Part shown: positions 1-64,000 of the stretch, one piece after another
How the letters are laid out: the number at the start of each line of letters is the position of its first letter
Position numbering within the stretch: position 1 is the stretch's first letter
Assembly: GCA_037917685.1 (NCBI GenBank)
Contig: JAVCBU010000006.1
Location: 1 to 64,000, forward strand
From: Thermoproteota archaeon
GTDB taxonomy: Archaea > Korarchaeota > Korarchaeia > Korarchaeales > JAOZGB01
Length of the DNA: 64,000 nt
Reading direction: 5' to 3'
Position numbers and translations under genes: made by a program
Notes under the pieces: model-generated
Database searches by the model: none
Told to the model about the DNA's origin: nothing
What the model saw: the letters and a program-made list of their open reading frames with translations, nothing else

Positions 1-1091
<1,091 letters not shown>

Positions 1092-1157
1092 CGTCCTGCC
1101 GCCTTTTCTTGGGGCTTAGACTGCTTCAAACACGAGGATAACTGCTCGTGTTTACAT

Positions 1158-1247
1158 CTATGTACCTGTAGGTGGAGGAGAGGGACTCATTGACGGTCAG
1201 GACTAATCCTTCATAGTTTCAGTCCCTCTACCGGGAACCTACAGGCA
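1158..1247 (-). ncRNA. H/ACA-like hairpin at the 5' end of the pre-16S leader
   Basis: Lower stem CCTGTAGGT/ACCTACAGG, internal pocket, upper stem AGAGGGAC/GTCCCTCT, apical ATGAAGGA-TTAG-TCCTGA K-loop motif, ACA directly after the stem. Confidence 0.5.
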
Positions 1248-1267
1248 GTATTATATAATGTGTAGGA

Positions 1268-1300
1268 TGTTAATAAATCTTTAGGGATAATAGTTTAAAA
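1268..1300. promoter_or_regulatory. Divergent TATA boxes for the rRNA operon (minus, TTTATTAA ~1270-1277) and tRNA-Ala (plus, TTTAAAA 1294-1300)
   Basis: AT-rich TATA-like motifs roughly 25-30 nt before each GC-rich RNA start. Confidence 0.55.
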
Positions 1301-1325
1301 TTTCTATCCACATATATAATAGCGG

Positions 1326-1428
1326 GGGCCCGTGGCGCAACCAGGGAGCGCGACGGCTTTGCAATCATAGACTGAAAAGCCGTAGGTTGCGGGTTCAAAT
1401 CCCGCCGTGCCTAAGCGCGGAAGGTCCA
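1326..1428 (+). tRNA. tRNA-Ala(TGC) with two introns: 37/38 (1364-1377) and acceptor stem 67/68 (1408-1422)
   Basis: Cloverleaf; splicing both introns gives acceptor GGGCCCG/CGGGTCC+A73 with G3:U70; both introns form BHB-type motifs. Confidence 0.9.
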
Positions 1429-1576
1429 CTCCCCCATATTTCCATTTCTGTGAGGGCTAACTATCCTTATCCTTAGATCTATGTTGAACGTTCTCTTTCT
1501 ATGGCTGATAGCAGCTTATGATATAGTATATAGCATAGAAATAGTTGTCTTAAGGGTATAAGAGAAAGAGTAAAAG

Positions 1577-1688
1577 GGCCGGGAGCGGGATTTGAACCCG
1601 CCTCGAGGGCTTTCCGCCGGGCGGCCACAGGCTTCTGGCTTTGTCCCCAGGCTAACCAGGCTACCCCGTCGGGCTTTGTATCCCGGCC
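1577..1688 (-). tRNA. tRNA-His(GTG) with encoded G-1 and three introns: 8/9 (1668-1679), 29/30 (1633-1644), 37/38 (1612-1624)
   Basis: Acceptor GCCGGGA/TCCCGGC+C73; after splicing, D-stem GGGT/GCCT, anticodon stem GGGGC/GCCCT and loop CT-GTG-GA; each intron forms a BHB. Confidence 0.88.
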
Positions 1689-1706
1689 GCCCTCCCGGCA
1701 TGGTAG

Positions 1707-1779
1707 TGCGGTGGCCGGGATTTGAACCCGGGTCTGGGGCGTGGCAGGCCCCCATCCTACCAGGCTAGACTACCACCGC
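1707..1779 (-). tRNA. tRNA-Gly(GCC), no intron
   Basis: GCGGTGG...CT-GCC-AC...TTCAAAT...CCACCGC-A cloverleaf. Confidence 0.96.
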
Positions 1780-1784
1780 TTTAG

Positions 1785-1856
1785 TGGGCCGGGAGGGATT
1801 TGAACCCTCGACCTCCGCCTCGTCAGGACGGCGTCATACCGCTAGACTACCGGCCC
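1785..1856 (-). tRNA. tRNA-Val(GAC), no intron
   Basis: GGGCCGG...CT-GAC-GA...CCGGCCC-A cloverleaf. Confidence 0.95.
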
Positions 1857-1867
1857 CTTGTTCTAAG

Positions 1868-1955
1868 TGGACCGGGAGGGATTTGAACCCTCGACCTTCG
1901 CGATTTTGTATGTTATATGCCAACGCGACGCGCTCCCAGGCTGCGCTACCGGCCC
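1868..1955 (-). tRNA. tRNA-Ala(GGC) with 14-nt 37/38 intron (1904-1917)
   Basis: Acceptor GGGCCGG/CCGGTCC with G3:U70; TCGCG-TT-GGC-A[intron]T-CGCGA. Confidence 0.93.
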
Positions 1956-1979
1956 ACTTATAATATCTTCATAATTCAT

Positions 1980-2177
1980 TTATCTATTTTTCCCTATTCT
2001 TCTCCTTGTATGGGTTGACTTGTTTTGCCACTTGTATCTTCTCCACTTGGACGTTTTCCCATATCCGCATGAGGCGCAAATCTTTTTCCTAACGTGGAAT
2101 GATCTTCTTCCACACCTTCTACATACTATGTGTGTTTTTCCTTTGGATTTCTTCCCCATGGATGGAGTTCCCTTCAA
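1980..2177 (-). CDS. rpl37e: 50S ribosomal protein eL37
   Basis: KGTPSMGK...[26 protein letters not shown]; TTG start after SD AGGTGAGG. Confidence 0.95.
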
Positions 2178-2187
2178 ACTCCTCACC

Positions 2188-2433
2188 TTACTGTTTTACG
2201 GGTGTTATAGATACCACGTTATCTCCCCTCACTATTAGGCTTCCTAGCCTTCTCGTATCTGTTTTTTCTGTTTCTGGATCATGAATTATTTCCTCACTTT
2301 CGTCTAAGACTAGGTTTAGATATTTGTCATAGGATCTGAGTATTCCACGCACCCATAGCCCAGGCTTTAGGATTACAAAGACTGCTTGGTTTATATTTTT
2401 CTCTAGAAGGTCTAGTGGTGTAGCCATCTGCAT
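2188..2433 (-). CDS. Sm-like (LSm/SmAP) protein
   Basis: [14 protein letters not shown] (Sm1) and IVRGDNV (Sm2); conserved position upstream of rpl37e. Confidence 0.93.
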
Positions 2434-2507
2434 TCTTGTTTCAAGGTTTAAAGCCCTCCGAACTTATTAAATGTTTCTATTAAGATCAAAAAGATAATTT
2501 TTTAAGG

Positions 2508-2942
2508 TTGAAACGGGTGAAGACTTTAGGTGACTACTTGGTGAGTATATTCTCGAAAATATTTGGACGAAGAGAACGGAAGAGAGAAGAGGTCGTAGAA
2601 GAGTACATCGAGGAGGAACCTATAGTTGAAGAAGAGGAGACCCTTAGTTTATCTTCAATGGTTCCTGAAGATGTCATTATAATTAAGCCGTTTAGCCTTA
2701 CAAGTATCAGTGATGTAGACATCGCGATTGAGGAGGTGAAAAAGGGAAATATACTCCTGGTCAACATAGATACGCTTGCGGAAAGAAGTGTGGAAGATTT
2801 GAAGAGAGCAATATCACACTTAAGATCCAGGGTTGAAACACTAGGTGGTAAGGCAGCCTCGATTAAACGGTCCCGGTATCCTCCAATAATACTCACTCCA
2901 CCATTTGTAGATATATGGAGAAGAAGGGAAAGGTCTACTTAA
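2508..2942 (+). CDS. sepF: Cell division protein SepF (start may be 2538 or 2541)
   Basis: N-terminal amphipathic helix (SIFSKIFG), acidic linker, EEVKKGNILLVNI...IILTPPFVDI C-terminal domain. Confidence 0.85.
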   Translation: MKRVKTLGDYLVSIFSKIFGRRERKREEVVEEYIEEEPIVEEEETLSLSSMVPEDVIIIKPFSLTSISDVDIAIEEVKKGNILLVNIDTLAERSVEDLKRAISHLRSRVETLGGKAASIKRSRYPPIILTPPFVDIWRRRERST

Positions 2943-4854
2943 GCCTGATTCTTTCCATATTATATGGAACTAAAACCTGAGTTCTACCCTTATATAACCT
3001 CTGAAATCCTCTTTTCAGCTCTTCAGCCTTGTGTTCTTCTCCATGTACAATGAGCACCTTAGATGGTTTGGGATGAACTATAGTTGCATATGAGTAGAGT
3101 TGTACACGGTCTGCATGGCCTGAAAAGCCTTCGATACTATACACTGTGCACTCCACCTCAACTTCATGTCCAGAGGGTATTGTAACTTTCTTTATACCTT
3201 GTTGCAGTTTGCGGCCTACCGTTCTGGGAGCTTGGTAGCTTACTAGGATTACTGAATTTTTGGGATCTTGAGCTAAACATCTAAAGTAGTAGAGTACTGG
3301 TCCACCTGAAAGCATGCCTGAGGGGGAAATTATAATACACTCATCTTTAACTTTAACTATTTCCTCTCTCTCATCCTGTCTATGGATCGGTGTGAATATG
3401 TCAAGTGAAAATATCGGCTGGTCAGCCCCCAGAACCTTAGATTTTATTTGCCTCGAGAGATGGTCAGGATATGCAGTATGGATTGAAGTGGCTTCGTAAA
3501 TCATACCGTCTACATATACTGGAACCTTTTTTATTAGATCAGACTCAAAAGCATTCTCGATGGTAAGCATGACTTCCTGGGCTCTCCCAACAGATAATGC
3601 TGGTATTAAAACTTTTCCGTTATTGTTTAATGTCTCTTTGACTATCTCGATAAGCTTTTTCTCGGCGTACTGGAGAGGTGGCTTATTATCTTGAAAACCT
3701 CCGTATGTACTTTCAATTATTAATGCATCTAGTCTCGGGAACCTGCATTCAGCTCGGTCAAGTAGTCTGGAGTTTCTAAATCTGAAGTCTCCGGTGTATA
3801 AGAGAGAAAAGGTTCCTTGACCAATTGAAAGATGAGCTAGGGCGGAACCGAGGATGTGCCCGCTATTATAAAGTGTTAGCTTCACATCAGGACTAATATC
3901 AACAGGCTCACCATAACCTATTGTAATCGTATGGTCAAACACCCGTGTTATGTCTCTCATTGAAAAGTAGGGGTATCCGCCTTCCCTACCTATCAGTCTA
4001 TACATGTCCAAGAGGAGTAGGACTATAAGATCTCTTGTGGACTCGGTGCAGTATATTGGCCCATCATACCCGCATTTGTAAAGTAGCGGTAGAGCACCAC
4101 AGTGGTCTAGATGCGCGTGAGTTATGACTATTCCATTTAATGTGTCAAGATCAAATTCGGGGACAGTGAAGTATGGAAATGGTGGTCCGCTAGGGTTTAA
4201 CCCGCAGTCTAGAAGTATGGAGCTTTCTCCAGTCTGCAGGAGTATGCAGCTTCTGCCAACCTCTCTTGCACCACCGAGAAAGGTTAGTGAAACGAATTTG
4301 CCGAGGTTCATATGCCTAGAGTAGACTTTACTGGACATTTTACGCCTTAGTCTTGTTCTTTTATATGCTCTATTTATGTATTGTCTGCGGATAGCTTGAG
4401 TTAATGAGGAGTCTATTGTTGGGATACGCAGAGGAATAGGCCGCCACCCAGTCGATTTGAGAATAGTATTAATAACAGCCCCTGCTTTCCCAACCACGTG
4501 TCCTGTTCTCTTTGCTACAATGAAAACTTCACCGATCTTGTCTATAAAGTGAAGCTCCTTTACCTCAGCCTCCTCGGGAACTATCTCTAAAATTTTCTTT
4601 TGAGCCTCCTCTTTTGGCATTAAAGAGTTCTTATCAGCTCTAACGATGATCCGTTTCTTTACTTTTCTAGCAAGCTCGGCGATTACATCCTTATTTTCAA
4701 GAAAATCCGAGATATTTATTATTTCAACTGCTGGAAACGGACCCTCGAAGTATATCCGCTTTACTTTCCCATATTCTAGGACTAACCTCTTCAGCTCCTC
4801 TTTTAGGCTTGTATTTGTCAAGCTTTTATCAGCTATATTCCTACACCCCTTCAA
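2935..4854 (-). CDS. fttA: beta-CASP ribonuclease aCPSF1 (FttA)
   Basis: N-terminal KH domains, LGGAREVGRS, HAHLDH, ESTYG, FSGHAD and VHGE motifs; follows psmB. Confidence 0.93.
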   Translation of the reverse strand: MKGCRNIADKSLTNTSLKEELKRLVLEYGKVKRIYFEGPFPAVEIINISDFLENKDVIAELARKVKKRIIVRADKNSLMPKEEAQKKILEIVPEEAEVKELHFIDKIGEVFIVAKRTGHVVGKAGAVINTILKSTGWRPIPLRIPTIDSSLTQAIRRQYINRAYKRTRLRRKMSSKVYSRHMNLGKFVSLTFLGGAREVGRSCILLQTGESSILLDCGLNPSGPPFPYFTVPEFDLDTLNGIVITHAHLDHCGALPLLYKCGYDGPIYCTESTRDLIVLLLLDMYRLIGREGGYPYFSMRDITRVFDHTITIGYGEPVDISPDVKLTLYNSGHILGSALAHLSIGQGTFSLLYTGDFRFRNSRLLDRAECRFPRLDALIIESTYGGFQDNKPPLQYAEKKLIEIVKETLNNNGKVLIPALSVGRAQEVMLTIENAFESDLIKKVPVYVDGMIYEATSIHTAYPDHLSRQIKSKVLGADQPIFSLDIFTPIHRQDEREEIVKVKDECIIISPSGMLSGGPVLYYFRCLAQDPKNSVILVSYQAPRTVGRKLQQGIKKVTIPSGHEVEVECTVYSIEGFSGHADRVQLYSYATIVHPKPSKVLIVHGEEHKAEELKRGFQRLYKGRTQVLVPYNMERIRLK

Positions 4855-5506
4855 TCAGCTTTTGAATCTCTTCTTTTGCCAGGAATCTTACACCATTAAC
4901 GTCAACGACTGTCAGATCTATCCCATCGCCTGTAGCTGAGTCCCTACTTAACGCTGACTTCATAGCTTTAACAGTTAGAGGGAGACCTTCTTCAACCCTG
5001 ATTTTTTCATTATAACCGTCATCTAAGACTGATATAGCCAGGGGGGAGCCTGAACCTGTAGCGAAGTAATCCTCCTCTGAAACCATACCGAACGGATCGA
5101 CATTAAAGATGTGACCGCCTACATGATCTAAACCGGCTACAATAAGCTGCGATATTAGTAGGTATGGACGAACGGAGAATAGTATCATGCCCATAAACTC
5201 CGCTACTGTTTTAACCATTGGTGGTTTATCTAACTCGAGACTATAGAGCGCGACCTCCGCTTTAGTCCATTCGACGAGTTTCTGTCCATCAGCTACTAGA
5301 CCCGATATTGTTGCCACTATTTTATCAGATATTTTGAGGGTCTTTACAGCAGCCTTACTGGCAACATAGGTTCCGGTGGTTGCTCTCTTGTCTGAGGCTA
5401 TCACAACCCCATCGACGCATCTAACACCTAACGTAGTCGTTCCTTTAAGCTTTTCTACACTTTCCTTAATATTTTCAAGGTTGAACCGATCGGCCAAATA
5501 AAACAC
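4841..5506 (-). CDS. psmB: Proteasome beta subunit
   Basis: Propeptide followed by KG|TTTLG; ATGSGS and RDSATGDG. Confidence 0.95.
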   Translation of the reverse strand: MFYLADRFNLENIKESVEKLKGTTTLGVRCVDGVVIASDKRATTGTYVASKAAVKTLKISDKIVATISGLVADGQKLVEWTKAEVALYSLELDKPPMVKTVAEFMGMILFSVRPYLLISQLIVAGLDHVGGHIFNVDPFGMVSEEDYFATGSGSPLAISVLDDGYNEKIRVEEGLPLTVKAMKSALSRDSATGDGIDLTVVDVNGVRFLAKEEIQKLIEGV

Positions 5507-5582
5507 CGTTTTGTATTAATAGTAAACTACAGCTATTTCAGGACATGACAGATTTTAAATGTTTACCTAATTATCCTATGGC

Positions 5583-6020
5583 TTGATGAAAACTCTTGTC
5601 AGTGCCGAACTATCTAAGGTGGGAGGAGAATTTATACACGCAGGTATGGCAAAATCCTGTAAGAAATGTAGGCTGAAAAAGGTATGTATGGGGAATTTAA
5701 AGATAGGACGAGTCTATAGGATAGTTAAAATATACGATAAGCTTTTCCCGTGCGAAATTTACGGTAATGTTAAGCTCGCAGAGGTTAAGCCCGCCCTTAT
5801 TCTAATAGCGTATCCTTCATCGAAGGTTATATCAAGTGCCTTAATGACCTACTCGCAAATCCCATGTGATAAATCAGACTGTGAATATTCTAGCTACTGC
5901 AGTAGAGTTAGAGGTCTAAAGGAAGGAGACAAATTTAGGATAGTTAAGGTTATTGAGGAGGAAATTCACTGCAAGAAGGGGTATGATTTAAAGTTGTTAA
6001 GGGTTCAGCCTATTGTATAA
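5583..6020 (+). CDS. UPF0179 family Cys-rich protein
   Basis: CKKCRLKKVC..NLKIGRVYRIV pattern with repeated Cys clusters. Confidence 0.8.
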   Translation: MMKTLVSAELSKVGGEFIHAGMAKSCKKCRLKKVCMGNLKIGRVYRIVKIYDKLFPCEIYGNVKLAEVKPALILIAYPSSKVISSALMTYSQIPCDKSDCEYSSYCSRVRGLKEGDKFRIVKVIEEEIHCKKGYDLKLLRVQPIV

Positions 6021-6742
6021 TGCTCCACATATCTTACTTCGGATATCTCCTTTAGGTATCTTGATACTAGATTTACAGCTAGGTGCTTAAGTTTATGTAG
6101 CTCCCCATCTCTTTGAATAAGTTCGTAGGATATATCTGCTATTATAACGTTATCGCGAATTTCAACCTTTATTGGATAGTTAAATACATAGTTCAGTACC
6201 GCTTCAGCCTTTTCTCTGCCGTTTCTAAGGATCTTATGCAGAACTACCTTATACTTTATCTTTTTCGACGCCAGAGGGTGGTTAAAATCCACTCTTACTC
6301 TTCCACCACTTACTGAGTCTATCCTACCCTCTCGCCCATCAATGATTACTTTCTCTCCAACTCTCACTGTTATACCTCTCTTTTCCAGCCTCCGGGCGAG
6401 TATAGTCTTTATGTTTTTAGGATCTCTCTCTCCGTATGCTTCTTTAGGCTGTAAAACCCCCTCTTTAGTTTCTCCAGGTTTCATTCCCACAAATAGCTTC
6501 TCGATATTTCTATGAAGCCATCCTGCGCCTAGAATCAGGAGTGTAGGACCGTATCTTTGAGATTCGTCATAAACACCGTACTCTTTAGCATCTTGCTCCA
6601 CTGTTGTTTTATAAATCTCCCCAGTGTCGCCGATCCACAGTGTATATTCGACAAGTAAGAAGTCACCATACGAAGCTACCTCTTCCCTAGGGGCTTCCGG
6701 CTCCTTCGGGGCCTGTCCAGAAAGCTTCGGCTGATCTTCCAT
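6005..6742 (-). CDS. Long-type FKBP peptidyl-prolyl isomerase (SlyD-like)
   Basis: GDFLLVEYT, PKEAYGERD and VRVDFNHPLA motifs. Confidence 0.9.
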   Translation of the reverse strand: MEDQPKLSGQAPKEPEAPREEVASYGDFLLVEYTLWIGDTGEIYKTTVEQDAKEYGVYDESQRYGPTLLILGAGWLHRNIEKLFVGMKPGETKEGVLQPKEAYGERDPKNIKTILARRLEKRGITVRVGEKVIIDGREGRIDSVSGGRVRVDFNHPLASKKIKYKVVLHKILRNGREKAEAVLNYVFNYPIKVEIRDNVIIADISYELIQRDGELHKLKHLAVNLVSRYLKEISEVRYVEHYTIG

Positions 6743-6840
6743 CAAAACACCTGTTTTATATATTAACCATCGGGATATGTTTAAACTCAAAGCCAACCTT
6801 TAAAACTTGTGAGATTACGAACCAGACGTAGTAAGGTTAG

Positions 6841-7677
6841 ATGCTTAAGAATTGGGTTAGGAGGATAATAAAGGCGTACAACTTAAAGTTAAATGATAAG
6901 ATTTCCCAAGTATTTATGATAGACTGCGAAACTCTTAGTTTAATGGCCAGTCTTGCAAATATTAACCCGGGAGAAGATGTAGTATTGGAGATCGGCGGAG
7001 GAATCGGAAACCTTAGCATGTTTATTTTATACCACACTCCTAAGAATTTGAAAATAATTGAGTTAGATAAAACATTAGCCTTAATACTCAGACAGCTCTT
7101 TTACCATATAAAGAACGTTAGCGTTTTGAACGCCGACTTTTTGACGCTAAAGCCTGAAAAATGTGATGTCATAGTCTCTAATCCCCCATATCACCTATCC
7201 TCTCATATAGTTCTAAAGCTGACAAAATACAAGTTTAGAAAAGCTGTATTAACATTTCAATATGAATTCGCTAAAAGATTAACAGCTAGGGCAGGAACAA
7301 AGGAGTATGGTAGCTTGTCAGTCTTAGCACAAATACATTTCCATATTAATTCTATCAAAAGAGTCGACAAAACAAGCTTCTATCCTACACCAGAAGTAGA
7401 CTCTGAAATAGTTGTTTTTGAACCCAAAGCGGTCGCGAACCATAAGCATATCATCTTTTTATACGACTTATTACCTTTAGTTTTTGCAGAGCGGAGAAGA
7501 AAGCTTAAGAATGCTATAAAGACAGCGCTCTATATCTTAAACTACAAAAGAGAAAGCATCCAGAACATATTACAGCGTCTTGACAACATAGGTTTTTCAG
7601 ATTTAAGACCAGACCATCTCACACCGGAAGATTATGAAAAACTCAGTAAGGAGGTGATCTCTGAAATTGAAGGTTAG
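6841..7677 (+). CDS. ksgA: 16S rRNA m6,2A dimethyltransferase KsgA/Dim1
   Basis: VLEIGGGIG, SNPPY, QYEFAKRL, YGSLSV and FYPTPEVDS. Confidence 0.93.
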   Translation: MLKNWVRRIIKAYNLKLNDKISQVFMIDCETLSLMASLANINPGEDVVLEIGGGIGNLSMFILYHTPKNLKIIELDKTLALILRQLFYHIKNVSVLNADFLTLKPEKCDVIVSNPPYHLSSHIVLKLTKYKFRKAVLTFQYEFAKRLTARAGTKEYGSLSVLAQIHFHINSIKRVDKTSFYPTPEVDSEIVVFEPKAVANHKHIIFLYDLLPLVFAERRRKLKNAIKTALYILNYKRESIQNILQRLDNIGFSDLRPDHLTPEDYEKLSKEVISEIEG

Positions 7678-8278
7678 GTATAGAGGAATGACATTTTGGA
7701 TTCCAGACGGTGTATATCCACCAGCAGAGGATAGTTTCTTACTAGCAGAGTCTATTATAGACACTAAAGGCCATAAAGCTCTTGATATAGGAACCGGATG
7801 CGGGATACAGGCTATAATACTGTCAAGGAACTGCCGACATGTTGTGGCGACAGACATTGACCGCAAATGCAAAGCCGCATTAACTGTGAACTCAATTCTA
7901 AACAATGTAAGGCCTCCGGAATTCAGGCTTGGTAATCTATATGAACCATTAAGGCTTGGTGAAAAGTTTGATATCATAGTGTTTAACCCACCATATTTAG
8001 CAGAAGACCCTGAAGTAAGCATTCCCGAAAGCTGCTGGTGGAGCGGAGGAGAAAACGGGAGAGCTGTAGTTCAAAGATTTATCAAAGGCCTAAAGGCTTT
8101 TTTACGCCCAGAAGGGGCGGCTTACCTTGTTATTAATGATAATCCCCCAGTGGAGGAGACTCTAAAGAAGATCGAGGATGAAAAACTTATTTGGGAGGTC
8201 GTTAATGAAATAAAAATAGCTTTTGACAAGATTTATGTGTTAAAACTTAGGTTAAATCATACGCATAGTCCTCCTTAA
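7667..8278 (+). CDS. HemK2/Mtq2-like N5-glutamine methyltransferase
   Basis: VYPPAEDSFLL, LDIGTGCG, FNPPYL and WSGGENGR. Confidence 0.9.
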   Translation: MKVRYRGMTFWIPDGVYPPAEDSFLLAESIIDTKGHKALDIGTGCGIQAIILSRNCRHVVATDIDRKCKAALTVNSILNNVRPPEFRLGNLYEPLRLGEKFDIIVFNPPYLAEDPEVSIPESCWWSGGENGRAVVQRFIKGLKAFLRPEGAAYLVINDNPPVEETLKKIEDEKLIWEVVNEIKIAFDKIYVLKLRLNHTHSPP

Positions 8279-8455
8279 CTTTTTAGCCATTCTGTAATGT
8301 TCTTTACATAGGGGTATTCTCTTATAATGTTCCTTCAGCCTGAGACCTAACTGTTGGATGATTGGTAGATAGTTACGTGATACCTCTTTAGTTGCCTTGT
8401 TGTTGCAACCAGCTATCCCGCACTCTTCCAGCTTTTCTTTATCTTCCGCCGCCAT
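8252..8455 (-). CDS. Small putative Zn-binding protein
   Basis: CGIAGC...LCKEHY ligand set in 67 aa; ATG start. Confidence 0.7.
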   Translation of the reverse strand: MAAEDKEKLEECGIAGCNNKATKEVSRNYLPIIQQLGLRLKEHYKRIPLCKEHYRMAKKLRRTMRMI

Positions 8456-8520
8456 GTGAACACATGTTTTTTAACAACTGTAGAATTTTAAATCTATCAT
8501 TCTTAGCATTACTAGCCAAA

Positions 8521-10245
8521 ATGGAACCCTGGAATCAAATCAGACAAGAGGTTGCTGAAAGCTTATGGAAAGCATTCACAGAGCTCGGGGTTGACGTAGA
8601 AATACCAACTATACTGGATAGCATTACGGAAACTGCAGACCCAAGATATGGGGATCTATCAAGCATTCTATGTTTCAAGTTATTTGGAAAAGACGCGAAA
8701 GAAACGGCAGCAGAAGTTGTCTCGAAAATCAAGAAAGTAAGTTATATCCGTAAAATAGAAGCTGTGAGTGGTTTTATCAATTTCAGAATTAATTGGGAGG
8801 ACTTTTCAAGATACGTGATGGAGCTAGCAATCGATGAAAACTACGGTAGACTTAACATCGGAAAAGGAAAGACAATAGTTGTTGATTTTTCGTCGCCAAA
8901 TGTCGCGAGACCATTTATGGTCTCGCATCTTAGGTCTACAGTTTTAGGTCAGGCTTTGATCAACCTATATAAATATTTGGGTTACAAATGCGTTGGAATT
9001 AACTACCTAGGAGACTGGGGAACTTCATTCGGAAAATTGCTGGTTGCATATAAAAGGTGGGGGGATGAGAGTAAAGTTAAGATTAACCCGATCGAGGAGC
9101 TTTTCAACCTATATGTTAAGTTTCATAAGGGGGTGGATTCGGATCCGAAACTGGAGGATGAGGCTAGAGAGTGGTTTAAAAGGCTTGAGGAGGGTGACAA
9201 TGAAGCGATCCGCTTATGGAAATGGTTCAGAGAAGAAAGCATACGCGAATTCAGGAGGATATATGATATTTTGGGGGTGGAATTCGACTTAACAGAAGGC
9301 GAATCAGAATTTGTAGAGAAAGGTAGGGAGATAGTGCGATATGCAGTGAGTAAGGGTATAGCTACTAGAGACCCGGACGGATCTATAGTAGTCAAACTCG
9401 AAGACTACGGTTTGCCTAACCTTATTATCCTGAAATCCGATGGAACCACTTTATACCAGACAAGAGATCTAGCAGCTGCTTTAAGCAGGTATGAAAGGTT
9501 TAGGTTCCACAGATTGCTGTATGTGGTAGGGAGAGAACAGAACACATATTTTAAACAGCTTTTCCAAACGTTAAAGCTACTTGGCTATAAATGGTCTGAT
9601 AAATGCCGGCATGTGAGCTTCGGGCTTCTTACAATTCAGGGGTTGAAAATGGCAACCAGGTATGGAAGAATAGTTAGGGTAAAAGATATTCTGAACTCCG
9701 CATTTGAAAAAGCTGAAGCGATAGTAAGAGAAAAAAATCCTAGTTTAAGCGACGCGGAGAAGAAAGCTGTGGCTAGAGCGGTAAGTATCGGTGCATTAAA
9801 ATTCTCACAACTAAATGCTAATAGAGAAGAAAATATTACATTTACAATCGACAAAGCTATAGACTTCAAAGGTGATACAGGCCCATACGTACAATATGCC
9901 TACGCAAGAAGCTGTAAAATACTGAGGAAGTCGAATTACAACTTTAGCATCGGAAATGCTGATTTTAAAGAGTTTAATGAAGACCCAGAGCGGAGTATTG
10001 TCAAGTTGATAGCCCTATTTCCTACGATTCTCAGAAAGGTTTCTGAGACATATGATGTGCATTTACTTGCTAGATACATCTTAGATCTTGCAAAGAAGTT
10101 TACAATTTTTTACGATATAAAGCCCGTACTAAAGGAAAGGGATTATGGAATAAAAAACGCAAGATTAGTATTAGTTAACGCCGCTTCTAATGTACTTCGG
10201 AACGGGTTAGGTATACTTGGGATAGAAACGCCAGAAACGATATAA
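8521..10245 (+). CDS. argS: Arginine--tRNA ligase
   Basis: VDFSSPNVARPFMVSHLRST (HIGH-like), GDWG, KSDGTTLY, KMATRYG and GPYVQYAYAR. Confidence 0.96.
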   Translation: MEPWNQIRQEVAESLWKAFTELGVDVEIPTILDSITETADPRYGDLSSILCFKLFGKDAKETAAEVVSKIKKVSYIRKIEAVSGFINFRINWEDFSRYVMELAIDENYGRLNIGKGKTIVVDFSSPNVARPFMVSHLRSTVLGQALINLYKYLGYKCVGINYLGDWGTSFGKLLVAYKRWGDESKVKINPIEELFNLYVKFHKGVDSDPKLEDEAREWFKRLEEGDNEAIRLWKWFREESIREFRRIYDILGVEFDLTEGESEFVEKGREIVRYAVSKGIATRDPDGSIVVKLEDYGLPNLIILKSDGTTLYQTRDLAAALSRYERFRFHRLLYVVGREQNTYFKQLFQTLKLLGYKWSDKCRHVSFGLLTIQGLKMATRYGRIVRVKDILNSAFEKAEAIVREKNPSLSDAEKKAVARAVSIGALKFSQLNANREENITFTIDKAIDFKGDTGPYVQYAYARSCKILRKSNYNFSIGNADFKEFNEDPERSIVKLIALFPTILRKVSETYDVHLLARYILDLAKKFTIFYDIKPVLKERDYGIKNARLVLVNAASNVLRNGLGILGIETPETI

Positions 10246-10264
10246 AAGGGGAGTAATATATCAA

Positions 10265-10350
10265 TGCGGCCGGCGGGATTCGAACCCGCGACCTCTGGCT
10301 ATCCCCAGGAGTCGGGGGGCCAGAATCCTACCAGACTAGACCACGGCCGC
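10265..10350 (-). tRNA. tRNA-Gly(CCC) with 12-nt 37/38 intron (10301-10312); C33
   Basis: GCGGCCG acceptor; CTGGC-CC-CCC-G[ACTCCTGGGGAT]A-GCCAG. Confidence 0.88.
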
Positions 10351-10354
10351 ATAC

Positions 10355-10543
10355 TTACCATCTAGTAAATGTGGTGATGATTATAAATACTACGGGTATG
10401 CCTGCAAGTATTAAAAGGATATTTCTAAGAATGTGAGGATCTACATTGATTATAGGTGCCAGTAACTCTGGCAATAGAAACACTAAGATTACATATATAA
10501 ATAGGGCAAGTAGTATTCTCCCCTCCCCGCTGGCCTTGCTCAT
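10355..10543 (-). CDS. Small two-TM membrane protein
   Basis: Two hydrophobic segments; starts right after the eif2g stop. Confidence 0.65.
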   Translation of the reverse strand: MSKASGEGRILLALFIYVILVFLLPELLAPIINVDPHILRNILLILAGIPVVFIIITTFTRW

Positions 10544-10545
10544 TT

Positions 10546-11772
10546 TTAGACACCACTTATTACTCCATATCCTATTAAACGAAATCTCCCGCCTATATTT
10601 CTGGAAATAGCCACTCTTTGCCCTACTTCAACACATGCGGGGATGGTAAGCAGGAGTTCTGCTCTACCAGCTTTTACCTTAGTAACTCTAGCGGAAGTTG
10701 TAGCAGTACCTACATTTAGGACTAGAACCTCGTTTTCTCTAATAGGCTCTACTTTCTTCTCCTCTCTTAGTCCTATAACCGTCTCCATTAAGTGTATCTT
10801 AAGTTCTATTGATGAAACAGCTGGAGGCAGCTTTCCGGCAAGCCCTACTACGGAGCCTCTTAGTGCGTCAGCCTTAGTAAGGCTTGGATCCAACTCCGTA
10901 CCGACAGCTATGAGTCCACCAGGCCCTGCCTCTTCTATATTTGTTTTTTCGCTCATAAGGGATACAACGCGTGTTGTTAACGGCTGATACGTATTCCCCT
11001 TCCTTATGCCGGGTAGTATTTCGATTTCATCGCCCAGTTTAAGCTTTCCATGAAGCAAAGCCCCTCCTAGTACTCCGCCTTTCAAGTCTTCTATAGGTGT
11101 GCCGGGCTTATTAACATCAAAAGATCTTGAAACAAACATTTTTGGAGGTTTGGAAAGGTCACGTTCAGGAACCTTAAATTTTTTCACCATCTTATGGATT
11201 AACACATCGATATTAGCCTTATGCAGGGCGGAGATCGGTATTATGGGTGGAATCTCATGCCAGCCCTCTTCTAGAAAACTCACTATCTGATTGTAATTCT
11301 CTACTGCTTTATCATCGTCGACCAGCTCTATTTTGTTTTGGACTACCACTATGTCTTTAACACCCATTATTTTAAGGGCTAATAAATGCTCTCGCGTTTG
11401 AGGTTGGGGACACGGTTCGTTAGCAGCTATAACCATTATAGCAGCATCCATTATTGTTGATCCTGCAAGCATCACCGCCATTAGTGCATCATGTCCGGGA
11501 CAGTCAACTAGAGACACGAGCCTAACTAGTTCAGTCGGAGATCCATCTATCGGGCATTTCTTTTCAGTTGTGTAGCATTCTGGTTCGTTGCAGTTTTTAC
11601 ATTTTCTGAATTCAGCATTTGCATATCCAAGCTTTATTGTGATACCTCGGGTTAGTTCTTCGCTGTGTCTTTCTGGCCATATTCCAGTGAGTGCTTGGAC
11701 AAGGGTTGACTTACCGTGGTCCACATGGCCTGCTGTTCCAATGTTCATTTCAGGCTGTCTTGGACGACTCAT
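10546..11772 (-). CDS. eif2g: Translation initiation factor aIF2 gamma
   Basis: [17 protein letters not shown], Zn knuckle, DCPGH and QNKIE. Confidence 0.97.
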
Positions 11773-12154
11773 CTTCACTCTCCTTCTCTTCTACTATCGG
11801 TTTCTCCCCCCATTCAACAATTTTAAGATTAAGCTGTTTAATGTCCTGCGAAACAGTGTTACCTCTGATAAGCTTTCTTCGCCTAATTCCTTTTTCCCTT
11901 GGCTTGTAACCAGGCCCTTTACTCAGTAGAACCCTTTTCCTTCCAGGACCCATTATGCTTGGATGCATCGGGAACCCGTCTTTGTCTGTCCCCCCGGTGA
12001 TTTGAAACTTGTATCCTTTGAATCCAATGAGTTCTCCAGGAATGAGGTCTCCTATCTTTCTTCCATATAGGTTTCGTGCCTCATCTTCCTTTATTACTAT
12101 GTGATATGTCCTTCCAGTCTTGGGATCCCCTATGTCAAGTATGATTTCAGACAT
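11750..12154 (-). CDS. rps6e: 30S ribosomal protein eS6
   Basis: [14 protein letters not shown] and [11 protein letters not shown]. Confidence 0.96.
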
Positions 12155-12197
12155 CTGCCGTCTCCTCTCATTTTATAATACTGGGAACATATTAAGT

Positions 12198-13967
12198 TTA
12201 GGATATTTTGCGTACCATCTTCCATATTTCTTTTAGAAGTTTTTTCTCCTCGGGTGAAAGGTTATTTTCAAAATACTCTCTTTGTTCAGGAGTCAAAATC
12301 AAGGGAATTAAACTGTATAGAATGCTTCTTTCATGTATGTTACGGCCTACGACTCCCCCTTCAATGGATACTGCTACCTCCATGTCTTTCTCTGCAGTAG
12401 GTATTTTATTGCCCTTGTCTTGGATTTCTAAGACTTTACCCACTATTTTACCGCTTTCAGATAATAGTATGGAGCCTGGTATAAGTTTTCCCTCCAATAC
12501 TTTTACTCCTACAATAGCTGGTTTGCTTCTCCTAAAAATGTAACCTGGGAGTACTTCGATCTTGCATGGATAGGATACTTGCTGTAGTATTCTCATCTCC
12601 TTTTTAGTCCGTATCTCAGTAGTATATTTTTCGACTTTCTCAATCAGTTGATAGATTATGTTATCAGTGAATATTTTCACACCATATTTTTCTGCTTCTT
12701 CTAGAGCCTTAGGATGCACCTTAACGTTAAAGCCTAAGACGCAACCGTAGAGGGGGTCTATGCGCTTTGAGACACTTGCCTCGAAGATATCACTTTCACT
12801 TATGTCTCCAATGTCAGCTTTTCTAACCTTAAGATCCATGCGTCTTAAGGTTGAGATTATAGCTTCTAGCGAACCCAGCGTGTCCGCCTTGACTATGAAT
12901 CCTTCTCTCTCAGATTTTATAAGTATCTCACCAAGTTCCTCTTGAACCTGACTTTTAAGTTTCTCTATATCTTCCTTGCTTAATGCAACATAGAGGGGAC
13001 TACCTGCAACAACGTTTTCTATATTAGGGGCAGCTATTTTAACACCAGCTGCACAGATGGCTTTATCGATGGGGGTAAATTTCTCTCTTGGTGCTCTCAT
13101 CTCGTCTAGGGGCCGTGGTCTGAATATTCCTCTAACATAGGTGACTATGGGGTCTTCCTTACCCCCTACTACTAATGTGTCACCTTTCCGTAGTATCCCA
13201 TCATATATTATCGCATCCATAGTAACACCTAAGCCCGGCGTCTCTTTCACTTCTAGCACTGTTCCGACAGCTGCTTCTGATGTTATTTCCAGCCTGTCTA
13301 GCATGTATCTCTGAGCCATCCCTAAGAGTACTGCTAGCAGGTCTGGAACTCCTTCCCCTGTGATAGCACTTATTGGAACAATAGGCCTTTCGGTTTTAAA
13401 GTCTCTGACTCGGTCGTATCTTTCTGCTTGAATTCCATACTGGGATAGTTGCGCGACGATCTCATAGGCTCTTGTTTCTAGCTGATCTATAACTCTGTCT
13501 TCTTGAATTTTAACTGATTCAAGGAAGGTTTTACCAGGGATACTTCTCCATCCGGGTAATCTGTCTATTTTATTAAGCGCAATAACGAATGGGGTGTTTC
13601 TACTCTTCAATATCTCGATCGACTCGACAGTTTGGGGTTGAACTCCTGGTCCTACATCTATTACTAGAATTGCAATGTCAGCAACAGATCCGCCTCTCCT
13701 TCTAAGGTTTGTAAATGCCTCGTGGCCCGGAAGATCTATAAATATGAGACCCTCAATGTCAAGCCTTGGAAACTTGAATTTCTCAAGTATAGGCTTGCAT
13801 ATCTCTTCTAAAACTTTAAGGGGAATCTCTGAGCAGCCTATGTGCTGAGTTATCATCCCCGGTTCTTTGTAAACTACTCTTGTTTTCCTTATGTAGTCCA
13901 ATAGGGTTGTTTTTCCAGAGTCTACATGACCTAGTACTGCAACTATCGGTGCTCTATACTTTTTCAT
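12198..13967 (-). CDS. infB: Translation initiation factor aIF5B
   Basis: LGHVDSGKT, ITQHIG, DLPGHEAFTNLRRRGG and KADTLGSLEA. Confidence 0.97.
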   Translation of the reverse strand: MKKYRAPIVAVLGHVDSGKTTLLDYIRKTRVVYKEPGMITQHIGCSEIPLKVLEEICKPILEKFKFPRLDIEGLIFIDLPGHEAFTNLRRRGGSVADIAILVIDVGPGVQPQTVESIEILKSRNTPFVIALNKIDRLPGWRSIPGKTFLESVKIQEDRVIDQLETRAYEIVAQLSQYGIQAERYDRVRDFKTERPIVPISAITGEGVPDLLAVLLGMAQRYMLDRLEITSEAAVGTVLEVKETPGLGVTMDAIIYDGILRKGDTLVVGGKEDPIVTYVRGIFRPRPLDEMRAPREKFTPIDKAICAAGVKIAAPNIENVVAGSPLYVALSKEDIEKLKSQVQEELGEILIKSEREGFIVKADTLGSLEAIISTLRRMDLKVRKADIGDISESDIFEASVSKRIDPLYGCVLGFNVKVHPKALEEAEKYGVKIFTDNIIYQLIEKVEKYTTEIRTKKEMRILQQVSYPCKIEVLPGYIFRRSKPAIVGVKVLEGKLIPGSILLSESGKIVGKVLEIQDKGNKIPTAEKDMEVAVSIEGGVVGRNIHERSILYSLIPLILTPEQREYFENNLSPEEKKLLKEIWKMVRKIS

Positions 13968-14004
13968 AGTTTACACTCTCGCATTTTAATTATCTGTGGG
14001 CTAC

Positions 14005-14184
14005 TCAGCTTTGAGTTTTTCTAACCCATTTAACTCTTTTAGGACTTCTCTTTAGTTTTAACATATTTTTCCTACATTTTGATGAACAAAAGTGGAGGAT
14101 AGTCCCATCAATCTTTATGTACGTGACCCCATAACCTGGGAGGATGTTTTTCCCGCAGAAAGAACACTTTCTGGCGTGGAGCAT
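14005..14184 (-). CDS. rpl24e: 50S ribosomal protein eL24 (59 aa, missing from the ORF track)
   Basis: Manual translation MLHARKCSFCGKNILPGYGVTYIKIDGTILHFCSSKCRKNMLKLKRSPKRVKWV... Confidence 0.95.
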   Translation of the reverse strand: MLHARKCSFCGKNILPGYGVTYIKIDGTILHFCSSKCRKNMLKLKRSPKRVKWVRKTQS

Positions 14185-14188
14185 TTTA

Positions 14189-14401
14189 TTACCTCGGCTT
14201 TAACTTTTTAGCTTCCGTCTCTGTTTCCATTAATATCAATATATCGCCTTCCTTAACTGGGCCTTTCACATTTCTGGTTAGTACTCTTCCTTTATTTTCG
14301 CCTTCCAGGAGCTTTACCCTTACCTGTGTAATATCGCCTGCTATTCCCATTCTACCTATGATCTCTATTACTTCAGCGTAGCATCCACCATTTTCAGGCA
14401 T
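14189..14401 (-). CDS. rps28e: 30S ribosomal protein eS28
   Basis: [11 protein letters not shown]...[13 protein letters not shown]. Confidence 0.96.
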
Positions 14402-14772
14402 TAAGATTCACCGGGCTTCCCCAGCTGGCCTATTATGGCTTTCATAAGGCCTTCGGCGTCCTTAGGGTCTATTATTGCTGCTGAAGATGCTGCCACATCT
14501 ATTCCAGCCGCTTCACCTAGTTTTTTCTTGCTAGGGACATATACCATTGGGATGCCTTTCTCTTTGCAGAGTAAAGGTATATGTGCCACGATCTCTTTAG
14601 GATTTACATCCTCAGCAACTATCACAAGCTTCGCTAGGCCCCTTTCTATAGCCTTAGTAGTCTCATTGACTCCCTTCTTTACCTTACCCCCTGTAGTTCT
14701 AGCCATTTCAACGCATTCGTATACCTTTTCTACTAGTTCCTCTGATATCTTACCTTCTTCTGACATTTCCAT
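14401..14772 (-). CDS. rpl7ae: Ribosomal/K-turn binding protein L7Ae (eL8)
   Basis: [14 protein letters not shown] and [14 protein letters not shown]. Confidence 0.97.
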
Positions 14773-14841
14773 CCCTCATCCAGTTTTAGATCGGGATCAG
14801 CTAACCTAGTGTTTATGGTTATTAAAAAATTTAATAGTAGC

Positions 14842-15906
14842 TCATATTCGAATTTTACGTTGCTTAACCCATTGTAGGAGTTCGCCGGTAATGACGAATT
14901 TTGCGTTCCTAAGCTCCCTCAAATCCTCGGATCCTGTAAGGAACATTGCAAGTTTAAGCTCATATTTTAGTCTATCTAACAGTTTTATTATCTCTCTAGA
15001 CCCTTTAACCGCTACTTTTAGAATTGGAAGTGCCAGTCCAGCATAAGACGATCCTAGGGCAATTACCTTAGCTACGTCAAGCCCATTTCTTATTCCGCCG
15101 GACCCAATAACTGGTATGTTAACTGCACTAACCACCTCTAATATGGATGCTGCAGTTGGCACCCCCCATGATGAGAATGTTTTCGCTGCTTCAGCCTGAA
15201 GTTCTTTTCCATACTTGCTAGCACGGATCCCCTCTATGACTGCCCAGTTCGTACCTCCATGACCAGCAACATCTATCATAGCAACTCCTATGTTCTCAAT
15301 AATTCTAGCTGTCTCGCATGGTATGCCGAAACCTACTTCTTTAATTATGACCGGAACTTCTATGCTTTCAACAACTCTTCTAATAGAGTCCACTGCTGAT
15401 TTGAAGCGTGGCTTACCCTCCGGCTGGATAGCTTCTTGGAGAGGATTAAGATGAATTGCTAGAGCGTCAGCATCTAATAATTCAACAGCTTTCCTTGCCT
15501 TTTCAAGCCCGTCAGCATGATTGATGGTGTCTACCCCGATATTTGAGATAACAGGTACGGAAGGTGCGGTTTCACGTACAATCCTGTAAGTATTAATTAA
15601 GGATTTGTCCCGTAGCGCGGCACGTACGCTTCCCACTTCAACTACGATCTTTGACCTCTCTGCCGCTTCTGCGATGCTTTTGTTTAGCCGCTCTAATGAT
15701 GGATGACCTCCTGTCATCCCTTCAATTATTACAGGGGCACTTATATCATAACCTAAAAAAGAAGCTGAGATATCAATGTCATCGAAATCTATATTGGGAA
15801 GAGGATTATGAATGAGGTGAACGTACTCGAGCCATGTGGTACCATACTCTACCTGATTCTTTAGGCATATCTCTATGTGGCTTGTTTTCCTATCTGAGAT
15901 TTCCAA
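14842..15906 (-). CDS. fni: Type 2 isopentenyl-diphosphate isomerase
   Basis: RKTSHI, MTGG, HLNPLQEAIQPEG, KEVGFG and GGIRNGLD. Confidence 0.95.
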   Translation of the reverse strand: MEISDRKTSHIEICLKNQVEYGTTWLEYVHLIHNPLPNIDFDDIDISASFLGYDISAPVIIEGMTGGHPSLERLNKSIAEAAERSKIVVEVGSVRAALRDKSLINTYRIVRETAPSVPVISNIGVDTINHADGLEKARKAVELLDADALAIHLNPLQEAIQPEGKPRFKSAVDSIRRVVESIEVPVIIKEVGFGIPCETARIIENIGVAMIDVAGHGGTNWAVIEGIRASKYGKELQAEAAKTFSSWGVPTAASILEVVSAVNIPVIGSGGIRNGLDVAKVIALGSSYAGLALPILKVAVKGSREIIKLLDRLKYELKLAMFLTGSEDLRELRNAKFVITGELLQWVKQRKIRI

Positions 15907-15912
15907 TGCTAC

Positions 15913-16761
15913 TTACCTTGATATAATCGCAGAAAGGTATCCTACAACGTTTAAGATGTCACCTGTTACTTCCGCGCTTGTTGAGTATTTAAGGGCTTCT
16001 GCTTTACGTGCCCCTAACCTTTTCGCTGCAACGATCGCAGCGATGGTCGGTCCATAACCGCACATCGAGATATTGTACATTTTCACAGAGCTGTATAGTT
16101 GTTCTTCATCCATCATGGTTATGCTTTTAATAACCCGTGAATCTTTCTCTCTAGCTGAAGATAAAGGTTCGTAATGTGTAAGGTCGGTTGACGCCACGAT
16201 AACGTGGTCTTTGGGTTTTCCAATACTAGATAGCACTTTGGAAATCGCTGTGCCAACTGCCTTGCTGGTCTCGAATGATTGGTCCATCATACAGATGGGC
16301 ACAAAGCTAAAGTTTGAGCCGTAAAGGTACTGGAGGAAGGGTAATTGAACCTCTATTGAATGTTCATAGATGTGTGCCTGAAGATCAGGCTTCACACCTA
16401 GCTGGTTCGCTATGTTTATAGCTATATCGTTATTTATCTTAACCTTCCCTAGTGGGGTTTCCCATAAACCATCTATCATTATTGATATTGGTTTCCCCAT
16501 TCCGGTATGGTTAGGACCTATAACAATCGCTGTTTCTATAGTACCATCCATAGCAAGCCTTGAGTATCCCATTGCTGCTACATGGCCTGAGTATACATAC
16601 CCAGCGTGGGGGGATATCACACTAATGATCCTTCTTTCACCTTGAGGATTAACTTTAGGCACTTCACCTATAGATCTGACGAAACAGTCTTCGATTGCCT
16701 CTCTAAGCTTAATTGCATCCCCGGGATAGAACATCCCGGCTACTGCCGGTGGTCTCTTCAT
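15913..16761 (-). CDS. MEMO1/AmmeMemoRadiSam protein B family
   Basis: RPPAVAGMFYP, PHAGYVYSG, EHSIEVQLPFLQ and SMCGYGP. Confidence 0.93.
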   Translation of the reverse strand: MKRPPAVAGMFYPGDAIKLREAIEDCFVRSIGEVPKVNPQGERRIISVISPHAGYVYSGHVAAMGYSRLAMDGTIETAIVIGPNHTGMGKPISIMIDGLWETPLGKVKINNDIAINIANQLGVKPDLQAHIYEHSIEVQLPFLQYLYGSNFSFVPICMMDQSFETSKAVGTAISKVLSSIGKPKDHVIVASTDLTHYEPLSSAREKDSRVIKSITMMDEEQLYSSVKMYNISMCGYGPTIAAIVAAKRLGARKAEALKYSTSAEVTGDILNVVGYLSAIISR

Positions 16762-16762
16762 T

Positions 16763-17383
16763 TTAAACTCCTGTTATTTCTGTTATAAAGTCCTCGTATC
16801 CTACTCCTAAATTGCCATCTTCCAGTATTTCTCCTCGTTCCCTTAGGACTTGTCTTGCAAGAAGCCAGTATATCAGTGCAAGAGCTTTCTTACCCTTATT
16901 GTTACATGGTATCGCGAAATCTACGAAATATAAAGTGTTGTCCAAGTCTACAAGAGATATTATGGGTATTCCGAGTTCTATAGCCTCGATATGAGCTTGC
17001 CTATCGACTTTTGGATCTGAGAGGATCACAGCTTCGGGTTCTTTATAGCTTGGGGAGGAGGGATTAGTCATCACGCCGGGCAGTATTCGTCCAACCACTG
17101 TGGGGATTCTCGTAAATTCTCCAAACCTCTTTACAGGCTGGAAGCCATATATCCTGGATGAAACTGCTAATACCCTTTCAGGCTCGTGACGCGCTATGAA
17201 TTTAGCCGCAACTCTTATTCTTTCGTCTGTTTTCTCCACATCGATGACGGCTAGACCATCCTGCCTTATCTTATAAACGTATCTTTTCATGTCCTTCGTT
17301 CTAATTTTTGTCCCGATATGGACTCCTGCCGCTAGATAAACGGATTTATCTATGAGAAGTTCCCTGTCACCCTCGGATTCCAC
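16763..17383 (-). CDS. rps2: 30S ribosomal protein uS2
   Basis: YLAAGVHIGT and IPCNNKGKKAL; GTG after SD GGGGTGA. Confidence 0.96.
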   Translation of the reverse strand: MESEGDRELLIDKSVYLAAGVHIGTKIRTKDMKRYVYKIRQDGLAVIDVEKTDERIRVAAKFIARHEPERVLAVSSRIYGFQPVKRFGEFTRIPTVVGRILPGVMTNPSSPSYKEPEAVILSDPKVDRQAHIEAIELGIPIISLVDLDNTLYFVDFAIPCNNKGKKALALIYWLLARQVLRERGEILEDGNLGVGYEDFITEITGV

Positions 17384-17384
17384 A

Positions 17385-17585
17385 TTATTCACCCCGCTTG
17401 AAATATTCTAGTTGTTCATCTATTAGATCAACATGTCCAAGGAACATTCTCCTGCAACAATACCTATCAATCCCGAGAATATCTAAGGCTTCCCCCGGTG
17501 TTTTGCCCTCTTTAACCAGCTTAGTATACTTCTCGTACTTGTCCCCGATCACAGCACCACATGTGTAACAACGAATTGGGAACAG
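17385..17585 (-). CDS. rpoN: RNA polymerase subunit Rpo10/N (CTG start; missing from the ORF track)
   Basis: Manual translation (L/M)[19 protein letters not shown]...[21 protein letters not shown]; SD AGGTGG upstream. Confidence 0.93.
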
Positions 17586-17639
17586 GGGATACCACCTAAC
17601 TATTTATCGCTACTGAAGGTTAATAATTTAATCTATTAG

Positions 17640-17757
17640 TGCCGGGGGTGGGATTTTTGGGCCACCAGGATATCTATCTCTGGACTGTGAACCCACGACA
17701 ACTCGGTCTTCAGCCGAGCGCTCTTGGTCTACTACTCCCAGACTGAGCTACCCCGGC
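17640..17757 (-). tRNA. tRNA-Phe(GAA) with a D-arm intron (12-13 nt, ~17723-17737) and a 32-nt T-loop intron at 56/57 (17657-17688)
   Basis: GCCGGGG acceptor, CTCGG-CT-GAA-GA-CCGAG; removing the T-loop insert restores TTCAAAT. Confidence 0.9.
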
Positions 17758-17797
17758 ACCTAATATTAGATGTCCATCCCTTATAAATTTAAATTCA

Positions 17798-18589
17798 TCA
17801 TATTAAATCCTTGTATCTTAATATAGAGAGAACATAATGAACCGCTTCTTCTGTTCTGACAGTCTCTACCTCCTGCCCTGGCACGAAGTTTACGAGGACA
17901 TCCATTAGCCGGGTGTCTTTCTCCGACAAAAGGTCCTTTAATCCTCTATATGGTCCTCCGAAGACTACGGTGATTTTATTACTCTTCTTAAGTCTTGCGA
18001 CTCTAATATCTTTCCCATACCGTGATGTTCCTATAATATAATATCCACGGGATTTAACCTTTTTAAGGAGGTAATTTAACGGTTTGGAGAAATAGAATAC
18101 TTCATAACCGTAATATTCCTCCGGGTCGATTTTACTAACTATAATTTTCTTGTTGAGATCTGCAAGATATATTTTTAACGTTTTCTTATATACCTCTGAT
18201 TTTCTAAGTTTATAGGTGGATCTCCCATCTGAACATATAACATGGTCACCTTTATCCTCTAAAACTTGCACATATCTATACCTCCCTTCTGAATCAAGGT
18301 GATGCCGTGTTTTAAGCGGTTCTACTACGCCTATGTATCTTAGGTCCTCGTCCAGGGGGAAAACATGTCGTCTAAGATAGGGGGGTGTATTTATGTATTT
18401 TAGAGTCTTTACTATGAACCTGCCTAAAGCGTGAGAGTCAAAATTAGGATCCGGATCATAGTATATTCCTATTTGCCGGATCCCGTAGGTTGATAAAACC
18501 CTGGCGATGATGCCTATCTTATATATTCTAAGCATCAATTTCTTCTCGTCAGCTGTAAACGTTGATGGGAGGAGTACCATGGTATCCAT
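17798..18589 (-). CDS. SPOUT-class RNA methyltransferase (DUF171/SPOUT1-like)
   Basis: YINTPPYLRR, IGTSRYG, VVFGGP and NFVPGQEVETVRTEEA. Confidence 0.9.
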   Translation of the reverse strand: MDTMVLLPSTFTADEKKLMLRIYKIGIIARVLSTYGIRQIGIYYDPDPNFDSHALGRFIVKTLKYINTPPYLRRHVFPLDEDLRYIGVVEPLKTRHHLDSEGRYRYVQVLEDKGDHVICSDGRSTYKLRKSEVYKKTLKIYLADLNKKIIVSKIDPEEYYGYEVFYFSKPLNYLLKKVKSRGYYIIGTSRYGKDIRVARLKKSNKITVVFGGPYRGLKDLLSEKDTRLMDVLVNFVPGQEVETVRTEEAVHYVLSILRYKDLI

Positions 18590-18632
18590 AGAAACAGTTA
18601 CCTCAGCATCATTCGATTTTAATTCATATTAG

Positions 18633-18730
18633 TGCGGCCGCCGGGATTTGAACCCGGGTCTCCGGCTTTCTTCTATACATCGGAAGGCCGGTATCCTATC
18701 TGTCTCAAATCCAGGCTAGACTACGGCCGC
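18633..18730 (-). tRNA. tRNA-Gly(TCC) with a D-loop intron (~18698-18708) and a 13-nt 37/38 intron (18668-18680)
   Basis: GCGGCCG acceptor; CCGGC-CT-TCC-G[ATGTATAGAAGAA]A-GCCGG; the exact D-loop junction is ambiguous. Confidence 0.9.
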
Positions 18731-18734
18731 ATTA

Positions 18735-18819
18735 TGCGGGGGGCGGGATTTGAACCCGCGAACCCCTTAGGGACAAGGTCCTGAGCCTTGCGCCTTTGAC
18801 CAGGCTTGGCTACCCCCGC
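18735..18819 (-). tRNA. tRNA-Leu(CAG), no intron
   Basis: GCGGGGG acceptor, CT-CAG-GA loop, long variable arm. Confidence 0.96.
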
Positions 18820-18825
18820 TATAAG

Positions 18826-18912
18826 TGCTCCGGGCGGGATTTGAACCCGCGTTAGCGGCTCGAAAGGCCGCTGTGCTTTAGGCCTTAGTTGACCTGGCTA
18901 CACTACCGGAGC
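18826..18912 (-). tRNA. tRNA-Glu(TTC) with 12-nt D-loop intron at 20b/21 (18878-18889)
   Basis: GCTCCGG acceptor, CT-TTC-GA loop; BHB AGGT[CA^A]C-TAA-G GCCT[AA^A]. Confidence 0.92.
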
Positions 18913-18973
18913 ATAGCCTATTCTTATTAGTGCTCCAGTCACATTTATACTTTTCTTAAATATAATTTTGAGA

Positions 18974-19513
18974 TTACTCTTTTAGTCGCTTTAACATTCT
19001 ATATACTGTTACATGCTTAGAGCCTGATGCTATCATTTCAACGGCTTGGACGGCTGGAATTACATCTTCAAGCCGCCCTATGATTGCTACTGTATGGCCG
19101 TAGACAGATATGTAGGCGCCAGTTTCTGCTTCTATAAATTGTCTGGAGCTACCTTCGCTTCCGATTATCCTGCCCCTTATTCTCCGAAGGGCATTTTTTG
19201 TTTTACCGTACTGTCTTAAGTTAATGATTCGAAGAGCGTAGTCATCATTTAAAAGTAGTAGGGATTTTTCAGGGTTGAAACCCCTTGCAATAGCAGTTAT
19301 TACTGATTTTATTTTCAACGGAATTGTTGGGTCTGTGTTTTGCTCTTGATATACTCTTACCTCGCCTGTCTTGCTGTCAACTTTGATCTTGACTCCTGCT
19401 AAGCTTTCTATTTTCTTCTTTGTCTTCCCATTTCTCCCTATTAGTACGGGTATTCTTGACAATGGTATTTTTAGTGTAACTATAGGTTCAATAGAGCTCT
19501 TCCTCTTCTTCAA
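18974..19513 (-). CDS. KH-domain pre-rRNA processing protein (Dim2/Pno1-like)
   Basis: VLIGRNGKTK, AIARGFNPE, GRIIGSEG and GSKH.TVY. Confidence 0.92.
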   Translation of the reverse strand: MKKRKSSIEPIVTLKIPLSRIPVLIGRNGKTKKKIESLAGVKIKVDSKTGEVRVYQEQNTDPTIPLKIKSVITAIARGFNPEKSLLLLNDDYALRIINLRQYGKTKNALRRIRGRIIGSEGSSRQFIEAETGAYISVYGHTVAIIGRLEDVIPAVQAVEMIASGSKHVTVYRMLKRLKE

Positions 19514-19829
19514 GGAATTCCCTCTCGATGTATCCTTTTTCTACAAGCCATTCTACTTGATCTCTTCGATATTTAACTACTATGTCTGCTTTATCCGGCT
19601 CAAAGTCCCATACAGACACCAGTACCACGTTTCCTGGTTTTATCCAGTGCCTTCTACCTCTCAGTTTACCCCTTACTCTGGCAATTCTATAGGTTCCGTC
19701 AGCACATTTCACTTTAAATCTTGCTTTGCCGAGCGGTTCCAGTGCGACGGCAAAAATCTCTCCTTCAGTAGGTAGTAAGTCTTGCATTTCTTCATCTAAT
19801 GATGTTACAATCGGCTTCTTTTTAGGCAA
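19488..19829 (-). CDS. eif1a: Translation initiation factor aIF1A
   Basis: LGKARFKVKCADG..RIARVRGKLR..WIKPGNVVLV; TTG after SD. Confidence 0.94.
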   Translation of the reverse strand: MPKKKPIVTSLDEEMQDLLPTEGEIFAVALEPLGKARFKVKCADGTYRIARVRGKLRGRRHWIKPGNVVLVSVWDFEPDKADIVVKYRRDQVEWLVEKGYIEREFLEEEEELY

Positions 19830-19831
19830 TT

Positions 19832-20257
19832 TCAACCACCTATCTTTGGAACTGGACTTACCGCACCGCACACATGACATTTCAGCATGATTATTCTACC
19901 CTGCTTCACCAATATCGTATCAGGCTTACCACAAACAGGACAGAAAACATAGAGCTTAGCGTATTTTTCAATTTTTTGCTGTATAAGTTTTCTTTTAACC
20001 TTTCTAGACAGGATTAGCTTTTCCCCTCTTAGAACATAGGGCGCACCTACTTCCCTCGATAGGAACAGTCCTAAATGAGAATAATCTCTGTTGAACCTAT
20101 CCGCTATCTCTTTGAAGTTTAGTATATGGGTTTGACTCCCGAAAATTTCAACCTTCGCTGTTGGCATTGTAAATCTGGAGTGTTCCTCGACAACCCGGGG
20201 AAGGCTAGCCCTAGCCCTCTTTAGGAGTTTGAGATATGCTTCCTTGCTCATAGGCAT
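19832..20257 (-). CDS. eif2b: Translation initiation factor aIF2 beta
   Basis: RFTMP, NFKEIA and YVFCPVCGKPDT...CHVCGA. Confidence 0.94.
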   Translation of the reverse strand: MPMSKEAYLKLLKRARASLPRVVEEHSRFTMPTAKVEIFGSQTHILNFKEIADRFNRDYSHLGLFLSREVGAPYVLRGEKLILSRKVKRKLIQQKIEKYAKLYVFCPVCGKPDTILVKQGRIIMLKCHVCGAVSPVPKIGG

Positions 20258-20894
20258 CAACTGAAGTAATTCTATACTTCCTTTCCCCATCCACATATAA
20301 TAAACCTTCCTCAGCCATCTCTTCTAAAGCTTGCCTAATCACTATCCTTGATATTTTAGTTTTCATCTCTAACTCTTCTAGTGTTACACCATCAGGATAT
20401 TTATTCGTTATTTCTTCCAAGAGTCTGTCTTTAAGACTGTTAAACCTATCCTTAAGCTTTCTTGTAGCCCATGATGTTGATAGATACTTAAGCTTTAACC
20501 TCAGTATTTCCAGCCTTCTTACTGTTATCCAGTTTGGGTCGTCAACCTTGACTACAAGAGTCGGAGTTAAATATAGGGTTTCATCTCTCATTCTTACTTT
20601 GCCTATGACATCTAAAATGGTTCCTGTTCGATAAACCTCACCACTGGAGTCTAATAGCATGCCAACACTATCATGCCACGCTTTAACATCAATTGCCCCT
20701 GTACTGTCGTCTATTGTGACAAATGCGTATGTTTCATCTGGATTGATGTATGAATTGACAACTACCCCCATTATTCTAACAAGATTGGTTGAGATTCCTG
20801 TTTTAAGTCTAAACAGTCTGATGCCGTTAACAATAACCTCCTCAAATCTTCCATTATATATGTCAGAAATTCTAACTTTAACAGCGGATGACAC
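20211..20894 (-). CDS. RPA32/RPA2-like OB-fold plus winged-helix protein
   Basis: VRIMGVVV...IDDSTGAIDVKAW...VIGKVR; VDDPNW; C-terminal wHTH ending EGLLY. Confidence 0.8.
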   Translation of the reverse strand: MSSAVKVRISDIYNGRFEEVIVNGIRLFRLKTGISTNLVRIMGVVVNSYINPDETYAFVTIDDSTGAIDVKAWHDSVGMLLDSSGEVYRTGTILDVIGKVRMRDETLYLTPTLVVKVDDPNWITVRRLEILRLKLKYLSTSWATRKLKDRFNSLKDRLLEEITNKYPDGVTLEELEMKTKISRIVIRQALEEMAEEGLLYVDGERKYRITSVDAYEQGSISQTPKEG

Positions 20895-20948
20895 AAGTTA
20901 ATTATATTTGGGGAAAATAAAAATGGTATTGGGGGGCTCTCCGAGTTT

Positions 20949-22109
20949 TTATGCGTCGATTACTGTGAGATAGGTATATAGTATCTCGTCTACCTTGTCC
21001 TCTGATGGTGGAAATAGCCCCCTACTCTGTATTCTAGGCCTTGTACCTTCAGGTTTTTCCCTGGATGAAATTAGGTTTCTGGATTGAACCCCTGTGACGA
21101 CAAGTAAGACTTTTAACTTCCCCTGTAAATCTTCTACAACATCTGCACCCCATTTTATCGATGCAGTACTCAACATTTTCTTTTTCACAATCTCTGCTAT
21201 CCTCGAAACCTCACTTAGTTGAAGATCTGAACCTCCTTTGACTACAATTAGTGCGCCTGTAGCCCCTGTCAGATCAATTTCAAGGAGAGGATTATTTAGG
21301 GCCATGTTAACAGCGTCTTCGGCCCTATTTCTCCCTTCCGCGTATCCAACACAGATTGCTGCAACGTCGCCGTTAGACATAAGGGATCTTACATCTGCAA
21401 AGTCAACGTTCATCAGGGAAGGTTTCATTATAATTTCTGTTATTCCTTTAACCATAATTGCAAGGGTGGAGGTTCCCACGTATAAGGCTTTCTCTAGTGG
21501 TAGTATTCCGGCTACCTCGTTTAACCTTTCATTAGATATTATTGCCACTGTATCAGCATAGCTCCGTAGTCTCTCCAAACCTTGGAGAGCTATTTTCATT
21601 TTATGGGTTCCCTCTGTTTCAAATGGAAGTGTAACAACACCAATAACAATAGCTCCCTTTTTCTTAGCTATTTCTGCGATGACGGGTCCAGCACCTGTCC
21701 CCGTACCACCTCCAAGCCCGTATGTTATAAATACCATTTCTGCATCTCCAAGCATCTTTTCGATTTTATCTTCATCCCTCCTTGCACATGCCTCTCCAAC
21801 TTCTGGATAGCCGCCAGTACCACGACCTTTGGTAAGATCTTTACCTATGAGGATTTTTTTATCAGCAATAGTTCTGTTGAGATGAGATTCGTCTGTATTT
21901 ACAGCGATACACTCGGCTCCTTGTATTCCCATTTTCATTAGAGTGGTTATGGTATTACATCCGGCACCACCAACTCCGATTACCTTGATTAGGTCGCTGT
22001 TCACTGGGTATCTCTTAGAGGAAGAGGGTGTATCAAAAGATCTAAGGTATTCTTCTATCGAAAGATATTTACCAGCATCTGAAAAGTTAGAACTCGAGTA
22101 TTTAAGCAT
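20949..22109 (-). CDS. ftsZ: Cell division protein FtsZ (FtsZ2-like context)
   Basis: IGVGGAGCN, GLGGGTGTG, LPFETEG and NVDFADV. Confidence 0.96.
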   Translation of the reverse strand: MLKYSSSNFSDAGKYLSIEEYLRSFDTPSSSKRYPVNSDLIKVIGVGGAGCNTITTLMKMGIQGAECIAVNTDESHLNRTIADKKILIGKDLTKGRGTGGYPEVGEACARRDEDKIEKMLGDAEMVFITYGLGGGTGTGAGPVIAEIAKKKGAIVIGVVTLPFETEGTHKMKIALQGLERLRSYADTVAIISNERLNEVAGILPLEKALYVGTSTLAIMVKGITEIIMKPSLMNVDFADVRSLMSNGDVAAICVGYAEGRNRAEDAVNMALNNPLLEIDLTGATGALIVVKGGSDLQLSEVSRIAEIVKKKMLSTASIKWGADVVEDLQGKLKVLLVVTGVQSRNLISSREKPEGTRPRIQSRGLFPPSEDKVDEILYTYLTVIDA

Positions 22110-22118
22110 CTCTTACAC

Positions 22119-22307
22119 CTATACTTCCATAATCACCTGTTGCTCGCCCAAATTTGCCAGTTCTCCCTGTCTTTTCTTTATTAGGAGTATGAGAAGTCTA
22201 ATAGCATCCCTTATAAATTCGCTTGTAGAAGCGTATCCTTCCTCTTCTATAGCTTGTTTCATAGCTAGATATAGTGATTCTGGAATAACGAATGAAACTA
22301 CAGTCAT
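22119..22307 (-). CDS. cdrS: Ribbon-helix-helix regulator, CdrS-like
   Basis: MTVVSFVIPESLY...EEGYASTSEFIRDAIR; immediately upstream of ftsZ. Confidence 0.75.
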   Translation of the reverse strand: MTVVSFVIPESLYLAMKQAIEEEGYASTSEFIRDAIRLLILLIKKRQGELANLGEQQVIMEV

Positions 22308-22648
22308 TTTTGATCCCACAAATTTACTTAGATTTTTGTCTATAAAAGTGGGGATGAGCGATAAATTTAAGATAGAAGTAGGGATTAGTAGCAACAATTA
22401 TTATATTTTTGACAAGAAATATAGATTAAACATTACACTTAACAGTACTATCCCGACCTATAGTTAGATGAAACGTCGGAGCACTAAAGGCATATACTCT
22501 AAGATTTGTATACAGATGATTTTCTCATTACTTAAGAGAGTATTACACAGAACTTCCACTGGACTGTTGAGTACCACTTCTCTCACTAGATTCAATGTTA
22601 ACTTCTTTAAAAATAGCCCCGCCGTATGTGACCATGAGGTGACCTGAA

Positions 22649-24025
22649 ACGGTCAAAAGACATAGATTCATCCCAAATTCCACAGAAGAAATAGTTAGGC
22701 AAATGCTAGCTGAGGTAGGAGTGGAGAATATCGAAGACTTGTTTTCTGATATTCCGGAGTCCCATTTTATTAGGAAAAAAAATTTCGGAGGAGTAGAAGA
22801 AGCCGATGCTGCTAGCCTACTGAAGAATATGTTAGACGTAAATGTGCCAATAATTAAGTATAAGTCATTCCTCGGTTCAGGGGTTTGGTGTCATTACGTT
22901 CCGGCCGTAGTTGATGAGATAGTTGGGAGAGAAGAGTTTTACACGTCTTATACCCCATATCAACCAGAGATATCACAAGGGGCCCTGCAGGCGCTATTCG
23001 AATATCAGTCTCTGATATGCGAACTCACAGGGATGGATGTAGCAAACTGCTCAATGTATGACTGGGCGACTGCCTTGGCTGAAGCGGCACTGATGTCTCT
23101 AAGAGTTACCGGGAGGAAAAAGGTCGTTATACCGAGAGCTATACACCCAAATAAATTAATGGTGCTTAGAAGCTATTTGAAACCGTTAGACGTCAAAATA
23201 GAAATGTTTGGCTATTCTCGGGAGGATGGACAAATTAGCATCGGCGATTTGGAAAAGGCAGCAAAGGATGCTGCTATGGTTTACGTCGAACAGCCTTCAT
23301 TCTTCGGTGTTATAGAAACTCTGTTGGGATCTGCATCAGATATATCTCATAATGCGGGGGCGCTTTTTGTAGTAGGTGTAAATCCTATTTCTCTCGCAGT
23401 TGTTAAGCCTCCCGGCGAGTACGGAGCCGACATAGTTGTAGGGGAGGGTCAACCATTGGGTAACTACCCAAATTATGGCGGCCCCTTGCTAGGGATCTTT
23501 GCATGCAAGGGGGACAAGAAGTTGATATGGCAGATGCCTGGAAGGATAATAGGAGCCACTTACCAAGTTGGGGATGATATTAGAGGCTATGTTATGACAT
23601 TACAAACAAGAGAACAACATATTAGAAAAGAAAGGGCTACAAGCAACATTTGCACAAATACAGCTTTAAATGCTATAAGGGCGGCTATTTATATTGCTCT
23701 TCTAGGCAGTGAAGGGCTCCTGCGTGTAGCCCTTAAATGTATGGAAAATAGGAGATACCTCATGAAAAGGATTAGTGAAATTGAACAGTTCGAAATTCCT
23801 TTCTTCCATAGCCCGCATTTCAACGAGTTCGTTGTTAAATGCAAAACTTTGGAGGTCTCAGAGGTGAATAAGAAACTTCTGAAATATGGAATAATAGGGG
23901 GATTAGACATCTCAGACTACTTTAGAGAGCTTGAGAGCAGCATGATTATATCAACCACCGAAATTCATACGAGGAGAGATTTAGATCACTTTATAGAAGC
24001 TTTAATTGAGGTGAGTGGAAAATGA
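22649..24025 (+). CDS. gcvPA: Glycine dehydrogenase subunit 1 (inferred ACG start; first in-frame ATG after the upstream stop is 22703)
   Basis: YTPYQPEISQG, REQHIRKERATSNICTN; conserved-looking HRFIPNS lies upstream of the ATG. Confidence 0.93.
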   Translation, partial: TVKRHRFIPNSTEEIVRQMLAEVGVENIEDLFSDIPESHFIRKKNFGGVEEADAASLLKNMLDVNVPIIKYKSFLGSGVWCHYVPAVVDEIVGREEFYTSYTPYQPEISQGALQALFEYQSLICELTGMDVANCSMYDWATALAEAALMSLRVTGRKKVVIPRAIHPNKLMVLRSYLKPLDVKIEMFGYSREDGQISIGDLEKAAKDAAMVYVEQPSFFGVIETLLGSASDISHNAGALFVVGVNPISLAVVKPPGEYGADIVVGEGQPLGNYPNYGGPLLGIFACKGDKKLIWQMPGRIIGATYQVGDDIRGYVMTLQTREQHIRKERATSNICTNTALNAIRAAIYIALLGSEGLLRVALKCMENRRYLMKRISEIEQFEIPFFHSPHFNEFVVKCKTLEVSEVNKKLLKYGIIGGLDISDYFRELESSMIISTTEIHTRRDLDHFIEALIEVSGK

Positions 24026-25500
24026 GGCTTGAATTTAAACAAAGTAGATGGAGAGACTCTAGGGAATATCTAGAGCCCCTTATTTTTGAGCTTAAAGACG
24101 AAAAACCTACTGAGATTCCCCAAATAGAAGAGCTACCGGAAAGTGTAAGGAGAAAACAGCTCTCCATCCCAAATCTTTCAGAGCCTGAGGTTGTGAGACA
24201 TTATACTAGGCTTAGTAAAATGAACTTTGGAATTGATGATGGCCCCTACTGGCTTGGCTCATGTACCATGAAGTATAATCCAAAGATATGTGAGGTAGTA
24301 GCCTCATGGGATGAAGTTAAATGGATGCATCCAGATCAGCCTGTGGATACAGTTCAGGGATGCCTTAAATTAATGTACGAGCTAGCTAATCTCCTAGGAA
24401 AGATAACAGAACTTGATAAATTCAGTTTTCAACCGATGGCCGGTGCTCATGGTGAGTACACTGGGTGTCTTATTATTAGGAAGTACCATGAAGACCGCGG
24501 GGAGGAAAGGGATGAGATCATAATTCCAGACTCGGCTCATGGTACCAATTTTGCGAGTGCTGCAATGGCGGGATTCAAGGTTATAAGAATACCTGCCTAT
24601 AAGGATGGGACAATAGATATCGAAGCTTTAGAGGCAGCAATAACAGATAAAACAGCTGGAATGATGGTTACCAATCCGAATACGCTTGGTATATATGAGG
24701 ACAAGTTAGATACCATATCAGGTATGATCCACGAAGCGGGGGGGCTTATGTACTACGACGGCGCGAACTTTAATGCTCTAATAGGTAGAGTTAGCCTTAA
24801 GAAAATGGGTATAGACATAGCTCATCTGAATCTCCATAAAACATTCGCCACACCCCATGGAGCCGGAGGTCCGGGAGCGGGGGCCATAGGTGTCGTTGAA
24901 AAACTCTATGAATATTTACCGGTTCCGGTCGTGGAGTATGACGGGGAAAAATATTATCTACGCTATGATCTTCCAAAAACTGTCGGGAAGGTATCAGGGT
25001 ACTATGGAAATTTCTCTGTATTGGTTAAGGCTTATCTCTATCTTATAATGCTTGGATGGGACGGATTAGAAACTGTTTCAGGTGTATCTGTACTTAACTC
25101 TAACTACGCATTTGTGAAGGCTTCCAAGATCAGGGGTTTAAAGCCTGTATACGGTGAAGGCAAGATCAGAAAACACGAATTCGTACTTAGCAGTGAGGAA
25201 CTTTTTAGGGAGAAAGGTATTAGGGCCAGAGACATAGCTAAAAGGCTTATGGATTACGGCTACCACCCGCCCACGATCTATTTTCCACCAATTGTCAAAG
25301 AGGCATTGATGTTTGAACCCACGGAGACTGAAAGCATTAAGGAGATAGATGGATACATAGACGCTTTAAAGCGTATTGTGAATGAAGATCCGGAGGTGTT
25401 GAAGAACGCACCGTATAACACGGCTATAGGAAGACTTGACGAGGCAAGAGCTGTTAAAGAAATGGTCTTAAGTTGGAGAATGATGAAAAAGAGGAAGTAG
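24022..25500 (+). CDS. gcvPB: Glycine dehydrogenase subunit 2
   Basis: LGSCTMKYNPK, SAHGTN, HLNLHKTFATPHG and EPTETES. Confidence 0.96.
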   Translation: MRLEFKQSRWRDSREYLEPLIFELKDEKPTEIPQIEELPESVRRKQLSIPNLSEPEVVRHYTRLSKMNFGIDDGPYWLGSCTMKYNPKICEVVASWDEVKWMHPDQPVDTVQGCLKLMYELANLLGKITELDKFSFQPMAGAHGEYTGCLIIRKYHEDRGEERDEIIIPDSAHGTNFASAAMAGFKVIRIPAYKDGTIDIEALEAAITDKTAGMMVTNPNTLGIYEDKLDTISGMIHEAGGLMYYDGANFNALIGRVSLKKMGIDIAHLNLHKTFATPHGAGGPGAGAIGVVEKLYEYLPVPVVEYDGEKYYLRYDLPKTVGKVSGYYGNFSVLVKAYLYLIMLGWDGLETVSGVSVLNSNYAFVKASKIRGLKPVYGEGKIRKHEFVLSSEELFREKGIRARDIAKRLMDYGYHPPTIYFPPIVKEALMFEPTETESIKEIDGYIDALKRIVNEDPEVLKNAPYNTAIGRLDEARAVKEMVLSWRMMKKRK

Positions 25501-25586
25501 CCCCGGCCGGATTCGAAATCGCCGATGAACTCTCCGGCGTCGACGGGTCCAAAGCCCGCCATGCTTGGCCGCTACACCACGGGGCT
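25498..25586 (-). tRNA. tRNA-Gln(TTG) with 16-nt intron at 53/54 (25518-25533)
   Basis: A1-U72 acceptor AGCCCCG; CT-TTG-GA; BHB CGCC[GG^A]GA-GTTCA-TC GGCG[AT^T]. Confidence 0.92.
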
Positions 25587-25610
25587 ACCTAAGATATTAG
25601 TATCCAAGCC

Positions 25611-26546
25611 TTAAAATAATACTTTCGTAGTACACCAGACCACGATTATAGATAAAATTAACTCAATAAACCAGAGTAATAAGACAAGTTTTAACTCGGT
25701 AAGTCTAAGCCTTTTAAGCATGACGCCTATTAGTGAACCGTATCTTGGGGGATGTATTATGCCGCCTTCGCCATGCTGGGCATGACCGTATTCTTTAACT
25801 TTGAATGAGATTCGAAATTTTATGATAAAATCTGTTAGATGAGGTATAAAGAGTAGAAAAAGAGGGATATGTAAACCATTAATCATAGCAAATGCAGCTG
25901 TGAAACCCCCCATGGCAAATGTGCCGCTGTTTCCAGGGAATATTTTAGCAGGATAGAAGTTATAGTAGAGGAACCCTATACATGAAGCTAACAAGATAAG
26001 ATGTGGAAAAGCCGAGGTTACACCGTGAAGCCTTACAGCTATGGTGAACAGGGCAATATTCACTATAGAAGTTAATCCAGCCTCTAGACCGTTAAATCCG
26101 GCTACCATGTTCGACGCGTTCACGACAAATATGCCGAGAAGTATGGAGCCAACCGAATATAGATACTGAGGTATAATACTAGGTAGCCCGATGATATTAG
26201 TTGTGTTTAGACCTATCGGTATAAAGGCTATGCCTGTGATTACTATTTTACCCAGAGGACTTATAGGTATCACATCGTCTATAAGACCTATAAAACTGCA
26301 TATTGATCCTACATAGCATGCTAGAAGTATTTCATGGTTTGGTCCAGATACTTGTAGATACAAAAGTGTTCCCGTTAAAAGGGAGATGAGGATAGCAATT
26401 CCACCGGGCGAGGGAACATTAACTTGCCCAGGCTTATGTAAATCTGGAAGAAGACTCCCTGCATTTAGTAGTACCTTCATGGAGTATGATGTTAACAGTA
26501 GTGAAAGGAGAACCGTAACGATGAAAACTGATATAAGGATTAGCAT
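25611..26546 (-). CDS. MraY/GPT-family UDP-HexNAc:dolichol-phosphate transferase (AglH-like), paralog 1
   Basis: DLHKP, GGI, GLIDD, NMVAGFNGLEAG and NFYPAKIFPGN; many TM segments. Confidence 0.88.
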   Translation of the reverse strand: MLILISVFIVTVLLSLLLTSYSMKVLLNAGSLLPDLHKPGQVNVPSPGGIAILISLLTGTLLYLQVSGPNHEILLACYVGSICSFIGLIDDVIPISPLGKIVITGIAFIPIGLNTTNIIGLPSIIPQYLYSVGSILLGIFVVNASNMVAGFNGLEAGLTSIVNIALFTIAVRLHGVTSAFPHLILLASCIGFLYYNFYPAKIFPGNSGTFAMGGFTAAFAMINGLHIPLFLLFIPHLTDFIIKFRISFKVKEYGHAQHGEGGIIHPPRYGSLIGVMLKRLRLTELKLVLLLWFIELILSIIVVWCTTKVLF

Positions 26547-26589
26547 CCGACAACAAATAAATATAGAAGATATTAATAATTGTGTTGGT

Positions 26590-27549
26590 ATGGTATTAGT
26601 GGCTGAGATCCTATCATTCATAGCTACTCTACTCATGATCGAATCCTTTAGACGTTTGGCTATTAAACTGGGAATAGTAGCACCTGATTACCACAAGCCT
26701 AACAGGCCTGAAGTTCCAAACCTGTCGGGAATACCGTTGATGGCTGGACTTATCTTGAGTTACATGCTATTTTACATGCTTGGTGAGGAGATTTTTTTAC
26801 CGATAGCCTTGTCCACGATCCTTGGAGGGTTTATAGGTCTATTTGATGACATAGCTGACCTGCCTCCTGCCGGAAAAGTTATGTTTGGACTTGTCCCGTC
26901 ACTTCCAATAATAACTTCTCACATACTCATACCTAGGCCTCTAATTCCGTTTATAGGAAGAACAAGGCTAACCATGGCATATTATCCTGGCGCCATAGTT
27001 TATACTACTGTAATGATAAACGCAGTAAATATGATAGATTCTTTAAACGGCTTAATGCCAGGAGTAGCTTTTATCTCGATAGTATCTATGGTTTTAAGCG
27101 GTCTCATCACTGGCATGTCGAATGCGACAAATATAGGGATTGCTATAATTCCCCCATTACTCGCGTACTATTTTTATAACCGATATCCATCCAAAGTTTT
27201 TGGAGGAAACGTTGCATCTATGGCTGTAGGTTCAGCACTTGCAAGTCTAGCATTAGTGGGGAGAGTCGAGGTGCCAGGTGTAATTTCAATTTTACCTATA
27301 GCGATAAATGGTTATTGTATTCTTGCAAGCACCGGCTTTAAAGGCAGGAATAGTCTAAAGGCAAGACCTGTAATCGTGACAGGAGAGGGTATCAAGGCTA
27401 ATCCATCACAAGATGCAACTGTTACTTTAATTTCCATGTTATGTAGAGAAAAAGCTAAATCAGAGTTAAGGATAATATTAGAGATATATGTTCTAACGAT
27501 CTTCTCAGGCATTCTAGCTATAATCACAGCTTTTCTATCCATAGGGTGA
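26590..27549 (+). CDS. MraY/GPT-family UDP-HexNAc:dolichol-phosphate transferase (AglH-like), paralog 2
   Basis: DYHKP, GLFDD, NAVNMIDSLNGL and NRYPSKVFGGN. Confidence 0.86.
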   Translation: MVLVAEILSFIATLLMIESFRRLAIKLGIVAPDYHKPNRPEVPNLSGIPLMAGLILSYMLFYMLGEEIFLPIALSTILGGFIGLFDDIADLPPAGKVMFGLVPSLPIITSHILIPRPLIPFIGRTRLTMAYYPGAIVYTTVMINAVNMIDSLNGLMPGVAFISIVSMVLSGLITGMSNATNIGIAIIPPLLAYYFYNRYPSKVFGGNVASMAVGSALASLALVGRVEVPGVISILPIAINGYCILASTGFKGRNSLKARPVIVTGEGIKANPSQDATVTLISMLCREKAKSELRIILEIYVLTIFSGILAIITAFLSIG

Positions 27550-27553
27550 TAGT

Positions 27554-27826
27554 GTGCGGGACATACTCCCATTAATATTTTTAACAGGAGCATTCTGGTT
27601 GGCTCTAATGCTAGATTTCCTGTTTATAAAGTTGTTTATCGTATCTCTCACGTATAACGGCCCACGTCTCGTACTTAGGGTCCTCATAAACATCTTTAAG
27701 ACAACTATATCGGTATTTGTAGTCACATTAGCTTTGATATTTGTTGGAAAACTTATTGAACAGATTTCAGGGAAAGAGTTGAGATTGCTCGCCATACTAC
27801 TAAGGCGGGATTCTCAACCTTGTTGA
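27554..27826 (+). CDS. Small membrane protein, unknown function
   Basis: Two hydrophobic segments; GTG after SD GGGTGA. Confidence 0.55.
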   Translation: MRDILPLIFLTGAFWLALMLDFLFIKLFIVSLTYNGPRLVLRVLINIFKTTISVFVVTLALIFVGKLIEQISGKELRLLAILLRRDSQPC

Positions 27827-28832
27827 AAAATCTTTCAGCCCTTTTCTTAATAGAAAGACGGAATGATTGATCAGCAGCTTTTCTGATGAAAATCTTTACC
27901 ATTTTCGGGTTTGTTGTTGAGATTAAAAGTTTGAAATCTTCTAGAAACTTCATAACCCCTAGTGAGTCTCCCGGGTAACAAGACACGGTTGGTACACCAA
28001 GCAATGCTGCTTCTCTCGTCATAGTACCACCAGCCCCAATAACAGCATGGGAAAGGGGAGCTATTTCAGGGAACGGAATAACTTTATCGGCCACTACAAG
28101 TTGATCCCCCAGTATTCTAGAATAAATTTTAAGTTCCACATGGTTTCGAGGGTAAAGTAGCACTTTATATTTCTCCTCTATCCCATCCTTGAATATTTTT
28201 ACAAGAATACTATTTTCGGGTTTTTTGGCGTGATAGCTGCTGTCATATGGTTCGGGTCTAGCAATTATAAACTTATAAGGTTCTAACCCAAGTAATCTTA
28301 ACTTTTTAGGGCTTGGTTTAAATCCTGAAACATTTGCTATCTCACAGATCCCATTAAACTTTATGACGTTACGGTTGACTGAATATTCGATAAGTTTCGA
28401 TCCGGGAAAGCAAGCTGGAACAATTACTATTGAAGAAAGGGGAAAAGTCAACTTACATTGTGCTGCATTATGCTCATTGTCGTAGACCGTTATTGAGGGT
28501 ATATTAAATGTATATGCTACTCTTACGGCTTCCGGAGAGGCTTTAGAAACTAGTAAGGTTGGCCTCTCCCTTTTAACAATTCTAGACAGTTCGCGTATTC
28601 TTTCCGTGTACTTATAGAGTTTCTGCGTTATTGTCGTGCCGTGGGAGCCAACAACATATATTTTAACATCGTCCATGCCGTCAAAGATGATTCTTGAGAG
28701 GGGAGCCGCATATCCATACTCTCTGGAGGTGATTATTACATCAAGTCCTTCATCCACTGCCCTCTTAACTATCGAATTAAAGAATAGAGCATGCGGTGCC
28801 CCTGCAATATCAACCCAAAGCTTGCAATTCAC
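27753..28832 (-). CDS. DUF354 family GT-B glycosyltransferase-like protein
   Basis: LWVDI..PHALFF, DNEH, RPEP..SSY and GAGGTMTREAALLGVP. Confidence 0.88.
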   Translation of the reverse strand: MNCKLWVDIAGAPHALFFNSIVKRAVDEGLDVIITSREYGYAAPLSRIIFDGMDDVKIYVVGSHGTTITQKLYKYTERIRELSRIVKRERPTLLVSKASPEAVRVAYTFNIPSITVYDNEHNAAQCKLTFPLSSIVIVPACFPGSKLIEYSVNRNVIKFNGICEIANVSGFKPSPKKLRLLGLEPYKFIIARPEPYDSSYHAKKPENSILVKIFKDGIEEKYKVLLYPRNHVELKIYSRILGDQLVVADKVIPFPEIAPLSHAVIGAGGTMTREAALLGVPTVSCYPGDSLGVMKFLEDFKLLISTTNPKMVKIFIRKAADQSFRLSIKKRAERFFNKVENPALVVWRAISTLSLKSVQ

Positions 28833-28903
28833 AATTATAAATTGTGGAAAGACGAAGATTAAGGTTTATCATATGAAATTGTAGAAAACTATGAAATCGT
28901 TGA

Positions 28904-29035
28904 TGGGCCCGGCGGGACTCGAACCCGCGGCCTCCGGCTTTCCTAAGGCTGAGTGACTGACCGCCATATAAGGCATGCGCGCCTGGCTCGGCGCTCCTAC
29001 TGGGTTTAGGTCAGTCCAGGCTGAGCTACGGGCCC
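28904..29035 (-). tRNA. tRNA-Ile(TAT) with three introns: 20a/21 (28998-29013), 29/30 (28975-28988), 37/38 (28940-28966)
   Basis: GGGCCCG/CGGGCCC+A73; after splicing CCGGC-CT-TAT-AA-GCCGG; BHB-type motif at each intron. Confidence 0.88.
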
Positions 29036-29070
29036 TCCTATCTTTTATATCTTAGGATGTTTAAAATGTT

Positions 29071-30183
29071 TTAGACCGATGTCACCTTAAAAATTAATTC
29101 CTCTCTATACCCTGTAATGACACGGTAATATCCTGTTAATTCCCTGTTCAACTCAGCATCTCCTGTATCTATAAGAAGTTTATTAAGATTTCTAAGTTTT
29201 CTCTTTGTCGCCACTATGATTATATTTTCTCTTCCTATTCTTCTTAGAACTTTTGGAGTTAACTGGAGGTTTCCCCTCCCAATTAGGAATCCTGAGCCGC
29301 CTAGAGGAGAGATTATTAATTTTACATTTGCGCATTTCTCCAATATAGATAATAGTGAGGTTTCAGATGCATCTTTAACGATAATTTTCCCCTTTCTAAC
29401 TACATCGAAACCCAAAAGCGTTTTTCCTACTCCTATCTCCTCAGCTATCGCTCTAACAGTTAGTCCAGGCCCTAAAATGTAACAGGTTTCCTCATCCATC
29501 TCTTCAACCACGTATTTTGCTATACTATCCATGATGTCCCTCTCACTTAAGCTGGATGGCTGTTTTTCACCTTGCAGGACTTCTGGAATGAATGGAACCT
29601 TGAGGTATCCGTAAAGTTCGACTTTTAAAACATCTCTTCTATAGTCCTTTTCACTAATGTCAAGAACTTCCTCCTCAATAAGCGGAAGCTTCCGTGTTAA
29701 ATACTCCTTCACCAATGCTCCAGCTGCACGGGGTGATACCGCAAAAACTCCAGAATACATTTTAACTCCGGCTGGGATACCGACTACAGGTATTTTTAGA
29801 TCCACAGCGTCAACCATATTGACAGCTGTTCCATCGCCCCCTGAAAACATTATTAAGGGAAGGTTAAGCTTTAACATATCTTTAGCAGCATTTATAGTAT
29901 CCCTATAAGTAGTTCTACTTGCTACCGGCTTACCTATTATCTTATATTCCACACCTGAAATTTGCGCGGACTTCTCACCCATCAGTCCTGAGTAAGTATA
30001 TACTACAATCGGCATGCCCCTTAGAACCTTTAGAGCTTCGGCTGCTCTAAGATGAGATTTGGGCTTATAACCCATCTTCAATGCTTTTACCACTATTTCA
30101 GGGTCGTCTGTTCCCTTATATCCTATTGGGCCTCCAAGCCCGCTGATAGGATTAACAATAAGCCCTATCTTAATTCTTTTCAT
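29071..30183 (-). CDS. ATP-NAD kinase-like protein (COG3199-type)
   Basis: IVNPISGLGG..KGTD, GGDGTA, GIPAGVKMYSGVFA and GRGNLQ. Confidence 0.88.
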   Translation of the reverse strand: MKRIKIGLIVNPISGLGGPIGYKGTDDPEIVVKALKMGYKPKSHLRAAEALKVLRGMPIVVYTYSGLMGEKSAQISGVEYKIIGKPVASRTTYRDTINAAKDMLKLNLPLIMFSGGDGTAVNMVDAVDLKIPVVGIPAGVKMYSGVFAVSPRAAGALVKEYLTRKLPLIEEEVLDISEKDYRRDVLKVELYGYLKVPFIPEVLQGEKQPSSLSERDIMDSIAKYVVEEMDEETCYILGPGLTVRAIAEEIGVGKTLLGFDVVRKGKIIVKDASETSLLSILEKCANVKLIISPLGGSGFLIGRGNLQLTPKVLRRIGRENIIIVATKRKLRNLNKLLIDTGDAELNRELTGYYRVITGYREELIFKVTSV

Positions 30184-31004
30184 TTTACTTTGAAGAAAGG
30201 TTCGTAATTTATGTTAAGCCTGCCAGGATAAGGTCTAGCCCGCCCCAATCCTTCTCTTCGCCTGAAATTTTCTGCTCTCGGGCCTGGCTGTGGTTTGATT
30301 ATTACAATGGGAATCCCCTTTCCAGAGCCCATCGTAATTGAGGAGGCTGCCGCAGCCCTTATGCAGTGAGCTATGCTTAAACCTAACGTGGCGCCAATGG
30401 GTGTAGATACAAGCGTAGGTAAACCTATCAAAGCTTTTCCTGTCTTCCAGCCAGCGTCGGTATCGACTATCACAATGTCTACAAGTCTATTTAGAGAAGT
30501 ATTTATGGTTTTAGAGATCTCGTAGGCTATCATATTAGCATTGGAGGGTAGGAGCACACCATAAAATCTTCTGTTAATTTTAACAAAGTCTAACCCGATA
30601 AGCTCATTTTCATCTATTTCCAGCCCTGTTTTTCCCGACAGCTCTACTGTTAAGGTTTTTCTTTCCTCCTTGGACATGTAAAGCGGGTCTCCTGCTGATC
30701 TAAAATATTCTATCGGGACTACTCTGCCTTGTGCGATAGCTATGGGTTTGGATGCTATTGTTACTATGTCCCCGTTTTCTAAGAAGGTTTTAGAAAGGGC
30801 TCTAATAATACTTCGATATAAGCCTTCTAATCCCCTACTGATGTGCAATCTACATCTAATAGGTATAATCTGGTATGTAGGGCCGCTCCCTGCACCTAGG
30901 GCTGCATAGACGCCTTTAAATGTCTGATTCATAACCTGGAATAGAAGTTTTCTGTCTATAATCATGGGTTTACCAACTATCTCCCCCCGACTTTTAACTG
31001 ACAA
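30180..31004 (-). CDS. CofE/F420-0:gamma-glutamyl ligase-like protein (divergent)
   Basis: LENGDIVTIASKPIAIAQGRVV, IVIVDTD and MGSGKGIPIVII. Confidence 0.65.
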   Translation of the reverse strand: MSVKSRGEIVGKPMIIDRKLLFQVMNQTFKGVYAALGAGSGPTYQIIPIRCRLHISRGLEGLYRSIIRALSKTFLENGDIVTIASKPIAIAQGRVVPIEYFRSAGDPLYMSKEERKTLTVELSGKTGLEIDENELIGLDFVKINRRFYGVLLPSNANMIAYEISKTINTSLNRLVDIVIVDTDAGWKTGKALIGLPTLVSTPIGATLGLSIAHCIRAAAASSITMGSGKGIPIVIIKPQPGPRAENFRRREGLGRARPYPGRLNINYEPFFKVK

Positions 31005-31086
31005 GAACTACACCTGCTGGAAGGCAGTAGGTATCATACTAGGATTAAAATCTTTCCATTCTATAGTTAGAAAGGCATGTAGTTTT

Positions 31087-31680
31087 ATGACGGAGGATAA
31101 CATTAACTTGAAGAGTGGAACGCTAACCCTCATATACGGGTTAAACGGACAGTACTGCAGTCTATTAGGGCTTAAACTATTAATCAAGAGAGTAAAGTTT
31201 GGAAGAGTTTTTCTTATAGACATGGCGGGCTATACCAGTAGAATCCCTATAGAAGACTTTCTAAATGAAATACAAGTATTAAAGAGGATTTTTATAACAC
31301 ATTGGGGGTTAAGAGAAGCTAATTACAATATCATAGAGTTACAGACCATATTAAGGTGTGACTTTAAAATGTTAGGTCTTTTCGGACTCACTGAAAGCTA
31401 CTCTAAAGAGATTTCGATAAAAGCAGACGATAAGGAGGAAGTGTTAAGACTCAACAAGACTGTAAATTTGATAATGGGCTTCCTGAAATTTTATAGCAAA
31501 ACTCTTAACATTCCGGTTTTTGTGACATGTGAAGTGGAAAAGATAAATGATAAAATCAGACCGGCCGCCAATATCTTAAGATATTGGCCTAACAATAAAA
31601 TATGGGTTAGAGACTATAGGGATGGGTATCTATACGTCTACTTAGAAGAGTCCGACGTAGAGGGTAAAGTGAAATTATGA
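31087..31680 (+). CDS. Degenerate RadB/RecA-fold protein
   Basis: GTLTLIYG, VFLID, NIPVFVT and ILRYW mirror the RadB layout, but the Walker A GKT is absent. Confidence 0.6.
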   Translation: MTEDNINLKSGTLTLIYGLNGQYCSLLGLKLLIKRVKFGRVFLIDMAGYTSRIPIEDFLNEIQVLKRIFITHWGLREANYNIIELQTILRCDFKMLGLFGLTESYSKEISIKADDKEEVLRLNKTVNLIMGFLKFYSKTLNIPVFVTCEVEKINDKIRPAANILRYWPNNKIWVRDYRDGYLYVYLEESDVEGKVKL

Positions 31681-31695
31681 TGAGGGTGGTGACAG

Positions 31696-32184
31696 ATGAA
31701 CTTTATCTATTATGTTAAGACAGCGTTGCTTTTCCTCCCTGCATATGTCAGTAATATGAGCCCCCTATTAGTTACTCGTTTGATAGGTGGCGGTAGACCA
31801 TTAGACATGGGAATAAATTTTGTAGACGGAAAACGGCTGTTTGGAGATAATAAAACTGTCGAGGGCACCTTTTCCATTATTATTGTAGGCTCCATTCTTG
31901 GATTGATCTATGATCTAAAATTCATAGGGTTCATCCAGGCCCTTGGGGTAGCTGTTGGAGACATCGTTGGTTCTTTTATGAAAAGGAGGCTTTGCATAGA
32001 ACCTGGTGGAAGTCTGCCATTTATAGACCAAGAACTTTTCATGATACTTGCTATACTGCTTTCAAACCCGTTCTTAAAGCTAAGTTTAAGGCAGATAGCC
32101 TTTATCCTCGCGATAACTCCTGTCCTCCACCTTGTTTCAAATGCGGTAGCTTTTTTAATTGGATTGAAGGAAGTCCCATATTGA
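31696..32184 (+). CDS. carS: CDP-archaeol synthase
   Basis: PAYVSN, PLD.G..F.DGKRLFGDNKT.EG, GD..GSFMKRR, DQ and KEVPY. Confidence 0.93.
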   Translation: MNFIYYVKTALLFLPAYVSNMSPLLVTRLIGGGRPLDMGINFVDGKRLFGDNKTVEGTFSIIIVGSILGLIYDLKFIGFIQALGVAVGDIVGSFMKRRLCIEPGGSLPFIDQELFMILAILLSNPFLKLSLRQIAFILAITPVLHLVSNAVAFLIGLKEVPY

Positions 32185-32194
32185 GGAGACGCCA

Positions 32195-33124
32195 TTGCAA
32201 GAACATGAGTTATCACTCCTCGGCCTTAAGAGGAGAATAATCGAAAAGCTTGTCAGGGCAGGATTTGCGACGGTTGAGGACTTATTGTATCATAGTAGTA
32301 GGGAGATAATGGATAAAACAGGTTTGCCCAAGAAAGTAGTTGATGACATCTTAAGTAGGGCTGCTGTGATCGCTGATTCAGGGTTTAAGACAGCATATGA
32401 AATGCTGATTACTGGTAGGACAAAGATAACTACCGGCTGTAAAAACCTTGATAAACTCCTCAAGGGGGGCATTGAGGTTGGAAACATCACTGAGGTATTT
32501 GGTGAGCACGGATCTGGAAAGAGCCAGTTTGCCATGCAACTATCAGTAATGGTTCAACTCCCACCAAGAGATGGAGGCTTAGGGAAGAAGGCTATCTACA
32601 TAGATACAGAAGGGTCTTTTTCTCCCAACAGAATTAGAGCGATAGCTGGATCCAGGGGGTTAGATCCTAACGTAGTTCTTAGCAGAATAATTTATAAAAG
32701 GGTATCAAGCGTGTTTGAGCTGTTACATAGCATAAGAAAGGCTGCTAAACTAGTTAGGGATTATGATGCCGGCATATTGATAGTAGACTCTTTAACCGCG
32801 CCCTTTAGGCTGGAGTATCAAGGGCTTGCTGAACTTGCTGAAAGACAGCAAAAAATCGAGAGTGCACTAATGAAGCTTGCAAGGATAGCATCATACGAAG
32901 AAATAGCGGTATTAATAACAAATCAAGTTGTTGAATCGCCAGGATCAAGAAAAACGGATATTGGTTCGGTGGGCGGCCATGTTATAGCACACGTTTCTAA
33001 TCTTAGGATCCTATTTAGGAAAGGAGTGGAAGATAAGAGGATAGCCATGATAGAAGACTCTTCATTTATACCTTTAGGAGAGACTATATTTGTTATAAAA
33101 GATATAGGAATAACTGATCCTTGA
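32195..33124 (+). CDS. radA: DNA recombinase RadA family
   Basis: N-terminal HhH, GEHGSGKSQ, YIDTEGSF, LAERQQ and GGHVIAH. Confidence 0.9.
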   Translation: MQEHELSLLGLKRRIIEKLVRAGFATVEDLLYHSSREIMDKTGLPKKVVDDILSRAAVIADSGFKTAYEMLITGRTKITTGCKNLDKLLKGGIEVGNITEVFGEHGSGKSQFAMQLSVMVQLPPRDGGLGKKAIYIDTEGSFSPNRIRAIAGSRGLDPNVVLSRIIYKRVSSVFELLHSIRKAAKLVRDYDAGILIVDSLTAPFRLEYQGLAELAERQQKIESALMKLARIASYEEIAVLITNQVVESPGSRKTDIGSVGGHVIAHVSNLRILFRKGVEDKRIAMIEDSSFIPLGETIFVIKDIGITDP

Positions 33125-33135
33125 GGTGCATTCGA

Positions 33136-34065
33136 TTGAGTCTGTATGGGAGAGACTTGTTATCACTTCTTGAGTATGACTCAGGCGAAATTAGGTCGAT
33201 TGTAGACATAGCGTTAAAATTGAAAAAGGGTTTCTATCCTCCTTCGACCCTTAAAGGCAAGAACATCCTAGCTCTATTTGAAAAGCCGTCGACAAGAACA
33301 AGGATCTCTATGGAAGTTGCCACAGAAAGCTTAGGAGGGAACTTCATTTATATAGATAAAACTACAACCCAGCTAGCTAGAGGAGAAACTCTTAGAGACT
33401 TCGCCATAGTAACAAGCCGTTATGTAGACCTTATCGCCATTAGAGCTTACAATCATAACGACCTGATCGAGATTTCGAAATGGGCAGATGTTCCCGTTGT
33501 AAACATGTTAACAGACAAGTTCCATCCATTACAAGCTCTAGCTGATGTCATGACCATAATTGAAAGGAAGAAGGGAAAAGTAACAGTGGCGTTCTTAGGA
33601 GACGGCTCAGCAAATACATGCCACAGCCTAATGATCGCCTCAACAAAGATGGGATGGGAGTTCAGAGTTGGATGTCCAGAGGTCTTAAACCCCGACCAGG
33701 AAATATATGAAATGGCACAGAGGAGTGCAGATAAAAATGGTGGAACAATATTTGTAACCGAGGACCCGGTAGAGGCTGTAAAGAACGTAGACGTGGTTTA
33801 TACAGACACATGGTTTTCTATGGGTGTAAAAAGATCCGAAGAACGGATGAAATTGCTACGACCATATCAGGTTAACTCTAGGCTTCTCTCATACGCTAAC
33901 AAAGACGTTATGGTTATGCACTGTCTTCCATGGTATATTGGTGAGGAAATAACAAGCGAAGTTGCATATGGTCCTAAGTCTGTTGTCTGGGATCAGGCTG
34001 AAAATAGGCTTCATACAGCAAAGGCTGTACTACTACTTTTACTCACTCCAGGCTTAAAGGTTTAA
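33136..34065 (+). CDS. argF: Ornithine carbamoyltransferase
   Basis: FEKPSTRT, HPLQALAD, YTDTWFSMG, HCLP and QAENRLH. Confidence 0.94.
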   Translation: MSLYGRDLLSLLEYDSGEIRSIVDIALKLKKGFYPPSTLKGKNILALFEKPSTRTRISMEVATESLGGNFIYIDKTTTQLARGETLRDFAIVTSRYVDLIAIRAYNHNDLIEISKWADVPVVNMLTDKFHPLQALADVMTIIERKKGKVTVAFLGDGSANTCHSLMIASTKMGWEFRVGCPEVLNPDQEIYEMAQRSADKNGGTIFVTEDPVEAVKNVDVVYTDTWFSMGVKRSEERMKLLRPYQVNSRLLSYANKDVMVMHCLPWYIGEEITSEVAYGPKSVVWDQAENRLHTAKAVLLLLLTPGLKV

Positions 34066-34152
34066 CTTAATATCATCCGACAATTACGAAAACAAGTTAT
34101 GTTTATAATTCTACCCTGGATTTAACCTAGAAAACATCGCTAGGGGTTAACG

Positions 34153-35262
34153 TTGAAGTCAGTAATTAAGGATGTTATTAGAAGTAGGCCTATACCGGAG
34201 GCTAAACTAGGCGAAACTGAGGCAGATAGAGAGCTTAGGGAAATATGGGAGAAAGCTAGGATAAAGATAAAAGTAATCGGAGTTGGAGGGGCAGGAAGCA
34301 ACACTGTAACGAGGTTCATGCAGTTTAACGTTGAAGGCGTTGAAACCCTAGCTGTGAACACCGATGTACAGCACCTGCTTTTAACCAAGGCAAACGATAA
34401 ACTTCTTATTGGTAAAACCCTCTGTGGAGGGATCGGTGCTGGAGGAGATTACGTAATAGGGGAAGAAGCGGCAAAGGAAAGCCTTGACGATATCAAGAAG
34501 AAAGTCGAAGGAACGGATTTGGTATTCATAACTTGCGGACTTGGTGGGGGGACAGGTACCGGAGCATCGCACATAATCGCCCGTGTGGCACGAGAGCAAG
34601 GTGCTCTAGTGATCGCCCTCGCAACATTGCCGTTTACAGTTGAAGGCAAAGCTAGGAGGGAAGCAGCCATATGGGGCTTAGAGAGACTTTCAAAAGTTAC
34701 CGACACTCTAATAATCATACCAAATGACAAAATATTGGAGATAGCAAGAGAACTACCATTAAGCCAAGCGTTCCTTGTGAGTGATGAAATCCTAGCTAGG
34801 GCAATACAGGGAATCGCTGAAATGCTACTAAAACCTGGACTAATCAACGTAGACTTTGCAGATCTGAGAACAGTTATAGAAGGTGGCGGGCCAGCATTAA
34901 TCTCGTTCGGTGAGTCAGACTCCAACACCAGAGCCTCAGATGCCGTGAGGGATGCCCTTAACAACCCACTATTGGATGTAGATATTTCTGGAGCTAGAGG
35001 AGCCCTAATAAATATATCATGCGGCCCAGATATATCCTTAGAAGAAGTTGAAGAAGTCGTTGAGAGTATAGTGGGAGAGCTAGACCCAGATGCGGTTACC
35101 ATATGGGGGGCAAGAATAAAGGAAGAACTTAAAGGAATGATTCAAGTATTACTAATAGTAGTGGGGGTTACATCACCCTACATCGTAGGCTATGAATCCG
35201 AAATCGAGGGAGAAATTAAAGGAACCGAGGGTGCTGATGTAACAGGCATCGAGGAAATCTAG
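34153..35262 (+). CDS. ftsZ: Cell division protein FtsZ (FtsZ1 context, upstream of secE)
   Basis: IGVGGAGSN, GLGGGTGTG and INVDFADL. Confidence 0.96.
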   Translation: MKSVIKDVIRSRPIPEAKLGETEADRELREIWEKARIKIKVIGVGGAGSNTVTRFMQFNVEGVETLAVNTDVQHLLLTKANDKLLIGKTLCGGIGAGGDYVIGEEAAKESLDDIKKKVEGTDLVFITCGLGGGTGTGASHIIARVAREQGALVIALATLPFTVEGKARREAAIWGLERLSKVTDTLIIIPNDKILEIARELPLSQAFLVSDEILARAIQGIAEMLLKPGLINVDFADLRTVIEGGGPALISFGESDSNTRASDAVRDALNNPLLDVDISGARGALINISCGPDISLEEVEEVVESIVGELDPDAVTIWGARIKEELKGMIQVLLIVVGVTSPYIVGYESEIEGEIKGTEGADVTGIEEI

Positions 35263-35271
35263 GTGTTACAT

Positions 35272-35448
35272 ATGGGCATAAAATCAACGATCAGGGATTG
35301 CATTAGAACGTTAAGAGTGGCGAGGAAACCTACCAGAGAGTCTTTACTCATCAGCCTAAAGGTAACTCTACTTGGATTCTTCTTAGTTGGATTCATAGGA
35401 TTCGTTATAAAATCTGTAGTATACATACTGACTAAGTATGGACCGTAA
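35272..35448 (+). CDS. secE: Protein translocase SecE/Sec61 gamma
   Basis: RVARKPTREs...GFIGFVI. Confidence 0.9.
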   Translation: MGIKSTIRDCIRTLRVARKPTRESLLISLKVTLLGFFLVGFIGFVIKSVVYILTKYGP

Positions 35449-35948
35449 TGGCGGTTCAAATGGAAGACAGGACGAAAACTTTCTTCTTCGTAGTCAAAGT
35501 ACCTGCAGGCCAAGAGGCGAATATTGCGTTCTTGTTAAGGAGACGTGCTAAAGAGGAGGGGATAAGAGTAAAGTCTATTTTAGGATTTGACAAGCTTAAG
35601 GGCTTCTTATTTGTAGAAGCAGAGCATGTATATCAAGTTAGAAAACTCATAAGTAGAATCCCAAGAGTTAGAATGCCACTTGGCGTAGGCCCAGCGAAGG
35701 AAGAAGACATCGTTAACTACATAACGAGAATACCTGAAAAGCTGAAACTCAAACCCGGAGATATAGTCAAGATATCCGACGGGCTATTCAAAGGTGCATT
35801 AGCTAAAGTTAAGTCGGTGGATGAAGAACGTGGAATGGTTTCAGTTGAATTGATGGATACGGAGAGCAGATGGGACTTGTCAGTAGGGATAGACCATGTC
35901 AAACTTGAAAAGAGGGGTGAAGAGGTTGGGGAAGAAAAAGGAGGTTAA
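35448..35948 (+). CDS. nusG: Transcription elongation factor Spt5/NusG
   Basis: GQEANIA, LKGFLFVEA and KOW motif GDIVKISDGLFKG. Confidence 0.93.
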   Translation: MAVQMEDRTKTFFFVVKVPAGQEANIAFLLRRRAKEEGIRVKSILGFDKLKGFLFVEAEHVYQVRKLISRIPRVRMPLGVGPAKEEDIVNYITRIPEKLKLKPGDIVKISDGLFKGALAKVKSVDEERGMVSVELMDTESRWDLSVGIDHVKLEKRGEEVGEEKGG

Positions 35949-36414
35949 AGTCTTAATCGAAGGGGGTAAAGCCACCCCAGGGCCACCCCTAGGTCCAGCA
36001 CTTGGTCCATACGGGGTTAGAATGGATCTTGTTGTGGCTGAGATAAATAAGAAGACAAAGGAATATGCAGGGATGAAGGTACCGGTAGTAGTAATCGTAG
36101 ACATTGAAACACGTGATTTCGAAGTGAAAGTCGGGGTTCCCCCGACTTCAGCTCTCATACTTAGAGAGCTAAAAGCCGAAAAAGGATCAGGAGCCCCAGG
36201 TCAAGAAAAAAGTGGGGACATATCATTCGAGACCGTGTTGAAGATAGCTAAGATAAAGATGGAACAATCGACAGCTTACAAGTTGAAATCTGTAGTGAAA
36301 GAGATCCTAGGAACATGCAAGAGCATGGGAGTTACCGTTGAAGGCATGGACCCCAAAGAAGTAATAAGGAAAGTTGATAATGGAGAATACAATGGCAAGT
36401 TAAGGGGTGAATAA
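35926..36414 (+). CDS. rpl11: 50S ribosomal protein uL11
   Basis: GGKATPGPPLGPALGP and GTCKSMGV. Confidence 0.97.
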   Translation: MGKKKEVKVLIEGGKATPGPPLGPALGPYGVRMDLVVAEINKKTKEYAGMKVPVVVIVDIETRDFEVKVGVPPTSALILRELKAEKGSGAPGQEKSGDISFETVLKIAKIKMEQSTAYKLKSVVKEILGTCKSMGVTVEGMDPKEVIRKVDNGEYNGKLRGE

Positions 36415-36416
36415 AA

Positions 36417-37085
36417 GTGTCCAGCATTTTCAAAGACGACGAGCTTACAAAAGCTATAGAGAAGGTAAAAGCTAAAAGCCCGGAAAGAAGATTTAAAGAA
36501 TCTATAGATCTAACCATAGTTTTCAGAGGATTAGATCTTAAAAGAGACACCTCAAAAAGGCTTTCAGACAAGTTAGAACTACCACACCAGTTCAGCCCTG
36601 CTAAAAAGGTTTGCATAATAGGGTCTGCAGGCTTTGCATATAAAGCAAAGGAAGCCGGTGCAGATAAAATAATCACCCCTGAGGAGTTGAAAGAACTATC
36701 TAAGAACAAGAGATTACTGAAAAAATTAGCAAAGGAGTATGATCATTTTATCGCGCAAGCTGACTTAGTGCCAACCATAGCTAGAATTCTTGGACCAATT
36801 CTTGGTCCTAGAGGTAAGATTCCTACCCCCGTGCCTATAGCTGCAACCAATCTTGAAAGTATTGTTAACAAAATGAGAAAGAGTGTAACATTAAGAATGA
36901 GGAATCTCCCTGTATTACATGTCAAAGTCGGAAGCCGAGATATGGATACTAAAAAGATAGCTGAAAATATTAAAACTGTTTTAGATTATTTAGACAAGAA
37001 ATATGGAGGTTTAAGGAAATACTTTGAAAAAGCATATCTTAAAACTACGATGGGACCACCAGTCACAATAGGTGAACGAGAATGA
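36417..37085 (+). CDS. rpl1: 50S ribosomal protein uL1
   Basis: RRFKESIDL, LGPRGKIP and KTTMGP. Confidence 0.96.
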   Translation: MSSIFKDDELTKAIEKVKAKSPERRFKESIDLTIVFRGLDLKRDTSKRLSDKLELPHQFSPAKKVCIIGSAGFAYKAKEAGADKIITPEELKELSKNKRLLKKLAKEYDHFIAQADLVPTIARILGPILGPRGKIPTPVPIAATNLESIVNKMRKSVTLRMRNLPVLHVKVGSRDMDTKKIAENIKTVLDYLDKKYGGLRKYFEKAYLKTTMGPPVTIGERE

Positions 37086-37918
37086 GAAAAGAGGAGAAAG
37101 CGAAAATAATGGAACAGGTAATCAACGACATTAAATCCCATAAATACTCCTACTTCTGCGATTTCTACCGTTTACCAGCTAATGTTTTCCAAGCGATAAG
37201 AAGGGATCTTTCTGGACGTGCTAAGATATATGTTGCTAGAAAGAAGCTTGTGGAGCTTAGTCTCAGAAAAGCTGGATTAGACAATGTAGCAAAAAGACTA
37301 CCATCAAACATAGCATTACTATTCTCCGACATCCCACCCGGGGAAATGTGGAGAATCCTGAAGGATAGAGAAGTCGAATTATATGTTAAACGCGGGGAAG
37401 TTGCCCAAGATGACATCGTTATACCCGAAGGTCCAACGGAACTATCTCCTGGAAAGGCAAGAGAGATAAGATCTCTAGGAATAGAGACTGCAATAATCAA
37501 AGGGAAGCTAACAGTTAAAAAAGCAGCAACAGTTGTTAAAAAGGGAGAAAAGGTATCAAGAGTGATAGCCGGCTTACTTAGAGCCCTCGATATAAAACCA
37601 GTAAAGGCATGGCTTAGAATCTCTGTTGCAATGGACGATGAAGGGATCATATATACACCTGATGTTATGAGCCTCACCCCGGACGATATTAAACAGCGGG
37701 TGATGGACGCGTTTGAAAGGGCTTTCAGGATCTCATACAACATCAGGATTGTAAACAAGTACACCCTCCCGATAATGCTTTCGGAAGCTTCGCTGAAGGG
37801 TAGAATGCTGGGAATACAGATAGGATTTCCAGCTAACGAAATACTACCGGATCTAATAGGTCTTGCCCGAATAAGAGCTATGGCACTCAAATCGATGGTG
37901 GAAGGTCAAGCGGGATAA
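37082..37918 (+). CDS. rpl10: 50S ribosomal protein uL10 (P0)
   Basis: GEVAQDDIVIPEGPT and VVKKGEKVS...LDIKP; operon position. Confidence 0.92.
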   Translation: MRKEEKAKIMEQVINDIKSHKYSYFCDFYRLPANVFQAIRRDLSGRAKIYVARKKLVELSLRKAGLDNVAKRLPSNIALLFSDIPPGEMWRILKDREVELYVKRGEVAQDDIVIPEGPTELSPGKAREIRSLGIETAIIKGKLTVKKAATVVKKGEKVSRVIAGLLRALDIKPVKAWLRISVAMDDEGIIYTPDVMSLTPDDIKQRVMDAFERAFRISYNIRIVNKYTLPIMLSEASLKGRMLGIQIGFPANEILPDLIGLARIRAMALKSMVEGQAG

Positions 37919-37960
37919 ACGTTTTAAGATAGGATGGTGTAGATTAGGAGAGGGAAGACT

Positions 37961-38269
37961 ATGGGGATGGAGTACATATACGCAGCTCTTACACTTTACG
38001 AGTTGAAGCAACCGATAACCGAGGAAAACCTGGAAAAAATATTTGAAGCCTTAAATGTCGAACCGGATAAAGCAATGATAAAACATCTGGTCGAAAGCCT
38101 AAAAGAAGTCAACATAGAGGAAGCTATCAAAGCACCCATACCGATGGCTGCACCTGCAGCTGCACCTCCAGCACCAGAGGAGGAGAAGAAAGAGGAAGAA
38201 GAGAAGAAGGAGGAGAAGAAGGAGGAAGAAGAGGAAGCCATGGCTGGACTAAGTGCACTCTTCGGATGA
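37961..38269 (+). CDS. rpl12: Ribosomal stalk protein P1/L12
   Basis: MEYIYAAL...AAPAAA...EEE..GLSALFG. Confidence 0.96.
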
Positions 38270-38275
38270 GCAAAG

Positions 38276-40999
38276 TTGATTCAAAAAATTGAAGATGAAC
38301 TGAGAATCGACTACCTATTAGAAAGAGGATACATAAGGAAGAAATGTAAGATCTGCGGTGAACACTTTTGGACCGTTGACCCGGACAGAAATACCTGTGG
38401 AGAAGCACCATGCGAACCATACCAGTTTATAGGAACCGGGCTGGATAGAAAGTTCGGATGTGACGAACTACGAGAAAGGTATCTTCGCTTTTTTGAACAT
38501 AGAGGGCACAAAAGGATTAATAGATATCCCGTTGTAGCTAAATGGAGGGAAGATCTCTTCTTAACCGATGCATCTATAATAGACTTTCAGCCGTATGTCA
38601 CGGAGGGCCTTATTCCCCCACCTGCCAACCCGCTGACAATTTCACAGGTATGTATAAGGCTGAAGGACATAGATAAGGTTGGATTAACGCTGGGCAGGCA
38701 CTTAACGATATTTGAAATGATGGCTCACCATGCATTTAATAGACCTAACCGAGAGATATATTGGAAAAACGAGACTGTTAAGCTTCATCATGAGTTTGCT
38801 ATGGAAGTTCTCGGGGTAAAAGACGAGGACATAATATATAAGGAAGGAATCTGGGAGGGGGGAGGCAATGCTGGGCCTGACTTTGAGTGTATAATAAAGG
38901 GATTGGAAACTGCAACATTAGTTTTCATGTCTTATAAAGTGAAGAATGGAAATTATGAGAAATTACCTACGAGAACTGTAGATACCGGGTATGGTCTTGA
39001 AAGAATGGTATGGCTTTCAAATGGCAGCCCGACTGCTTTTCAACCTGTTTATCCAAATCAAATGGAGAAATTCAGGCAATTACTAGGAGTAAAGCTTCCC
39101 GACGAAAAACTCTTGAATGAATATTCAAAAATCTCAAGTTTAATGGTCAAAGTGGAGAGGGGTGTTTCATACCGAAGTATAAGGATGGAAGCTGCTAAGA
39201 TCCTAAATATCGATTGGGAAGAACTTGACAGGATCCTTACTCCTATAGAGAGGCTATTTGGACTTTTAGATCATACAAAAACCATAACTTTCATGTTAGC
39301 TGACGGTCTCATACCGTCTAACACTAATGAAGGTTATCTGGGTCGTTTGGTTATTAGGAGAGCTTTAAAACTTCTCAGACTCCTTGGGGCAAATGTAAAC
39401 CTATCAGACTTGGTTGATATCCAAATTAGATATTTGTCCGAATCATTTCCAGAGCTACGGGAAAGAAGAGATAGAATCCTAGAGATTGTAGATCTGGAGG
39501 AACGACGTTTCAAGCAAACAATAGATAAAGGAATCAGAATAATTGGGCGAATGATAAAAGAAGGGAGGAGAAAATTTACCCCTGAAGTACTTATTGAATT
39601 GTATGATACTTACGGCTTACCCCCGGAAATAGTTAGGGAAGTCGCATATTCAAAAGTAGACGTAGTGGTGCCTGATAACTTCTATGAACTTGTAGCCAAG
39701 AAGCACTACTCAACCCCTCCGACTATTCAGGAAGTAGTTCCTTTCGAGAAGGAAACAGCAAATATGCCACCTACAGAACCTTTATACTATGAGGACCCTT
39801 ATATAAGAGAGTTTAATGCAAGGATCTTGAAGATATTTGGAAAATATGTAGTATTGGATAAAACAGCTTTCTATCCCGAGGGGGGAGGTCAACCATCAGA
39901 CACAGGCACCTTAAAGTTTGAAAATAGTGAGACAAGGGTGGTCTCTGTTAAGAAATCTAAAGATGTAATTATCCACGAGGTTGAGGATACAAGATATCTA
40001 AAAGTTGGGATGGAAGTGAAGGGCTTTATAGATTGGGAGAAAAGATTATCCCTTATGCGCCACCACACCGGGACCCACATACTTCTAGAAGCTTGTAAAA
40101 GGGTTCTTGGCGATCACGTCAGACAGGCTGGTGCACAGAAGGGCCCCAGGGAAAGTAGGCTTGACATTGCTCACTACAAGCCTATTAGCGAAGAAGAACT
40201 TGTGAGAATAGAAGTGGAAGCAAATAGAGCGATAATGAGCAACTTACCAGTAATTACAAGGTGGGTTGATAGAGATAAGGCTGAAAGGGAATATGGATTT
40301 GACATATATCAAGGCGGCGTGGTCCCTGGGGTTAAGCTTAGAATAGTTGAAATTAAAAAATACAATATACAAGCATGCGGGGGAACACATGTTAGAAACA
40401 CCGGAGAAGTAGGGCCTATCAGAATCATACGAAGTAAGAGAATACAGGATGGAGTTGTTAGACTTGAGTTTGCCGCTGGTATTCCCGCACTCCAACTAAT
40501 AGAAAAAGAAAGGATGAAAGTTAGATCTATAGCTAGAAAGCTTGGTGTTGACTCTGAAAGAGTCGATGAAGCGGTATCTGAACTTCTGAAGAAGGAGAAA
40601 AGTCTCAAAAAACAAGTAGAAGAACTATACGAGACGTACAATGAGATTTTATCTAAGAAACTCCTTGAAAGCGCTGTTGAGATCGATGGCTTGAAGTTTA
40701 TCGTACACTCAGAAACTAAGGCCGAAAGGCCGATGTTAATCGACCTTGGTGGTAGGATAATAGAGATGAATCCTAACACCATCGTAGTACTTACTGGGGG
40801 AGGAGCACCTTTACCCTTAGTTGTGATGTTAGGTAGCTCTGTGAGAGAAAGAGGAGGCGACGCTGTAGAAATTATTCATTTAATAACGGGGGGAAGAGGG
40901 GGAGGAGACAAAAGACTGGCCCAAGGAGCTGTAAGTGAGGTAAACTTTGAAAAAATGAAAGAGATAATTCTTAAATATGTCAGAAAACTTAAGACTTGA
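38276..40999 (+). CDS. alaS: Alanine--tRNA ligase
   Basis: ASIIDFQP, GRHLTIFEMMAHHAFN, HTGTH, CGGTH and GGG..LAQG. Confidence 0.97.
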   Translation: MIQKIEDELRIDYLLERGYIRKKCKICGEHFWTVDPDRNTCGEAPCEPYQFIGTGLDRKFGCDELRERYLRFFEHRGHKRINRYPVVAKWREDLFLTDASIIDFQPYVTEGLIPPPANPLTISQVCIRLKDIDKVGLTLGRHLTIFEMMAHHAFNRPNREIYWKNETVKLHHEFAMEVLGVKDEDIIYKEGIWEGGGNAGPDFECIIKGLETATLVFMSYKVKNGNYEKLPTRTVDTGYGLERMVWLSNGSPTAFQPVYPNQMEKFRQLLGVKLPDEKLLNEYSKISSLMVKVERGVSYRSIRMEAAKILNIDWEELDRILTPIERLFGLLDHTKTITFMLADGLIPSNTNEGYLGRLVIRRALKLLRLLGANVNLSDLVDIQIRYLSESFPELRERRDRILEIVDLEERRFKQTIDKGIRIIGRMIKEGRRKFTPEVLIELYDTYGLPPEIVREVAYSKVDVVVPDNFYELVAKKHYSTPPTIQEVVPFEKETANMPPTEPLYYEDPYIREFNARILKIFGKYVVLDKTAFYPEGGGQPSDTGTLKFENSETRVVSVKKSKDVIIHEVEDTRYLKVGMEVKGFIDWEKRLSLMRHHTGTHILLEACKRVLGDHVRQAGAQKGPRESRLDIAHYKPISEEELVRIEVEANRAIMSNLPVITRWVDRDKAEREYGFDIYQGGVVPGVKLRIVEIKKYNIQACGGTHVRNTGEVGPIRIIRSKRIQDGVVRLEFAAGIPALQLIEKERMKVRSIARKLGVDSERVDEAVSELLKKEKSLKKQVEELYETYNEILSKKLLESAVEIDGLKFIVHSETKAERPMLIDLGGRIIEMNPNTIVVLTGGGAPLPLVVMLGSSVRERGGDAVEIIHLITGGRGGGDKRLAQGAVSEVNFEKMKEIILKYVRKLKT

Positions 41000-41666
41000 C
41001 ACCATCGGAAAAGCTATTAAAGATTACAAATATTTGATAGATAAAGGCTATAAGTGGAGGTCAGCCCTCAACCTTGTTACTGGAAGATATCTATTGAATA
41101 GGTCCGAAAGGGCATTTATATTTAGAGCCGTCCACCCTCATGAAGTAATACTCAACGTAAAACATAAGATTTTAAAGCCTGAAGAGATAAGTGGTTTACA
41201 ACTCGGAATTGATGGATTTAACGTTTTAATAACGCTTGAAACAATGGTAAAGAGAGAGCTGCTAATTAGATGTGATGATGAACTTCTGAGAGATCTGCAA
41301 GGGCTTTTCTTAAGGTATAAGATTTCCGAATATACGTATAGAGCTTTAGGATTGATAGAAGAGTTCATATCCGCGTTTAATCCATCGAGGACGTTTATGT
41401 ATCTTGACAGAAGAAAGAGTAAAAGCGGAGAACTCGCGCGTGTGATCAGGTTTTTAACAAAAAACATTTCTGTACACACCGTTGAAAAAGCCGATATTAA
41501 AGCTTCAGAATCAGAGGTAACAGCTACAAGTGACATAGTTTCCGCTACAAAGGCAGAAAAAATAGTAGACATCCCTAAATACTTCATATCACGTTATGTA
41601 AAAAACGCAGTGAAGCTTGAATACGATGGAAACATAATTGTCTTCAATTTCAATGTTATGGGGTAA
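40977..41666 (+). CDS. DUF434 family protein
   Basis: DYKYLIDKGY, IDGFNVLIT, DD..RD and SKSGELA. Confidence 0.85.
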   Translation: MSENLRLDTIGKAIKDYKYLIDKGYKWRSALNLVTGRYLLNRSERAFIFRAVHPHEVILNVKHKILKPEEISGLQLGIDGFNVLITLETMVKRELLIRCDDELLRDLQGLFLRYKISEYTYRALGLIEEFISAFNPSRTFMYLDRRKSKSGELARVIRFLTKNISVHTVEKADIKASESEVTATSDIVSATKAEKIVDIPKYFISRYVKNAVKLEYDGNIIVFNFNVMG

Positions 41667-42297
41667 CGTACAGCTTTCCCAACATCATTAAAGCCAAATC
41701 TAGGTCAGAAACGCTATTTCCGTACTCATCTATTATTGGGACAGAGGATTCCACAAACTCTACAGGCATCTGGCTTAGCCATCTTATCATCATGCCTTCG
41801 GATCCTCCCGGCTTGATGATTGCAAGCCATAATATTCCTTCATCTCCCTTCCTTAAGCCTAGCACATAGGGCTTTGCAAGCGCTAGGGTGAGTCTATCAA
41901 TAGAAAGAGATAATCCGAAGTCAGACTTACCTTCAATTATTATCGAGTTGTTCCTGCAGACCACTATCCTGTTATGTCTACCTCCAGAGTGTGGCCCCCT
42001 AATCAGTATGTGAACCCTATAACTCAGCAGGAGCTCCCTCGATGTATTTTCTAAAATCGAAGACGAGAGGTTTGCCGGGCCTATTCTAGCCGCTGAAAAT
42101 ATGGCTGTATCTTCGCCGATCGTTAGACCTACCTGGAATAATAAAGTTTTGTTACCATATTCCAGCTCCTTACTACTATATAGCACTAAGATCTGTTGTT
42201 TCGGCTGTAAGCTGCTTCCTAGCAGGTACCACACAGCCACTAATATAGATATAAAGAAGAGAGACGCCAAAAACCCGTAAACTACTTTCCTACCCAA
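41656..42297 (-). CDS. N-terminally membrane-anchored hypothetical protein
   Basis: Single N-terminal TM; coupled to the upstream surface-protein gene. Confidence 0.65.
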   Translation of the reverse strand: MGRKVVYGFLASLFFISILVAVWYLLGSSLQPKQQILVLYSSKELEYGNKTLLFQVGLTIGEDTAIFSAARIGPANLSSSILENTSRELLLSYRVHILIRGPHSGGRHNRIVVCRNNSIIIEGKSDFGLSLSIDRLTLALAKPYVLGLRKGDEGILWLAIIKPGGSEGMMIRWLSQMPVEFVESSVPIIDEYGNSVSDLDLALMMLGKLYVTP

Positions 42298-44683
42298 GCC
42301 TAGCCCTCCCTCTTCTAATCCCTATGGAGACATGTTTTCTCTTCATCGACGAGCTTACCCTTCTACCAACACGCCATACTATTAAGCTTACCACCACTAT
42401 AATTATCGCTACTACTAGGATTTTAAACCATGTTGAGACAACCACGTACAAGGTCAGATGTGTAGACCCGGAGTAGCCTGTAAGAGCTCTACCTTTTGCA
42501 TCCTCGTACGAAAACTCTGTTTTTATGGATGTTGTAATTCTAGGTAGTGTGTAGATATATCCTGCTTTTATCTTAAAGGCTAGCTCCACCGCCTTCCCAG
42601 GGTTTAGCTGACTTATAGTATAGACTAGTCTACCTCCTGAAACTGACAGATTTCCTGGATCCTCGATTTTTAGCTCCTTAGGTATTTGAATCTTTATAGA
42701 TGCATTTACAGCCGGCTGATTTCCATCATTGGAGATCTTTACTCTGACAGTCTTTTTCTCCGCCCATTCAATAAGTATTTGTGACTGGTTTACCTCCTCT
42801 GGAAGCTGTACTGAAACAACGAGCTTAGGTCTTTGAACCATTATGTTTGAGGCTTTAGAAACATTTCTTAACCGTTTTAGTGCATCGCTGTAAGACACGA
42901 AGGTGGTGGCAAGCGTGATTTCTCCAGGGTCGGCTTCGCCGGGCTTCGCTACGTAAGTAAAGGTTATGTACTCTCCTGGTTTCATTGTTGTGATTGATAA
43001 TCCAGTGGTGAATAGGGAAACAGATGTGTTCATATAGTCAGCAATATATATGCCTTCACCTAGTTCTTCACGTATCATTACGTTTTTGGCATTCATGTCG
43101 CCATTGTTTTTGAGCATTATAGACACTGTAACTAGACCTTCAAGCTCGACTGTTTGGGGGCTGACGGTCTTTGTTATCTGGATTTCCGAATTTCTAGCTA
43201 TTTCAAATTTATATTTGCGGGTCTGAATAGGCATTTCTCTATCGTCTACAAGCATTACAACAATGAATGTTAGTTCCACCGTCTGGAGGCTTGCTGTTTC
43301 TGGGCTTTTAAGGGATATTGAATATGTATGCACGTCTCCAGGGTTTAGATACGCCTCCTTACCGGACTCGGACAGTACGGTTAGAAAGTTGGGTTTTTCA
43401 GTGTAGCACTTAATGTTGAGTGGGTATTCAGCCTCACTTGTAATTGCCATTGTGAAAGTGGCGTCCCCCCCTGCTACCAGTCTGATAGGGGTATAACTTT
43501 CATCTATATATTCGCTTAACACACTTATCTGTGACGTACTAATGCTGGTTACAGTTGCCCAATCTAGGAATAGTGGTACAACGTGGGTAGGTGGTATAAC
43601 GTCTATATGTGCAAATCCTGTGTTTGTAAATGCACCGTTAGGTAGCTGGCTAAATACAAGGCTTGTCATACTATCCATTAGCAAACCCTTAAGCTCTTCT
43701 GACTCCATATAGCCCAGGAAAGTAGTTTGTATCAGGGCCATCCCCGGAAATATTGCATCCATGGGCTGTGCTATATTAATCATGTTGAATACTATCCAGC
43801 TTAGGGCTCCCTGTATAATCTCATCAGAGACCTGGAATCCTTGAGCTTTAGCTAAACATAGCGAATATAAAGCCATCGACGTTACGATCATCTTATCCCA
43901 TCCTGACCTATATTTAGACTCACTTTCCCAGTAGACTTTATCCCCTGACTTCACCGCTTTCTGAACTATAAAGCTGATAGCCGACTGGATGACATCATTG
44001 CCCACAGGGCCGTTAACTTTTTTGGCGTCTAGGAGGGCAACAAGAACTTCTGCTGTCACGCCGGGTAAGGTGTGTTTTTCAGATGGTAACTGAGAGTTAG
44101 GAGATAAAGGCCACCCTCCAGATGCATCTCTTATAGAAACTAGGTCTCTAACAGCCCTGTCAAAATTATCATCATAGTCTATTATACCATTTCTAACGGC
44201 TGCTGAAAGGAACCTTACACAATGTGCTGTTACATCCGAATATATCGTGGCACCGGCGGGTTTATCTGACCATCCGGTTCTGTCCAGAGATTTAATCCTG
44301 TATAGTGTCTGTGCAATTTTAACCACATGTTCCTTTATGGATCTCTTATTACTCTCAACATAGGATAATCTAAAACTGTTTTCTAAGCCTATTGTCAGGG
44401 CATAGCCTATTCTTGCGTTTTCATCCACTGCCTGCTCTGCAAACCCTCCAAATCCACTAACAATCCATAGTATCCCATCCTCATCATACCCCGACGTCCT
44501 CTCTGACCGATGCGGCACTCCAGCGTGTATATAGCTTATTGCTTTGTTAACCGAGGATAGAAACGTTGCCTGTTGAGAGTATACCGATACTGCGTGAGAG
44601 GTAACTATAAGGAATATTAAAAGTACGACAACACACACATGTTTCAATTCCACCGCTATCCTCCTACTAGTGGGATGAAACAT
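42290..44683 (-). CDS. Surface protein: prenyltransferase/squalene-cyclase-like alpha-barrel plus DUF11/Ig-like domains and C-terminal TM
   Basis: Signal peptide; repeats like SIRDASGGW and SQLPNGAF; ITKTVSP..V.V.I.LKNNG..A.NV; C-terminal TM with basic tail. Confidence 0.75.
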   Translation of the reverse strand: MFHPTSRRIAVELKHVCVVVLLIFLIVTSHAVSVYSQQATFLSSVNKAISYIHAGVPHRSERTSGYDEDGILWIVSGFGGFAEQAVDENARIGYALTIGLENSFRLSYVESNKRSIKEHVVKIAQTLYRIKSLDRTGWSDKPAGATIYSDVTAHCVRFLSAAVRNGIIDYDDNFDRAVRDLVSIRDASGGWPLSPNSQLPSEKHTLPGVTAEVLVALLDAKKVNGPVGNDVIQSAISFIVQKAVKSGDKVYWESESKYRSGWDKMIVTSMALYSLCLAKAQGFQVSDEIIQGALSWIVFNMINIAQPMDAIFPGMALIQTTFLGYMESEELKGLLMDSMTSLVFSQLPNGAFTNTGFAHIDVIPPTHVVPLFLDWATVTSISTSQISVLSEYIDESYTPIRLVAGGDATFTMAITSEAEYPLNIKCYTEKPNFLTVLSESGKEAYLNPGDVHTYSISLKSPETASLQTVELTFIVVMLVDDREMPIQTRKYKFEIARNSEIQITKTVSPQTVELEGLVTVSIMLKNNGDMNAKNVMIREELGEGIYIADYMNTSVSLFTTGLSITTMKPGEYITFTYVAKPGEADPGEITLATTFVSYSDALKRLRNVSKASNIMVQRPKLVVSVQLPEEVNQSQILIEWAEKKTVRVKISNDGNQPAVNASIKIQIPKELKIEDPGNLSVSGGRLVYTISQLNPGKAVELAFKIKAGYIYTLPRITTSIKTEFSYEDAKGRALTGYSGSTHLTLYVVVSTWFKILVVAIIIVVVSLIVWRVGRRVSSSMKRKHVSIGIRRGRARLG

Positions 44684-44805
44684 TAATTAAATTTAACCGA
44701 CGATCAACGAATAATAAGTTTAGAGAATTGTTTGGGAAACACATCTTCTGTGAAACGATTTAGACTATGGTGAAATTCCGATTATAAGATTATATGTATA
44801 TTATG

Positions 44806-44880
44806 CGGGCCCGGCGGGACTCGAACCCGCGGCTTCTGGCTTAGAAGGCCAGCGCTCTATCCTAGCTGAGCTACGGGCCC
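44806..44880 (-). tRNA. tRNA-Arg(TCT), no intron
   Basis: GGGCCCG acceptor, A20, CT-TCT-AA loop, G73. Confidence 0.95.
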
Positions 44881-44925
44881 ATAGCATAAAAGGAAGAGTA
44901 TGTTTTAAAGTTTTTAGATGAGACT

Positions 44926-47022
44926 TTAGAATCCAAGTCTTCTAGCTGATGGTCTAGAGATTACAGGTAGCCCTACCGTTAGTGCAACTACGAGTAACCC
45001 TACGAGAACGATCATTATTATTAAGGTAGATAGTAGAATCATTCTAACAGTGTATGGGACGACTGCGGTGAAGCTAGCTGTAATATTTCCCTCTATGGAC
45101 AGTTTTATCGATCCGTCTGGTGATAAGTAGCTCATCTCTATGGGGGTTATATTAAAGATGCCTGGAATAATTGGTTTGAATTCTAGCTCTATCCTTTGGA
45201 ATTCTCCGGGTGACATTGACTGGATGTAAAGTGACGCAACTCTTTGACCGCTTAACTGGACGTTATTTGGTTTTAATGATAGGATGTCTAAACCCTTAGG
45301 AATCTTAAATGATAATTTGACGTCGACAGCTGGCCCGTTTCCCTCGTTTTCCACCTCTATAACATATTTTGTATACTCTCCTACGGGTATTGTCTGGTTT
45401 GGAGCTTCTAAAATTCTAACTTTCACTTGTGGGGTTACGATTGATACTAGTCCGCCCTCGTTGCTGTATTCCATATGTTGAACATCGTATTCGTCCGTGT
45501 ACTCAACTCTCGCTGATCCTAGCGAGACTGTACCAACTTTCACCGCCGTTAGTTCATACACGAGGCTTATAGACTCTCCGGGGCTAAGCTGTGGAACATT
45601 CTGGGAAACAGATCCTGTCTTCAGGTTAAAGTACGATGATGGGTATTCGTCCTCGATCTTCACATTTCTTGCCATACCATTACCCTCGTTTGTAACTGTG
45701 ATTGTTACTCTCACGGTACCTCCTACCCCAACCCATGAGGCCGAGACTGTTTTTGTGATGGTTAGAACGGCTTTTCCAGGCTCTACGACGGTTAGCTCGA
45801 TGCTTGATGTGCTGATATAACTGTTACCATATGCATCAAAATAGTATCCGGTTATTGTAATTCTATATTTCTTTTCGCCAACAATGGAATACTCTGGGAC
45901 TCTTACTATGAACTTAATTGGCTCTGCTAGCGACTGCCCGGGTCTTAATGGTGCAGTTGAGCCGTTAGGCCAAATAAATCTTATAGGTTTACTTATACCT
46001 CCAACAACTGTTCCAAACTTTGAAGGATTCTGGAATGTTAGGGTTAGATCAGCGGGGGTTGTATTAATATATATCTCAACGTTGTAAGCCGAGCCGTTGC
46101 CTACATTTAACGGGTTTACTGTAACCTGAGCTGTATCTCCAGGTTTCAAGGTGGACTTTGTTGTCACTACGTTGAAAGTTAGTCGGGGAATTCCTCTTGC
46201 CGTGGCCTTCGTACCCACTGTGATTTGAATAACGTAGGTTGCATGAGATATACCTGTTGTAGGTTCAAGCAGGTCGCTATAGGCTACGTCAAATGGTATT
46301 GGAATGAGTTTATATTCGCTTGAGGCTTCCACTTCTAGGTTGAAGTTTAGAATTATGCTCTCATTGACAGCAAGGTTGGTCCGGTGACCGTAGATGACAT
46401 CGCTTCCTGCTCCAACTGATACTTCCCCTGTTGTTGGAAGTATCAGCATGTAGGTAAGTTCTTCTATGTCTACTGTGCCGGTGTTGGTTAGATTCATCTT
46501 GACGTTAACGGTTCCACCTGAAAAGGGTACGTTGGCCATTGGGGGCTCAGCTGTAATTTGGATCTCATACTTAACCTCATAGATACAGTCGTAGATATCA
46601 ATAATCGCATAGTAGTTCCCCTCTGCATCTTGATGGGCGGATTTAAATAGGAATGAGAATATTTTCTTGGCTGAAGGACCGAATCCTTCGTAGTAGGTCG
46701 CGTTAAACCCTGGTACAACGACGTTTTCTCCTACCCAGTTATACTTAAGGTTTCCTGTCTCCCTGTCATAAAGTTTGATTGAGTTACCCTTATCTACACC
46801 TCCAGGAAGTATTATCCTATCATACATCAAGTAGTATGGCCCAAAGTAGAACTTTGTAACCTCATCGAAAAGCTTAACGTCTGTATAATTGTACGTGTTT
46901 TGGAAGGGCTCCCCCCTGGTAAGGATGAGAATTCCATGTCCGACAGGAGCAATTAAAGATAATAGCAGTATACACAACAGTGGCAGAACAATCTTACCAT
47001 GAGTAGTCCACATAATCATCAT
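44926..47022 (-). CDS. Surface protein with tandem DUF11/COG1361 Ig-like domains and C-terminal TM
   Basis: Signal peptide; repeated N.G.G.A.NV motifs; C-terminal TM. Confidence 0.8.
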   Translation of the reverse strand: MMIMWTTHGKIVLPLLCILLLSLIAPVGHGILILTRGEPFQNTYNYTDVKLFDEVTKFYFGPYYLMYDRIILPGGVDKGNSIKLYDRETGNLKYNWVGENVVVPGFNATYYEGFGPSAKKIFSFLFKSAHQDAEGNYYAIIDIYDCIYEVKYEIQITAEPPMANVPFSGGTVNVKMNLTNTGTVDIEELTYMLILPTTGEVSVGAGSDVIYGHRTNLAVNESIILNFNLEVEASSEYKLIPIPFDVAYSDLLEPTTGISHATYVIQITVGTKATARGIPRLTFNVVTTKSTLKPGDTAQVTVNPLNVGNGSAYNVEIYINTTPADLTLTFQNPSKFGTVVGGISKPIRFIWPNGSTAPLRPGQSLAEPIKFIVRVPEYSIVGEKKYRITITGYYFDAYGNSYISTSSIELTVVEPGKAVLTITKTVSASWVGVGGTVRVTITVTNEGNGMARNVKIEDEYPSSYFNLKTGSVSQNVPQLSPGESISLVYELTAVKVGTVSLGSARVEYTDEYDVQHMEYSNEGGLVSIVTPQVKVRILEAPNQTIPVGEYTKYVIEVENEGNGPAVDVKLSFKIPKGLDILSLKPNNVQLSGQRVASLYIQSMSPGEFQRIELEFKPIIPGIFNITPIEMSYLSPDGSIKLSIEGNITASFTAVVPYTVRMILLSTLIIMIVLVGLLVVALTVGLPVISRPSARRLGF

Positions 47023-47147
47023 GCTTATAGATAAGGTAAGCGAGCCTTTTAAAAAATATGCACGACGGGCTAGGTGATATATGTCTAACAGCGAAATTCA
47101 TAAAACGTGGAAACTGCTAGTAGAAAATAAAAATGGGAAGGGGAGGT

Positions 47148-49640
47148 TTAACCTCCAGCTATTGGAGTCTGCTCTGGACTTGTGCCTACTGATACGTAGA
47201 CGACGCCCGGCGGCGGCTGCACGCCTGGCACTCCAACTCCCGGTGTTACGCCAAGCACTATGACGGCTGCGAACGGAGTCTCAACACCAGCCTTGCACCA
47301 GTTCTCAGCGGTCTCACGGATTATCTTTGTTGGGTCTGCTAGGGCTACTGAGGCTGCGTAGGTTCCGAATCTGTCTGTTCCTGCTACTACTAGGATGTGT
47401 TTGTCTGGGTTCCATGGGTTTTCCTTTGCATATTGTACTACGCCTAGGCCTGAGGTTATCCTTGGTACTAGTTCTGGTGGCCAGCCGTATACGCCTGTTA
47501 CGTTTTCCAGGGTCCATATCTGGTTGTTCCAGTCCATAAGCTTGTCGTTTCCTATGAAGCTTATTGGCAGCAGGCCTGTATCATTAAGCTCCTTAACATA
47601 ACTGTTGACCAGTGGCCCTCCGATCAGGATTAGGTTCTTCTCGCTCTTTGCACGCTCAGCATCAGGACTACCTGCGACGAATACTAGTGGCGCCTTGAGA
47701 TAGCTGAATACGTCTTCTCCGTCGAATATTGAGTCCTTCTCCTCTGCTGGGGTTATGTCCTGCATCGTCGTCAAATCATACTTCGTGGTACCTGTGAACT
47801 CGCCTTCACAGTTGAACCTGTCGAACACGCCTCCGAAGACACCAGTCACATCTTTACCTACAACGTTGACCAGCTCTATGTACTCGGATACCAGGAACAT
47901 GTCGTATGCGATTGCATTCTGATAGTTGGTGGCGTATCCCTCCCAGTTTCCAGCCAGTGATACGTCAAAGTCGAACTCGAATATTGCCATCTGTCTCATT
48001 ACCATGTATGGTAGGGATAGTGACCTCATTAGGTATAGGCCTTTCTGCTCATAGTCTACGCCACACCAGTTGTCCGGGTGGTCTGCTGGGATTATGAATC
48101 TCATGAACTTGTATGTGACACCGCCAATGTCTATTGTCTCGTTCAGGAGTAGCTCGCTCCAAGTCATCTGCTTAATGCCTACACACCCAGGCACAAGTGG
48201 GAAGTCTACTACCTGATATGGCTTGGTCCACTGCCACATTGTTGAAGAGTTTTCTCCATGGTAGTAGCCATTGTATCTGTCATCTCCTACTAATGCGTCT
48301 AGGTGGCCTATGTCGCCACAGCAGAACCAGTTTGGCGGTACAGAGTAGCCTGCATCTACGTACCTGCCCCTGTTATCCATGAATGCCCCATAATCAGGCT
48401 CATAGTATAGGTGTATCCTGCCGTCGAAGAGGCCTACTGTTACCTCGTTGAACAGGTAGTCTACTGGTACCTCATCACCATCTACGAGAGGCAGCAGGCT
48501 TATGAAATGTCCGGTAGTCTCGTCCTGGTATAGGAATGGTATTACGTCTATGCCGTCTATCTGCATTACTGGGACGTGTTTTGGTATGGGTGAGCTCCAG
48601 ACCTCTACATATGCGCAGTTTGAGTCGGGGCAGACCTTGCTAACGTGTATGTGTAGCTGTACTGGGGTTGCCCAGCATGAGAATGCCTTTGTGAATGTCA
48701 CATTGTATATCTGGGAGATGTTCTGTATCCAGCAGTCTACTATGTTTCCTGCTTCATCCTTCAGCGTGAAGGCTACTGTATGGTATGGATGTGTCAGGTT
48801 GGTGAAGTGATCCTCATCTATGTGGATAGCAGACACCTCAAGCATGTAGTTGAACGCCCATGGTAGGACATGGCTTTCTCCTATGATCCAAACCTCCTCG
48901 GGCATTCCGAATCTGAAGTTGACCTCGCCGTAATAGACTGTGTATCCGAAGTACCTCTGCAGGTGGTCATATCCTAGGGCTGCGAAATCGTAAACCGCCC
49001 ATGTGTTCGGATCTAGCGGGTCTGGCATTGTCCCTAGCCCGCCCCATGGCGTTATGAAACCGTCGCATCCAAGCCTGTAGGTTAGGAATTCTATGTATGG
49101 GTATGGGCATATGCATGGGTCAGCTATTCTCTGCCCATACAGGCCTACCCAAATTGCATACTCGCACTCGCCTTCCGTCCATGCAGTCCATAGCAGGTAT
49201 ATTGAGTCAATATCATAGACTACTTCGCCAGCGTCGGGTATGACTAACCCCATCCAGCATTCATCGAAGACTGGTGCGAACCACTTGAACGTTACGAGGT
49301 TTGCTAACACTATGTGGGACCAGTCGTACTCATATAGTGTTAGGTTAAGGTCTACCTCGTGTAGTTCGAATGGCTCTGGTGGGTAGGTGGCGTGTGATAT
49401 GTACATGTGTGTTCCTATCTTGGCGCCGATGAGGGTTGCTCCTACAACGTCTGCGGCTGCAGCTGTCTCTCCTACTATTATTGCTACCTCGTTTATCCCG
49501 TTTAGGTCGTAGTCTATCTTGCCTTCCTGTACGAATGGCGCTGGAAATTCTGTTAGCCTTGGATAGGCTGCTACTGGCGCTAGGGATACTCCAACTGCAA
49601 CCAGCAGCAAAACTGCTGCTAGAAAGCTTTTTCTCGACAT
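47148..49640 (-). CDS. S-layer protein (Methanococcales/Thermococcales-type N- and C-terminal domains)
   Basis: Signal peptide, IIVGETAAAADVVGA, NLILIGGPLVN and NPW...ILVVAGTDRFGT; ATG after SD AAGGTGA. Confidence 0.85.
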   Translation of the reverse strand: MSRKSFLAAVLLLVAVGVSLAPVAAYPRLTEFPAPFVQEGKIDYDLNGINEVAIIVGETAAAADVVGATLIGAKIGTHMYISHATYPPEPFELHEVDLNLTLYEYDWSHIVLANLVTFKWFAPVFDECWMGLVIPDAGEVVYDIDSIYLLWTAWTEGECEYAIWVGLYGQRIADPCICPYPYIEFLTYRLGCDGFITPWGGLGTMPDPLDPNTWAVYDFAALGYDHLQRYFGYTVYYGEVNFRFGMPEEVWIIGESHVLPWAFNYMLEVSAIHIDEDHFTNLTHPYHTVAFTLKDEAGNIVDCWIQNISQIYNVTFTKAFSCWATPVQLHIHVSKVCPDSNCAYVEVWSSPIPKHVPVMQIDGIDVIPFLYQDETTGHFISLLPLVDGDEVPVDYLFNEVTVGLFDGRIHLYYEPDYGAFMDNRGRYVDAGYSVPPNWFCCGDIGHLDALVGDDRYNGYYHGENSSTMWQWTKPYQVVDFPLVPGCVGIKQMTWSELLLNETIDIGGVTYKFMRFIIPADHPDNWCGVDYEQKGLYLMRSLSLPYMVMRQMAIFEFDFDVSLAGNWEGYATNYQNAIAYDMFLVSEYIELVNVVGKDVTGVFGGVFDRFNCEGEFTGTTKYDLTTMQDITPAEEKDSIFDGEDVFSYLKAPLVFVAGSPDAERAKSEKNLILIGGPLVNSYVKELNDTGLLPISFIGNDKLMDWNNQIWTLENVTGVYGWPPELVPRITSGLGVVQYAKENPWNPDKHILVVAGTDRFGTYAASVALADPTKIIRETAENWCKAGVETPFAAVIVLGVTPGVGVPGVQPPPGVVYVSVGTSPEQTPIAGG

Positions 49641-49695
49641 TTTTTTCTTCACCTTATTTCGCCCTTTTGGGCTGGTGAGAAGGTAGCTGAAGAAG

Positions 49696-49760
49696 CTTTT
49701 AAAGTTAAGTTTTGAAACGTTTTTGAAACGAATCTAAACATGTTAGATTTGAACGTTTGA
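49696..49760 (-). promoter_or_regulatory. S-layer promoter with upstream direct and inverted repeats
   Basis: TTTAAAAG TATA (49696-49703); TTTTGAAACG twice at 11-bp spacing; AATCTAA-N5-TTAGATT. Confidence 0.55.
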
Positions 49761-49805
49761 GTCTTAGATTGTGGTGATATTGTTTATCTGACATTTTTTA
49801 CGGGT

Positions 49806-49985
49806 TTATCTGTTTTCTGGATTTTTGCGTTGATTATTCGACGTTGGTTGATGCTGTGATAGCTGAAGTATTGGGGGGAATTTTGGCGGATGGGGGGTGA
49901 GGGTTGGCTTGCCGCAGTATGGACATACTTGTTTAAGTGTGTATATAGCACAGTATGGGCATTTCATTATACGGGGTCTAGGCAT
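49806..49985 (-). CDS. nop10: H/ACA RNP protein Nop10 (59 aa, missing from the ORF track)
   Basis: Manual translation MPRPRIMKCPYCAIYTLKQVCPYCGKPTLTPHPPKF...; follows eif2a. Confidence 0.9.
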   Translation of the reverse strand: MPRPRIMKCPYCAIYTLKQVCPYCGKPTLTPHPPKFPPILQLSQHQPTSNNQRKNPENR

Positions 49986-49986
49986 T

Positions 49987-50724
49987 TTACTCAGCTAGGT
50001 ATTCTTTGGCTGTTCTCTCGAAGGCCTCTAGTGACCTGGTTACTGCTTTTGGGTTTATGCTTGTTGCTTTAACCATGTATCTTGGGGCTCCAAGATAGGA
50101 TACTGTTACTTTTGCCCCTTGTTTTACTGCTTCTTCGAGGGCCTTGGCGATGGCTTCTCTTATCAGTTTTACTCCGTTGGGCCTCGTGCTTTTCAGTATT
50201 ATTGTCCGGGTTCCCTCGTATACTTTTGGTTTTACATGCTTCTTGGATAGCCTCCAGATTTCCTCTGCTATTTTATCCTCTATTCCGGATTTTACGAGGA
50301 CTTCCTTGCCTTTCCTCACTGTGTCTTCAAGGGCTGAAAGTACGTCCCCGTATATTTTCTGGAGCCTACTCCAGACTCTGTTGACATGGGTCCCTGGTAG
50401 GTTCAGGTTTTTAACTGCCATTTCAATTATTTTCCTCGCTCTCCTGTCTCTTTTCCATTGTTTTAGGGTTTCGTCTCTTTCCCTTTTGGTTACGTATTTT
50501 AGTGAGAGATCTACCATTAGCCTTTTATGATCTACCTTTATTACTCTTGCTACAACTCTTTGTCCTTCTCTAACGTAGTCTTTTATATTTCTAATTCTTG
50601 CTGCGGTAACATGTGCTCTAGGTATGAGGGCTTCATACTTGGGGTAACCCTCTACTTTTACTATTGCACCGTACTCTTCTACATGAGTTACTGTTGCCAC
50701 CACTAGGTCTCCCACCTTAAGCAT
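49987..50724 (-). CDS. eif2a: Translation initiation factor aIF2 alpha
   Basis: S1 domain GDLVVATV...VDLSLK; YLGAPRY. Confidence 0.95.
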   Translation of the reverse strand: MLKVGDLVVATVTHVEEYGAIVKVEGYPKYEALIPRAHVTAARIRNIKDYVREGQRVVARVIKVDHKRLMVDLSLKYVTKRERDETLKQWKRDRRARKIIEMAVKNLNLPGTHVNRVWSRLQKIYGDVLSALEDTVRKGKEVLVKSGIEDKIAEEIWRLSKKHVKPKVYEGTRTIILKSTRPNGVKLIREAIAKALEEAVKQGAKVTVSYLGAPRYMVKATSINPKAVTRSLEAFERTAKEYLAE

Positions 50725-50921
50725 TAGGCCACCTCTGCGAGTATCTTAGCTTTTATATCTGCTTTGCCTCCCTTAGGAATTGCCAGAGTGTTGTCACATA
50801 TTAAACATTTTACAACAGACTTAGCATGTGAAAATATTACCTGCTCATTTCCGCAGTTGGGGCACTCAACTTTTAGGAATTTAGATTTAGGAAGCGGGAT
50901 TAGTTCAAGCTTTCTACCCAT
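50724..50921 (-). CDS. rps27e: 30S ribosomal protein eS27
   Basis: [29 protein letters not shown]. Confidence 0.97.
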
Positions 50922-50925
50922 CTTA

Positions 50926-51210
50926 TCACCCTATTGTAACCTTTGATAGACGGCCTAGGCACCTAAGCTGTTTAGCTCCGCATTCCCCGCATTTTAACAC
51001 TATCACCGCTTTCTTTGTGGTTTTAGCCTTTCTCCTCAGTCGGCCTCTAGGCTCGCCACCGTATCCCTTCCTTTTCTCTTCAAGCTGTCTTATACCCCAG
51101 GATAGTTTCCTGGCTTTGCCAGGCTTATAAAGCTCTACCTTATGCACCGTGTGGCGGCCGCATCTTTTACAGAAGGTTCTTATTGTTTCAGGAACTTTCA
51201 CTTTGATCAC
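50926..51210 (-). CDS. rpl44e: 50S ribosomal protein eL42 (L44e)
   Basis: [17 protein letters not shown] and KTTKK..LKCGECG. Confidence 0.96.
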
Positions 51211-51718
51211 CTAGTCTTCTGGCGGCTCCTCTTATAAGCAGAGCTTCCACATTCTCACGTGGAAGGTTCGCTATATCCCCTACCTTGAAGGGCCCATAAG
51301 TTTTGCCGTCCACCCCTATCATTCTAGGAACTGGTTTAAGAAATAGAACAAGCTCTCTTATAAATGGTTCCTTAGTGGAAGGCTGGACAGATACTTCAAC
51401 TTTCTGGGTAGTGCTCTCAATTTTTAGACCCTCCTCCATGTGTCTTAGAAGAGTGGATTCTGCGGGAAGGAGTTTGCCTTTACGTAACAGCATCTGCTTT
51501 GCTAATCTTAGTTCTAACAAGTTTTTAAGCATGTTAGCTATGTTTTCATTAATTTTAACAAGCTCGGTGGAAGAGGGTTTTCTGGAAATTATGCTTGATA
51601 CTTCATCATAAAACGTTTCTTCTATACTAGTAGGCTCGATCTTCGAGTACTCTTCTACAAGTTTCTTGTAAAGCTTAACATATATCTCAATGATTTTGCT
51701 ATTATTGTACTGGCTCAA
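51188..51718 (-). CDS. GINS subunit Gins51-like
   Basis: LLELRLAK; B-domain IGVDGKTYGPFKVGDIANLPRENVEAL. Confidence 0.85.
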   Translation of the reverse strand: MSQYNNSKIIEIYVKLYKKLVEEYSKIEPTSIEETFYDEVSSIISRKPSSTELVKINENIANMLKNLLELRLAKQMLLRKGKLLPAESTLLRHMEEGLKIESTTQKVEVSVQPSTKEPFIRELVLFLKPVPRMIGVDGKTYGPFKVGDIANLPRENVEALLIRGAARRLGDQSESS

Positions 51719-52901
51719 CCATACCCTTTAATAATAAGGTTACGGCCATGTATAAAGGTAGCTCAAGCACCTCGCCGACAGGGGCACTTGGTGGATTGAT
51801 AGGACTTCTAGGTAACTTCGGTATGCCAAGCGATCTTACCCTTATAGGCCGGTCTCCTAGGCTTGTAGCTGAGATGGACGGATTGAAAGTATAGAGTTCT
51901 TCGATAGTCAAAGGATAGACCCTCCATCCTGTTTTCCCATGAAGAGTGTTGGGAATCCTTGATGACCGTTTCAGGTCAGGCGTCACTACCTTATCAACCC
52001 TACACCCGTATTTTTCTCTTACATCATTAACCAAGCCTCTTAGAACTTTATCTATCCTTGACTTTCTCGCTACTTTAAATGGCCTTCCATCTGTAAGGGA
52101 GCGCCTTATCTCGGACAATAACTCAGGATTACTCTTAATTCTATTAAGAGAGTCAAGTATCGACTCAACGTGTTTTGCGTATCTACCCCGCCATCCGGAC
52201 TCTCTAACAGAAGGAAGAATTATGAATTTCTCCTTCTTATCCAGCACTACTCTAACTATCAGCTCAGGGCTTAGCCTAGACCCACTAACGTATTCGACGA
52301 TACTCTTTCTCTGATCTTCGCTTAAATCCAGAATTTTAGGATCTGAAACTATAACGTGAAACCCCCTGTTTCCAGTAAATACTATTCTTATTTCTTGTTT
52401 TGGGAAACAGAAGTCTCCCAGTAAGAATTCTTCTATTAGTTTTACAGTTTCGTTTCTAGCTGCCTTGAGGCATGAGTTACAGATCCACGTTATAGTCTTT
52501 AATTTGGTATTTCCGCATTCTGGACAGTTATCGGGTGGGCTACCTCTTCCCTTAATGTTGCATCTCTCGCATATCCAGTAGTCATGCTGGTGCTTACAGG
52601 GGGGGTTCAACTTGTCTATATCTATGTCGAATAGTAATTCCATTCCTAGCCATCCCTCCATTTTCTCTGGTTTTTCATATTTAGAGGTAGAATAGTATGC
52701 ATGGGCAGGAACATCGTTCACAAGTCTGTTTCTAAGTTCTTCCTGGCTATGGAATCTAAGATATCTTGTCACCTTTCCATCGAAGCGCATCAGCATAATC
52801 TCCCTTCTTGTAATATCCTCGACTGAGATAATCATCTTTCTCCTTCTGTAATAGTCTTTAAAAGCTTCTACGATAAGATTGCTGGAATCCTGTCTTTTCA
52901 T
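51702..52901 (-). CDS. priS: DNA primase catalytic subunit
   Basis: ELLFDIDID, FTGNRGFH, VDKVVTPD and R.PNTLHGKTG; Zn-ribbon insert. Confidence 0.95.
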   Translation of the reverse strand: MKRQDSSNLIVEAFKDYYRRRKMIISVEDITRREIMLMRFDGKVTRYLRFHSQEELRNRLVNDVPAHAYYSTSKYEKPEKMEGWLGMELLFDIDIDKLNPPCKHQHDYWICERCNIKGRGSPPDNCPECGNTKLKTITWICNSCLKAARNETVKLIEEFLLGDFCFPKQEIRIVFTGNRGFHVIVSDPKILDLSEDQRKSIVEYVSGSRLSPELIVRVVLDKKEKFIILPSVRESGWRGRYAKHVESILDSLNRIKSNPELLSEIRRSLTDGRPFKVARKSRIDKVLRGLVNDVREKYGCRVDKVVTPDLKRSSRIPNTLHGKTGWRVYPLTIEELYTFNPSISATSLGDRPIRVRSLGIPKLPRSPINPPSAPVGEVLELPLYMAVTLLLKGMVEPVQ

Positions 52902-53869
52902 GTCTTTCTACCGTACTGTAATGGATTTCGAATATCTTTACATGCTTCATTTTTCTTGCATATGCCCAACTCTTCCAATCTTGCGCATGAGGGGGGAAGA
53001 TAGCCTTTTCTCTTTATATAGCTTATCTGATACATTGATATCTTCTCGTCAAAGTCCGGTGATTGCTTGAACACTTCCATGGTTTCTTCGACGGTTTTTC
53101 CCCTGTTTAGAAGGTATGCTGCCAGAATGAACCTTGACACATGTGTTAAGCCCTTATCAACCTCCCCCATTAGCCACCTCATACATGGTGGATCTGTTCT
53201 TCCTCTCGGCTTCACTCTAGGTTTAGCACTGCTTAAGTACGCATTCTTTATCCTCCTTGCAGCCTCGATGATGTTAGATGGTACACTAACTGGGGGCTTA
53301 CCTGCTACCTCTAGGATGTGGCTTTTTACTTTAGCTTCTAGGAGTCTCATATACTCTTTAACAGTTACATAGACATATCCGTTTATTATTTTCCTATTGG
53401 ATGGATCCCATCGCTCAGATATAGGCCCGATCCCAAGCGTAGATGCGAGTTTTATGTAGCTTACAAGGTCTATGGCTACCGATTTCACATCATCACCGAC
53501 CGTTATGGCTTCGATGCCGAACTCTTCCTTTCCAACTGTAATTAATACTTCAATATCATCCGCAGACCAGCGAGAGGCTATTTTCTCTGCTTCTCTCACT
53601 GCGTATTTATATGTTAGTCCTCTTAGGCTGATTATTGAAAGAATTATGTTTGCAATCGGATGTGATAGGATTTCCAACCATGGACCCGGACTTTCAAGCT
53701 TGATTGATGGTTTAATGGCGGACATTATTTTCCTTTCGGCTAACAGTATGGCAGGTGAAATTTGGGGCTTCCCAAGATCTTCCATGCTTTTAACTTTGAG
53801 AGAAACTATCTTCTTAGCTTTCTGGGAGAAGGGAAATTTCAGGCAGTATTCTAGAGTGGCGCTGTCCAA
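52898..53869 (-). CDS. priL: DNA primase large subunit
   Basis: KFPFS, PPCM, H..RF, PDFDE...YQ and PPSC...GIC...C..NPLQY. Confidence 0.93.
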   Translation of the reverse strand: MDSATLEYCLKFPFSQKAKKIVSLKVKSMEDLGKPQISPAILLAERKIMSAIKPSIKLESPGPWLEILSHPIANIILSIISLRGLTYKYAVREAEKIASRWSADDIEVLITVGKEEFGIEAITVGDDVKSVAIDLVSYIKLASTLGIGPISERWDPSNRKIINGYVYVTVKEYMRLLEAKVKSHILEVAGKPPVSVPSNIIEAARRIKNAYLSSAKPRVKPRGRTDPPCMRWLMGEVDKGLTHVSRFILAAYLLNRGKTVEETMEVFKQSPDFDEKISMYQISYIKRKGYLPPSCARLEELGICKKNEACKDIRNPLQYGRKT

Positions 53870-53878
53870 GAATGTTTT

Positions 53879-54628
53879 TTACCTCCTCTCAACTATCGGG
53901 GCCAGATAGTATGTTAGGGTAGCTCCTTCTATCATTGGATAATCTAAGATTAATGGTTTGTCCGTGGCAAATTTTAGCCCGGCTATGTCTGAGGTTTTGC
54001 ACCCCACCATCATTTTTCCAAGTAGAGAAAGTGAGTATATACTTTCAGTTCTTGATTCAACGTTTAGTTCTAGCAGTACAGGGTCACCACGGTTAAAGGT
54101 GTTTGTATAGCTACCTGTTTCTGTCTTAGCTGCTATGGACAGTTTGTCCTCTTCAGCTACAAAGCGAGCCTCGCTAGATACAGAAGAGAGGAACTTGATA
54201 GCATGTTCAAGCTCGGAACTTATCAGTTTTGCATCTGCTGTGAAAACTTCCTTAGGTTCCTGAGGGATTTGTGGTGGGTCTATAGTCGAGAAAGTCATAG
54301 TCCGTGTCGTTACACCCTTAAGGATAAGAGTTATGGAAGACGCATCTTCTGAAATCCGGATTTCAAGCCGATCTCCAGATCTTAGTGCTTTAAATGCCTT
54401 GTCTATATCTTTAAAGTTTAAGCCAACCGTTATTTCCTTCTCACAGTCAAACGTTGAGAAATAGATAGACGGCAAGCTGAACTTTATCATGGCACTTTTA
54501 GTATAGTCTAAAGCCTTGAGTTCCAGTCTTTCAGGGGAGAGTATTAATGGAGCCTCTTCCGTTATCTCAGAAACAGCCTTTATGAGCTTTCTTAACGCTT
54601 CCGCCTCTTCAACTTCAGCTCTAAACAC
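53879..54628 (-). CDS. pcn: Sliding clamp PCNA
   Basis: LELKALD, ITVGLN, YSLSLL, DKPL and YYLAP. Confidence 0.94.
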   Translation of the reverse strand: MFRAEVEEAEALRKLIKAVSEITEEAPLILSPERLELKALDYTKSAMIKFSLPSIYFSTFDCEKEITVGLNFKDIDKAFKALRSGDRLEIRISEDASSITLILKGVTTRTMTFSTIDPPQIPQEPKEVFTADAKLISSELEHAIKFLSSVSSEARFVAEEDKLSIAAKTETGSYTNTFNRGDPVLLELNVESRTESIYSLSLLGKMMVGCKTSDIAGLKFATDKPLILDYPMIEGATLTYYLAPIVERR

Positions 54629-54633
54629 TCACA

Positions 54634-54969
54634 TCACCATAGATCTTCTAATCCTCCTAACTTCTCTTCTAATTCTCTAGCTTTCAAATAAATAGTTAAC
54701 TCAAGCCCGTCTAGGTTTACGATTTGCTCTTCTATCAACTCAACATTTGATTCGGAGGCGGTGTTAACAAGGCCTATTACCATTACAGGCTTTTTAACCT
54801 CATACTTCAACGGCTCTTCTGTATACACTCTTGCAACCCCAGTATCATCTTGAACAAGTATGTAATTCACTCCACGGCCTACAACTATTCCAACAATAGT
54901 AACCTTCCGATCAGCCGGGGTAATCTCTGAAATTCTTTTCTCGACGCTAGCAGTGTAATTCCTGCTCAA
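54634..54969 (-). CDS. Small OB-fold protein, RPA14/RPA3-like
   Basis: EKRISEI...KVTIVGIVV...VQDDTG...VMVIG..; C-terminal helix. Confidence 0.75.
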   Translation of the reverse strand: MSRNYTASVEKRISEITPADRKVTIVGIVVGRGVNYILVQDDTGVARVYTEEPLKYEVKKPVMVIGLVNTASESNVELIEEQIVNLDGLELTIYLKARELEEKLGGLEDLW

Positions 54970-55286
54970 GAATACTCCCTCCATGTATAACCGCATTTAA
55001 CACATTTATAGAAGCGTGTTTCAGGCTCATCACCACCTCTAGTTTGCATAAACCAGTAGTAGGCTTCATTATGACCACATTTAGGGCATTCTATGTTTGT
55101 CTTCGGGTAGATTTCAAACTTAACTTGCTCATCTATGATTGTAATCTTATCCTCTTTGTTAATCATCTTAAGTTCGACAAGACTTCCGCCAGGGTTGTCA
55201 GTGACATATCCACAGCTACACTCCCATAGTTTCTTACCTGCCTTTTTAGATGGCGTCATTAAGGCCCCGCATCTTGGACAGAACAA
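54966..55286 (-). CDS. tfs: Transcription factor S
   Basis: MFCPRCG and CPKCG...QTRGGDEP.TRFYKC..C. Confidence 0.95.
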   Translation of the reverse strand: MFCPRCGALMTPSKKAGKKLWECSCGYVTDNPGGSLVELKMINKEDKITIIDEQVKFEIYPKTNIECPKCGHNEAYYWFMQTRGGDEPETRFYKCVKCGYTWREYS

Positions 55287-55357
55287 TTACTCCACCAATT
55301 AATGGCAACGTCCCCTCACCCTTTTATTTTTTACTAGTCTCTAAACATTAGAGCCAA

Positions 55358-55903
55358 TTGAAAAGCGGCATAAAAATATTGGCCATTGACGACTGTAAAA
55401 GTTCAAGGAAAAGGAGAAGGGTGCCAATAGTTGGTGTTATTTTTAGAGGAAGTTTTTTTATAGAGGATGCTCTGAAAGGATGGTTGACGAGAGACGGAAT
55501 GGATGCCACGGAGGCGATTATAAGACTCCACAATTCCTCGTCCCATAGACATCAAATCCAATTAATAATGCTTCATGGTACAGTAATGGCGGGCTTTAAT
55601 ATCGTGGATATGAAGAACCTAAATGAAACATTAGGTAAACCCGTTATAGCTGTAACGGAGAAAAAGCCTGATTTCCAAATGGTTAGTCGCGCCCTTAGAA
55701 ACCTCCCAAACTATACTGAAAGAATAAAGATTGTAGAGAAGAATGGGGAATTTGAGGAGTTTAAAACGATTTATGGCAAAGTTTACGTTAATTATTCTGG
55801 TTTGGACAGTAAGGTTGTACAAAGAACCATCTGGAGCCTATCAAAACACTCTAAGATTCCAGAGCCGCTTAGAGTAGCCCATATATTATCCAGGCTGTTT
55901 TAA
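55358..55903 (+). CDS. DUF99 / endonuclease dU family
   Basis: ILAIDD, DGMDAT, AGFNIVD and PEPLRVAH. Confidence 0.9.
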   Translation: MKSGIKILAIDDCKSSRKRRRVPIVGVIFRGSFFIEDALKGWLTRDGMDATEAIIRLHNSSSHRHQIQLIMLHGTVMAGFNIVDMKNLNETLGKPVIAVTEKKPDFQMVSRALRNLPNYTERIKIVEKNGEFEEFKTIYGKVYVNYSGLDSKVVQRTIWSLSKHSKIPEPLRVAHILSRLF

Positions 55904-56158
55904 ATCCTCCTTTAACCTTTCAAACTCGGCTATAAGATCATCTATTCCCCTAATTAGAAGCTTGAGAGGGTTCCCCTCCTTTGCTCTAACTATAAGCTTC
56001 CCCTTCTCATGAAGAGGGTGGGGGACGTCATAGCCAGCTATTTCGACTTCATCATACTCTAAAAGTTTGGTAGAAATAAGGTTTAGAATCGTATGCGTTT
56101 CTCCCTCAACTTCAACCTCCAATAAATCTCCCTCCTTCCTCACGACGGAAACCTTCAA
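55886..56158 (-). CDS. rpoL: RNA polymerase subunit Rpo11/L
   Basis: EGETHTILNL and AGYDVPHPL. Confidence 0.94.
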   Translation of the reverse strand: MKVSVVRKEGDLLEVEVEGETHTILNLISTKLLEYDEVEIAGYDVPHPLHEKGKLIVRAKEGNPLKLLIRGIDDLIAEFERLKEDLKQPG

Positions 56159-56167
56159 TCTAACCAC

Positions 56168-57325
56168 CTAGCTAAATTTTCTAACGGTTTTCTTAGAAAG
56201 TATGTAACGGTTACCAGCGCTTCTACTTATTAAACCCTCCGCTATCAACTCTTCTATGTAAGTGTAGGCCTGGGGTATGGGTATCTCCAACTGCATTGCA
56301 ATTTTGTCAAGCTCAAATGGTCCATCTGGATACTTTTCGAAGAGGAAGCGTAGTAGACTTTTATACTCCGCTCCCGCTTTCTCAATGATTTTGGAATACC
56401 ATTCCTTCTCCCTTAAATAGTCCTTTAGAAGCCTTGTATCAACCTGTTTGACCCCTGAAACAGCGGCCATATCGAGAAGCTTGCCGAGCAATCTTAGGAG
56501 ATTCTGCGGTATTCCATCCACATACTTGTTACATTCGAAGATACATTCTTCGGTAAAAGGATAGGTCTTGCTAGGGCTTTTCCTTGTTCTGTATACTGCA
56601 AGCCTTTTAACTATGAGTGAAAGAGCCTCCTGATCATTTAGTGGAGGAATAACTATTTTCTCATGAACTCTAGATATGAGGGCGGGAAATTGTGATTCTA
56701 CTTCTTTATAGGATTCCGGGCTGAAGGTTAGAGCAACAATTATTCCCTCCGGCATTGAGGACACTACCTGCCTTATCATCTCATAGAAGTAAAATGTCCA
56801 ATATTTATCAACAAAGTAGATATTATATACGTCGTCAATAAGCAACGCACAGGGTCTACTGCCCTTCAGATTGCCCAGTATCAGGTCTCCAACCTCAGAG
56901 GGAGTTGATTTTCCGATATGGAACCTCTTTTGATATACCTGGGTGACAGGAATATTTAGAGCTTTAAAGATCTTCGTTTTCATAGACCTAGCCATTGCCA
57001 GAACTCTATTTACAACGGTAGTTATAATCTCCGGACCCGTTGCTACGTTAACGCTTATATATATCGGTAGGCCACCGTATCTTGAGATTTTATCTTGCAA
57101 ATATCTAAGCCGCATGGTCCTACCCGAGCCAGGCGGCCCCACGATATTAATGAAGCTACACCCCTCACCCGTGACTGTTTCCGTGATAAGCGGATCAATA
57201 GGTACGTCACAGGTTTGATGAACAAATAGTTCCGCAGCTGTTGAGGGATCCAGGATTATTTCAGATGTAAACGGGTTCCCTCTTAAGCCGAAGAGCTTTA
57301 TGTAAGTTGATGGAAACACCGACAT
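56168..57325 (-). CDS. AAA+/P-loop ATPase with C-terminal wHTH (ExeA/Cdc6-like layout), Walker A Lys replaced by Arg
   Basis: FGLRGNPF, GPPGSGRT, ALLIDD, ALISR, YPFTEE and GIP; C-terminal wHTH. Confidence 0.75.
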   Translation of the reverse strand: MSVFPSTYIKLFGLRGNPFTSEIILDPSTAAELFVHQTCDVPIDPLITETVTGEGCSFINIVGPPGSGRTMRLRYLQDKISRYGGLPIYISVNVATGPEIITTVVNRVLAMARSMKTKIFKALNIPVTQVYQKRFHIGKSTPSEVGDLILGNLKGSRPCALLIDDVYNIYFVDKYWTFYFYEMIRQVVSSMPEGIIVALTFSPESYKEVESQFPALISRVHEKIVIPPLNDQEALSLIVKRLAVYRTRKSPSKTYPFTEECIFECNKYVDGIPQNLLRLLGKLLDMAAVSGVKQVDTRLLKDYLREKEWYSKIIEKAGAEYKSLLRFLFEKYPDGPFELDKIAMQLEIPIPQAYTYIEELIAEGLISRSAGNRYILSKKTVRKFS

Positions 57326-57393
57326 GATACACCACTACTAGACCTTGAAGCTTAACATTATAGCATACAACCAAATTAAATAGGTTTAGACAC

Positions 57394-59526
57394 ATGCTGT
57401 CTCACTCAAAATTAGAAAACGTAGTTAAACTTGCATTCAAGGTTGAAAAGATAAGAAATGTAGGTATAATCGCTCATGTAGACCATGGAAAAACCACTCT
57501 AACCGATAGACTCCTTGAGGGCTCAGGCATTATTTCTGAGAAGACGGCGGGAGAGACGTTATTACTGGACTATGAGGATGTTGAAAAGGAGAGGAGAATG
57601 ACTGTAAAAGCTGCCGTAGCAACGATCCCATGCAGATTTAACCGGGAAGACTTTATCCTAAATCTTGTAGACACACCTGGCCATATTGATTTCAGCGGGC
57701 ACGTTGCCAGATCGATGCGGGCCATCGACGGCGCTATCTGCGTGGTAGACGCTGTTGAAGGAGTAATGGCGCAAACCCAACTAGTTACAATGCAAGCTTT
57801 AAAGGAGATAGTGAAACCGGTTCTCTTCATAAACAAAGTAGACAGGCTGATAAGAGAACTTAGACTTGAACTGGAAGATATAAAGGAGAGGATTGAGAGA
57901 ATAATAGAATCATATAACGCGATACTTGAGAGATACTCTAAAAAAACTCCTCTATTCAACTGGAGAGTTTCGTTCGAGAATGGAAGTGTAGCCATTGGTT
58001 CCGCACTACACGGATGGGCAATAACTGTCGAAAACCTCAAAAACGGGGTAAAATTCAAAGATATTGTTTCCAGTTATAAAGAGAACCAAGTAGAACAGCT
58101 GAAAAAGGAGATCCCAGTACATGAAGCCATCTGGAACATGATTTTAAAGCACATCCCCAACCCAAGGGATGCTCAGGCTTTAAGGATCCCATATATATGG
58201 CATGGAAACATAGAATCGCCGCTTGGCCGGGCATTAAAGTCGTGTTCACCTATGGGGGCTGTGGTTGCTAATGTGATCAACGCAACGCTTGACGAGAGAG
58301 GTAAAGTACTATACTACATTAGAGTGTTTTCTGGAGAGTTAAGATCTGGCAGTGAGCTTCACGCAGTTAACCGAAATGTTAACCTGAGGATAGGCCGTCT
58401 ATCTGTTGTCATAGGTAATAGACTTTACAGTGTTAGAGAGCTCCCTGCTGGAAACATTGCCGCTGTAACCATATCTAATGGTGTTAAAGTAGGTGAAACT
58501 TTGACTAGTGAATTTAAAGACTCCGTCCAACCATTTGAGGAATTTCCCTACCTTGCTGAGCCTGTAGTAGCCGTGTCTGTTGAACCTGAGAGAATGAAGG
58601 ATATACCTAGACTTGAAGGGCTTTTAAGCCAGATAGCTTCGGTTGAGCCAGGAATATGGTATAGAATAGACGAGGAGACGGGACAAGTAGTACTCGCAGG
58701 AACTGGAGAGTTACAATTAGAGATAGCGGCGTGGAGGCTAAGAGAAAGTGGGGTAGAGGTTGTGTTTGAAGAGCCGGAGGTTGTTTATAAGGAAGCCCTA
58801 AGGCATGATTTAACTATAGAAGTTGAAAGCCCAAATGGGGCTAATAAGTTTAAATTCAGGCTCCACCGTGTAGGGAATATTAAGATAACTCATGGTGAGG
58901 TTTCAAGAAGCATTAGGAAAATCTATAGAACCCCGGCTAATGTTTGGTTTATCGATAACACAAATATGAACTACATCGCAAATATACTGGTCGATAATAA
59001 GGTCTTAGAAGCTGAAAGGAGAGGTATAATTGAGGGACTAAAATCCGCATTGCGAAACGGTTACATGATAAGAGGACAAGTGAGAGGATGCGGGATCATA
59101 GTCGTCGAGGCGAATCTATCCCCTAATCCAAAATTACGGGGTTACCAGCAGATGTTCCTAGCAGCATATTCCTGCATTCAGAAGGCTGGAGAAAGATCAG
59201 CTCTAACAGTTGTAGAGCCATTATACTCGGCGGAAATAATGGTTGATTATGGTTTGGAAAGTGTAGTGGTCTCTTATCTTAAAAGACGAGGTTTCAGACT
59301 GGACCAAACCTTCGACACCGGATTCTTTAAAGTAATAAGAGGCGTTATTCCTGTAGCTGAAACCTTGCACCTCACAAGAGAGCTTAGAAGCATCACAGGT
59401 GGTAGAGTACTGTACCAGACCAGTTTTGCAGGTTGGAGAGAAGTTGAGGACAAACTGTTAAGAAAGTTAGTTACAAGAATAAGGGAGGAGAAGGGACTTC
59501 CCCCTCTAAACATGAAGTCCGAATAG
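57394..59526 (+). CDS. Elongation factor 2 paralog (aEF-2p-like), no diphthamide His
   Basis: AHVDHGKTT, DTPGHIDF, NKVD, GTGELQLE and LRSITGG; diphthamide loop reads LSPNPKLRGYQQ. Confidence 0.88.
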   Translation: MLSHSKLENVVKLAFKVEKIRNVGIIAHVDHGKTTLTDRLLEGSGIISEKTAGETLLLDYEDVEKERRMTVKAAVATIPCRFNREDFILNLVDTPGHIDFSGHVARSMRAIDGAICVVDAVEGVMAQTQLVTMQALKEIVKPVLFINKVDRLIRELRLELEDIKERIERIIESYNAILERYSKKTPLFNWRVSFENGSVAIGSALHGWAITVENLKNGVKFKDIVSSYKENQVEQLKKEIPVHEAIWNMILKHIPNPRDAQALRIPYIWHGNIESPLGRALKSCSPMGAVVANVINATLDERGKVLYYIRVFSGELRSGSELHAVNRNVNLRIGRLSVVIGNRLYSVRELPAGNIAAVTISNGVKVGETLTSEFKDSVQPFEEFPYLAEPVVAVSVEPERMKDIPRLEGLLSQIASVEPGIWYRIDEETGQVVLAGTGELQLEIAAWRLRESGVEVVFEEPEVVYKEALRHDLTIEVESPNGANKFKFRLHRVGNIKITHGEVSRSIRKIYRTPANVWFIDNTNMNYIANILVDNKVLEAERRGIIEGLKSALRNGYMIRGQVRGCGIIVVEANLSPNPKLRGYQQMFLAAYSCIQKAGERSALTVVEPLYSAEIMVDYGLESVVVSYLKRRGFRLDQTFDTGFFKVIRGVIPVAETLHLTRELRSITGGRVLYQTSFAGWREVEDKLLRKLVTRIREEKGLPPLNMKSE

Positions 59527-59537
59527 GGTGTCCTGCG

Positions 59538-60278
59538 ATGGATGTTAGGGTTGTACTCGTAGAGCCAGAAAATCCAAGTAATACAGGAATGATTGCAAGA
59601 GCCATGAAAAATTTTGGATATACAGATTTATACCTTGTCAATCCAAAGTTCGATATCTCAGAGTCTAGAAGAATGGCTGTAAAAGCACAGGATGTATTAG
59701 ATAACGCTAAAATCGTGGACGACATAGGAGAAGCTTTGGTAGATGCTTCCTTAGTAGTCGGAACAACATCCAAGGTTGGCGGCATAAGAAATGTTAGAAG
59801 AAGAGTAGTGTCACTTAGAAGTTTTATTGAAAATTATAAATGGAAGGGAAAGGTGGCAATCCTATTTGGGAGGGAGTCTATAGGCCTCACAAACAAGGAG
59901 TTGGAACTCTGCGATGTTATCGTAAATATTCCAACCAGCGAAGAATACCCTTGCCTTAACATTGCAAATTCTGTTTCAATAGTTCTCTATGAATGTTACA
60001 CTAGGGGTTTAAGGAGGATATTGATCGAACCAGTAAGCAGGGAAACGTTAAAACTTCTTGAATATTATGTAAAATCTATATGCTACTCTATAGGTTTGCC
60101 TAGTTTTAAGACGGAAAGGGTAATAAAAGTTTTAAGAAATGTAATAGGTAGATGTTTTCCGAAGTGTATAGGTGAGTCTGAAGCTAGGTATCTTATGATG
60201 GTTGCACGCAAGGTTGCACTTAAATTAGGAGTTGATGTATATGCCATTAAGGGAAGCCAGGTGTTACAGGAGGGTTAA
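59538..60278 (+). CDS. trmJ: TrmJ-family SPOUT tRNA methyltransferase
   Basis: VVLVEPENPSNTGMIARAMKNFG, FGRESIGLTN and YPCLNIA. Confidence 0.92.
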   Translation: MDVRVVLVEPENPSNTGMIARAMKNFGYTDLYLVNPKFDISESRRMAVKAQDVLDNAKIVDDIGEALVDASLVVGTTSKVGGIRNVRRRVVSLRSFIENYKWKGKVAILFGRESIGLTNKELELCDVIVNIPTSEEYPCLNIANSVSIVLYECYTRGLRRILIEPVSRETLKLLEYYVKSICYSIGLPSFKTERVIKVLRNVIGRCFPKCIGESEARYLMMVARKVALKLGVDVYAIKGSQVLQEG

Positions 60279-60741
60279 AAGACCATATACCAGAAAGGAA
60301 TATATTAAATCCATACCCCCATCCAAGATTCGAAAGTACGAATTTGGCAACAAGAAAGGTGAATATGACTACGTATATAGAATCATTACAGAGGCGCCTT
60401 TTCAGCTTAGAAGCAACGCTATTGAAGCATTTAGGCTGGGACTACTTGGCCAGTTGAGAAATTTATCAAAAGAAAACTATTTTGTGATAATACATGCGCA
60501 CCCTCACCATATACTACGCAGGCATGCTATGGCTAGTGGACACAAGGCGGAAAGATTGCAGAAGGGGATGAGACTAGCCTTCGGAAAGCCCGACGGGAGA
60601 GCCGCCCAGCTCGACAAAGGCAGCAGAATAGCTTCCATCATGGGCTACTCCAGGGACGAGGAAGCGATAAAGAACGCTATTAGAGTAGCAGCGTCTAAAC
60701 TACCTCCATACATTAGGATCGTCAGAGAGAATCTTAAATAG
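60241..60741 (+). CDS. rpl10e: 50S ribosomal protein uL16 (L10e)
   Basis: ARCYR...PYTRKEY, GMRLAFGKP and SKLP. Confidence 0.95.
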   Translation: MPLREARCYRRVKRPYTRKEYIKSIPPSKIRKYEFGNKKGEYDYVYRIITEAPFQLRSNAIEAFRLGLLGQLRNLSKENYFVIIHAHPHHILRRHAMASGHKAERLQKGMRLAFGKPDGRAAQLDKGSRIASIMGYSRDEEAIKNAIRVAASKLPPYIRIVRENLK

Positions 60742-60753
60742 GCGAACAAATAG

Positions 60754-61335
60754 ATGAGTAAACCCCTACAAAAGAATAACATGAAAATGGAGATAGTATA
60801 TCCCGGCAAGCATATAGGCATTGTTGAAGAGGGAACTCCAGGTAAAAATACCTACGAAGTTAATGGAAACATATATTCCTCTGTTATTGGCAGATTAAAC
60901 TATGACAGAGATAACCGAGAGTTTCGAGTTCACCCCTTTAAAGAACTGAACTACGTGTCAACAGGGTATGTTATCGTGGGAACAGTATCTGCAACTGGTT
61001 TAAGTTCAGCTCAAGTTGAGATAGAAGCAATATATAGGCCAAAGACAAGAATCCTTGGAAAACCACTCGAGGGTTACATATTTAAGCGTAAAGAAAGTAG
61101 CTGGATGTTCTCCGTGGCAGATGTAATACTCGCTAAGGTATTAAGAATAGTATTCGGACGCATCCACCTCACTATAAACGAGCCCGAACTCGGAGTGATC
61201 TATTCTAAATGCCCTGAATGTGCTATGCCCTTAAAGCGAGTTGGAAACACCCTTGTATGCGGGGAATGCGAGAAAGTTATAGTGAATAAAAAGCTATCTC
61301 CATTTTACAGTAAACTGTCGATTACCCAGAAGTAG
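60754..61335 (+). CDS. csl4: Exosome subunit Csl4
   Basis: VYPG..EE..PG.NTY, S1 domain and ELGVIYSKCPEC...CGEC. Confidence 0.9.
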   Translation: MSKPLQKNNMKMEIVYPGKHIGIVEEGTPGKNTYEVNGNIYSSVIGRLNYDRDNREFRVHPFKELNYVSTGYVIVGTVSATGLSSAQVEIEAIYRPKTRILGKPLEGYIFKRKESSWMFSVADVILAKVLRIVFGRIHLTINEPELGVIYSKCPECAMPLKRVGNTLVCGECEKVIVNKKLSPFYSKLSITQK

Positions 61336-62077
61336 TATTAGTTATGGATTGATTAGCCACATATACTGTAAACTCTTGTTTCTCTACTTTTAACGCTGTA
61401 TTATATCCTCCCTTACCTGCTACAACCCGAAACGTCACAGTCTTGTTACCAGTAAAGTTACCAATCCAAACAGATTCCATGTATCCACTAGCATCCGTTA
61501 AACCCTTCTCTGGATCAAATGACCCGATAGATGCTGAAAACCATACGATTGCATCCTTTAAGGGCCGGCCACTCCTATTATCAACAACGTATACTTTCAC
61601 TGTCGCATTAAATAATACCGAAATGTTCCCTCCCGGGACCGTAGCCTCACGGACCGGGACATAAATTTCAATTCTAGCGGAAAGCGCACCTGAAAACACT
61701 GAGAAGTAATCTTCGTAGCTGCCATAATTCTTAATAAATACTCTAGCACCGTAAAGCCCTACCGAGTAGTTTTCGCCTGCCTTGAACGTTAAGTTCAATT
61801 GCCCCCCGGGTGGGAATGGTACTTTTAGAGTCTCAACAGTTCTTCTATCTATATAAGAGTATATCTCCACCGTAACCTCATTTACACGTCCCTCTAATCC
61901 TTTAGGCAATCTTATAGAAACAGTATAGTCCATGCCTATACCAACAGATTTAGGACTTACTGTCACACTTACGTATTCTCTAATTGACCTTATAGTCGGT
62001 ATTCCGATGAGAAGAATAAGAACTGCAACTGCTAACATCATGGAAACCAAGTTTTTAGTCTCCTTATACCATGCCAT
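61322..62077 (-). CDS. Membrane-anchored Ig-like beta-sandwich protein
   Basis: N-terminal TM; GRPLKDAIV...GLTDASG...KGGY; several N-x-S/T sequons. Confidence 0.7.
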   Translation of the reverse strand: MAWYKETKNLVSMMLAVAVLILLIGIPTIRSIREYVSVTVSPKSVGIGMDYTVSIRLPKGLEGRVNEVTVEIYSYIDRRTVETLKVPFPPGGQLNLTFKAGENYSVGLYGARVFIKNYGSYEDYFSVFSGALSARIEIYVPVREATVPGGNISVLFNATVKVYVVDNRSGRPLKDAIVWFSASIGSFDPEKGLTDASGYMESVWIGNFTGNKTVTFRVVAGKGGYNTALKVEKQEFTVYVANQSITNTTSG

Positions 62078-62356
62078 GTTATCACCCGCATTCTCAAACA
62101 TTCACATTAAGCTTCTCAATTAATATTATCGTTGGGTTCTTATTGTTACTGAAACCATATTGATGGTGAATGTAAAGCAGATTCTTAGTATAATTACTCC
62201 TCAACACGATTACACCTTCACTATGAGTTTAGGCTTACGTCAGCCTTAAGCGATGGAGACATTTAAAGTTTCCCATCTCGAGGCCTAGCAATATCTGAGA
62301 ACCAAGGTCTTAATGTCTCCAACAACTTAAAAATAGTCTAAGGTTTTAAATTCTAG

Positions 62357-63490
62357 ATGGATAAGGCTGGCAGTATCAGACATATAGCCTCATCTAAGGG
62401 TATAGACTTTATACAAAGTGCTAGGTACATTATATTCGGAAGTAAGGCTTTGAATAGGATTACAGATATTTTAACACTATTGGGTTTAAGAAAGAAGACC
62501 GGCATAATAATTTCGGGACCTACGAAAACGTATAAGATAGGGCTGAATGTTCAGTCTAAACTAGATTCTGAGGGGTTTAAAGCTGAGATTATTCCTGTAA
62601 AGAGCGGCATACCAGCATTAAAAGAGGTTTACCGTGTCGAAAAGGCTATAGGCCAGACTAACGCGGAATATGTTATCGCTGTGGGAGGAGGAAGCATTAT
62701 TGACATCGCCAAGCTATCAGCAGCATGGAGAAACCTAAAGTACATTAGTGTGCCAACCTCCGCGGCACATGACGGAATAGCTTCACCATCTATCTCGTTC
62801 TTACTGAAACAGGAGGTAGAAAAAACTCGTGGGGCGGAGTGGAGCAGGTGCGAAGCCCCAATTGCTATCATTGCCGACACAGAAGTAATCATGAACGCCC
62901 CGGAAGTAACACTTATATCTGGATGTGGAGATCTGATCTCGAAGTATGTATCTGTTAAAGACTGGGTCCTAGCAGCAAAACTAAAAGATGAGCCTTTTAG
63001 CGAGTACGCGGCATCTCTCGCACTACTGAGTGCGAGACTCGTCGCTTCTCATGCAGCAGAGATAAAGCCTGGATTGGAGGAAAGCGTGAGAATTGTAGTA
63101 AAATCGCTTATTGGATCAGGTATGGCTATAAGTATAGCTGGAAGCAGCAGGCCGGCAAGCGGCTCGGAACACATGTTCAGCCATGCTTTGGATCTCTTAC
63201 ATAAAGAAAAGGGGTATAGTAATGCCCCACACGGTATACAATGTGGGTTAGGTGCCATAATGATGGAATATTTACATGGTGGAAATTGGAAGAGGCTGAG
63301 AAGGAAGTTGAAGATTATCGGCTGCCCCGTAACCGCTACAGAGGCAGGTCTTTCGGAGGAGGCTGTTGTTAAGGCTTTGACAATAGCCCACAAGATAAGG
63401 AATAGATATACTATTCTTGGAGAATCCGGGTTATCTGAGAATGCTGCGAGGAAACTGGCTGTGAAGACAGGGGTTATAGAAGGAGATTAG
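62357..63490 (+). CDS. egsA: sn-glycerol-1-phosphate dehydrogenase
   Basis: GGGSIIDIAK, PTSAAHDGIASP, SSRPASGSEHMFSHALD, HGIQCG and RYTIL. Confidence 0.96.
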   Translation: MDKAGSIRHIASSKGIDFIQSARYIIFGSKALNRITDILTLLGLRKKTGIIISGPTKTYKIGLNVQSKLDSEGFKAEIIPVKSGIPALKEVYRVEKAIGQTNAEYVIAVGGGSIIDIAKLSAAWRNLKYISVPTSAAHDGIASPSISFLLKQEVEKTRGAEWSRCEAPIAIIADTEVIMNAPEVTLISGCGDLISKYVSVKDWVLAAKLKDEPFSEYAASLALLSARLVASHAAEIKPGLEESVRIVVKSLIGSGMAISIAGSSRPASGSEHMFSHALDLLHKEKGYSNAPHGIQCGLGAIMMEYLHGGNWKRLRRKLKIIGCPVTATEAGLSEEAVVKALTIAHKIRNRYTILGESGLSENAARKLAVKTGVIEGD

Positions 63491-63995
63491 CCGCAACCCT
63501 TGAAAACATACTTGAGAGGAAGAATGAAGCTATAGTTGAAGATAAAGATTTTACTGTCCCAAGTTTGTGTATGGACTTGCAAATCGCAAAAACTATAAAA
63601 GCCTGCCATAGGGTGAAGATAACCATTAGCACGGGCCTAGCATGTATAAATGGGTCGTTTTCGATGTAAGCATGGAAAACCTCAGAGAGCAAAATAGAAA
63701 CATTCGATTTAGCGGGTACGTTAACTACAGGGTGAAGGATATTGTATATTAGGAGAGAACAGTAGTAGGGGATTTGCACTATAAAACTGTAGCATACAGC
63801 TCTAAAATGCTGGTCAATAGAACCATACCCTCCAAATATTGCTGAAATGAACCATCCTATGACGGATAATGACAGAATATTTACAGCAACAACTACGAGG
63901 GGAGGAAAAACTATTCTATTCTTGATTTGAAGGGAAACTTGCATTATAATCCCGGAGGTGAGATTCCCTTGTAAAACTCTAATCTTACTTAGCAT
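63474..63995 (-). CDS. Yip1-like membrane protein (may be truncated at the window edge)
   Basis: Multi-TM; AIFGGYGS...AVCYS..P and W......KSIHKL pattern. Confidence 0.65.
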   Translation of the reverse strand: MLSKIRVLQGNLTSGIIMQVSLQIKNRIVFPPLVVVAVNILSLSVIGWFISAIFGGYGSIDQHFRAVCYSFIVQIPYYCSLLIYNILHPVVNVPAKSNVSILLSEVFHAYIENDPFIHARPVLMVIFTLWQAFIVFAICKSIHKLGTVKSLSSTIASFFLSSMFSRVAANLLL

Positions 63996-64000
63996 TGCCA

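Follow-up and report, generated by a model that had tools for sequence, protein, structure and literature searches.

Non-canonical tRNA introns of Archaea have been described at many positions. Those named in the available text of Yoshihisa (2014, PMC4090602) run from 20/21 to 59/60 "etc.", and the 3/4 introns of Thermoproteales, for which Sugahara 2008 is cited, are called "an extreme case". Korarchaeum cryptofilum has non-canonical and multiple tRNA introns, according to the accessible portions of PMC3239211 and PMC4033280. The two-unit EndA of Korarchaeota is derived from a fusion of crenarchaeal-type subunits, and the broad specificity of this fused enzyme is a proposal and not the outcome of an assay, in the available part of Fujishima 2011 (PMC3239211). 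For introns near the gene ends, tRNAscan-SE 2.0 extends its candidates by 60 nt (PMC8450103, in the portion available).

Here, a 64,000-nt stretch of a Korarchaeales genome (the window) was analyzed. It contains a tRNA-Ala(UGC) gene at 1326–1428 that very probably is functional and carries two protein-spliced introns, the second of them at position 67/68 of the acceptor stem. The 67/68 insert is a member of a well-known archaeal intron kind at a rare position, and is not a new mechanism. An intron at 67/68 was not found named in the accessible literature, a scope that lies short of the primary catalogues and supplements. Acceptor-stem introns and positions 67 and 68 were also sought as phrases, with no relevant match in the literature, where positions written with a slash are not text-searchable.

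The host genome (G000) is 1.81 Mb in length, is assembled in 22 contigs, and is 95% complete. Features of the locus are listed in Table 1. Within the tRNA-Ala(UGC) gene, G1 is at 1326 and the D arm spans 1335–1351. The anticodon stem pairs 1353–1357 with 1379–1383 around a loop at 1358–1364, with UGC at 1360–1362. The T arm spans 1389–1405, its stem pairing 1389–1393 with 1401–1405, and is followed by C66 (1406) and G67 (1407). CCA is not encoded. The canonical 37/38 intron has a BHB with a central helix of 3/4 pairs (one U.U), an inner helix of 2 bp, and an outer helix of 5 bp. The TTTAAAA element upstream of G1 lies in a stretch that the window shares unchanged with a diverged metagenome contig (L177); by its position and by general knowledge of archaeal promoters, it would be the promoter of the gene.

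Table 1. Coordinates of features at the tRNA-Ala(UGC) locus and of the inserts in the nearby tRNA-His(GUG) gene. All positions are those of the window.
Feature	Position	Strand	Basis or remark
16S rRNA gene, 5′ two-thirds, archaeal	1–1091	minus	At window start; divergent from the tRNA-Ala gene
TATA-box-like element TTTAAAA	1294–1300	plus	About 29 nt upstream of G1; sequence
tRNA-Ala(UGC) gene, complete, G1–A73, two introns	1326–1428	plus	Sequence, ARAGORN, stem-restoration scan
Exon 1, positions 1–37	1326–1363	plus	Sequence, ARAGORN on spliced form
Canonical 37/38 intron, 14 nt	1364–1377	plus	BHB; removal required for Ala(tgc) call
Exon 2, positions 38–67	1378–1407	plus	Sequence, ARAGORN on spliced form
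Second intron (predicted), 15 nt, at 67/68 in the 3′ acceptor strand	1408–1422	plus	BHB, unique stem restoration, kept in relatives
Exon 3, positions 68–73, only 6 nt, with U70 and A73	1423–1428	plus	
BHB central helix, exon strand (T-stem positions 62–65)	1402–1405	plus	4/4 pairs with 1417–1420
BHB central helix, intron strand	1417–1420	plus	Pairs with 1402–1405
Decoy 3′ acceptor strand and decoy discriminator, read if the insert is retained	1406–1413	plus	6/7 pairs, G3:C70
tRNA-His 8/9 insert, 12 nt	1679–1668	minus	
tRNA-His 29/30 insert, 12 nt	1644–1633	minus	
tRNA-His 37/38 insert, 13 nt	1624–1612	minus	

Read without splicing, the 3′ acceptor strand (1406–1412) forms G1:U72, G3:C70, and a C5:U68 mismatch, and is followed by an A at 1413. 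Both ARAGORN and Rfam cmscan (52 bits) end the gene at that base (1326–1413). The anticodon of the unspliced gene is given by ARAGORN as "???", or as Cys when introns are allowed. Removal of 1408–1422 joins 1407 to 1423 and yields an acceptor stem of 7/7 pairs with G3:U70 (G1328 with T1425) and A73 (1428). Among all deletions of 8–60 nt after the T stem, this is the only one that gives a 7/7 stem. The junction cannot slide, the first and last intron bases being unlike the flanking exon bases. With both inserts removed, ARAGORN predicts a 74-nt tRNA-Ala(tgc), and ViennaRNA gives a clean cloverleaf of −37.0 kcal/mol as the MFE structure. With the 3′ end set at 1413, the MFE structure is not a cloverleaf. 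G3:U70 is the AlaRS identity pair. The marks of an alanine tRNA, namely G3:U70, A73, and an Ala anticodon, are present together only when 1408–1422 is removed; position 70 otherwise reads C. When 1406–1520 was mononucleotide-shuffled 20,000 times, some 7/7 restoration was possible in 2,388 shuffles, 30 of these also had a BHB, and 3 also had U70 and A73. These results bear out the first-pass annotation, which had placed a 15-nt insert exactly at 67/68, had noted the C5:U68 mismatch and the loss of G3:U70 in the unspliced strand, and had expected annotation tools to call a wrong 3′ end at 1413.

The 67/68 insert and its exon borders form a BHB around the central helix given in Table 1. The 5′ bulge is at 1406–1408, with a predicted cut after 1407, and the 3′ bulge is at 1421–1423, with a predicted cut after 1422. 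The inner helix has 2 bp (1409–1410:1415–1416) and closes a 4-nt loop (1411–1414), and the outer helix is the single pair 1401:1424. Both introns of this gene, the 67/68 and the canonical 37/38, would be cut in the same register, two bases into each bulge. The strict hBHBh′ form has flanking helices on both sides, which this motif lacks, and the motif is of the relaxed BHB class (HBh′). Acceptor pairs 1–4:69–72 possibly stand in as the missing outer helix. A BHB of such quality (helix 4/4 plus at least 2 flanking bp) is not rare alone and occurs at 36 of about 7,500 (p,q) boundary pairs in 1332–1475.

In the cloverleaf, 1402–1405 pair with 1390–1393. The BHB and the T stem are mutually exclusive because the central helix uses T-stem bases 62–65, and the insert carries its own copy of the T-stem partner strand. 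Both the BHB proposed in the first-pass annotation, with its 4/4 helix and 3-nt bulges, and the opening of the T stem that it was said to need are thus found in these pairings. Nearest-neighbour energies at 37°C are −22.1 kcal/mol for a closed T arm with the insert bulged, −21.4 for the BHB with the outer five acceptor pairs, and −22.5 for the decoy-acceptor conformer that ends at 1413; the three conformers lie within about 1 kcal/mol, too close to discriminate. The unconstrained MFE structure of the precursor (−43.3) is a different fold altogether, and folding of the local region alone gives an MFE structure with a 6-bp helix and a 2 × 2 internal loop in place of the BHB.

tRNA-Ala(UGC) is needed by the organism because GCA makes up 30% of its alanine codons (7,647 of 25,776 in 769 long open frames). 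An intact second Ala(UGC) gene, named beforehand, together with silence of this copy, among the observations that would count against the intron, was looked for, and none besides 1326–1428 was found in the 95%-complete assembly. The Ala(CGC) and Ala(GGC) genes of the same genome have normal G3:U70 stems and end in the same letters as 1423–1429 (exon 3 plus C). The genome has 41 tRNA candidates, of which 35 have uninterrupted 7/7 acceptor stems by script and 4 have 7/7 stems by eye with coordinate offsets allowed; the remaining two are a doubtful ARAGORN-only candidate and tRNA-Ala(UGC) itself.

Species genomes number 40 in the host class and 43 in the host phylum. Ala(UGC) candidates were detected in 33 of the 40 class genomes using a 5′-half pattern. 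Full-length Ala(UGC) genes were retrieved from other Korarchaeia in 24 cases, and all 24 have an uninterrupted 7/7 stem. Their 3′ strand is the same as the predicted spliced strand in 23 genes and differs at one pair in the 24th, so that the alignment with orthologous genes, which had been suggested as a check, comes out in favor of the predicted junction. Because all 24 relatives are uninterrupted, the 67/68 insert is derived, and it is evidently a recent gain in the genus-level lineage. In the same-genus genome G001 (66% complete), no Ala(UGC) orthologue was found, though Ala(CGC) is present. The gene keeps its syntenic place by tRNA-His and tRNA-Gly, where relatives have one Ala(UGC) gene. 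A blastn-short search of both Ala introns against the genome gave no intron paralogues longer than 13 nt.

The insert was also found in other sequence data, although a search for sequencing runs that contain the locus turned up no RNA run. Logan contigs of the possible source run are identical to the window over 1100–1759, and Logan contigs of at least three further runs, from three studies, hold a related strain with the insert in place. Its presence therefore extends to Logan contigs of at least four runs and to L177, a JGI metagenome contig that is the same variant as the related strain of the three runs. As L177 and the three runs possibly sample a single population, they are counted as one comparison. 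Between L177 and the window, the 103-nt gene differs at 2 positions (1412 and 1414), both in the 4-nt loop of the intron, whereas the flanks differ in 12 of 95 aligned columns on the upstream side and in 20 of 42 on the downstream side. Both substitutions being in the loop, the comparison holds no compensatory change. It shows constraint on the helix-forming parts of the insert, and the insert is evidently no assembly slip. In the related strain, the spacer between the Ala and His genes (1448–1572) is replaced, with 125 nt skipped and 80 other letters in their place in contigs of the three runs; the tRNA genes on either side are conserved.

A census for further cases was performed on 401 archaeal genomes from 259 genera. 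One pattern detects tRNAs of the Ala type in which 7 or more additional bases separate the T loop from the conserved 3′ end. A second pattern is bound to the T stem and intron end of the gene described here but not to alanine. Together, they catch only inserts that lie before position 68 in Ala tRNAs or that follow a CCCGC T stem and have a GCGGAA end. The Ala pattern matched 17 places in 14 of the 401 genomes, and 15 of these places are a complete tRNA followed by a chance match. The second pattern matched in 9 of the 401 genomes and, judged from the matched strings, found only the same two real cases. These two are the tRNA-Ala(UGC) described here and a tRNA-Ala(GGC) of genome G261, which belongs to another phylum of the same domain. 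A looser pattern, run over genome contigs, gave 119 stretches; all but one of the 80 listed are bacterial, and from their titles they are taken as chance matches.

The G261 tRNA-Ala(GGC) gene (G261:C24:8000-8101, minus strand; locus L186) has a 27-nt insert at 67/68. Rfam covers only model positions 6–65 of the gene as it stands; with the insert removed, ARAGORN predicts a tRNA-Ala(ggc) of 75 nt. Like the insert described here, it has the same site and exon context, a central helix built from T-stem positions 62–65 and a complementary 4-mer, and two bulged A before G68. Unlike it, the G261 insert has 27 nt and a 6-bp inner helix, and lies in a tRNA with anticodon GGC. A 67/68 insert is absent from the other 64 genomes of the G261 class, and the G261 insert is therefore an independent gain. 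By these comparisons, the 67/68 site is rare and recurrent, and was gained at least twice. The tRNA neighbouring the G261 Ala(GGC) gene (L186 1288–1383, minus strand) has a 25-nt insert in the D loop. In two unrelated archaea (L192, G125:C17; L193, G104:C232), the last 7–8 bases of a complete tRNA-Ala(UGC) are repeated within a few bases of its end, and this repeat could be the attachment-site scar of an integrated element.

Whether 67/68 of tRNA-Ala is a recurrent and selected landing site, rather than an accident, was also considered, and this is unlikely. If it were so, the separation of U70 from G3 together with the decoy end would make charging by AlaRS strictly dependent on splicing. The insert would also disrupt the 3′ portion of the gene, a common attachment site for integrating elements, and gains at the same bond in two phyla, both in tRNA-Ala, would point to a site-specific insertion route or to positive selection. 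The idea that introns protect tRNA genes from integrating elements reportedly goes back to Randau and Soll.

EndA is encoded by one gene outside the window, at about 68,800–69,915 of contig 6 of the host genome (L176:1240-2355). It is a single ORF of 371 aa with two pairs of N-terminal and catalytic domains. The catalytic subunits nearest to its C-terminal half are 3p1z_B, 3ajv_B, 2cv8_A, and 2zyz_B, which we take to be the Aeropyrum, Sulfolobus, and Pyrobaculum enzymes. The alignment of this half passes through the loop region with a gap of only one residue. Homologues include 30 proteins of 344–422 aa with E-values of 1.7e-75 or better, several of which are named Korarchaeota. By domains, catalytic half, and homologues, the enzyme is of the same type as the korarchaeal two-unit (alpha2-type) EndA with a Crenarchaea-specific loop. 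If the published proposal holds, it would take relaxed non-canonical sites such as this one. G261 has only one EndA homologue, of 177 aa, closest to 5x89 and 1a79, with no loop insertion evident by eye.

A route from precursor to charged tRNA can be proposed from these features. The precursor would be transcribed from the TATA-like box at 1294–1300. Bases 1402–1405 would leave their T-stem partner and pair with 1417–1420, forming a 4-bp helix with two 3-nt bulges and a 2-bp intron hairpin. The 371-aa EndA would capture this BHB conformer and cut after 1407 and after 1422. RtcB, the gene for which is present in the genome, would join G67 to G68, and the 6-nt last exon would meanwhile be held by five pairs to the 5′ strand. 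The T stem would then re-form and the acceptor stem close with G3:U70 and A73, allowing AlaRS to charge the tRNA. End trimming and CCA addition would come after ligation. Splicing probably precedes trimming, because the last exon would be lost if tRNase Z acted on the decoy helix beforehand.

Other readings of the locus were weighed against a functional gene with a second intron. The 15-nt insertion may have broken the acceptor stem of a copy that is now decaying, with no splicing at the site and the functional Ala(UGC) gene located in the ~5% of the genome that the assembly lacks. An assembly that is 95% complete and split in 22 contigs leaves room for such a gene. This is nevertheless very unlikely, since a population with flanks >10% diverged has identical exons, and the BHB falls precisely on the one pair of boundaries that restores the stem. 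The place by tRNA-His and tRNA-Gly is also kept, as in relatives with one Ala(UGC) gene there, and the same architecture occurs independently in G261. Fainter still is the chance that the tRNA ends at 1413, with a 6/7 acceptor stem and G3:C70, and works unspliced as an odd tRNA or with another identity. Although ARAGORN and Rfam (52 bits) model the gene in this way and the decoy conformer has a nominal stability advantage of 0.4 kcal/mol over the next of the three, GCA codons would have no reader without G3:U70. The C5:U68 mismatch would stand against 39 other tRNA genes with 7/7 stems (35 by script and 4 by eye), the predicted fold of this form departs from a cloverleaf as described above, and the exact conservation of 1415–1428 is left unexplained.

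The insert might also be removed or bypassed in another way, through other boundaries, by another nuclease, or by staying in the mature tRNA as a bulged hairpin. We know of no precedent for a 15-nt bulge inside an acceptor stem. The nearly absent outer BHB helix would suit a route other than EndA, as would G261, where the same kind of insert occurs with only the 177-aa EndA homologue and no loop insertion evident by eye. No other boundary pair restores the stem, however, the junction cannot slide, and the cut register is that of the canonical intron, and we give this reading the same very small weight as an end at 1413. Splicing of the 15-nt insert from a functional tRNA-Ala(UGC) precursor is the reading preferred here.

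A second interrupted gene is found next to tRNA-Ala(UGC). tRNA-His(GUG) is encoded at 1577–1688 of the window on the minus strand and is reported by neither ARAGORN nor Rfam. Brute-force decoding of this locus with up to two inserts gave no solution, and a relaxed run was ambiguous; the locus was solved by synteny with relatives, whose His gene lies at the same syntenic position and is uninterrupted. Once the three inserts listed in Table 1 are removed, ARAGORN predicts a tRNA-His(gtg) of 74 nt. The 8/9 and 29/30 inserts have 10 of 12 bases in common. The 8/9 insert draws on acceptor-stem bases 3–6 for its BHB helix, and the organism thus tolerates BHB sites that are based on the acceptor stem. 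All three inserts are preserved in L177, where a bulge and a loop carry one change each. In the leader, at 1693–1699 on the minus strand and 5 nt upstream of the gene, the seven bases of the 5′ acceptor strand of tRNA-His are found again, either by chance or through a small duplication.

Rfam detects only 36 tRNA genes above its threshold in the 95%-complete genome, and more interrupted genes may therefore be hidden in it. Separately, several other tRNA genes of this genome seem, by eye, to contain additional sequence in the D arm or the anticodon stem, either on top of a canonical intron or in place of one. In the window they lie at 18633–18730, 28904–29035, and 10265–10350, all on the minus strand, and elsewhere in the genome at G000:C6:164134–164209, C6:215283–215366, and C22:38400–38551.

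These genes bear on annotation. Standard finders end tRNA-Ala(UGC) 15 bases early with an unknown or wrong type and miss tRNA-His entirely, and for this reason essential tRNAs will seem to be missing from korarchaeal MAGs. The 67/68 site is a demanding natural substrate for the fused korarchaeal EndA, combining unfolding of the T stem, a 6-nt last exon, and a decoy helix. The use of the same bond in two phyla and the twin 12-nt inserts of tRNA-His provide small, datable cases of the entry of intron DNA into tRNA genes.

The closest described systems are the non-canonical BHB introns of Crenarchaeota, Korarchaeum, Nanoarchaeota, ARMAN, and Asgard archaea. As described in the available part of PMC4090602, they share with the 67/68 insert a short length, a 3-4-3 BHB, and a motif of which half is built from exon. 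They also accompany a canonical intron, and their hosts have an EndA with an extra loop that has been linked to broad specificity (PMC3239211 and PMC4033280, in the portions available). The insert described here differs from them in its position at 67/68 in the 3′ acceptor strand, in its 6-nt last exon, and in the T stem that must open. The 3/4 introns of Thermoproteales resemble it in lying inside the acceptor stem and in bordering a very short terminal exon, according to the accessible text of PMC4090602. Those introns, however, interrupt the 5′ strand and belong to another phylum, whereas the 67/68 insert interrupts the 3′ strand between U70 and the T stem and imitates an acceptor strand with its own first bases.

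What the first reader, a model, noticed from the sequence alone, without database searches (positions are those of the whole stretch)
1577..1688. Triple-intron tRNA-His with an intron at 8/9
Seen: three BHB motifs, namely 8/9 CGGG[AT^A]C-AAA-G CCCG[AC^G], 29/30 CTGG[GG^A]C-AAA-G CCAG[AA^G] and 37/38 CTGT[GG^C]C-GCCC-G GCGG[AA^A]. Removing all three gives a normal His cloverleaf with encoded G-1, C73 and U8; it also has an unusual G15:G48. The 8/9 BHB uses acceptor nt 3-6, so it cannot coexist with the acceptor stem. Established: triple-intron tRNAs are known mainly from Thermoproteales. Inference: 8/9 is a very rare or unreported site.
Basis: partly seen in the sequence, partly recalled or inferred. 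Interest (0 to 1): 0.85.

Follow-up and report, generated by a model that had tools for sequence, protein, structure and literature searches.

The report
Triple-intron histidine tRNA gene
This is a real histidine tRNA gene of an uncultured archaeon, broken by three tiny introns, one at an unusual spot right after the acceptor stem; it is a nice new example of a known phenomenon, not a new kind of system.

Summary
Observation confirmed. On the minus strand, 1688..1577 encodes tRNA-His(GUG) interrupted by three mini-introns: 1679..1668 (12 nt, 8/9), 1644..1633 (12 nt, 29/30) and 1624..1612 (13 nt, 37/38). Removing them gives a clean 75-nt His cloverleaf. None of 27 tRNA-His genes from the same small phylum has an insertion at 8/9 or 29/30, and 16 of them also follow tRNA-Gly. 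It is the only tRNA-His found in the 95%-complete genome. A sister strain keeps all three introns; its only changes in the gene lie in intron loop or bulge bases.

Each intron has a 4-bp central helix with the cut sites two bases into 3-nt flanks. Flanking helices are almost absent, a relaxed bulge-helix-loop type shared by many other 10-17-nt introns here. The genome encodes a fused two-unit EndA with the crenarchaeal loop lysine, plus RtcB.

New points: introns 1 and 2 are 10/12 identical with a compensatory change. The 18-nt leader carries an exact copy of acceptor bases 1-7, which in folding frees the real strand for the 8/9 motif; this is suggestive, not proven. Whether 8/9 is unreported could not be settled, and no RNA data were available.

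The parts
1577..1688 (-). tRNA-His(GUG) gene, G-1 (1688) to C73 (1577), 112 nt with three introns; 75 nt after their removal
1680..1688 (-). exon 1: G-1, G1-A7, U8
   Evidence: A7 and T66 differ together from G7 and C66 of the relatives
1668..1679 (-). intron 1, 12 nt, between U8 and G9; its CCCG pairs with acceptor C3-G6
   Evidence: last base is T instead of C in the sister strain
1645..1667 (-). exon 2: G9 to G29 (D arm and start of the anticodon stem)
1633..1644 (-). intron 2, 12 nt, at 29/30; its CCAG pairs with C24-G27; 10/12 identical to intron 1
   Evidence: loop bases vary between strains (1641, 1642)
1625..1632 (-). exon 3: G30 to G37, with anticodon GUG
1612..1624 (-). intron 3, 13 nt, canonical 37/38; its GCGG pairs with C32-U35; the anticodon stem serves as outer helix
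1577..1611 (-). exon 4: A38 to C73 (4-nt variable loop with G48, T arm, acceptor 3' strand)
1689..1706 (-). 18-nt spacer between tRNA-Gly and G-1, i.e. the 5' leader of pre-tRNA-His
1693..1699 (-). exact copy of acceptor 5' strand bases 1-7 (GCCGGGA) inside the leader, 12 nt upstream of the real one. Proposed stand-in partner for the acceptor 3' strand; alternatively the ancestral 5' end, with 1692..1681 as a fourth 12-nt intron
1707..1779 (-). tRNA-Gly(GCC), directly upstream; the Gly-His order is shared with relatives
1571..1575 (-). T-run (TTTTA) one base after C73, a likely end of the tRNA cluster transcript (inference)

Best explanation
The locus is the cell's functional tRNA-His(GUG) gene, last in a minus-strand cluster tRNA-Ala(GGC)-Val(GAC)-Gly(GCC)-His. 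Its transcript carries three mini-introns (12, 12 and 13 nt) at 8/9, 29/30 and 37/38. Each intron pairs four of its bases with the four exon bases that end two bases before the 5' cut. Both cut sites then lie two bases into 3-nt unpaired stretches on either side of a 4-bp helix. This is a minimal bulge-helix-bulge, in practice bulge-helix-loop, because the inner helix is at most 1 bp. The genome's single fused two-unit EndA, whose catalytic unit carries the crenarchaeal-type loop and its lysine, would cut, and RtcB would join. Shown: the sequences, the insertion points relative to orthologues, the motifs and the enzyme genes. Inferred: that cutting and joining occur. Introns 1 and 2 are copies of one element. 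Intron 1 was adapted to its new site by one compensatory change (intron base 9 is C opposite G4; in intron 2 it is A opposite U25). Because the 8/9 helix needs acceptor bases 3-6, I propose that intron 1 is removed while the 5' leader is still attached. The leader's exact copy of acceptor bases 1-7 pairs with the acceptor 3' strand and frees the real strand. After ligation the real strand takes over (it adds the G-1:C73 pair) and RNase P removes the leader. This last part is a hypothesis resting on folding alone; I give it about 0.3. The confidence of 0.8 is for the core claim, a functional three-intron tRNA-His spliced at these junctions.
For: Spliced product is a regular tRNA-His; the unspliced gene is invisible to ARAGORN and Rfam. 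Top solution of an exhaustive BHB and cloverleaf search. 0 of 27 tRNA-His genes of relatives have an insert at 8/9 or 29/30: 22 are intronless, 3 have only a 37/38 intron, 2 have a T-loop intron. 16 of the 27 follow a tRNA-Gly as here. It is the only GUG gene among 40 models, 44 ARAGORN calls and a blastn-short search of the 95%-complete genome. Contigs from 4 runs of 4 studies and one JGI contig carry a sister strain with all three introns. Its 3 differences inside the 112-nt gene all fall in the 37 intron bases, at loop or bulge places. A7:T66 is a compensatory pair against G7:C66 in relatives. Most interrupted models in this genome carry 10-17-nt introns; I checked the architecture by hand only for the Asn 37/38 and Leu(CAA) 30/31 introns. 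EndA: one 371-aa frame, two N+C domain units; the C unit matches A. pernix alpha at 2.9e-36, with K226 aligned to the lysine of VEKPRG. RtcB is present. Intron 1 vs 2: 10/12 identical; the CAAAG loop with a 4/4 helix occurs 86 times in the genome, and only these two are in a tRNA. Leader: an exact 7/7 copy of the acceptor strand in 1 of 40 models, next best 5/7. With the leader the helix-1 fold is -61.8 against -58.2 kcal/mol for the acceptor fold at 37 C, and -47.3 if the leader may not pair. P(helix 1) is 0.84/0.35/0.07/0.03 at 37/55/70/80 C with the leader and about 0.0002 without.
Against: There is no RNA evidence: no RNA run holds the locus, so splicing, cut sites and order of events are unobserved. 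Introns 1 and 2 lack an outer helix (at most 1 bp), so they are more relaxed than the hBH and HBh' motifs for which cleavage is described in the passages I read. The genome is 95% complete, so a second tRNA-His cannot be excluded. The same-genus genome G001 (66% complete) yielded no tRNA-His for comparison. The leader idea has weak statistics: shuffled leaders reach the native value in 16 of 400 (37 C) and 9 of 400 (70 C) for ddG, and in 9-16 of 200 for P(helix 1). It was noticed post hoc, rests on one gene, and the predicted P(helix 1) is low at the temperatures a vent organism may live at. The minimum-energy folds also pair leader GGGCGGCC with G36-G37 plus intron 3 bases 1-6, which would hide the intron 3 motif.
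Confidence: 0.8

Rival explanations
1. Four intervening sequences rather than three. The ancestral 5' end is the upstream copy (1699..1693), and 1692..1681 (GGGCGGCCGGGA, 12 nt) is a further mini-intron at 7/8. It would be removed after intron 1, leaving U at -1, and the Thg1-like enzyme would add G-1.
For: A formal motif exists: CCGG[GA^G]GGCGG CCGG[GA^T], 4/4 Watson-Crick, and it is the only other such register in the region. The length equals that of introns 1 and 2. The spacer up to the upstream copy is 7 nt, close to the 8-12 nt in g2 relatives, whose -1 base is often T or A. Because CCGG is its own complement, a BHB requirement alone explains 4 of the 7 repeated bases. A Thg1-like gene is present.
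Against: It would leave a 1-nt exon (U8) between two introns and would need a strict order of splicing. Its helix needs both copies free of the acceptor 3' strand. G is encoded at -1 of the downstream copy, and RNase P alone gives the right product. A diverged tandem duplication of bases 1-12 (10/12 identical) explains the repeat equally well.
Confidence: 0.08
2. A decaying or unprocessed gene copy: the working tRNA-His lies in the unassembled 5% of the genome, or is made another way.
For: No expression data. Genome 95% complete in 22 contigs. Very relaxed motifs for introns 1 and 2.
Against: All exon bases fit a regular cloverleaf, with a compensatory A7:T66 pair. The position after tRNA-Gly is that of the orthologues. 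The sister strain changed only intron loop or bulge bases. No other GUG gene or fragment was found. About two thirds of this genome's tRNA models carry introns.
Confidence: 0.06
3. The first intron is cut in another register (any of three that remove 12 nt starting 1-3 bases earlier), giving C8 instead of U8.
For: MAFFT places the gap in that register. The flanks GAT and GAC make the registers nearly equivalent.
Against: Only the 8/9 register has a 4/4 helix with both sites two bases into the flanks. T8 is shared by all relatives aligned or listed. U8 is a near-universal tRNA base (established knowledge).
Confidence: 0.03
4. Assembly artefact or chimera of a metagenome bin.
For: The genome is a multi-contig assembly with 3.2% estimated contamination.
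Against: The same 250-nt stretch with 4-5 differences is present in Logan contigs of 4 runs from 4 studies and in a 47.7-kb JGI contig.
Confidence: 0.01

Closest known systems
Multi-intron tRNA genes of Thermoproteales, e.g. Pyrobaculum islandicum tRNA-Pro(UGG) with introns at 25/26, 37/38 and 56/57, and P. calidifontis tRNA-Glu(UUC) (passages of PMC4090602 and PMC4390854)
   Same: Three introns in one tRNA gene, one canonical and two non-canonical; short introns whose central helix is built from exon plus intron; an EndA with the crenarchaeal loop.
   Different: A different lineage: a small phylum with a fused single-chain EndA, not separate alpha and beta subunits. A different isoacceptor and a different position (8/9). 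Introns of only 12-13 nt with almost no flanking helices.
Intron at 3/4 in certain Thermoproteales tRNAs, called an 'extreme case' (Yoshihisa 2014, citing Sugahara 2008; passage)
   Same: An intron whose splicing motif must use acceptor-stem bases and so competes with the acceptor helix.
   Different: Here the intron sits after U8, in the two-base connector between acceptor and D stems. I could not see how the 3/4 cases fold or whether they have a leader copy (the source paper is not held).
Korarchaeum cryptofilum: fused alpha2-type EndA with the Crenarchaeota/Thaumarchaeota-specific loop, and tRNAs with non-canonical and multiple introns (Fujishima 2011, PMC3239211; passages)
   Same: The same enzyme architecture: two tandem units in one chain, the catalytic unit nearest to (alpha-beta)2 alpha subunits, the loop with lysine present. 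It is paired with many non-canonical introns.
   Different: Identity of this organism with Korarchaeota is inferred, not shown; record titles of relatives say only 'Thermoproteota' or 'Crenarchaeota archaeon'. No activity is known for this enzyme.
Transposed intron families of Thermoproteales (Fujishima 2010, as summarised in PMC4090602 and PMC3239211)
   Same: Near-identical intron sequences at different positions, each fitted to the local exon through the central helix.
   Different: Here the two copies lie in one and the same gene, and no third copy was found in the genome.
[quoted passage not shown]
   Same: Many intervening sequences per gene, often in the D arm, missed by standard annotators, and sitting at BHB-competent boundaries.
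   Different: A different phylum. Their median intron length is 22-23 nt; here the modal length is 12 nt.

Membership tests
tRNA-His(GUG) | Regular cloverleaf with anticodon GUG after removal of intervening sequences | tested here: met
   ARAGORN on the in-script spliced 75 nt gives tRNA-His(gtg): 7-bp acceptor, 4-bp D stem, 5-bp anticodon and T stems; my threader gives the same.
tRNA-His(GUG) | His identity set: extra G-1 opposite C73 | tested here: met
   G at 1688 and C at 1577. Note that relatives often have T or A at -1 and a Thg1-like gene is present, so an encoded G-1 is not required in this lineage.
tRNA-His(GUG) | Orthology with tRNA-His genes of relatives (sequence and gene order) | tested here: met
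   Exons align to 27 tRNA-His genes of the phylum; 16 of the 27 follow tRNA-Gly as here.
Archaeal EndA-spliced (BHB) tRNA introns | 4-bp central helix with both cut sites two bases into 3-nt unpaired stretches on opposite strands | tested here: met
   All three introns: 4/4 pairs in the correct register.
Archaeal EndA-spliced (BHB) tRNA introns | Flanking helices h and h' of the strict hBHBh' motif | tested here: not met
   The inner helix is a single C-G pair in all three. The outer helix is the anticodon stem for intron 3 but at most 1 bp for introns 1 and 2 (read). They are relaxed, loop-type motifs.
Archaeal EndA-spliced (BHB) tRNA introns | Genome encodes a splicing endonuclease of a broad-specificity type, and an RtcB ligase | tested here: met
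   A 371-aa two-unit EndA with the loop lysine; RtcB at 1.7e-172. Broad specificity itself is inferred from the loop.
Archaeal EndA-spliced (BHB) tRNA introns | Introns are actually excised and exons joined | not testable with these tools
   No RNA run holds the locus.
Thermoproteales multi-intron tRNAs | Organism belongs to the order Thermoproteales, with a heterotetrameric (alpha-beta)2 EndA | tested here: not met
   EndA is one fused frame here and in 38 of 40 relatives. The phylum as held has only 43 species representatives. The name of the lineage is not shown.
Transposed intron family | Near-identical introns at different positions | tested here: met
   Introns 1 and 2 are 10/12 identical, with the full loop CAAAG shared and one compensatory difference.
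Transposed intron family | Copies spread over different tRNA genes | tested here: not met
   Of 86 genome sites with a CAAAG loop and a 4/4 helix, only these two are in a tRNA.

The most novel reading that the evidence does not exclude
The 5' leader of this pre-tRNA carries a built-in stand-in for the acceptor 5' strand. By holding the acceptor 3' strand it lets the real strand fold with intron 1 into the splicing motif. An intron can then live at a site (8/9) that would otherwise be locked away by the acceptor helix, and splicing of that intron must precede RNase P. This would be a cis-acting folding device for tRNA splicing; I found it described in none of the passages I read.
Probability: 0.25. 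Interest if true: 0.7.

Novelty: new member of a known kind. Interest (0 to 1): 0.42.

Why it matters
It adds a well-supported triple-intron tRNA outside Thermoproteales. The lineage's splicing enzyme is the fused 'korarchaeal' form, and the gene shows that 12-nt introns with almost no flanking helices are tolerated even where the motif must unzip the acceptor stem.

The two near-identical introns inside one gene, differing by a compensatory base, are a compact snapshot of intron copying constrained by the splicing helix.

The leader copy gives a concrete, cheap experiment on how a competing tRNA helix is overcome and on the order of splicing and 5' maturation.

Practically, standard tRNA finders miss this gene, so the genome would be annotated as lacking tRNA-His.

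Tried and rejected
RNA evidence: no RNA holder was listed for window 1400-2100. The four runs I laid are DNA contigs only, so nothing can be said about expression or splicing.

Literature on position 8/9: '8/9' is not an allowed search term. The phrases 'positions 8 and 9' and '8 and 9' together with intron terms gave only unrelated papers. Sugahara 2007, 2008 and 2009, Fujishima 2010, and Marck and Grosjean 2003 are not held. Figures are not held and supplements are closed, including tRNAscan-SE 2.0 Table S7 and the Asgard census tables, which may list such positions. So 'unreported' is neither shown nor refuted.

Same-genus genome G001 (66% complete): three tRNA-like hits and a GCCTGTGG pattern hit were inspected, and none is a tRNA-His.

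The CAAAG-loop scan for more copies of introns 1 and 2 found none in a tRNA.

My genome-wide intron catalogue is rough. Several D-arm and class II solutions are mis-threaded. The '7/8' call at C6:340730 is a D-loop intron by comparison with tRNA-Pro(UGG). C4:10898 looks like a false positive. C6:1955 is tRNA-Ala(GGC) with a 37/38 intron. I use the catalogue only for approximate counts and for 'no other 8/9'.

A blast hit at C1:431390 that resembled the tRNA-His 5' part is an intron-containing initiator tRNA.

An alternative hairpin between intron 1 GCCC and D-stem GGGU appears in the 85 C fold. I rejected it as a splicing motif because it does not place both cut sites in BHB geometry.

Naming the organism: record titles of relatives say only 'Thermoproteota' or 'Crenarchaeota archaeon'.

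The sigma-70 promoter and terminator scan does not apply to archaea, and I did not use it.

My first index for the intron 3 helix was wrong (H3 row), and I ignored it.

Full report
WHAT IS THERE

The feature is on the minus strand. Read from 1688 down to 1577, the sequence has seven parts:
- G-1 plus acceptor GCCGGGA and U8;
- a 12-nt insert ACAAAGCCCGAC (1679..1668);
- G9 to G29;
- a 12-nt insert ACAAAGCCAGAA (1644..1633);
- G30 to G37, with anticodon GUG;
- a 13-nt insert CCGCCCGGCGGAA (1624..1612);
- A38 to C73.

Standard finders do not see the gene. ARAGORN lists 8 genes in the window and none here. The Rfam tRNA model gives 7 tRNA hits in the window, 4 in 1100-2300 even at E up to 10, and 36 in the genome; none is here.

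When the three inserts are cut out inside a script, the 75-nt product is called tRNA-His(gtg) by ARAGORN with a regular cloverleaf. An exhaustive search of my own enumerated 61 BHB-like candidates in the gene, removed all combinations of up to three, and scored each product on a cloverleaf template. It ranks exactly these three first (25.0 against 21.0).

IS IT MORE THAN CHANCE, AND IS THE JUNCTION RIGHT?

The strongest evidence does not use the splicing motif. I recovered 27 tRNA-His genes from 27 other genomes of the same phylum:
- 22 are uninterrupted;
- 3 (genus g5) have only a 14-15-nt intron at 37/38;
- 2 (genus g7) have a 14-nt insert in the T loop;
- 0 of 27 have anything at 8/9 or 29/30.

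Sixteen of the 27 lie just downstream of a tRNA-Gly (8-12 nt in g2, about 30 nt in g6), as here, where Gly(GCC) is at 1779..1707.

The alignment shows three insertion blocks in the window's gene and its sister strain. MAFFT puts the first gap three bases to the left, which would give C8. Registers -1 to -3 all give the same C8 product. Only the 8/9 register restores the T8 seen in every relative and has a 4/4 helix.

Position 7 is A and position 66 is T here, against G and C in the relatives. This is a compensatory pair that fixes A7 as part of the mature acceptor stem.

IS IT THE ONLY tRNA-His?

No other GUG gene appears among:
- the 44 ARAGORN calls made with intron search on;
- the 40 gene models of my T-arm-seeded solver;
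- the blastn-short hits of 12 distinct tRNA-His sequences of relatives against the genome.

The one extra 5'-like hit is an initiator tRNA with introns. The assembly is 95% complete, so absence elsewhere is likely but not proven.

CONSERVATION

Logan contigs of four runs from four studies cover 1573-1822 with 4-5 differences, and a 47.7-kb JGI contig (L037) carries the same variant.

Inside the 112-nt gene the differences are 1641, 1642 (in two of the four runs) and 1668. These are two loop bases of intron 2 and the last, bulged base of intron 1. None lies in the 75 exon bases. If placed at random, three changes would all fall in the 37 intron bases with probability about 0.04 (my arithmetic). 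These strains are too close to give covariation.

THE MOTIFS

Each intron has the same plan:
- four exon bases;
- two more exon bases and the first intron base, unpaired, with the 5' cut after the second;
- a 5-6-nt inner stretch;
- four intron bases complementary to the four exon bases;
- two intron bases and the next exon base, unpaired, with the 3' cut after the second.

The inner 'helix' is a single C-G pair, so the 5' site effectively lies in an 8-9-nt hairpin loop. For intron 3 the anticodon stem gives the outer helix. For introns 1 and 2 there is at most one outer pair.

This is the relaxed, bulge-helix-loop end of the spectrum. It seems to be the house style of this genome. Roughly 26 of about 39 credible tRNA models are interrupted, mostly by 10-17-nt introns. 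Positions include 30/31 (six in the rough catalogue), 29/30, 25/26, 22/23 and 45/46. The catalogue is rough and some D-arm calls are mis-threaded. I checked the architecture by hand only for the Asn 37/38 and Leu(CAA) 30/31 introns. No other model has an intron at 8/9.

THE ENZYMES

The genome has one EndA gene, just outside the window (C6:68800-69912). It is a single 371-aa frame with two N-terminal plus C-terminal domain units.

The second unit is closest to the catalytic alpha subunits of Aeropyrum pernix, Sulfolobus tokodaii and Pyrobaculum aerophilum (2.9e-36 to 6e-29). It aligns almost without gaps through the crenarchaeal loop, with K226 opposite the lysine of VEKPRG. Hirata's review describes that lysine as needed for cutting relaxed motifs (passages).

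The same fused frame is found in 38 of 40 relatives. Fujishima 2011 describe just such an enzyme in Korarchaeum cryptofilum, together with non-canonical and multiple introns. They argue it keeps broad specificity (passages). Kaneta 2018 note Korarchaeota as the TACK exception to the (alpha-beta)2 type (passage).

The phylum as held has only 43 species representatives. I therefore think the organism is a korarchaeote or close to one. This is inference: record titles say only 'Thermoproteota' or 'Crenarchaeota archaeon'.

RtcB and a Thg1-like protein are also encoded.

ORIGIN OF THE INTRONS

Introns 1 and 2 are identical at 10 of 12 places, including the whole unconstrained loop. Of the two differences, base 9 (C or A) matches the exon partner (G4 or U25).

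A CAAAG loop with a 4/4 helix occurs 86 times in the genome, and only these two lie in a tRNA. The loop of intron 2 drifts between strains (AAA, ACA, GCA), so the identity looks recent.

I read this as one intron copied within the gene to a site offering the same C-N-G-G-N-N context, then fitted by one change. This is the Thermoproteales 'transposition' picture in miniature (passages).

Relatives show that the 8/9 and 29/30 introns are gains of this lineage. Intron 3 may be shared with g5 or independent.

THE ACCEPTOR CONFLICT AND THE LEADER

In ViennaRNA ensembles of the gene without a leader, that helix has probability about 0.0002 and the acceptor stem 0.93-0.96.

The 18-nt spacer after tRNA-Gly reads CUACCAU-GCCGGGA-GGGC. 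It holds an exact copy of acceptor bases 1-7, 12 nt upstream of the real ones. Only 1 of 40 tRNA models in the genome has such a 7/7 copy within 30 nt upstream; the next best is 5/7.

The folding results with the leader are these:

| Measure | Value |
|---|---|
| Helix-1 fold, leader copy holding the acceptor 3' strand (37 C) | -61.8 kcal/mol |
| Acceptor fold (37 C) | -58.2 kcal/mol |
| Helix-1 fold with the leader forbidden to pair (37 C) | -47.3 kcal/mol |
| P(helix 1) at 37 / 55 / 70 / 80 C with the leader | 0.84 / 0.35 / 0.07 / 0.03 |

The controls are only moderate. Shuffled leaders do as well in 16 of 400 and 9 of 400 trials for the energy difference, and in 9-16 of 200 for the probability. 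The idea was formed after seeing the data, it rests on one gene, and the folds also pair leader GGGCGGCC with the start of intron 3.

I therefore offer it as a testable hypothesis at about 0.25-0.3: intron 1 is cut out before RNase P acts, with the leader copy as a temporary partner of the 3' strand.

A RIVAL READING OF THE SAME REPEAT

The 12 nt at 1692..1681 form a fourth formal motif, CCGG[GA^G]GGCGG CCGG[GA^T], if the gene is taken to start at 1699. Three things favour this:
- the spacer to that start (7 nt) resembles the 8-12 nt of g2 relatives;
- many relatives have T or A at -1;
- a Thg1-like enzyme could add G-1.

Against it: it leaves a one-base exon and needs both copies unpaired. 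The repeat is equally well explained as a diverged tandem duplication of bases 1-12 (10/12). I give it under 0.1.

HOW NEW IS IT?

The passages I read say the following:
- Multi-intron tRNAs with up to three introns at 'seemingly random' positions are well known.
- A 3/4 intron is cited as an extreme case.
- Asgard genes average 2.2 intervening sequences (abstract).

So the kind is known.

On the 8/9 position itself, an 8-30-nt insert at this place in a tRNA-His of this sequence type occurs in 0 other GTDB species representatives (the window's own genome or one very near it may be left out of that scan, and the search is limited to this sequence signature). It occurs in one metagenome contig, the sister strain. 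By contrast, 25 of the 42 other genomes of the phylum carry the uninterrupted signature.

I could not see the published position catalogues. From memory I do not recall 8/9 in them, but that is recall, not a check.

G15:G48 is unusual. From memory, E. coli tRNA-Cys has it. Every relative's sequence printed has C48.

VERDICT

It is a new member of a known kind and of moderate interest. Two features lift it above routine: the paired introns with a compensatory change, and the acceptor-strand copy in the leader.

Noticed in passing
window 28904-29035 (-): A second candidate triple-intron tRNA, with anticodon UAU (Ile) and introns near 20a/21, 29/30 and 37/38 (16, 14 and 27 nt) in my solver. ARAGORN miscalls it as Leu with a 52-nt intron, and the Rfam gathering scan of the window misses it.
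   Followed up: partly
window 18633-18912 (-) and 10265-10350 (-): A cluster Glu(UUC)-Leu(CAG)-Gly(UCC) with mini-introns in the D loop and at 37/38, and Gly(CCC) with a 12-nt 37/38 intron. Roughly two thirds of the genome's tRNA models carry introns, mostly 10-17 nt (rough catalogue).
   Followed up: partly
genome contig C6:68800-69912 (+), about 5 kb beyond the window's end: The only EndA gene is a fused two-unit protein of 371 aa, with the crenarchaeal-type loop and its lysine. The fused frame is shared by 38 of 40 relatives. It matches the published description of the Korarchaeum enzyme.
   Followed up: yes
genome contig C1:377667-378026 (-): A Thg1-like (tRNA-His guanylyltransferase family) gene in a 268-aa frame. 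Many relatives have T or A instead of G at -1 of tRNA-His, so G-1 is probably added after transcription in part of this phylum.
   Followed up: partly
genome contig C1:431393-431270 (-): An initiator tRNA-Met gene with inserts in the anticodon stem region and a roughly 40-nt insert in the T loop.
   Followed up: no
L018:1490-1577 and L022:1490-1577 (genus g7): The tRNA-His of this sister family has a 14-nt insert in the T loop and no other intron. Genus g5 has only a 37/38 intron. So tRNA-His gained different introns in different branches of the phylum.
   Followed up: partly
L008 and L017 (genus g4), about 17 nt upstream of tRNA-His: The leader holds GGCCGGGAGCC, a near copy of the acceptor 5' strand, although these genes have no intron. 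Three other g4 loci lack it. This weakens any claim that such copies exist only where an intron needs them.
   Followed up: no
window 1-1091 (-), 1326-1413 (+) and 1868-1955 (-): A partial 16S rRNA gene at the contig start. tRNA-Ala(UGC) and tRNA-Ala(GGC) each carry a 37/38 intron, and ARAGORN labels them ???/Cys and Met/Ala.
   Followed up: partly
window 1597 (-), tRNA position 48: G48 opposite G15 instead of the usual C48. Every relative's tRNA-His sequence printed has C48, and the sister strain also has G48.
   Followed up: partly

Follow-up and report, generated by a model that had tools for sequence, protein, structure and literature searches.

Why would a tRNA gene carry, only a few bases ahead of its 5′ end, an exact second copy of its own 5′ acceptor strand, and how might this copy matter to an intron of the same gene that borrows that strand for splicing? 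The question is raised by a tRNA-His gene on the minus strand of the window, i.e. the whole analysed stretch of 64,000 nucleotides at the start of contig JAVCBU010000006.1 of an uncultured korarchaeal organism. What we regard as firm is the three-intron tRNA-His gene itself, its 8/9 intron borrowing the acceptor strand, and a lineage-specific G-rich insertion that repeats this strand and supplies G-1. As to function, we tentatively propose that the leader copy acts as a decoy for the 3′ acceptor strand during splicing, a plausible, unproven reading that draws on predicted folds.

A tRNA-His gene with three mini-introns

The gene closes a tightly spaced cluster of tRNA genes in the order Met-Val-Gly-His on the minus strand, upstream of a 16S rRNA gene whose 5′ part occupies 1091-1 of the same strand (Rfam). 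The features needed for the argument are the following.

1955-1867/8, minus strand: tRNA-Met(CAU) (ARAGORN, Rfam)
1856-1784/5, minus strand: tRNA-Val(GAC) (ARAGORN, Rfam)
1779-1706/7, minus strand: tRNA-Gly(GCC), directly upstream of tRNA-His (ARAGORN; Rfam, 65.3 bits)
1689-1706, minus strand: Gly-to-His spacer of 18 nt, the real 5′ leader (read from the sequence)
1693-1699, minus strand: GCCGGGA, an exact duplicate of the 5′ acceptor strand, at the place where the relatives' tRNA-His starts
1688-1692, minus strand: pentamer GGGCG separating the two copies and ending in the encoded G-1 (G1688)
1577-1688, minus strand: tRNA-His(GUG) from G-1 to C73, with three introns, last gene of the cluster (ARAGORN after splicing by coordinate)
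1688, 1687-1681 and 1680, minus strand: G-1, acceptor nt 1-7 (GCCGGGA) and U8
1668-1679, minus strand: intron 8/9, 12 nt, ACAAAGCCCGAC; CCCG at 1673-1670 is the partner of acceptor nt 3-6 (1685-1682)
1667-1645, minus strand: D arm and start of the anticodon stem
1633-1644, minus strand: intron 29/30, 12 nt, ACAAAGCCAGAA; its CCAG pairs with CUGG (1650-1647)
1632-1625, minus strand: nt 30-37, including GUG
1619-1626, minus strand: GGCCGCCC, i.e. G36 G37 and the first six bases of intron 37/38, complement of 1692-1685
1612-1624, minus strand: intron 37/38, 13 nt; GCGG at 1617-1614 is the partner of CUGU (1630-1627)
1611-1577, minus strand: nt 38-73, followed by CUUUU
1578-1584, minus strand: 3′ acceptor strand UCCCGGC, contested by the two GCCGGGA copies
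1572-1575, minus strand: U-run right behind C73-C74, where similarity to the related contig L067 ends

Unspliced, the gene is missed by ARAGORN in both intron modes and by Rfam at its gathering score. Once 1679-1668, 1644-1633 and 1624-1612 are removed by coordinate, ARAGORN calls a canonical tRNA-His(gtg) of 75 bases with a complete cloverleaf and a GUG anticodon. No second tRNA-His gene was found in the 1.81-Mb, 95%-complete genome. Being invisible to both programs, the gene would lead automatic annotation to score this genome, and others with such genes, as lacking tRNA-His. Its G+C content is 72%, compared with 44.8% for the genome. Open reading frames of 41-79 aa that overlap the cluster lie inside the tRNA genes and were dismissed as mechanical.

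All three introns share one plan, in which the exon bases -6 to -3 from the 5′ splice site pair with the intron bases L-5 to L-2, so that both cuts fall two bases behind a helix strand. The exon/intron helices are CGGG/CCCG (8/9), CUGG/CCAG (29/30) and CUGU/GCGG (37/38), and each intron thus has the relaxed bulge-helix-bulge form (hBH/HBh′/BHL; a 4-bp helix with splice sites 2 nt behind). With flanking helices of 0-2 bp, these motifs are relaxed rather than strict: the bulge-helix-bulge scan found no strict hBHBh′ motif, which would show two opposed 3-nt bulges around a 4-bp helix and a further helix at either end, as 37/38 has its 4-bp helix with h = 2 and h′ = 1, and the 8/9 and 29/30 pairs fall below the scan's threshold of one flanking helix of at least 2 bp.

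Introns 8/9 and 29/30 are paralogues, each made of ACAAAG, a guide tetramer and two further bases, and they differ chiefly in the tetramer (CCCG vs CCAG). If the exon bases upstream of each are included, the pair makes up a direct repeat of 19 nt with 79% identity (1669-1687 and 1634-1652), which looks, from its sequence, like intron copying inside tRNA-His between two GCC.GGG contexts. A scan of the whole genome for mini-introns of the ACAAAG type gave 32 matches, and the only two that lie in a tRNA are those of tRNA-His. Intron 8/9 is furthermore the only one in the genome to invade an acceptor strand. A length of 12 nt is frequent among the introns here. Many of the genome's tRNA genes measure 83-148 nt (contigs C1, C2, C6, C14 and C22) and carry short inserts in the D arm, the anticodon stem or the variable region; automated intron stripping followed by ARAGORN over 28 genes was too permissive to serve for intron statistics.

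Such an arrangement is reminiscent of the multi-intron tRNAs of Thermoproteales, which have relaxed motifs (hBH/HBh′/BHL) and broad-specificity endonucleases, and archaeal multi-intron tRNAs are described with three introns at most and with sister introns at different positions (PMC4090602 and PMC4033280, in their accessible parts). Common to both are several short non-canonical introns, a 4-bp exon-intron helix for each splice site, near-identical sister introns (here the ACAAAG-type pair 8/9 and 29/30) and a gene that tRNA finders miss. In contrast, the present host lies outside Thermoproteales, one of its introns uses the 5′ acceptor strand as exon helix, and the leader holds an extra copy of that strand. 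The locus is therefore of the known multi-intron kind, and the leader copy with its link to an acceptor-invading intron is a new twist. The accessible parts of these two reviews do not mention a leader copy of an acceptor strand, which does not imply that leader decoys are absent from print.

The sole splicing endonuclease of the genome is a protein of 371 aa in which the N-terminal and the catalytic domain each occur twice (contig C6, ~68800-69915; L115, 658-1773), and cleavage of the tRNA-His introns is a candidate activity of this enzyme. The two-unit splicing endonuclease has been linked to Korarchaeota with non-canonical introns (accessible parts of PMC4090602 and PMC4033280). The enzyme here is of the two-unit type, yet the genome has many non-canonical mini-introns.

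The G-rich block and the origin of G-1

In the preliminary description the transcript began with a 12-nt leader, which the gene context does not bear out. As tRNA-Gly(GCC) ends at A1707, the spacer to G-1 (1688) measures 18 nt, and it is this Gly-His spacer that forms the leader. A/T runs of at least six bases occur at -38 to -19 in 30 of the genome's 44 tRNA genes and are absent from that interval in all nine genes directly behind another tRNA, tRNA-His included. The single promoter-like A/T box of the cluster lies upstream of tRNA-Met and is conserved in L067; the U-run at 1572-1575 is the likely end of the cluster transcript. Within tRNA-Gly, 1720-1713 (T stem and acceptor) holds UCCCGGCC, which equals the 3′ acceptor strand of tRNA-His plus C73, so both GCCGGGA copies could also pair with the 3′ part of tRNA-Gly in a polycistronic precursor.

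The two sequence matches that had first drawn attention to the leader are real. GCCGGGA is duplicated exactly on the minus strand (1699-1693 and 1687-1681; 7 nt, 100% identity, spacing 12 in the repeat finder), and GGGCGGCC (1692-1685) is a perfect 8-nt complement of GGCCGCCC (1626-1619), likewise at 100% in the repeat finder. The upstream copy opens a G-rich block of 12 nt (1699-1688), whose first seven bases repeat the 5′ acceptor strand and whose last base is the encoded G-1. G or C occupies 11 of the 12 positions of this block and 13 of the 18 in the whole spacer, other tRNA spacers being AT-rich. The exact copy is more than chance. Among 82 candidates in all, tRNA-His is alone of the GC-rich tRNA-like ones in having an upstream acceptor copy of at least 6/7, and the two further candidates flagged are AT-rich and not tRNAs. 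An assembly artefact is ruled out, since the block is also present in the JGI contig L067 and in a Logan contig covering 1573-1822 with no indel.

Where did the block come from? A pattern search over 40 genomes of the class, this one included, found the arrangement of block and copy in this genome only (1/40), and neither the 8/9 intron nor an adjacent acceptor copy in any of the other 39. At nine distinct loci of genus g2, an intron-less tRNA-His without adjacent copy follows 7-14 nt behind tRNA-Gly, with T at -1 in six loci, A in two and G in one. The tRNA-His genes of g4 have an upstream region of their own, and G at -1 in all five loci. Introns of tRNA-His elsewhere in the class lie at 37/38 (g5) and in the T-loop (g7). 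BLAST alignments of tRNA-Gly from ten relatives extend through the spacer into the upstream copy, up to window position 1694 (query spans 181/182-267 in eight genomes, 141-267 and 203-267 in two more), so that by position this copy corresponds to the 5′ end of the ancestral gene, and the 12 nt have been inserted. The bases 1706-1700 (CUACCAU) are similar to the relatives' spacer, and the G-rich lineage-specific part begins at 1699. Judged from these alignments, the block is a lineage-specific insertion or duplication, which contributed G-1 with its final base. That nt 1-12 were duplicated in tandem was considered and rejected, as the 10 identities in 12 positions include just three of the five outside the heptamer and are not significant; an integration-site scar was rejected because the copies are only 5 nt apart.

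Two observations on the relatives may be added. CCA is not encoded at the window gene, where CUUUU follows; in the relatives (L039, L046 and other g2 and g4 loci) CCA stands behind C73 and looks encoded. Furthermore, GCCGGGA occurs 19 nt upstream of intron-less g4-type tRNA-His genes (L037, L046, L106, L107), in a GC-rich upstream region; this is the second instance of a tRNA-His leader with an acceptor-like heptamer. Since the g4 loci L048, L049 and L052 lack an exact copy, it is probably a chance occurrence in GC-rich DNA.

The same tRNA-His gene recurs in L067, a metagenome contig from a related species (86.1% identity over 4431 nt, 97.6% over the 16S part), with 12 of 12 bases of the block identical. 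Only three substitutions separate the two sequences in 1706-1577, one each in the AT part of the spacer (1703), the 3′ bulge of intron 8/9 (1668) and the loop of intron 29/30 (1641). They spare all three exon-intron helices, and immediately past the U-run the contig becomes unalignable. Logan contigs of two more runs (X3, X9) carry the L067-type variant over tRNA-His; X10 and X12 have no cover there. The locus is missing from G001, a 66%-complete genome of the same genus, whose match proved to be tRNA-Cys. A metagenome pattern scan returned three stretches, of which L067 is the relevant one, L066 and L068 matching by chance and outside tRNA genes; of 42 stretches from genome contigs, 39 are bacterial or unrelated, L071 (Nitrososphaerales) is not tRNA-like, and L106 and L107 are the g4-type genes already described.

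The leader had been expected to accompany the 8/9 intron in relatives and to covary with it. The first part stands, as block and intron co-occur in both lineages that have the intron (2/2), but these two lineages are of one evolutionary origin, and covariation with the one related species is nil, none of the three substitutions in L067 falling in the leader or its pairing partners. The other spacers of the cluster are well conserved too (3 changes in ~34 nt against L067), so the 12/12 conservation of the block is not significant against that rate.

These data allow a plainer reading, in which the block is the scar, neutral or nearly so, of a short duplication at the gene's 5′ end: the gene would have gained a new 5′ end with an encoded G-1, and the copy left behind in the spacer would simply go with the leader when RNase P cuts and play no part in splicing. 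The position of the upstream copy at the ancestral 5′ end, the agreement of 1699-1688 with spliced nt 1-12 in 10 of 12 bases and a conservation in L067 no better than that of neighbouring spacers all agree with it. Nevertheless, we consider a mere scar rather unlikely, for a block with 11 of 12 bases G or C has stayed unchanged in an AT-rich genome (44.8% G+C) beside a freely diverging downstream region, and it co-occurs with the genome's only acceptor-invading intron.

The insertion also bears on how the tRNA acquires G-1, which may be genome-encoded and kept by RNase P or else added by Thg1 (PMC3061083, PMC10100707 and PMC9508852, in their accessible parts). The encoded G-1 (G1688) faces the discriminator C73 (C1577), and 1688-1681 and 1584-1577 form an 8-nt perfect complement. 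Both an RNase P RNA (144 bits) and Thg1 (an open frame of 268 aa) are encoded, and with Thg1 present an encoded G-1 is not a strict requirement. Of 41 genomes, 34 have Thg1, this one and 20 of 21 g2 genomes among them, but only one of five g4 genomes does; all five g4 loci have G at -1, and eight of the nine distinct g2 loci T or A. The distribution of encoded G-1 across the class looks complementary to that of Thg1. The present gene resembles the encoded-G-1 systems in its G-1 opposite C73 and in the presence of both RNase P RNA and Thg1, but differs from them in apparently owing its G-1 to the 12-nt insertion; in most g2 relatives, -1 is T or A and Thg1 is present.

Could the insertion itself be a fourth mini-intron? 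If it lay at 7/8, the upstream copy would be exon, the 5′ end would fall at 1699 with U at -1, 1692-1681 would be a 12-nt intron and Thg1 would add G-1. The 1+5+4+2 layout would then be that of 8/9 and 29/30, with a perfect 4-bp helix CCGG(1698-1695)/CCGG(1686-1683) and a length common among the introns of this genome, and its removal likewise yields a canonical tRNA-His in ARAGORN. U at -1 would match most g2 relatives, the enzyme is at hand, and the Gly-His spacer would shrink to 7 nt, AT-rich like the others. But the CCGG helix follows automatically from a palindrome in a direct repeat and is not independent evidence, and RNAfold predicts it at P 0.00. Moreover, the final splicing step would have to open the acceptor stem without a decoy, two introns would stand one base apart with only U8 between them, and the total of four would exceed the known maximum of three (accessible part of PMC4033280); G1688 opposite C73 suits ordinary RNase P processing instead. 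We regard this intron as unlikely.

Predicted competing folds of the precursor

The proposal of a decoy strand starts from a conflict within the gene. Intron 8/9 would be presentable to the endonuclease only if acceptor nt 3-6 pair with its CCCG, and for this the acceptor stem of 7-8 bp must be open. The block would have arisen by a short duplication of the gene's 5′ end, and in the precursor the copy would occupy the C-rich 3′ acceptor strand, keeping it engaged at zero net base-pair cost and leaving nt 3-6 free. After loss of 8/9 and one more intron, the native 8-bp stem (G-1:C73 plus pairs 1-7) would win, and RNase P would then remove the leader and leave G-1 in place.

RNAfold predicts much of this exchange. 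With the spacer present, the leader copy takes the 3′ acceptor strand at a mean P of 0.93 (37 °C) and 0.90 (80 °C), and the real 5′ strand is left at 0.00-0.03, compared with 1.0 in the absence of the leader. At 37 °C, three of the four pairs of the 8/9 helix (nt 3-6:CCCG) reach P 0.84 with the leader and 0.00 without. In the minimum-energy fold at this temperature, a run of 18 bases is shared out among three partners: 1699-1693 take the 3′ acceptor strand, 1692-1685 the 37/38 junction and 1684-1682 intron 8/9. The copy is predicted to hold the 3′ strand as long as the 8/9 intron is present (P 0.86-0.94) and also when it alone is removed (0.74-0.88), and the native acceptor stem returns at 0.87-0.99 after removal of 8/9 and another intron. 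Attaching tRNA-Gly leaves the result unchanged.

Controls temper these figures. Shuffled 12-mers displace the real acceptor strand as well, in 164 of 200 cases at 37 °C and 168 of 200 at 70 °C (~82%), and random AT-rich 12-mers do so in 30 and 12 of 200, respectively; the predicted displacement thus appears mostly an effect of composition. As stable as the native leader, or more so, are 21 of the 200 shuffles, which suits a neutral scar, and the native energy lies 1.4 SD below the shuffle mean. Against such a scar, if RNA thermodynamics hold, the block must compete with the real strand and is unlikely to be free of effect. Intron 37/38 is surely real, and still its helix is absent from every prediction (P 0.00), which makes the RNAfold output a weak guide to what the endonuclease sees. 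Of the earlier idea that the copy frees nt 3-6 for the 8/9 motif, the predicted strand swap and the gain of the 8/9 helix at 37 °C stand, but about 82% of shuffles displace the real strand as well, and at 70-85 °C this helix remains at P 0.08 or less even with the leader.

A decoy nonetheless fits the co-occurrence of block and intron and the conservation of the block, and would make sense mechanistically. We put it forward tentatively, because the block has one evolutionary origin and the folding predictions are largely driven by composition. A fuller version, in which the pre-tRNA would carry its own chaperone, is possible but doubtful: the duplicate strand would expose the 8/9 intron, excision would flip the fold and only then license RNase P cleavage, and the duplication may have preceded colonisation of the acceptor stem by a copy of the 29/30 intron.

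The second pairing, GGGCGGCC with GGCCGCCC, was thought to mask the 37/38 splice site. On this account both parts form a switch, the copy holding the 3′ strand and the 8-bp helix being selected to mask 37/38, which would put 8/9 first in splicing and hold back 5′ processing. The helix is indeed predicted in the full precursor, at P 0.91-1.00 (37 °C), 0.73-0.77 (70 °C) and 0.31-0.37 (85 °C); it holds the copy in place after removal of 8/9 alone, and both of its partners are unaltered in L067. However, the segment 1692-1685 includes G-1 and nt 1-3 of tRNA-His itself, and these four of its eight bases lie opposite a GGCC palindrome. A perfect helix of at least 8 bp with the downstream precursor arises for 4.9% of all 1024 pentamers placed at 1692-1688 and for 5 of the 32 made of G and C only (~16%), so the match is weakly unusual against this null (about 5-16%). 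The leader has, moreover, at least four other complementary partners of 8-11 nt (repeat finder). The 8-bp match is therefore probably a by-product of a G/C-rich, CCGG-palindromic sequence and not a second designed switch, and its nearness to chance again agrees with a scar. In addition, the segment overlaps C3 (1685), which the 8/9 helix also requires, and with the 8-bp pairing in place the first pair of that helix drops to P 0.08. Removal of 8/9 alone gives no release in the model, leaving the proposed order without an obvious exit, and covariation is lacking. Masking of 37/38 by the leader thus finds no backing here, and we hold the complete two-part switch to be quite improbable.

The decoy reading assigns the leader's removal to RNase P. 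Alternatively, the leader could pair with the trailer, GAGG (1694-1691) with C73-U76 (1577-1574) beside the acceptor stem, so that G1690-C1689-G1688 form a 3-nt bulge and the endonuclease, not RNase P, cuts between C-2 and G-1. This was the best match of the bulge-helix-bulge scan, with a 7-bp flanking helix and a cut placed exactly at 1689|1688, and the four trailer bases are conserved in L067. But a pairing of leader -7 to -4 with trailer 73-76 is shared by 3 of 39 tRNA genes in this genome, which is the chance level, the outer helix has just 1 bp, the transcript probably ends in the U-run and an RNase P RNA is encoded, all of which makes this motif a very improbable one.

Likeness to known RNA systems

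The preliminary description compared the leader with those of split tRNAs. As in Nanoarchaeum equitans (accessible parts of PMC4090602 and PMC4033280), a sequence outside the mature tRNA pairs at the 37/38 junction. Unlike there, where a leader pairs with the trailer of a partner transcript to make up the motif at the junction, one transcript is involved rather than two, and the pairing covers the bulge of the 5′ splice site (G36 G37 | C) and does not add a helix next to it; the scan found no bulge-helix-bulge motif with the 1692-1685/1626-1619 helix as flank. The leader pairing is therefore unlike that of split tRNAs.

Attenuators and riboswitches work by mutually exclusive helices and a competitor strand. 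Here, too, two identical strands vie for one partner, and the predicted winner shifts when another part of the RNA is removed. The trigger, in contrast, would be the excision of introns and not a ligand or a ribosome.

If the leader copy indeed serves as a decoy, it would show how a mini-intron can settle in the most stable helix of a hyperthermophile-type tRNA, and how a leader sequence can order splicing and end-processing without proteins. Short duplications at gene ends could, by the same token, pave the way for intron gain.

Finally, another tRNA lies between the cluster and the 16S gene on the opposite strand (1326-1413, plus strand; Rfam, 52 bits). ARAGORN assigns it no isotype when run without intron mode and calls it Cys(GCA) with a 12-nt intron when run with it.
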